Position numbers and translations under genes: made by a program. A DNA stretch of 21,439 nucleotides from Pseudomonadota bacterium. Lineage in GTDB: Bacteria > Bdellovibrionota > FAC87 > UBA2466. The notes beneath the pieces were generated by a model. It did no database searches. It saw only the letters and a program-made list of their open reading frames with translations, and was not told the DNA's origin. Below are positions 1-21,439 of the stretch, one piece after another (within the stretch, counting starts at the first letter, position 1; every line of letters begins with the position of its first letter). The stretch is taken from NCBI GenBank assembly GCA_043767805.1, contig JAYUGC010000178.1, positions 1 to 21,439 of the forward strand, in the 5' to 3' direction.

Positions 1-857
1 AGGGCGCCGAGCCGTATGCGGCTTTCGATGAAATTGATTTTACCGGCAAACAGCGCGCCCCCGAAAAGACCGACCCAAAGGCACGCTTCCAAGGATCCCA
101 AGGTGCTTGCCGAAGCGCCGAGGGTTTTCTTGATGTAAATGGGAAGCACGACGAGGGTCGGCGTCGAGAAGAAGTTGATGAGACCGAAGCCGATGAGCAC
201 CTTTTTCAAAAAGGGCATTTCCGACATGAGCTGCCAGCCGCTGACCGGCGCCCCTGCTTCCTCCACGGGAGCGATCGCGTAATGGTAGCGAGCGAGCCAG
301 GAACAAGTGGCCGAGATGAGGTAACCCAAAGCCGCGAGCTTCGCCGTGCCGCCAATGCCGACCTTGTCGATGAGCATCGCGCCGGCCACCGCGCCCGCGA
401 AGTTCGCGAGCGATTGGGTCGTCGTCAAAAGCGAGACTGCTCGCTCGACGGAAGGCTTGTCCACGACCTCGGGAACGGCCTTGTTCAAAGTGGGATCGAG
501 AAACCCTTGTAGCGTCGCCGCGACGAGTCCGGCCGCGAGCGCCACCGGAAGCGTAAGGGCATCGAAGTGCACGAGTAGGCCGACGCCGCCCACGACGAGC
601 ACCGCGAGTAGATCGGCCGCGACCAAAATGCGGCGGCTAGAAACCCTATCCACCGTGCGCCCGATGATCTTTACGAGAGCCAGAGACGGCACCGCGGTCA
701 GTACCATGAAGAAGCCGATGAGCTTACCAGCGCCTTCCGGATGGCGAGCGAGCAGCCACCAGATCATCGACATCTGGTACATGCGGCCGCCCGACTGCGA
801 GAGCACCTGCCCCGCCCAGATCAGCAGGAAGTCGGGATTCTTTCGGAAAAAGCTCAC
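1..857 (-). CDS. MFS transporter (partial, runs off left edge; not in ORF track)
   Basis: GTG at 857 overlaps the TGA of the upstream gene (GTGA). Both ends were translated by hand in one frame: MSFFRKNPDFLLIWAGQVLSQSGGRMYQMSMIWWLL...IIGRTVDRVSSRRILVAADLL (MFS motif A, GxxxDRxxRR) and ...LEACLWVGLFGGALFAGK near the window edge. Confidence 0.9.
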   Translation of the reverse strand, partial: MSFFRKNPDFLLIWAGQVLSQSGGRMYQMSMIWWLLARHPEGAGKLIGFFMVLTAVPSLALVKIIGRTVDRVSSRRILVAADLLAVLVVGGVGLLVHFDALTLPVALAAGLVAATLQGFLDPTLNKAVPEVVDKPSVERAVSLLTTTQSLANFAGAVAGAMLIDKVGIGGTAKLAALGYLISATCSWLARYHYAIAPVEEAGAPVSGWQLMSEMPFLKKVLIGFGLINFFSTPTLVVLPIYIKKTLGASASTLGSLEACLWVGLFGGALFAGKINFIESRIRLGA

Positions 858-3499
858 CCGCGGCTCCGTTCGTCGAGCACGGTCTTTAGCTTTCCGCTTC
901 GCGGATTACGCGGCAGCGAGGAAAGCGGGTGGGCTTCGACGTACACGTAGGCGAGAGTCTGGTCGGCCAGGCCCTCCGCGATCTTGTGAGTCTTCGTCAC
1001 TACCGCTTCGCGAATCTCGTTCTCGAGATGAGGATCGTGGCTTTCCGTTTCGATGCGGATGACGATCTCGTCGCCCTTCTGGCCTTCGCGGACCGCTAGC
1101 TGCATCGCGGAAACAGCGAAGCCTTCCAAGGCCGCCGCGACGTCTCTATAGGGCAAATTGATCATGCCAACGCAAATCTGATCGTCCGCCCGGCCCAAGT
1201 ACTCCATGACCCGGTTGCGGCGGCCACAGGCGCATTTTTCGGTTACGAAACGGCCCGCATCGCCTATTTCGTAGCGAATGAGCGGGAATGCGTATTTGAG
1301 AAGGCTCGTGATAAGAATGCGGCCGGGCTGCCCGTCGGGCACCGGAGCGCCCTCTTCGTCGACAAGCTCTATCCAGTTGAAGTCATCAGCCGTGTGATGC
1401 TTAAAGCCCATCATCTTTTCGCACTGGAAGGCGACTTGCCCGCCGTCGTTGGCGCCGATGATGGAGGAGATGCGTTTCGCTCCCACGTTCTCGGTAAGCC
1501 ATTCGTGGTCGGACTTACTCAGGGAAGTGCCGGCGTAGAGAATCTTCGGCATCTTGAGATCGGGCTCGAGGGCTTTGGCTTCGCGAAGCAGCTTCACGAG
1601 ACGGGCCGGAATGGCCTGAATCACGTTGATGTCGAACTGCTTCCAGAGCTTTACGAAAACTGCAGGATCGATGTAGTTAGCAAACGCGAAAGTCGTCGCG
1701 CCTAGCCGAGAGTTGATGTGGTCGAAGGAGACGAAGCTGCCGTAGAGGTCTCCGGCCAGCATGAAGTTCGCGACCCGGTCGCCCTTTTCCATGCCCGAAG
1801 CCCGGAACAAGCGCACCGCGGCCGAAATCATGTGCTCCCAGTCGTGGCCATCATAAACGGAGAACTTGGGCTCTCCCGTCGAGCCGCCGCTACGGGTGAC
1901 GTAGCCACCCGAAATGGCTAGCTTCGTCGCGAGACCCTGCCCATAAGGAGGCATGTTCGCTTCCATTTCCGCCCGGGTGAGCGGAGGAATCTTCACGAGA
2001 TCGGCAACGCCGTCGATCCGCACCCCTTCGAGGCGTTTCGCGTAAAAGGAGCTCTTGCGGGCCTCGTCGAGAAGCCGGCGCAAGCGGGCATCGACGACCG
2101 CTTTGAAATCGGTCTCGCTAAGCGTGTCGATGGCGTCGAGGTTCGAGTCATTGAAACGGCCCACCACGAAGTGGCCAAGCTGAGGCAAGTCGTAAGCGCC
2201 GTCGTGAGGATCATCCACCTCACCCCCGGACATGCCGCCGAGATCGCCCACTTTGAGAGCTCCGGCTTCGGCGAGTCGGCGATACCAGCCGCTTTGCTCC
2301 TCCGGAGCCGCGACCAGGCCGACCGTCTGTAAATACCCGCGAATGCTTTCCGCTTCATTTAGGACGGACTCAACCGTCTCAAAAGGAACGACCCGGAGCG
2401 TGCGATGCAGCGGGGAAGGCTCGATGGCGAGCTTGTGATCCAAAATCACGGTCCAGTCGACGTTGCGGGCGGACCCGCGCACCAACCCCTGCCCTTTGGC
2501 TTCCGCGACTTCAGCGACGCCGCGCCACTTTTGAATTTCGACCGCGACGTTGACGTCCGGAGGACCGGCCGGAAGTTTCGCGAGCTGCGCTTCGAGCGCC
2601 TTAGGCAAAGCTTCGACCACCGCCTTCGCGCAGGCCTCCGTCTCGACGTAACACTGCTGAGGCGCGGTGCAGGCGTTCTGATCCCAAATGGACATTTCCC
2701 AGGCGAGCTTCTCCGCGACCTTCTCGGCGCCCCACGCCGCGAGGCCCGCTTTTGTCACGAGAGAGAGAGAAAGCTTCGGTCCGAATACGATGAGCTTCTT
2801 ACCGGCGCCAAGGCCATCCCGGTAAGCCCGCACGGCATCTTCACTACCCCAGACGACGATGCCGTCGACGCGAACCTTGAAGGCCTCGAGGACCTCCTTC
2901 GCGCTGGAAGGATAATCGATGAGCGCGACCGATCGCGCGACAATGCCCTCTTCATCACACTCGACCAGCGATTCGATGAGCCGCGGCAAAAAAAGCTTCT
3001 CACCCGAGGACATTTTCAAAAGCGTCACGTTGCCGGTGAGAAGGCCCTCGACGAGCGAGCCGATACCGACGAGGAACACGTTTCCGGAGAGAACGTGCAA
3101 AACGACGCCGAGCGGGCTCCACCGCAACTGGGTGCGGCTCTCGTGTAAATAACCGGGGGCTCCGCTGCTGGTGAGACCTTTGAGCTCGGTCTCGACCTTC
3201 TTACGCAAGATATCGGGGCTTAAAGTCCAAACGACTTCGTCCATCCCAAGACGGATCATCTCGGGGGAAAAGCCGGTCGCTTCCGGAAGCTCCGCTTCGA
3301 GCTTCTTTCGCGCCGGATACTCCGGATTCGCCCAAAGCTTGCCGATCCTTTCCAAAACGCGCAGGACTTTGTCTTGAGGGTAAGCGGCGATAGAGGCGCG
3401 GGCGGCGTCCGCCTTGCGGCAAATCGCGGTAACGTCCTCGACCGTCATGGGTTTAGTCGAATCGAGCCATTCTCCAAAAGCGTAGCGAGTGGGCTGCAT
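854..3499 (-). CDS. Fusion of LuxC-like acyl-CoA/acyl-protein reductase (N-terminal) and PaaK/F390-synthetase-like adenylate-forming ligase (C-terminal)
   Basis: N-half has PLGVVLHVLSGNV, WGS, FGPKLS, DQNAC (Cys277) and HDG..L, all LuxC motifs. C-half has RSGGSTGEPK, IGANDGG, PLIRYEIGD, GRADD and RSGK, all PaaK-type ANL motifs. Confidence 0.92.
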   Translation of the reverse strand: MQPTRYAFGEWLDSTKPMTVEDVTAICRKADAARASIAAYPQDKVLRVLERIGKLWANPEYPARKKLEAELPEATGFSPEMIRLGMDEVVWTLSPDILRKKVETELKGLTSSGAPGYLHESRTQLRWSPLGVVLHVLSGNVFLVGIGSLVEGLLTGNVTLLKMSSGEKLFLPRLIESLVECDEEGIVARSVALIDYPSSAKEVLEAFKVRVDGIVVWGSEDAVRAYRDGLGAGKKLIVFGPKLSLSLVTKAGLAAWGAEKVAEKLAWEMSIWDQNACTAPQQCYVETEACAKAVVEALPKALEAQLAKLPAGPPDVNVAVEIQKWRGVAEVAEAKGQGLVRGSARNVDWTVILDHKLAIEPSPLHRTLRVVPFETVESVLNEAESIRGYLQTVGLVAAPEEQSGWYRRLAEAGALKVGDLGGMSGGEVDDPHDGAYDLPQLGHFVVGRFNDSNLDAIDTLSETDFKAVVDARLRRLLDEARKSSFYAKRLEGVRIDGVADLVKIPPLTRAEMEANMPPYGQGLATKLAISGGYVTRSGGSTGEPKFSVYDGHDWEHMISAAVRLFRASGMEKGDRVANFMLAGDLYGSFVSFDHINSRLGATTFAFANYIDPAVFVKLWKQFDINVIQAIPARLVKLLREAKALEPDLKMPKILYAGTSLSKSDHEWLTENVGAKRISSIIGANDGGQVAFQCEKMMGFKHHTADDFNWIELVDEEGAPVPDGQPGRILITSLLKYAFPLIRYEIGDAGRFVTEKCACGRRNRVMEYLGRADDQICVGMINLPYRDVAAALEGFAVSAMQLAVREGQKGDEIVIRIETESHDPHLENEIREAVVTKTHKIAEGLADQTLAYVYVEAHPLSSLPRNPRSGKLKTVLDERSRG

Positions 3500-3500
3500 G

Positions 3501-4628
3501 TTAGTGCCTCCTCACGATATCGGCCGCGGTGATGGCGCAGCCCTTGTGTTTCGCGATTCCACCCCGGCCTACAATCTCAAAGGTCGGTGACTTCCAGCCG
3601 CAGCCGCAAGGGTCTGCGTGCAGATAGCCAATGTCGGTACTGAGAATGGCGAGATTCGGCATCATCGCGTTATAGGGAGTAATGAGCTCGATGAGCCCGT
3701 GCTCGCCGTCAACCACCACTTCCATGGTCTCGGGGTTACGAATCAGAATGCGGTTAAAGACCGGGATATGGTGCCGGTGATTCACGCAAGAAATGTAAGG
3801 CGCGCTGTGCTCGGCCATTCCGTAGAGATCGAACATATCGTCCATCGGAATGCCTAGCGCCTCCGAGACCTGCTGCTGAAACTGCGCCTTGGTGACGGCC
3901 TTGTCTTCTTTCGCCTTCCAGCCGCCGCCGATGATGACCTTGCTCCCCTTGGGAAGCTGAATGGGCTTACCCCGCCGGCGCACTTCCACCACGAGGTCAT
4001 AAAGAAAGCTTGGGATACCGAGGAGGCGCACGGGCGTGCCCTCCTCCGCGAAGCGCTCCATGGCCGCGATGGTCTCGTTCAACCGAAATTCCCATTGACC
4101 GGAAGCATTCAGGCGAACGGCGAAGAATGCTTCCTTGGGGTTCGCAAAGCGCATCTCGTTCTTCGCGGTAAAAGCGATGCCGAGATCCTTCGCTTCGTCC
4201 GGGTGATAAATGAAGACCACGTAATTGGTCGGCTGATCGGTGACGAGACCCGCTTGGCTCCAAAGAACATCCATCATGCTCTGCACGCGATCTAGACTTC
4301 CTTGATCGAACCAAATTTGAGTTTTCTGCCCGCTCGTGCCCGAAGACGTCAGCCGAAGGACCGCCGCCTCTTCAGGGAGAGATGTCAGCAGGTGATACTT
4401 CATCGCCGTCACGTTCAGGGACGGGATGCGGGCCAAATCCTTTTCCTCGCGAACGGTGTCCGGATCGAAGCCGTGACGCCGATAGATGGCGGCGAGCTCC
4501 GGGGAATGGTCGAAATGAAATTTAGCGAGCTCTCGGCACGCCACTACCATGAGCGCGGATTTTTCCGGGGTCCAGTTAGCGGGCTCGTCGATGTGACAGA
4601 GCTCGGTGGAAGCGGGGAATTGATTCAT
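3501..4628 (-). CDS. luxE: LuxE-like acyl-protein synthetase
   Basis: TSSGTSG loop, GGGWK, YGMAEH, ILSTDIG and C-terminal GR.....KGCA (Cys364), matching the LuxE acylation-site motif; 375 aa. Confidence 0.9.
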   Translation of the reverse strand: MNQFPASTELCHIDEPANWTPEKSALMVVACRELAKFHFDHSPELAAIYRRHGFDPDTVREEKDLARIPSLNVTAMKYHLLTSLPEEAAVLRLTSSGTSGQKTQIWFDQGSLDRVQSMMDVLWSQAGLVTDQPTNYVVFIYHPDEAKDLGIAFTAKNEMRFANPKEAFFAVRLNASGQWEFRLNETIAAMERFAEEGTPVRLLGIPSFLYDLVVEVRRRGKPIQLPKGSKVIIGGGWKAKEDKAVTKAQFQQQVSEALGIPMDDMFDLYGMAEHSAPYISCVNHRHHIPVFNRILIRNPETMEVVVDGEHGLIELITPYNAMMPNLAILSTDIGYLHADPCGCGWKSPTFEIVGRGGIAKHKGCAITAADIVRRH

Positions 4629-6094
4629 AGGAGGTGAACCCTTTCGAAGTTTTCACGAATGAGGATGAGCAGCTCTTTCGCGCCGGGACTAAAGACTTGG
4701 ATCTCGCCGAAGTCGACTTTCGTCGGCCCCATGGCCTGAAAGCGAAAGCCCAAGCGTTCCGATTGGTGGTACGGAATGAAGCCCGAGATGAAAAATCCGT
4801 TGTCGGCGAGCCGATCGTAGAGATTGCCGATGCCGGGCGCATCCAGAGGCACTTCGATGCCCGCGTACTGGTAGCCGTTCTTTAAAAGCTGGGTCCAGTC
4901 GCGCAAGATGGCGTCGGCCGCTTTGTGCCCTGGTTTGAAACAGTCGAAGACCACGGCATTTTGCGTCGGCTGTAAATGCATCTGGTACTCGCCGCCAGGC
5001 GGTAGCACGTCGAAACGTGAGGCCGGTACCCAGCTCAGATTAAGCGGTTGTAACAAGAAGCCGACCGCCTCGCCCAGGTTATGGGGCAGTGTGATCTGTT
5101 TGCCGAACGGATACTGAGTGCGCGGAATGATCGAGTAGAGGAGCGAGTAGCGATCGGTCTCGCGAGGATCGTGCCCCATGCCGAGCTTCTCGAGCCGCGC
5201 TTGCGTGTCTTTACTCTGACAGCCCACGAAGATGGACATGGGACAGGGCTTGAACGTTTCGACGAGCTTTTGGCTGTAAACGTGATTGGTGACGAAATCG
5301 AAAAAACAGTAAGACATTTCGGTTTTCGCGACCCGGTCCATGGTCGCCCGGAAAATCTGACTGAAGAGGCCCTTCGATTTCACTCCCGGATGCGTGACGC
5401 CGAGGCAAGGCTCGTACACCTTGGGAGCGTCATTCCATTTCATGAGTCCCACGTTGCCCAAGATGCGGCCGTCGGGAAGCGCCGCCACGATGGAGATGAG
5501 CCGACCGTCCTGAAGCCGCTGACGGATTTGCTCCGGGTAATAGACGAACTCATTGATGTAGTCGTAACCGTAGACCTGATAAAAAAGCTGGGAGAGCTTT
5601 GATTCCTCGCCGACTTCGAGCTCCCGAATGACCATGCCTTCGGTCTCGATGGGCCCGACGACCACCGGGGTCGCGCCCATCCCTCGACGGGAAGCTTCTT
5701 CTCCGAGACGCATGGTGAGCTTCACGGCCTGGCCGTGGCGGCCGAGATTTTCGATACTGAACCGCTCGAGCCCTTGCGCGGCTTCGGTGACGCTTCCGCC
5801 GTGCAGCGCGGGGCCTTCCAGAAAAATCGGCACGCCGCGGTTCAAGACTTCGACGTGCAGCTTTCCTTCCGACTCGAACACGTCGACGCCGATGCGCTCT
5901 TCCGAGCGGCCGCCCGCGTTCTTATCGAGCACCATCTTCATCGCCTGACGAGACGCATTGCGAATGGCCGTGCGCCCGGGCTCTTCCATGCCGAGACCGG
6001 CCGCAAACGCCGCCACGAACTCGCTCGCCGGTCCGAGGCAAGCCTCGGCCGGGGGAAATTCCAGGCGGTTACGTTGTGAGTCGGGTACGGTCAT
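4625..6094 (-). CDS. Degenerate HATPase/anti-sigma (RsbW-like) domain fused to a GNAT acyltransferase domain
   Basis: N-terminal LHVEVLNRGVP and FSIENLGRHGQAVKLTM resemble an RsbW-type fold. After a linker come IRELEVGEE..LSQLFYQVYGYDY and the acyl-CoA motif VTHPGVKSKGLF. ATGA overlaps at both ends. Confidence 0.75.
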   Translation of the reverse strand: MTVPDSQRNRLEFPPAEACLGPASEFVAAFAAGLGMEEPGRTAIRNASRQAMKMVLDKNAGGRSEERIGVDVFESEGKLHVEVLNRGVPIFLEGPALHGGSVTEAAQGLERFSIENLGRHGQAVKLTMRLGEEASRRGMGATPVVVGPIETEGMVIRELEVGEESKLSQLFYQVYGYDYINEFVYYPEQIRQRLQDGRLISIVAALPDGRILGNVGLMKWNDAPKVYEPCLGVTHPGVKSKGLFSQIFRATMDRVAKTEMSYCFFDFVTNHVYSQKLVETFKPCPMSIFVGCQSKDTQARLEKLGMGHDPRETDRYSLLYSIIPRTQYPFGKQITLPHNLGEAVGFLLQPLNLSWVPASRFDVLPPGGEYQMHLQPTQNAVVFDCFKPGHKAADAILRDWTQLLKNGYQYAGIEVPLDAPGIGNLYDRLADNGFFISGFIPYHQSERLGFRFQAMGPTKVDFGEIQVFSPGAKELLILIRENFERVHLL

Positions 6095-7431
6095 ACGTCG
6101 TCAATGGAGTCTACGACCCGGATGAGTTTTCCGGTGCGCGCGTTTCGGGGCAAAGTTCCAGGAGCCAAAAGCTCAATTTCGAGAGGCCAGATGGAGCCCT
6201 TCTTGATGAACTCACTCAAAGAAGGACGAGAGGCCATGATTTCCCGACCGAGGATTTCCGCTTTCGCGGCTTTCTCGGCGCCTTGGAGCTCGCACTCGAC
6301 GCGAATGCAAAGCCGATCGCGGCCGTCGACGCGCTTCTTTTGCATCTGCACCGTGCCCGAGAGCCCGCCGACTTGAGACACCACCGCTTGAATGGCCTCG
6401 TAGTCGACCGAGTCGTAACCAACTCGCAGGACGTCGTCGCCGCGGCCCAAAAGCTTGAAGAGAGGCGTCGTACGCCCACAGGGACAAGCGTCCCCGAGCC
6501 ACTTCGCACGGTCGCCCACGCGGTAACGCACGATGGGCATCACCCGGCGGGGGAACGCGGTAGCGTAGAGCATGCCGACCTTTTCGGGGGGACAGGCTTC
6601 GCCCGTGTCTTCGTTTACGATCTCGAGATAGACCTGATCGTCGTGGGTGTGGAATACGCCGGTATCGGTTTGATCGCACTGATAGCCCAGGTACCAGGTG
6701 TCGACGGTACCATAGCCCGGAGCCTTGATGATCTCGGCTCCGACCTTCTCTTGAATCTCTTTCTTGTCGGCTTCGTAGAGGTGCTCGCCGCCGTAGTAGA
6801 TCTTATCGATCTTCAAGTCTCCGATGCCGAGGGTATGAATCCCTCTGAGCGTATTGAGCACGACACTTCCGATACCGGACAAGCAATTCACTCGGAACTG
6901 AGTGACGACGGTATGGATGAACTCCATCTGGGTGTGATTGGAGAACGGAAAATTCGTGCAACCGTATTGCTGGAGCATCCGGTTGATGTGGACGAAGGTC
7001 ATGTAGAGACTGCCGACGGCCCAGAGATTGGCGACTTTGTCCTTCTCGGTGAGCCCAACGGCCCAGAAGCCGCGAGCGTTCGGAAGATTCAGGCCTTCGA
7101 GCTCGTCGTGGGAAAAGAGCGTCGTTTTCGGAGTGCCGGTAGTGCCGCCGCTCTGAAAAACGGTGTAGTCGTGGGTCGAGGAGGCGAGCAAGCGCTCGCT
7201 GACCGGCGGCACGAGTTCGCGAAGCTCCGAGGCGGTGAGCGGAGCCACTTCCGCGAAGGGCTGAGCGGAGCCGAGCTGGGTCTTCGCCAGACGTTCCCGG
7301 TAGAAGGGAATTTGACTGGCAAAGGTCACGTAAGCTTCGAGACGGCGCGCCATCTCGCGCTGCCGGTCGAAAGCAGAAAGCGTTTCCCACTCGTCGTAAA
7401 AGCGGCCGCGCCGTTCGGAAAGTAAGCTCAT
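6091..7431 (-). CDS. PaaK/phenylacetate-CoA ligase-like adenylate-forming enzyme
   Basis: QSGGTTGTPK, GGEHL, YGTVD, PIVRYRVGD, GRGDD and RTGK motifs; ATGA overlaps at both ends. Confidence 0.9.
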   Translation of the reverse strand: MSLLSERRGRFYDEWETLSAFDRQREMARRLEAYVTFASQIPFYRERLAKTQLGSAQPFAEVAPLTASELRELVPPVSERLLASSTHDYTVFQSGGTTGTPKTTLFSHDELEGLNLPNARGFWAVGLTEKDKVANLWAVGSLYMTFVHINRMLQQYGCTNFPFSNHTQMEFIHTVVTQFRVNCLSGIGSVVLNTLRGIHTLGIGDLKIDKIYYGGEHLYEADKKEIQEKVGAEIIKAPGYGTVDTWYLGYQCDQTDTGVFHTHDDQVYLEIVNEDTGEACPPEKVGMLYATAFPRRVMPIVRYRVGDRAKWLGDACPCGRTTPLFKLLGRGDDVLRVGYDSVDYEAIQAVVSQVGGLSGTVQMQKKRVDGRDRLCIRVECELQGAEKAAKAEILGREIMASRPSLSEFIKKGSIWPLEIELLAPGTLPRNARTGKLIRVVDSIDDV

Positions 7432-8369
7432 GGAGTCACCTGCTGCTGGGGAAAGAAGCGATCGAAGCGAGGGCTACGCAGATTGGCCGGGCCGCGCTGG
7501 GCCGCCGCTGCATTCAGGCGCTGAATGGCTTTCGTCTTCGGAGAAAATTGCGGGATCGGCTCTTCGCCCGTGAGATCGCCCAGGAGCTCTAAGAAGTAGC
7601 CGCGGTAATCGACGAACTGCGTGCCGATGGTCAGGCCGTCGAACTTAAAGCGATCGGTCTCTGTCTCGTTTACCGAGATGAAGTAAGTCGCCTCTGACTT
7701 CGCGTTGGTCTCCCACGCCTCGATGGTGCCAAATTTGGCGGGCAGAAACCCTTCCTTGGTCTCGGGCTTGAAACCGAGCTCGATGATGGCGTCGCCCGTC
7801 GTGCCCGCGGGATCTTTCGTGGCGTCCGGCATAATCGTGTCGGGGGAAGTGAAGTAGAGCTTCGCCTGCCCGTTCTTGTCCCAAACACTTCTCACGATGC
7901 GCACCCAGTCCTCGAGAAGGAGCGCCGTTCCGGGCGCGATGGGCGCGGTCATGATGGGATCGATGGCGTACCATTTCTGGGTTTCGCTCCCTTTCACCAG
8001 AGTCGTCACGTGAAAGCGCCATTCCGGATCGGTGCCCGAGCGCAAATCGCCGATAATGAAAAGCTTGCGAACGCTGGCCGCGGAGAGGCCGAGCTTTCTC
8101 CCCATGAGATGCACGCCGAGTGAGCGCCCAAAACAAAAACCGATGAAGCCATCCGGATCGTACTTATCGAGGTTCAGGAGATCGGTAACCGGATGCCGGG
8201 AAACGGCATCAAACACGCTTTCGCGCTCAGCCGCGGAGAGGGCTGACAAAGTCTCCGGGGATTTGCCGGATAGTTGTTCGTAACGATGGAGAGCCGTCTC
8301 TTCTGGACCGCCCAAGGCAGTAAGACCGACAAAGCTCAAAACTAGTAAAAGCGACCGCACCGAAATCAC
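7428..8369 (-). CDS. Secreted protein-glutaminase-like (papain/transglutaminase fold) Cys-His-Asp enzyme
   Basis: N-terminal signal-like peptide. GFCFGR (C79), KLFIIGDL, WRFHV (H120) and AIDP (D137) parallel the recalled Chryseobacterium protein-glutaminase motifs GCYAR, KQFVYGNL, WSYHV and IIDP. Confidence 0.72.
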   Translation of the reverse strand: MISVRSLLLVLSFVGLTALGGPEETALHRYEQLSGKSPETLSALSAAERESVFDAVSRHPVTDLLNLDKYDPDGFIGFCFGRSLGVHLMGRKLGLSAASVRKLFIIGDLRSGTDPEWRFHVTTLVKGSETQKWYAIDPIMTAPIAPGTALLLEDWVRIVRSVWDKNGQAKLYFTSPDTIMPDATKDPAGTTGDAIIELGFKPETKEGFLPAKFGTIEAWETNAKSEATYFISVNETETDRFKFDGLTIGTQFVDYRGYFLELLGDLTGEEPIPQFSPKTKAIQRLNAAAAQRGPANLRSPRFDRFFPQQQVTP

Positions 8370-8619
8370 CTCTTTTGCCTCTCATCGCAAGGCTGTTCCC
8401 AGGTCGGCCTTCTAACACATCCCATCGCGGCGCATCAACCGACGGGACCGCGAAATATCCGCTTTAGGAATCAGCGGTTAAGTCCTCTGAACCCCCTTCG
8501 CCGGAGGTCGTCCCGGCAGGGTTGTCGAGAGAGCCTGACAGGCAGGCTGAAAGCGGTGGGGTAACGGATGAAATTCAAGGGCTTGGGGGGGTAAAGGGAG
8601 TCTGGTCGCCAGAGCCGGA

Positions 8620-10017
8620 ATGCCCGATAATGGAGAAATGCACAGCCACGGATGGGGTTTCGGCCGTTTCACCTTGGGCCTTCTTTTTCTCGTGAGTCCC
8701 GCCTTTGGAAGCAAACCCCTCCCTTTAGCGCCGGGCGCGAGCTCTCCGCCCCCCGTGACTTGGAGCCAGTGGCTAAACGGAATTTTCGGCTCGAGTCCGG
8801 CCCCGGCGCCCGCCCCAAAAGCCCCGCCGCCCGCGCCGGTGAAGCAGCCGGAGCCCGCCAAAAAAGCGGAGCCCGCGAAAAAGGAAGTTCCCGCCAGCGG
8901 TCCGGCCAAAAAGAAGACCGTGGCTCTGCTTTGCTTCAACAAGCCCAAGACGGCCATGGAAGCGGGCTGCAAGAAAATTAAAGAAATTTTGACCGAGAAG
9001 AAATGTCAGGACGCGGTGGACTTCGTCGAAATCCCCGCGAACTCGGACCCGGCTCAGGTGCAAGCTTTTCTCGAAGAGAAAAAACTGCCGAAGGACACCA
9101 TCGTCCTGGTCAACGCGCACTCAGGCAACGTCAGCCAACTCGTGACGGAGACTATCGATCCCAAGACCAAGAAGAAAAAGTCCATCTTGGAGAGCCTCGA
9201 AGACTGGCAGGCCCGGGTGAAGCAAGGGGATCAAAATACCTTCCCGCGCGGCGAAGGTCAGAAGGAAATCTCCGGAAAAGAGCTGCGAAAAACTCTGATG
9301 ACCACGCTGGGCACTCCTTCCCTTTGGTTTGATACCTGCGGAGCCGGAGGGCTTTGCCGGTCCGAGGCCTGCGCGGGCGGCACTTGTAAGGCCGCCGAGC
9401 TAACCATCAGCCTGCGGGACGACGAATGGGTCAGTCCCCCTACGCTTCAAATCCTTTCCCTGCTCTGTAACCCCCAACTTCGCAAGGACGCCGACACCAA
9501 CCACGACGGCGTTTTGGACGGCGAGGAGCTGGAGACCGTGTTTTCCTGCGACGCCAAACGCTACCCGCCCTCGAAAAGCCACAACTTCGGTCCGAGTGAG
9601 GAATTTACGAATGGTTTGGCTCCAGGTTTAAGCAAAAAAGAACGGGAAGCGAAAATCGTCGAGCACATGAAAGAGAGAGACGAGTACTACGCCCAAATTC
9701 TGACTCAGTCCCTCGGCGAGTATCTCTACTATTCTCCGAAAGAGCTGAGCGATCATTTCGCCAAAGACCGCGCCGAGAAAATGCAAAAAGCCTATTCCAA
9801 GGTTTTAGTGCGCGAAGGCATTTACGACAAAGCTAACCAGAGCCTCGATCTGAAGAAGCTGCGTAAATTCGTAAAAGTGAAAAATGAGATTTTAGGGTAC
9901 GGCAATCACCTGATCACGGTGAGCTTGCCGCCCGGTGAGTCCACGCCCGAGTGCTATTGGGGCGGCATGGAACCGTTCTTCCCGGACGTGAAAAATCTGG
10001 AAATACCGACCCACTAA
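8620..10017 (+). CDS. Putative exported clan CD (caspase/legumain-fold) peptidase-like protein; start may be ATG 8638
   Basis: Signal-like LTLGLLFLVSPAFG, then a Pro/Ala/Lys linker, then VALLCFN, IVLVNAHSG (H167), ISGKEL, LWFDTCGAG (C240) and ADTNHDGVLDGEEL. Confidence 0.6.
   Translation: MPDNGEMHSHGWGFGRFTLGLLFLVSPAFGSKPLPLAPGASSPPPVTWSQWLNGIFGSSPAPAPAPKAPPPAPVKQPEPAKKAEPAKKEVPASGPAKKKTVALLCFNKPKTAMEAGCKKIKEILTEKKCQDAVDFVEIPANSDPAQVQAFLEEKKLPKDTIVLVNAHSGNVSQLVTETIDPKTKKKKSILESLEDWQARVKQGDQNTFPRGEGQKEISGKELRKTLMTTLGTPSLWFDTCGAGGLCRSEACAGGTCKAAELTISLRDDEWVSPPTLQILSLLCNPQLRKDADTNHDGVLDGEELETVFSCDAKRYPPSKSHNFGPSEEFTNGLAPGLSKKEREAKIVEHMKERDEYYAQILTQSLGEYLYYSPKELSDHFAKDRAEKMQKAYSKVLVREGIYDKANQSLDLKKLRKFVKVKNEILGYGNHLITVSLPPGESTPECYWGGMEPFFPDVKNLEIPTH
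8851..8886 (+). repeat. Imperfect 18-bp tandem repeat encoding EPAKK-x twice, in a low-complexity linker
   Basis: gagcccgccaaaaaagcg followed by gagcccgcgaaaaaggaa. Confidence 0.6.
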
Positions 10018-10022
10018 CGCCA
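10014..10022. repeat. Target-site duplication, left copy (CTAACGCCA)
   Basis: Identical to 11020-11028; abuts the left inverted repeat. Confidence 0.9.
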
Positions 10023-10044
10023 ATACCTGGCTGACTTGAGTGTG
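10023..10044. repeat. Terminal inverted repeat (downstream of transposase)
   Basis: ATACCTGGCTGACTTGAGTGTG versus ATACCTGGCCTACCTGAGTGTG, the reverse complement of 10998-11019. Confidence 0.9.
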
Positions 10045-10077
10045 GGTTTCCGCCTTCGTTGGGTTGGGAGAGCGGTC

Positions 10078-10914
10078 TCAGTTAAGAGCTAAACCGTTGT
10101 GGTAGGCGAGGTATAGGTCGAGGTGGGCTTGGAGGCGTTCGACGCGTTTGGTGGTGACCCAGATCCTTCTCAGTAGGCGGCTAAGATCGGCTCGAAGTTT
10201 TGCTGAGACGTGGTTGACAGAAAACATCGGGTCATCGGGATTTCTTCTGGAGCCTTCGGGCCGAAAGGTTTTGGATGCACTCGGAACGGCGATGTGGGTG
10301 GTACCAGGCAGAATAGCCCTAATCAAAGGGCCGTAGCTTGGGTGTTCATCGGTAGTGAGAGTAGCGGCTTCACTTAGTCGCTTCAGCACCCTTCTACGGA
10401 TCTGGGGGCGGTGATCCCTTCTCGGACCGTACTTGCGAAACGCAAACGCCGCGAGCCGTCCCTTGTAGGGCATCTTCCCCACCTGGATGTCGACGATTTT
10501 TCGAGATCCGGTCTCAACGGCAAGGGCAACGCTCACGGGCTTAAGTCGCGTGTGCTCGAAACTTTCCATCTCATCGAACTCGAGATGGAGAAACTTCTGC
10601 GAATTGAGCCACGCTTCTTGGGCGGTCCTTGCCCGTAAGGCGAGAAAGAGGAACTTCCGCACCACCGTCGTGCGACTCACCCTTAATACCCGAGCCATGC
10701 GCCGCTGAGTGAGCGTGGAGCAGTAGAGCTCGAAGATGACTTTGTTGAGATAGGGCTTTTTCTGGCGAAAGGTTGGGTGATCGGTGCGACTAGAAAACGT
10801 CTTGCGACAGAGCTTGCAGTAATAGCGCGTCACACGCTTTCGACCCCAACGGGTAACAAAATACCCGTGGCGCACTACCTCCTCGCCTCCACACCTTGTA
10901 CAGCTCCCTCTCAC
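10078..10914 (-). CDS. IS1/IS1595-like transposase (zinc ribbon, HTH, DDE/N domain)
   Basis: CTRC...RYYCKLCRKTF zinc ribbon; TQRRMARVLRVSRTTVVR HTH; EFDEM and LTTDEHPSY catalytic motifs; SVNHVSAKLR at the third catalytic position. Confidence 0.88.
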   Translation of the reverse strand: MRGSCTRCGGEEVVRHGYFVTRWGRKRVTRYYCKLCRKTFSSRTDHPTFRQKKPYLNKVIFELYCSTLTQRRMARVLRVSRTTVVRKFLFLALRARTAQEAWLNSQKFLHLEFDEMESFEHTRLKPVSVALAVETGSRKIVDIQVGKMPYKGRLAAFAFRKYGPRRDHRPQIRRRVLKRLSEAATLTTDEHPSYGPLIRAILPGTTHIAVPSASKTFRPEGSRRNPDDPMFSVNHVSAKLRADLSRLLRRIWVTTKRVERLQAHLDLYLAYHNGLALN

Positions 10915-10997
10915 TCGGAAACGGTCTTAGAGCCGGGAGCGCTCCCCCTGCAAGGGACCTAGGGGAGCGGCTTTCCTAGAGGATTACGCAACCCGCA

Positions 10998-11019
10998 CAC
11001 ACTCAGGTAGGCCAGGTAT
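10998..11019. repeat. Terminal inverted repeat (upstream of transposase)
   Basis: CACACTCAGGTAGGCCAGGTAT, inverted partner of 10023-10044. Confidence 0.9.
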
Positions 11020-11028
11020 CTAACGCCA
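11020..11028. repeat. Target-site duplication, right copy (CTAACGCCA)
   Basis: Identical to 10014-10022. Confidence 0.9.
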
Positions 11029-12462
11029 GGTGTGGAGGAAGTTCGTGAAGGATCGGTGCCACTGGGGCGAAGCTTCAAACCCGTATGTCACCGGCGACAC
11101 CACGACGAAGCTGATGACAAGCAGCGCCGCGACCACATAGTAGGAAAGCCGCTGCTTACGTAAGCGCGACGACACGATCCACCCTGCTCCGTCGAGCCAA
11201 AGCGCGACGAAGATAATGCCGAACACGAGCGGCGTGAAGTAGTGGTAGAGAAAGAGCGCTCTCGGAATGAACGCCATTGGCAAGTAAGAAAGCACGAACC
11301 CGGAAAGCGGAATCCATTGCAGCGATCGCGCTTTCTCTCCGCCCGAGGCGAGCTTTAAGCTCGTCACCTTCCCCATGACGGTTACGCCGAGAATGAGGAG
11401 GAGCAAGAGCGAGATGCCGCCCCAGAGCACGGGATTGCCCCAAAGAAAGATCGCCTTGGCTCCATCGGCCCAATAAAAAATGGGCTTGCGATCGATGAGC
11501 CACTCCCACCACTTGCTGGAATTCGGATGAGTCGCGGTGAGAAAGTAATTGGCGCGGAACATGACCGTTTGCAGACCGACGACGTTACCCACGACGGAAG
11601 CGGTGGGCTTAAAGAAGGCGTCGCCCTGTCCCGGTTTGGTGAGCAGCGCGAAGTGCAGCACGAAACCCGCGATGTAGACGGGAATCGCGCCGAGAAGAAT
11701 GAGGCCGAGTCCCTTCACCCCGAACTTGAAATTATCCAGAGTCCGGCGCCCAAACCACGTGCAGAAGAGGACTACGGCCATGAGACCGATACCGGCCGCG
11801 CCCGTCACCTTGGCTCCGATGGCGAGGCCGCTCAAAGCGCCCGCTCCCAAGAGCCAAGCCCAACGCTTACGCGTGCTGCGTTTCAACGCATGCAGGAAGA
11901 CGACGAGTGATCCAAAAAAACTCGAGAGTAAAATGGAGTCCAGTCCCAAAACTCTGGACTGCAGAACGAGGGCGTTATCCAAGGTTACCGCGAGCCCCGC
12001 TAAAAAAGCCGCGGGTCGTGAGGCTCCCAGCTGACGCATGAGAAGCCAAACGAGCAGTGGCAGCAACGCTCCCATTAACGCCGGAAACCAGCGCAGCGCC
12101 CAGGGATTCACATCCCCGTAGGCCTGACCAATATTTTGAAACGGAAAGCCGCCCTTGTACCCCGCCGAAACCGCGGCCGCGGCCAAGATGAGCTTCGCGT
12201 GCGGCGGATGGATGTCGAAAAAGCGTTCCTTGGTGCAGCAGTATGCGGTGATGAACTTTCCGAAATGAACCTCGTCGAAAACCACCGATCTCGGTCGGCC
12301 GAGATAAGCCCCGTGAATGAAAAGACTGACCATCAAAAGAAAACCCGGCGCCTTCCAGCGCGGGCTAGAGGCCGCTTTTTTCACGGAGGGCGAAGTGCGT
12401 CGAACGACCGTGCGCTCGGAGCCCTCGTTGAACGATCTGAGTTTTCTAGGCTTTAGCGCCAT
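11020..12462 (-). CDS. Lipid-carrier-dependent glycosyltransferase, PMT/GT39 (protein O-mannosyltransferase-like)
   Basis: VVFDEVHF, FDIHPP, HPNSSKWWEW, GNPVLW and LFLYHYF motifs with many TM helices. Start reassigned to ATG 12462 because the 12573 start lies deep in the upstream gene. Confidence 0.88.
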   Translation of the reverse strand: MALKPRKLRSFNEGSERTVVRRTSPSVKKAASSPRWKAPGFLLMVSLFIHGAYLGRPRSVVFDEVHFGKFITAYCCTKERFFDIHPPHAKLILAAAAVSAGYKGGFPFQNIGQAYGDVNPWALRWFPALMGALLPLLVWLLMRQLGASRPAAFLAGLAVTLDNALVLQSRVLGLDSILLSSFFGSLVVFLHALKRSTRKRWAWLLGAGALSGLAIGAKVTGAAGIGLMAVVLFCTWFGRRTLDNFKFGVKGLGLILLGAIPVYIAGFVLHFALLTKPGQGDAFFKPTASVVGNVVGLQTVMFRANYFLTATHPNSSKWWEWLIDRKPIFYWADGAKAIFLWGNPVLWGGISLLLLLILGVTVMGKVTSLKLASGGEKARSLQWIPLSGFVLSYLPMAFIPRALFLYHYFTPLVFGIIFVALWLDGAGWIVSSRLRKQRLSYYVVAALLVISFVVVSPVTYGFEASPQWHRSFTNFLHTWR

Positions 12463-13453
12463 GACGATATACGGCTTCCACGATGTAGAGCGGACGGCGC
12501 TGGGTATTGCGGTGGGTACGCACCACATACTGGCCCAAGATCGCGAGTCCAATGAACTGCAAATTGAGAACACCGAGGCCCACAGCCGTCAGCCAGAACG
12601 TACCGTCCGCGGCCCAGCGACCGAGCAAAGCACCGGTCAAAGCCACGATGCCGACGGCGAGACTAGTGACGACCCCGACGCCCGCAAGAAATAGAATAAG
12701 CTGCGCCGGGAAAGAGGAAAACCCGGTGATGTTGTCGAATGCGAGACGGACGAGTTTCGTATAGCGGTACTTGCTATAACCCGCGGCGCGGGGACGCCGG
12801 CGAAAAGAAAGTCCGGTCTGCCTAAATCCGATCCAGCTGATGAGACCGCGAAAAAAACGCGGGTCCTCGCGCAAGCCCCGAAATACGTCCACCACCCGGC
12901 GATCCATCAAACGGAAGTCGCCCGCGTCGGCGGGAAACGGGAAATCGGCGATGGACGACATTAAGCGGTAAAAGATATAGGACGTGACCTTTTTCAAAAT
13001 ACTTTCGCCATCTCGTTTCGCGCGCACGCCATAGACCACTTCGAAACCCTCGCGCCACTTGCGCGCCATTTCGAGGATGAGCTCGGGCGGATCTTGTAAG
13101 TCGGCATCGATGACGATGACCGCCTGACCCGCGGCCTGGTGTACGCCGACGGAAGTCGCAATCTCATGACCAAAGTTACGAGCCAGGCCGATGACCGCGA
13201 CTTTAGCGTCGGCCGCCGATAGCCGGATGAGAATCTCTTTCGAGCCGTCCTGACTGCCGTCATCGACGAAGAGAATTTCGTAAGGCTCCTTCAAGCGAGT
13301 GAGCGTGGCCGTGAGCTCGTGGTAAGTCGTCTCGATGACTTCCTTTTCGTTGAAGACCGGAACGACAATGGAGAAAACGGGCACTTCCGCCGCGTCGGCC
13401 TTGGGGGCCGAGCGAGGAGCTTTGCGCGCTAGTTGTACGCTCGATTTAGCCAC
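12446..13453 (-). CDS. GT2 polyprenol-phosphate glycosyltransferase (GtrB/ArnC-like)
   Basis: SIVVPVFNE, VDDGSQD, RNFGHE, IDADLQDPPE, GDFRLMDR and RFFRGL motifs; two C-terminal TM helices, then RPLYIV. Confidence 0.93.
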   Translation of the reverse strand: MAKSSVQLARKAPRSAPKADAAEVPVFSIVVPVFNEKEVIETTYHELTATLTRLKEPYEILFVDDGSQDGSKEILIRLSAADAKVAVIGLARNFGHEIATSVGVHQAAGQAVIVIDADLQDPPELILEMARKWREGFEVVYGVRAKRDGESILKKVTSYIFYRLMSSIADFPFPADAGDFRLMDRRVVDVFRGLREDPRFFRGLISWIGFRQTGLSFRRRPRAAGYSKYRYTKLVRLAFDNITGFSSFPAQLILFLAGVGVVTSLAVGIVALTGALLGRWAADGTFWLTAVGLGVLNLQFIGLAILGQYVVRTHRNTQRRPLYIVEAVYRHGAKA

Positions 13454-13542
13454 TCCGAGTCTTATCGGCGTGGGCGAGGGGTGGATTGCGGCCTTTATTC
13501 AAACCGCTGGAATAATTAGGTATTTCAAACCAGATTCTAGTC

Positions 13543-14637
13543 CTAGACTAGGACCTGGACCTTAAGATGAGACCAGGCGTTTTCAAAGCGAGTCCGGGGC
13601 ACGCTCACCAGACTTCTGAGCCGGCCGGACTCCAGATTGCGAAACACTTTCACGGGAAGCGCGCGGCGGAGCGCGGAGGCGCCGCCGGGAAAAGCCTCGA
13701 GGATGCCCGCGAGCGCGCGAGGGTAGCCGGTCGTTTGCGGAAGCTTGTTCCAGCCGTCGATGAGCGCTTCGGTGACTTTGCCCACGGCCTCGGGCGGTAA
13801 GCCGCGCGCGATCTTCATGCCCCAGTCGTCAAAGAACGGACCGATGGGAAGGAGCCATTCCCAATGCCCACGCAAAGCCCGCGGCCCGCGGAGCATCAGA
13901 TGTCGGTGGTTTTCCGCCGCCATGTGCGCCTTATTCCAAAGCCCCGCGCGGCCCGACGGAAAAAGGGGCGCATGACCGCGCTTGTAGAGCGCGCGCTTTA
14001 GGGGGTCGTCGTCGGAGAGATTCCAAAGATCGATGACTCGATCGAGATCGCCCAAGTTATGGGCGATGACCGTCGAGGTTCTAAGCAGGTTCAGGGTATC
14101 GCCCTTCTTCTCGAACTCGAGAAAGATTCTCTCCTCCCGGTCCACTTCCGCGTGGATCCGGGCGAGCACAAGCTCTGCGTGTTTCGGCGCGCGCTTTCTG
14201 AGCGCCCCGTAGGCGGCCACCGCGGTGCTGAACCACTCGCCTTGCAAACCTGAAAGCGGCGGCCCGCCCTGCTCGTGCTCCACGTACCTCGTCGTCAAGG
14301 CGCGCCCGCTCCAAAACTCGCTCTCCAAAACGACGTCCGCCATCTGGGCGAGAGTTTCCGTCGGGAGCGTCCCTTCCCAAAGTTTCGAGCGGATGGCGTT
14401 GTCGACGTCGGTCGGAACGAAGCTCGCCACGGTGGCATGATGCGCGGAAAGACATAGCCGGAAATAATCGACGTGACTCTCCACCTTCGCGTCGCCGCGG
14501 CGAAACGCTCTCAGGAAACCGACGTGGGGCTGGGAAGAGTCCTCTCCGAAGGCATCGAGAAAGAGAAAAGGCGCCGTGTTCTCGACATGGGAGAGGAGCA
14601 GCGCCGGCTGGATGCCCTTGCGCACCGTCGAAGGCAA
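13543..14637 (-). CDS. Hypothetical cytoplasmic protein with His/Asp/Glu motifs (start uncertain: CTG 14670, TTG 14637 or GTG 14625)
   Basis: Long open frame with protein-like composition, directly downstream of the barrel gene; motifs SAHHATVASFVPTDVD, GEW, AHNLGDLDR and ENHRH. The track start at 14823 overlaps the upstream gene. Confidence 0.75.
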   Translation of the reverse strand: MPSTVRKGIQPALLLSHVENTAPFLFLDAFGEDSSQPHVGFLRAFRRGDAKVESHVDYFRLCLSAHHATVASFVPTDVDNAIRSKLWEGTLPTETLAQMADVVLESEFWSGRALTTRYVEHEQGGPPLSGLQGEWFSTAVAAYGALRKRAPKHAELVLARIHAEVDREERIFLEFEKKGDTLNLLRTSTVIAHNLGDLDRVIDLWNLSDDDPLKRALYKRGHAPLFPSGRAGLWNKAHMAAENHRHLMLRGPRALRGHWEWLLPIGPFFDDWGMKIARGLPPEAVGKVTEALIDGWNKLPQTTGYPRALAGILEAFPGGASALRRALPVKVFRNLESGRLRSLVSVPRTRFENAWSHLKVQVLV

Positions 14638-14666
14638 CTGGGACTCGATGAGGCTAGGATTGAGAA

Positions 14667-15329
14667 TCAGAACTCCACTCGCATGCCAGCGCGCAAGCCC
14701 TTGGTGGTGAGGTTCAGCGACGCCGACGAAGGAGAGTTGAAGCTCACGTACTCCGCGAACAGATACATATTGTTGATGCCTTGGTCGCGATCGAGATTGG
14801 CGGCCGAGCGGGGCTCGATCCAATCGAGCAAAACCTCGCCACCGAAGGCGACTTCCGTTCCCTGCTGGGTCGAGTTACTTGGCTTCGTCTCGATGCTACC
14901 GACCGTATTGACCTGGCGAGGAATCACGAAGGCCAGCGCGAATCGCGCATAAGGAACCACGTACTGATTTCGAAAATAGTCCAAGCGATAGCTCGCGCCG
15001 AGGGAGGCGACGTTAGCCGAGACCGATCCCGTGTCTCCCGTCGAAAAAAGGGCGGTGCGCGAGAAAACGTACTGATACCCGACGCCGACCCCGATTTTTC
15101 CCCACTTGGTGATGGGCATCCATTCCGCCCAGAAACCGGCGGCGCTTTGAGAAGGAGATACGTCGGCACCTGTCGCGGGATCGAGGAAAAAGCTTTTGTA
15201 CTTGATCGGGCCGTAATGGAGCTCGACGGCAAAGCGCAGCGGCGAGGCATACTCTTCGGGGTCGGCCAGCCCGACCGAGGAGAGAGTCAAAAACCAAAAC
15301 CCCAGGGAGATCAAACTTAGGCGGCGCAC
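14667..15329 (-). CDS. Outer-membrane beta-barrel protein (resembles MXAN_2562 family)
   Basis: Signal peptide, amphipathic strands, YRLDYF...VVPY, LDRDQGINNMYLFAEY and a C-terminal beta-signal GMRVEF. Confidence 0.8.
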   Translation of the reverse strand: MRRLSLISLGFWFLTLSSVGLADPEEYASPLRFAVELHYGPIKYKSFFLDPATGADVSPSQSAAGFWAEWMPITKWGKIGVGVGYQYVFSRTALFSTGDTGSVSANVASLGASYRLDYFRNQYVVPYARFALAFVIPRQVNTVGSIETKPSNSTQQGTEVAFGGEVLLDWIEPRSAANLDRDQGINNMYLFAEYVSFNSPSSASLNLTTKGLRAGMRVEF

Positions 15330-15384
15330 GAGAGTAGTTTAGCACGGCATTTCGGTGATACGATGCACCAAGAGGAACGACGTC

Positions 15385-16662
15385 ATGGATCTCCTGCCTC
15401 GCCTCGATATGGCCCTGTCGCTGGCGTTTCACATCATCTTCGCCTCCATCGGCATGACGATGCCGCTCCTCATGGTTCTGGCCGAGCACCGCTGGCGACG
15501 CACCGCTGAGCCCGAGGCCTTATCCTTAGCCAAGGCCTGGGCCAAAGGAACGGCCGTGCTCTTTGCGGTCGGCGCCGTTTCGGGGACGGTGCTCGCCTTC
15601 GAGCTGGGACTTCTCTTTCCGAAATTCATGGAACTTGCCGGTCCGGTCATCGGCCTTCCTTTCGCGCTGGAAGGCGTCGCCTTTTTCACCGAAGCCGTCT
15701 TTTTGGGGCTTTACCTCTATGGCTGGGATCGGCTGAGCCCTCGCCTGCACCTCGCCGCCGGCTGGGTTGTCGCGGCAAGCGGTTTTTTGTCCGCGGCGTT
15801 TGTGACTCTGGCCAATGCCTGGATGCAAACGCCCACGGGATTTCGGCTGGACGGAGCGAAGCTCATCGATCTCGATCCGTGGAAAGCGCTTTTCTCGCCC
15901 GCCGCCAGTCACGAAGTGCCCCACGGAGTGCTCGCGTCTTATGCCGCGGTGGCCACCTTTGTCGCGGCCATCCACGCGAGCCGGCTCTTGAAGGACCCCC
16001 GCTCGCGGTTTCATCGCCTCGCGCTCAGTCTCGCTTTGCTCGTCGCCATTCCCTGTAACTTGGTGCAGCCGTTACTCGGGCACCGCTCCGGCGCAGAGGT
16101 GGCTCGCCTTCAGCCCTTGAAGCTCGCGGCCCTCGAAGGACATCTCGAAACGCAAAGAGGCGCGCCTTTAAATTTTGGAGGCGTGGAAATTCCGAAGCTC
16201 CTTTCCTTCTTGGCGACCGGAGATTTCAACGGTCTCGTGCGCGGCATGAAAGACTTCGATTCCGCGCTTTGGCCGCCCGCCCTCGCCCGTTACGCGTTTC
16301 AGATCATGCTTCTTTGCGGCGGGACCCTCTTTCTTGGATCGCTTTGGCTTATCTACCGACGCCGGGGCAAGCGAAAAATCGCCGACGATAGAACGGCGCT
16401 GCGTCTCATCTGCTGGCTCGGGCCTTTGGGCGTCATCGCTCTCGAGACGGGCTGGATCGCGGCCGAAGTGGGGCGCCAGCCATGGATCATTTACGGCGTG
16501 ATGCGCACCGATCAGGCAGTCTCCGACCGGCCGCTACTCTGGTTCTCGTTCGCGCTTTTTGCCGCCATTTACCTCGTCTTGGGCGTGGTCGTCGCGGGGA
16601 TCCTTAAGCACTACATTCAGCGCGGGCCCGCGATCGTAAAGGAGAGCGATGGCGTTAACTGA
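15385..16662 (+). CDS. cydA: Cytochrome bd ubiquinol oxidase subunit I (short Q-loop)
   Basis: FHIIF, FAVGAVSG, AFFTEA, ANAWMQTP, QPLKLAALEG and GWIAAEVGRQPW motifs; ATG 15385 preceded by AGAGGA. Confidence 0.96.
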   Translation: MDLLPRLDMALSLAFHIIFASIGMTMPLLMVLAEHRWRRTAEPEALSLAKAWAKGTAVLFAVGAVSGTVLAFELGLLFPKFMELAGPVIGLPFALEGVAFFTEAVFLGLYLYGWDRLSPRLHLAAGWVVAASGFLSAAFVTLANAWMQTPTGFRLDGAKLIDLDPWKALFSPAASHEVPHGVLASYAAVATFVAAIHASRLLKDPRSRFHRLALSLALLVAIPCNLVQPLLGHRSGAEVARLQPLKLAALEGHLETQRGAPLNFGGVEIPKLLSFLATGDFNGLVRGMKDFDSALWPPALARYAFQIMLLCGGTLFLGSLWLIYRRRGKRKIADDRTALRLICWLGPLGVIALETGWIAAEVGRQPWIIYGVMRTDQAVSDRPLLWFSFALFAAIYLVLGVVVAGILKHYIQRGPAIVKESDGVN

Positions 16663-17620
16663 TCTCGTCGCCGTATTTCTTTTAGGGGCGCTGGTTCTCT
16701 ACCTCCTCATGGGGATCGCGGATTTTGGGGGCGGTATTTTGAGCGGGCTCGCTCTCGGACCGCGGGCGGGAGCGCAACGGCGGCTCATCGACAAGGCCAT
16801 CGCTCCCATTTGGGAAGCCAACCATGTCTGGCTCATTCTCGCGCTCGTCGTCTTGTTCACCGCGTTTCCTGCGGCTTATCGTACTTTGGCCGAAGCGCTC
16901 AATTTGCCACTCGAGCTGATGCTGATTGGCATCGTCTTACGAGGCTCCGCGTTCGTGTTTCGTCAGTACGGGCCCGCGAAAAACAAAGGGCTGTGGCGCA
17001 CGATCTTCTCGATCGCGAGCTTCACGACTCCGTTTTGTCTGGGCCTCATCATGGGAGCCATCACCTCGGGGACACTGCACCCTTCCTCGGGGACGAGTTA
17101 CCTTGGCTGGTGGGCACCCTTCCCAGTCATGGTCGGAGGTTTGACGATTTGCGCGGGCGCCTTTTTGGCGTCCGTGTATTTGACGAACGAGACGAAAGAC
17201 GAACCTCTGATTCGGGACTTCACGGGGAGGGCATATATGGCGGCGGGATGCCTCGTCCTCATGGCCGCTTTGTCGGCGATGACGCTTCCCGATACCGCGA
17301 GCCACTTCCGGGATCGGCTCGCGAGTTTTTGGTGGATTCCGGGGGGAGCAGTAGGGGCCCTCGCCGGCTCTTTGTTTTGCTTGAGACGGAGAAAATCAAA
17401 AATGGCGCGGGCATTTGCGGCAGCGGCCGTATCTTCTCTCGTCCTGGGGTGGGCGACCGCGCAATACCCCTATCTCATCGCGCCCGAGCTGACGCTGACT
17501 CTCGCGGCGGCTCCTCCGGAAACTTTGCGGCCGCTCCTCGTCGCGCTCGTCACGGGATCGGGGTTCGTGCTGCCGTCTCTCGTCTGGCTGATGGTAACGT
17601 TCAAGAAACAGCGGAGCTAA
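16649..17620 (+). CDS. cydB: Cytochrome bd ubiquinol oxidase subunit II
   Basis: ADFGGG, PIWEANHVWL, FP and LRGSAFVFR motifs; overlaps the end of cydA. Confidence 0.95.
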   Translation: MALTDLVAVFLLGALVLYLLMGIADFGGGILSGLALGPRAGAQRRLIDKAIAPIWEANHVWLILALVVLFTAFPAAYRTLAEALNLPLELMLIGIVLRGSAFVFRQYGPAKNKGLWRTIFSIASFTTPFCLGLIMGAITSGTLHPSSGTSYLGWWAPFPVMVGGLTICAGAFLASVYLTNETKDEPLIRDFTGRAYMAAGCLVLMAALSAMTLPDTASHFRDRLASFWWIPGGAVGALAGSLFCLRRRKSKMARAFAAAAVSSLVLGWATAQYPYLIAPELTLTLAAAPPETLRPLLVALVTGSGFVLPSLVWLMVTFKKQRS

Positions 17621-19023
17621 TCTTCGCCCTGAACCCATGGGCGGCGCCGGGTCAGCAGATTCAAAATCGGCGTCGTCGCAAACGTCGTGACCAGCGCCAT
17701 GAAGACGAGCATCGCAAAAAGCTGCGGCGAAATCACCTTCATATCGAGACCGATGTTGAGGACGATGAGCTCGACGAGACCGCGGGTATTCATTAGAACG
17801 CCCAAGGCGGCGGAATCGATCCAGTTGAGTCCCGTGAGCTTCGCCGCGAAAAGCGTTCCGCCGAATTTTCCCACCGTCGCGACGAGAACGATCATGCCGC
17901 ACATCGCCCACTCTTCTCCGGTGCTCAGTAATCCGAACTGCGTTCGCATACCCGTGAAGGCGAAGAACGCGGGTAGGAACAGAATTCGCACCAGGTCGTC
18001 CAAGCGATGGGCCAAGTCCTGGGCAATACGGCTGTCGTGCGGGATGACCGCGCCCAGGAGAAAGGCGCCGAAGATGGCGTGGATGCCGATGATTTCGGTC
18101 GCAAGCGCTGAAAGGAGTAGCGCCACCATGATGAGCGCCATGCCGCCTTCGGTGATCTTATCGAACTTTTCTAGCAAAGGGACGACTTTAGCTATGAGGG
18201 GACGGGCCAGAAAGAACATTCCCGCCACGTAAGCGATGGTGAGAATCAGCGTGTAAACCGCGCCACCGAACTTTGCTTGAGTGATGCTGACTACGAAAGC
18301 GAGTAAACACCAGGCCGAAACGTCATCCACCGCGGCGCACGTGAGCGCGATGGTTCCCATGCGGGTCTTGTGCACGCGCCGGTCGGTCAAAATACGGGCT
18401 AAAACCGGGAATGCCGTCACCGATAGCGAAACGCCCAGAAAGAGCGCGAAACTTCGAAAGGGGACCTGGCTACTCGACAGGATGGGATAGAGATAGAGCG
18501 CGAGGCTCGTGCCCATGATGAAGGGGACGATGATGCTCGCATGGGAAATCGCGAGCGTCGCGTGGCCCGACTTGCGGAGCAGCTTCAAGTCGAGCTCGAG
18601 CCCGACGATAAACATGTAAAGGATGACGCCCAATTGCGCGATGATTCCCAAAAAGGGCGCCGCCGACTTGGGTAGCAAAAACTCGTAGGTGGTGGGCCAG
18701 AGATGGCCCAGAAACGAAGGGCCCAGCAGAATCCCGCCGACGACTTCACCGATGACGGCGGGCTGGCCAATCCATTTGAAGGCTCCGCCCACGGCACGAG
18801 CCGTGACGATGACCACCGCGAGGGAAAGCAGCACGTGGAGCAACATGTTGATTTGTTCTGGGGCCTGGCTCGCGCTCAGTCCTTCTCCGGGCATCTGGGG
18901 GGCCACGAGAGTCGAGCCCATATGATCGACGGCGGAAATAGCGAGGATTCCCAGCGCCATTACGCAGAAATAGATGAAGAAGGTCAGTCCCTTGTTGCCT
19001 GATCTGAGTCTAGAAAGTGCCAC
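17617..19023 (-). CDS. Cation:proton antiporter (CPA2/Kef-type Na+(K+)/H+ exchanger)
   Basis: GQPAVIGEVVGGILLGPS, TAFPVLARIL, AAVDD, IFGAFLLG, GKFGG and MNTRGLVEL motifs; exact start uncertain. Confidence 0.94.
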   Translation of the reverse strand: MALSRLRSGNKGLTFFIYFCVMALGILAISAVDHMGSTLVAPQMPGEGLSASQAPEQINMLLHVLLSLAVVIVTARAVGGAFKWIGQPAVIGEVVGGILLGPSFLGHLWPTTYEFLLPKSAAPFLGIIAQLGVILYMFIVGLELDLKLLRKSGHATLAISHASIIVPFIMGTSLALYLYPILSSSQVPFRSFALFLGVSLSVTAFPVLARILTDRRVHKTRMGTIALTCAAVDDVSAWCLLAFVVSITQAKFGGAVYTLILTIAYVAGMFFLARPLIAKVVPLLEKFDKITEGGMALIMVALLLSALATEIIGIHAIFGAFLLGAVIPHDSRIAQDLAHRLDDLVRILFLPAFFAFTGMRTQFGLLSTGEEWAMCGMIVLVATVGKFGGTLFAAKLTGLNWIDSAALGVLMNTRGLVELIVLNIGLDMKVISPQLFAMLVFMALVTTFATTPILNLLTRRRPWVQGED

Positions 19024-19068
19024 CGGCGAACTATAGCGGCCCAGAGACGGTGTGTATAGACCCTGTCC

Positions 19069-19833
19069 TTAGCGCTTAAGAACGAGTTCCACGGGGCAAT
19101 GATCGGACCCTTTGACCTGCGGTTGATGGGCGGCGGCCTTTAACCGATCCTTAAACTCCTGATTCACCACGAAGTAGTCGAGGCGCCATCCCACGTTCTT
19201 TTCCCGGACCCCCGGGCGATAGCTCCACCAAGTGTAGTGACCCGGGTCGGGATTGAACTGGCGAAAGGTGTCGACGTACCCGGCTTCGAGAAACTTATCC
19301 ATCCACGCGCGCTCTTCGGGAAGAAAGCCGGCGTTGTCTTGGTTCGTTTTGGGATTTTTGAGATCGATTTCTTTATGCGCGATGTTGAAATCGCCGCAAA
19401 GAACGAGATTTTTGCCGAGCTTTCTTTGGCGCTCCAGAAAGTTCAGCATCTCATCGCAGAAAGCGAGCTTATCCGGAAGTCGCGAATGATCGCGCCGGCT
19501 GTTGGGAAAGTACGCGTTCACCACGCTGAAATCTTTGAAGTCGACGGTGACCACCCTACCCTCGGCGTCGATGCTCGGATTGCCGATGCCGCATCTCGCG
19601 TCGAGCGGTTCCTTTTTTGTGAAGGTCGTGACTCCGCTGTAGCCCTTCTTCTGCGCGCAGTGAAAAACGCTGTGGTAGCCGAGCGGATTGAGCAGCTCCT
19701 CGGTGAGCTGCTCGGTCTGGGCTTTCACTTCTTGAAGGCAGAGGACGTCGGGCTTGTGGGCCTCGATCCAGGGGAGAAAGCCCTTTTGAGCGACCGAGCG
19801 GATTCCGTTTACGTTCCAGGAAAGGAGCTTCAT
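19069..19833 (-). CDS. xth: Exodeoxyribonuclease III / AP endonuclease
   Basis: SWNVNGIR, LQEVK, GYSGV, EGR, YFPN, GDFNIAH, YTWWSYR, GWRLDY and SDHCP motifs. Confidence 0.97.
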   Translation of the reverse strand: MKLLSWNVNGIRSVAQKGFLPWIEAHKPDVLCLQEVKAQTEQLTEELLNPLGYHSVFHCAQKKGYSGVTTFTKKEPLDARCGIGNPSIDAEGRVVTVDFKDFSVVNAYFPNSRRDHSRLPDKLAFCDEMLNFLERQRKLGKNLVLCGDFNIAHKEIDLKNPKTNQDNAGFLPEERAWMDKFLEAGYVDTFRQFNPDPGHYTWWSYRPGVREKNVGWRLDYFVVNQEFKDRLKAAAHQPQVKGSDHCPVELVLKR

Positions 19834-19924
19834 GCGCAGGGGACTTTAAGGCGCGCCACGCCGATTTCAAGCTTTAGCCGTCCACTGGCAGTGTGGCCCT
19901 TCTCAAGACTTCCTGTCTACAACC

Positions 19925-20875
19925 ATGCTCGAACGAGGGGGAGTCATGTTTTCAGGGAAGCCTATTCGATCCATCTTTTTACAGAGTACCGGCATCAAAG
20001 TCCTCTGGCTCCTCGCCCTCATTCTCTGGCCCAGACTTAGTTTTGGCGACTGCCCAAAGTTTTTCGCTAAACTTTTCCGGGACTCGTTGCACACCGTGGT
20101 GGTGCGACCCACGTTAAATCTTCGCTATAAGGTAACCCTCGAAGGCCTTGACGCCGTAAAGGCAAAAGGAACGCAGGGAATCCTTTTTCTGCCGAACCAT
20201 CCCGCCCTGATCGATCCGTTCATTTTGTCGAATCAATTGAATCCGTCCTTCCATCCCCGTCCCGCCATGATCGCAAGCCGGGCGCAAGACACCGCCGGTA
20301 AATTCACGGCGTGGGTACAGAATGCCTTTTTGATACCGGACATTTCCCAGATGCGCCAAGGACCTGGCACTCCGAAAGAGCGCCGGGAGGCCTTCGTCCA
20401 GAAAATGGAAGGCACTTTGGATGATATGGTCACGGCTTTGAAAAACGGCGAGAATCTCGTGATCTATCCCGCGGGACAGCTCACACCGGGAGATGGAGTC
20501 GAGGTAATCGGGGCGAAGGGCGCCGTGGAAGCGATTCTCGCCAAGTACCCCGATGTGCGGATCGTTTTGGTCGATACCAAAGGTTTGCGGGGAAGCAGTT
20601 TCGGCTTGGGGAAAGACAACGTCTATCCTGTTTTCATCGATAAGGCCGTACAAGGTATTAAGAGCACTTTAGGCAACGGCGTGTTCTTCAATCCCAAGCG
20701 AGACGTCACCATGTCCTTCACCGAGCCGGCTGATTTCCCGCGCGGTGGGGACAAGACAGTAATCAACACGTACCTGGAAGACTTCTGGAAGAAGAATCAC
20801 CCCGAGCCGCGACGTTCGATTCCTTATTCTTTATGGGGCCGGCAGGGAAGCACGGCGACTGAGACGCCTGAGTAG
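19925..20875 (+). CDS. Stand-alone PlsC-type (lysophospholipid) acyltransferase with N-terminal signal/TM segment; start may be ATG 19946
   Basis: LFLPNHPALIDP (HxxxxD), NLVIYPAG (FPEG-equivalent) and GLRGSSF motifs; hydrophobic VLWLLALILW leader. Confidence 0.85.
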   Translation: MLERGGVMFSGKPIRSIFLQSTGIKVLWLLALILWPRLSFGDCPKFFAKLFRDSLHTVVVRPTLNLRYKVTLEGLDAVKAKGTQGILFLPNHPALIDPFILSNQLNPSFHPRPAMIASRAQDTAGKFTAWVQNAFLIPDISQMRQGPGTPKERREAFVQKMEGTLDDMVTALKNGENLVIYPAGQLTPGDGVEVIGAKGAVEAILAKYPDVRIVLVDTKGLRGSSFGLGKDNVYPVFIDKAVQGIKSTLGNGVFFNPKRDVTMSFTEPADFPRGGDKTVINTYLEDFWKKNHPEPRRSIPYSLWGRQGSTATETPE

Positions 20876-21223
20876 CGTTCCTCGTTTGGCTTCGCGATCT
20901 AAGCGAACGATGACTCCCTCCTTTCTCCTGGAGCTTCGTGATATCTCGGACACAAGCAAAACTCGTTGAGCTAACTTCAAAAAGTGTGGAAATGAGTTCA
21001 GGCAGGGTATCGCGTGCAAAACTGTCGTATTCTTTGAACTATGGCGAAAACTTGAGCGCTTAGCCTTAACTCTGATTTCGGCATGAAGGCGCCGGGCACC
21101 CACAAATCAATTGCCTGATGTATTGATGTATTCCTGTTCAGCAGTGTAAGAAGTCTCGACACTCCGAGCACCGATTATGCGAGTCGTGTACTCAAAGTAA
21201 TCGAGAACTCTCGAAGCTAATAG

Positions 21224-21439
21224 GGTCACCCGGGGGCGCAGCTTGCTCCGGTCAAAGATCCTGAGGTTATCGAGACGATCGATATCGACCGAAAGCGGCT
21301 TCCGCCGGGTCGCTACACGCACGTTGGTTACGATAAGAGACAGGTTATCGATATCATCGTGTCCCGACAGGTGACGGAGTACCGAGCGGAAGTGGTAAAA
21401 GACGAGCGGGGCAATGAGTTCGTAGCTCAATTTCCCAAG
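21224..21439 (+). pseudogene. 5'-truncated IS66-family (single-ORF ISBst12-type) transposase fragment, runs off right edge
   Basis: Hand translation GHPGAQLAPVKDPEVIETIDIDRKRLPPGRYTHVGYDKRQVIDIIVSRQVTEYRAEVVKDERGNEFVAQFPK shows the GHxG, RQVxDI, VTEYR and AxFP pattern. It is immediately preceded by in-frame TAA TAG. Confidence 0.75.

Follow-up and report, generated by a model that had tools for sequence, protein, structure and literature searches.

The window analysed here, a 21,439-nucleotide stretch of contig JAYUGC010000178.1 (assembly GCA_043767805.1) from a member of the Bdellovibrionota, carries six co-directional genes on the minus strand between positions 3 and 8369 (Table 1). Open reading frames and junction letters, the latter read directly, agree on this layout: ATGA overlaps join the genes at 7428-31, 6091-94 and 4625-28, the stop at 3501-03 is separated from the start at 3499 by the single base 3500, and a GTGA overlap lies at 854-57. 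This operon had been described in an earlier sequence-only reading, whose domain calls for all six proteins are borne out by Pfam/NCBIfam, Foldseek and a protein atlas, though more weakly for the HATPase part than for the rest. Its statement that the window lacks luxA/B/D/G also holds, as genes tile the entire window and none comes from these families. The six-gene picture was nevertheless incomplete, as it missed a seventh conserved gene, encoding a second tandem GNAT, just beyond the left edge of the window.

Table 1 Genes and features of the cassette
Feature	Position	Strand	Remarks
Secreted Cys-His-Asp enzyme (predicted)	7428..8369	-	313 aa; first gene; start taken as GTG at 8369
Stand-alone PaaK-like adenylate-forming ligase	6091..7431	-	446 aa
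GHKL-like domain (~res 1-130), linker and tandem GNAT (~res 150-489)	4625..6094	-	489 aa
LuxE-like acyl-protein synthetase	3501..4628	-	375 aa
Fusion of LuxC-like thioester reductase (res 40-445) and PaaK-like ligase (res 456-878)	854..3499	-	881 aa
MFS exporter (predicted), first 285 of ~405 residues	3..857	-	runs off left edge of window
Intergenic, presumed operon promoter region	8370..8619	.	between cassette and divergent gene 8620-10017

Apart from the region in front of the operon, no non-coding stretch of any size precedes the first gene. A consensus scan of positions 8300-8700 found no sigma-70-like promoter or terminator, and the promoter region is therefore assigned by position alone. 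The divergent neighbour encodes a 465-aa protein with a weak EF-hand match, for which a PDB search returned no relative. Further along, genes encoding a PMT and a GT2 glycosyltransferase are found near the cassette, at 11020-13453.

The product of the first gene is, judging by its modelled fold, catalytic triad and hydrophobic N-terminus, a secreted Cys-His-Asp enzyme with a protein-glutaminase/transglutaminase-like fold. Its AlphaFold model (pLDDT 86, pTM 0.84) retrieved protein-glutaminases as the top six Foldseek matches (E 1.6e-5 to 1.3e-3; best probability 1.0), with arylamine N-acetyltransferases (NATs) among the weaker ones. The Pfam family Gln_deamidase_2 (PF18626) was detected below its gathering score (E 0.005, 17.5 bits against a cutoff of 25). 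In the protein atlas, PF18626 clusters, which are commonest in Bdellovibrionota, made up 24 of the 30 matches to the enzyme, and a precomputed PF18626 assignment was present on 13 of the 120 relatives listed for it. Residues C79, H120 and D137 are invariant across 29 aligned sequences, 28 of which begin with a hydrophobic stretch. In its predicted secretion, its papain/transglutaminase-like fold and its Cys-His-Asp triad, the enzyme resembles the protein-glutaminase of Chryseobacterium proteolyticum (PDB 2ZK9, 2KSV, 3A56; PF18626), and the His motifs WRFHV and WSYHV of the two align. Yet TM-scores lie at 0.33-0.49, sequence similarity stays under the Pfam cutoff, and, unlike the protein-glutaminase, the window's enzyme has an additional C-terminal beta-rich region and is encoded inside a biosynthetic operon.

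The two ligase units, one stand-alone and one forming the C-terminal half of the fusion, resemble PaaK in fold and family but not at equivalog level. The 446-aa protein matches Pfam AMP-binding (1.8e-8) and AMP-binding_C_2, as well as NCBIfam PaaK (3.7e-35) below the cutoff, with models at 88-121 bits against cutoffs of 646-700. Against the PaaK equivalogs TIGR02155 and NF041878, the two units together score 81-121 bits, far from the same cutoffs. Membership of the DVU_1553-family ligases, FlxY, BagE/FevW or F390 synthetase was considered and rejected, as the NCBIfam scores lay far under the cutoffs. The 489-aa protein has no Pfam match of its own. Evidence for its GNAT part comes from Foldseek, where GNATs (ArsN, PAT, SpeG) are the top matches to the model (pLDDT 84; E ~4e-7), from atlas clusters bearing Acetyltransf_1 and HATPase_c_2, and from relatives, 11 of 34 of which carry Acetyltransf_1. 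The atlas clusters also place GHKL-GNAT proteins in Actinomycetota, Thermodesulfobacteriota and Bacillota. More weakly supported is the HATPase_c_2-like part, which is suggested by 4 of the 34 relatives (E up to 0.1) and by a profile search of the PDB whose best matches, both weak, were SpoIIAB (E 0.023, res 6-131) and RsbW (E 0.18). By eye, the nearly invariant Asn85 occupies the position of the G1-box Asp.

LuxC and LuxE are a textbook pair, and both Pfam families are clearly present. The 375-aa protein scores 140.2 bits against LuxE (PF04443, 1.1e-40; cutoff 24.9), and the fusion scores 264.7 bits against LuxC (PF05893, 1.8e-78, res 40-441; cutoff 21) in addition to AMP-binding. The corresponding NCBIfam equivalogs are not reached, with 93.3 bits against a cutoff of 550 for LuxE (NF052244) and 103.9 bits against 750 for LuxC (NF052251). 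In the PDB, the fusion matches PaaK (4r1l, 107 bits) and LuxC (7xc6_A, 77 bits). The catalytic cysteines are preserved throughout: all 29 family members and all five outsiders, true LuxE included, share the LuxE P-loop and C-terminal Cys364, and Cys277 of the fusion is invariant in 33 of 33 members and five of five outsiders, the two cysteines aligning with those of true LuxE and LuxC, respectively. Lys870 of the ligase half is likewise found in 33/33, and the LuxC and ligase halves adjoin in all 35 loci holding both. The 285-aa MFS part matches MFS_1 (3.2e-16) and MFS_3 (3.1e-13), and its full-length homologue in the related locus L003 measures 404 aa.

Across Bdellovibrionota, Elusimicrobiota and Riflebacteria, 52 species genomes have the cassette conserved, and the cultured myxobacterium Pendulispora brunnea also carries a relative, around LZC95_30115-30125. 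The genome contig scan used patterns specific for the GHKL-GNAT protein, which places leup proper and the actinomycete versions discussed below outside its reach. The complete set of eight domains is found again in 23 of the 52 related loci, 20 of which also have the window's order, and the arrangement is thus not due to chance; conserved synteny, one of the checks proposed with the sequence-only reading, is strong. Individual components are found in 47 (stand-alone ligase), 43 (LuxE), 33 (secreted amidase-type enzyme) and 32 (MFS) of the loci, many of the misses falling at contig ends. In four loci whose flanks are long enough to tell (L010, L014, L018 and L019), the ligase-GNAT pair has no LuxE and LuxC beside it. 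Across the 52 loci, no further gene family neighbours the cassette in more than three, which leaves it without a conserved receptor or regulator gene alongside, and tblastn found no true LuxD in them or in the window. The discovery of luxAB or luxD just beyond the edge had been named as a finding that would overturn the earlier interpretation; the closest relative, L001, holds none there.

The nearest characterised counterpart of the cassette is leup. Clusters of this type occur in Klebsiella oxytoca/michiganensis, Photorhabdus and Xenorhabdus (bioRxiv 10.64898/2026.08.25.747093, PMC11480411, PMC8283571), are tied to leupeptin and a pyrazinone derived from it, and are called narrowly distributed (PMC11480411). 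The K. oxytoca reference locus is there given as an MFS, a LuxE/PaaK-family acyltransferase, an acyl-CoA reductase, a PaaK-family ligase and a GNAT (bioRxiv 10.64898/2026.08.25.747093), and leupABCD as 5,831 bp long (PMC8283571). On the Salmonella plasmid CP054717.1, genes for a LuxE-like protein, a LuxC-ligase fusion, a PaaK ligase and a GNAT follow each other in this order, which is that of leup, over 5,759 bp. Each gene of this operon has a homologue in the core of the window's cassette: LuxE at 34% identity over the full length, the fusion at 27% (res 73-878), the 446-aa ligase at 28% (117 bits) and the GNAT part of the 489-aa protein at 29%. The K. oxytoca primers leupA_f and leupB_r, as printed in PMC8283571, have no match in the Salmonella operon with up to three mismatches allowed, so the two operons are not close copies of each other. 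Homology of the window to leup proper is presumed from annotation, from gene order and from this Salmonella operon, which is known from its genes alone.

The window and leup have five part types in common (MFS, LuxE/PaaK-family protein, acyl-CoA reductase, PaaK-family ligase and GNAT), here in one operon, together with an equal number of ligase units, and both are without NRPS and luciferase. The reductase-ligase fusion is common to the window and the Salmonella operon and, by inference from its length, to leupABCD. The systems differ in gene order, which is Cys enzyme-ligase-GNAT-LuxE-fusion-MFS-GNAT2 in the window and MFS-LuxE-reductase-ligase-GNAT in leup. They also differ in the GNAT, which is a 489-aa tandem protein with a GHKL-like domain in the window and 294 aa on the leup side, in the window's second tandem GNAT and secreted protein-glutaminase-like enzyme, and in their hosts, Gammaproteobacteria for leup and Bdellovibrionota, Elusimicrobiota and Riflebacteria for the cassette. 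A ligase-based (non-NRPS) route to peptide aldehydes is not known to have been described outside Gammaproteobacteria. Literature searches found no report of LuxC+LuxE+GNAT gene clusters, of peptide aldehydes made via LuxC and a ligase, or of leupeptin gene clusters in Bdellovibrio.

A second group of relatives is found on actinomycete plasmids, where Streptomyces sp. W1SF4 (p1) and Kitasatospora sp. NBC_00070 carry a ligase-MFS-GNAT-LuxE-LuxC/ligase cassette, for which literature searches found no characterisation. The window shares 35% identity with it in LuxE, 29% in the fusion and 32% in the MFS (Streptomyces), and the ~380-aa GNAT on the plasmids is homologous to the cassette's seventh gene, just beyond the window (22-28% identity). 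The actinomycete cassette differs in gene order and lacks both the GHKL-GNAT protein and a secreted glutaminase-like gene. Homology of the window's fusion to the fused proteins on the Salmonella, Streptomyces and Kitasatospora plasmids is full-length, at 27-29%. With lux LuxCDE (PDB 7XC6), the window has two protein families and the catalytic cysteines in common, and presumably also the adenylate, thioester and aldehyde chemistry. Unlike lux, it has no LuxD and no LuxAB, and its reductase is fused to a ligase.

Pairwise scores place the window nearer to the leup-type proteins (224-284 bits) than to lux (24-27% identity, 77-101 bits). For LuxE, the leup-type and actinomycete homologues reach 34-35% identity and 224-243 bits, compared with 24% and 81 bits for the true LuxE of a luxCDE plasmid, while the fusion shares 27% with the true LuxC of that plasmid. 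Library-wide scores agree: among 1.84 billion representatives searched, the one nearest the leup-type/actinomycete LuxE-like proteins ranked 14th of 1,467 with 251 bits, compared with ~105 bits for those nearest true LuxE. The members of 10 LuxE-like representative clusters were Clostridia, Bacteroidota and metagenomes, with Klebsiella and Photorhabdus not among them. These scores were used in place of a LuxE tree of 36 rows (29 LuxE-cluster members including the window, five outside LuxE-like proteins and two ligase outgroups), as its deep forks were not resolved and its lux and Azospirillum branches were saturated.

Taken as a whole, the cassette appears to be related to the known leup pathway and to expand on it. 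We consider it reasonably probable that the six genes and the seventh form a leup-like, NRPS-independent line for an exported small N-acylated peptide aldehyde. A GNAT would add an acyl group from acyl-CoA to the first amino acid, and the two PaaK-like units, stand-alone and fused, would adenylate carboxylates and make two amide bonds. The LuxE-like enzyme could then adenylate the terminal carboxylate and load it onto its own Cys364, from where the acyl group would pass to Cys277 of the LuxC-like domain and be reduced with NAD(P)H to the aldehyde. The product would leave via the MFS pump and possibly undergo extracytoplasmic processing, where the secreted Cys-His-Asp enzyme would most likely hydrolyse an amide of the product, maturing or unmasking it. 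As identities are low (27-35%), substrates may differ greatly from those of leup and are perhaps not amino acids. The sequence-only reading had proposed that the reductase chemistry was repurposed for an exported acylated or aldehyde-derived metabolite. Luciferase-free LuxC/LuxE chemistry for an exported acylated, aldehyde-bearing product agrees with our interpretation, yet the novelty implied stands only in part, because the chemistry has a characterised precedent in leup; identity with a characterised pathway, which that reading had listed as a result that would count against it, is thus found in part.

Other products can be considered. The main product might be a signal, whereby the secreted Cys enzyme cuts an exported N-capped di- or tripeptide aldehyde and the freed amino aldehyde cyclises to a pyrazinone-type autoinducer. 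Leupeptin is described as yielding a Leu-Arg pyrazinone, a K. oxytoca signal, by proteolytic cleavage, cyclisation and oxidation (PMC11480411), and the frequency of the secreted amidase-type enzyme among the related loci would suit such a step. However, the proteins structurally closest to the enzyme act on Gln side chains, which they deamidate, rather than cutting peptide backbones, and this, with the lack of a receptor or regulator conserved beside the cassette, makes the signal unlikely as the main product. We judge it still less probable that LuxE and LuxC act as a classical fatty-acid reductase. The resulting fatty aldehyde or alcohol would go into a lipid, a wax or a lipo-amino acid, and the GNATs would serve to synthesise N-acyl amino acids. 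Membership of the Pfam families LuxC and LuxE would fit, and LuxC-like reductases that act on fatty thioesters outside bioluminescence are described: TabE (bioRxiv 10.1101/2025.08.11.669332) and that of an Aeromonas flagellin glycosylation island with ACP, reductase, ligase, luxE and luxC (PMC7874193). The cassette, however, contains no ACP, LuxD, FAS or FadD-type gene, its ligases are PaaK-type, the closest homologues of its proteins lie in leup-type and actinomycete clusters and not in lux, and the NCBIfam LuxC and LuxE equivalog scores are far under their cutoffs.

Finally, the secreted enzyme could act as a transglutaminase or acyltransferase that attaches the exported compound to envelope proteins or glycans. 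Its fold is common to transglutaminases and arylamine N-acetyltransferases, the latter being among the weaker Foldseek matches, and the PMT and GT2 genes lie near, at 11020-13453. Such surface modification is nonetheless very improbable, as hydrolytic glutaminases are the best structural matches, the PMT neighbour recurs in L001 only and the cassette has no conserved glycosyltransferase companion. The earlier suggestion of an envelope modifier as product finds no support.

The leup-like reading may also be extended to a two-compartment, prodrug-style logic, which we put forward as a speculation more likely wrong than right. Here, ligases, GNATs and LuxE/LuxC in the cytoplasm would build a capped peptide aldehyde, with the GHKL-like domain ATP-gating the first acylation, the MFS would export it, and the secreted amidase would unmask it, once outside the cytoplasm, as an active protease inhibitor or a self-cyclising pyrazinone-type signal. 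The pathway would then be the first of its kind from predatory Bdellovibrionota and from Elusimicrobiota, whose secreted proteases it might regulate.

Leupeptin and other small peptide aldehydes strongly inhibit proteases and give rise to pyrazinone signals. For genes such as those described here, the annotation 'LuxC/LuxE, bioluminescence' is misleading. As a leup-like line, the cassette would add a GHKL-GNAT fusion, a second tandem GNAT and a secreted glutaminase-like enzyme to the pathway, would extend the range of leup-type pathways to predatory and uncultured groundwater bacteria, and would point to aldehyde products not yet known.

The leftmost 8.4 kb of the window is filled by six minus-strand cassette ORFs, whose junctions, read directly from the letters, are in order ATGA, ATGA, ATGA, a single spacer base (3500) and GTGA, exactly as the sequence-only reading had described them. 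The MFS gene is cut by the left edge, with 285 of ~405 residues inside the window. Within the fusion, residues 40-441 correspond to Pfam LuxC (1.8e-78) and residues 456-878 to a PaaK-type adenylate-forming ligase (NCBIfam PaaK and DVU_1553 models, 81-100 bits; PDB PaaK 4r1l, 107 bits). Domain, profile and structure matches are available for the six proteins, and the labels first given to them therefore all stand. The long plus-strand ORF at 6076-7425 runs antisense to the ligase gene, a spurious frame of the type expected in 59% G+C DNA.

Features of the window with their coordinates
Feature	Position	Strand	Remarks
MFS transporter	3-857	-	MFS_1 3e-16, MFS_3 3e-13
LuxC-ligase fusion	854-3499	-	Pfam LuxC and PaaK-type ligase matches
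LuxE-like	3501-4628	-	Pfam LuxE 1.1e-40
GHKL-GNAT protein	4625-6094	-	ORF, 489 aa
PaaK-like ligase, stand-alone	6091-7431	-	ORF
Cys enzyme	7428-8369	-	ORF, 313 aa
465-aa protein	8620-10017	+	divergent to cassette; signal-like N-terminus, Pro/Ala/Lys-rich stretch
IS1-like transposase	10078-10914	-	NCBIfam 2.7e-17, below cutoff; between PMT and 465-aa genes
PMT-family protein O-mannosyltransferase	11020-12573	-	ORF
GT2 glycosyltransferase (PgfS/ArnC-like)	12446-13453	-	ORF
Partial ORF	21107-21439		right window edge

Cysteine C277 of the LuxC domain (QNACTAPQ), which lines up with that of true LuxC, is invariant in 33/33 family members, and the C-terminal C364 of the LuxE-like protein (KGCA), invariant in 29/29, aligns with the KGC of Photobacterium LuxE, whose cysteine (Cys362) is given as catalytic in a review (PMC12655506). 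The ligase retains its P-loop, with the C-terminal Lys870 unchanged in 33/33. Given this conservation of catalytic Cys, P-loop and Lys, the cassette enzymes are, judging by sequence, very likely active. The 489-aa protein itself has no Pfam or NCBIfam match. Its AlphaFold model (pLDDT 84) displays an N-terminal alpha/beta domain followed by tandem GNAT, and the best PDB matches found with Foldseek are GNAT acyltransferases (E ~4e-7). The atlas groups the protein with clusters bearing Acetyltransf_1 and HATPase_c_2, domains found in 11/34 and 4/34 of its aligned relatives, respectively, while the best PDB sequence matches of the family profile are SpoIIAB (E 0.023, residues 6-131) and RsbW. The GNAT assignment is solid, and the GHKL assignment of the N-terminal domain is probable but weak; by eye, asparagine N85 replaces aspartate at the G1-box position. 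In the atlas, HATPase_c_2 and GNAT are joined in proteins of ~490 aa that make up large clusters in Actinomycetota, Thermodesulfobacteriota and Bacillota, and the fusion is thus far commoner than the cassette; no described function was found for the fusion of these clusters.

Searching one-genome-per-species contigs with an alignment of 489-aa relatives yielded 52 related loci, all 52 carrying GHKL-GNAT by construction. By record title, they comprise 21 Bdellovibrionota (including Oligoflexales and Silvanigrellaceae), 20 Elusimicrobiota and 2 Riflebacteria, the remaining nine being labelled only (delta)proteobacterial or 'bacterium'. The closest locus, L001, is from a Pseudobdellovibrionaceae MAG (83% identity in the 489-aa protein), and a cultured carrier is Pendulispora brunnea (LZC95_30115 and LZC95_30125). 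Using tblastn, the ligase was found in 47 loci, LuxE in 43, the LuxC domain in 37, the fusion's ligase half in 35, the Cys enzyme in 33 and the MFS transporter in 32, with many of the missing genes due to contig ends. Both fusion halves adjoin in all 35 loci holding the two. Four loci with ample flank (L010, L014, L018 and L019) are genuinely without LuxE and LuxC beside GNAT; in L010, L014 and L019 the cassette is probably split, since a LuxC-ligase protein is listed on a contig of equal length, so that its gene would sit at another place on that contig. In the split form, seen in the elusimicrobial L010, L014, L019 and L030, the ligase-GHKL/GNAT pair lies among housekeeping genes (PtsI-like, ProRS), and homologues of one long gene (cluster c10, 685 aa), annotated MFS in L019 only, precede it in L010, L019 and L030.

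A seventh conserved gene of ~386 aa, found in 26 loci by ORF clustering and 34 by tblastn (e.g., at L003:16427-17590 and L001:16245-17612), directly follows the MFS gene, and the copy belonging to the window's own cassette must lie just beyond position 1. Its product is tandem and distantly GNAT-like, as the L001 paralogue matches Acetyltransf_1 at 7e-6 and the seventh-gene HMM touches the GHKL-GNAT family (E ~1e-4). In L001 and L002 alike, another copy lies a few kb beyond, on the opposite strand. All eight domains are present in 23 loci, and 20 of these place them on one strand, within 12 kb and in the order seen in the window; the synteny of LuxC, LuxE, PaaK, GNAT and MFS, proposed as a check by the sequence-only reading, is hence conserved. 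Clustering of all ORFs from the 52 loci revealed no other family in more than three loci. In L001, the seventh gene is directly followed by genes for a trypsin-like serine peptidase and for an FHA-domain protein (L001:17647-19988), with the second GNAT paralogue beyond them; it may not be by chance alone that, at this one locus, a trypsin-like protease adjoins a putative protease-inhibitor pathway.

The rest of the window also encodes a 426-aa protein, an OMP-like protein, cytochrome bd subunits I and II, a Na+/H+ exchanger, an EEP-family nuclease/phosphatase and a PlsC-like acyltransferase. The 465-aa protein is kept only in L001 (42% identity) and gave a weak EF-hand match and no PDB relatives. 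By eye, NAHSGN and FDTCGAGG in this protein look similar to the His and Cys motifs of clan-CD (caspase-like) peptidases, and a caspase-family gene likewise adjoins the Streptomyces cluster in L054. The IS1-like transposase is probably a recent insertion, as L001, the closest relative, lacks one at that place. The PMT and GT2 ORFs overlap by 128 bases as called, and the PMT gene probably starts further downstream.

Searching plasmids with the 881-aa fusion (tblastn) returned 243 records, nine of which cover at least 80% of the protein: seven from actinomycetes and two from Salmonella enterica. The Salmonella four-gene operon (CP054717.1, 105717-111475, 5,759 bp; second plasmid CP053580.1) encodes, in order, an acyl-protein synthase (375 aa), an 'AMP-binding protein' (802 aa, a LuxC-ligase fusion), a PaaK-family ligase and a GNAT, a gene order like that of leup, the leupeptin cluster of Klebsiella oxytoca. 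The reference leup locus is in K. oxytoca NC_016612.1, where consecutive locus tags cover an MFS, a LuxE/PaaK-family acyltransferase, an acyl-CoA reductase, a PaaK-family ligase and a GNAT, according to the Methods of a 2026 Klebsiella-genome preprint (bioRxiv 10.64898/2026.08.25.747093). As reported by Cosic et al. (PMC8283571), leupABCD spans 5,831 bp and the leupA-to-leupB amplicon 1,235 bp; both agree with the Salmonella gene sizes, which suggests that the Klebsiella reductase gene is also ~2.4-2.5 kb and hence fused. The Salmonella plasmids are conjugative IncF plasmids, on which Tn3-family transposase, recombinase and toxin-antitoxin genes flank the operon, and pieces of its first gene turn up on two more Salmonella plasmids (~90% identity over 495 bp).

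Compared with the Salmonella operon, the window's LuxE-like protein shows 34% identity over its full length (223 bits), the fusion 27% over residues 73-878 (246 bits), the stand-alone ligase 28% (117 bits) and the GNAT domain 29% over residues 154-281 (58 bits), the latter match spanning the family motifs (FYQVYGYDYI vs FREVYGDRYVY; VTNHVYSQ vs VCSHSYSQ). The actinomycete cassette, ordered ligase-MFS-GNAT-LuxE-fusion, matches at 35% for LuxE (240-243 bits), 29% for the fusion (276-284 bits) and 32% for MFS, and its ~380-aa GNAT is the seventh-gene counterpart (22-28% identity, 72-99 bits). True LuxE and LuxC score just 81 and 101 bits, and those of PDB 7XC6 78 and 77 bits. The window's LuxE drew 1,467 protein matches (E <= 0.001) in a HMMER search of 1.84 billion representatives. 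Ranked 14th (251 bits) is the representative closest to the Salmonella and actinomycete LuxE-like proteins, and those nearest true LuxE score ~105 bits. As a tree of LuxE-like proteins did not resolve its deep forks, no clade is claimed.

Textbook LuxE and LuxC proceed from an adenylate via an enzyme thioester and NADPH reduction to an aldehyde (bioRxiv 10.1101/2025.08.11.669332), and leup is linked to leupeptin and to a pyrazinone that arises from leupeptin by cleavage, cyclisation and oxidation (Hamchand et al., PMC11480411). By homology to this mechanism and precedent, the cassette most likely follows a similar scheme: a GNAT would add an acyl cap to an amino acid, two amide bonds would be formed by the two PaaK-like ligase units, LuxE and the LuxC domain would turn the terminal carboxylate into an aldehyde, and the product would be exported via the MFS transporter. 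For leup itself, individual steps are assigned here from its architecture and from an abstract by Li et al. that reportedly speaks of 'discretely expressed ligases and accessory enzymes'. Several points speak against a fatty-aldehyde or lipid role: the cassette has no ACP, LuxD or FAS genes, its ligases are PaaK-type and the homology scores point away from lux. LuxA, LuxB, LuxD and LuxG are absent among the genes tiling the window, and true LuxD (from a luxCDE plasmid) had no tblastn match in the window or the 52 related loci, bearing out the initial remark that no luxA/B/D/G-like gene is in the window. A glycan or flagellin role, as described for an Aeromonas island (PMC7874193), is likewise disfavoured: no glycosyltransferase accompanies the cassette as a conserved neighbour, and the PMT gene beside it in the window recurs in L001 only.

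The leup-type scheme is thus a known type of pathway, while no description of this cassette version was found in the literature searched; relative to leup, as known here from descriptions, gene order and sizes, the cassette differs in gene order, three extra components and hosts. The main addition is the 313-aa Cys enzyme, whose N-terminus is hydrophobic in 28/29 family members and whose C79, H120 and D137 are invariant in the family. In a Foldseek search with its confident model (pLDDT 86, pTM 0.84), protein-glutaminases fill the top six places (E 1.6e-5 to 1.3e-3), and PF18626 clusters make up 24/30 of its atlas matches, its own PF18626 Pfam score being 17.5 bits, below the cutoff of 25. A part in transglutaminase-type surface modification is possible. 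As the enzyme is exported and of the amidase-type Cys-His-Asp kind, the favoured reading, held with low confidence, is that it may process the exported compound outside the cytoplasm, either by unmasking it or by converting it to a cyclising amino aldehyde.
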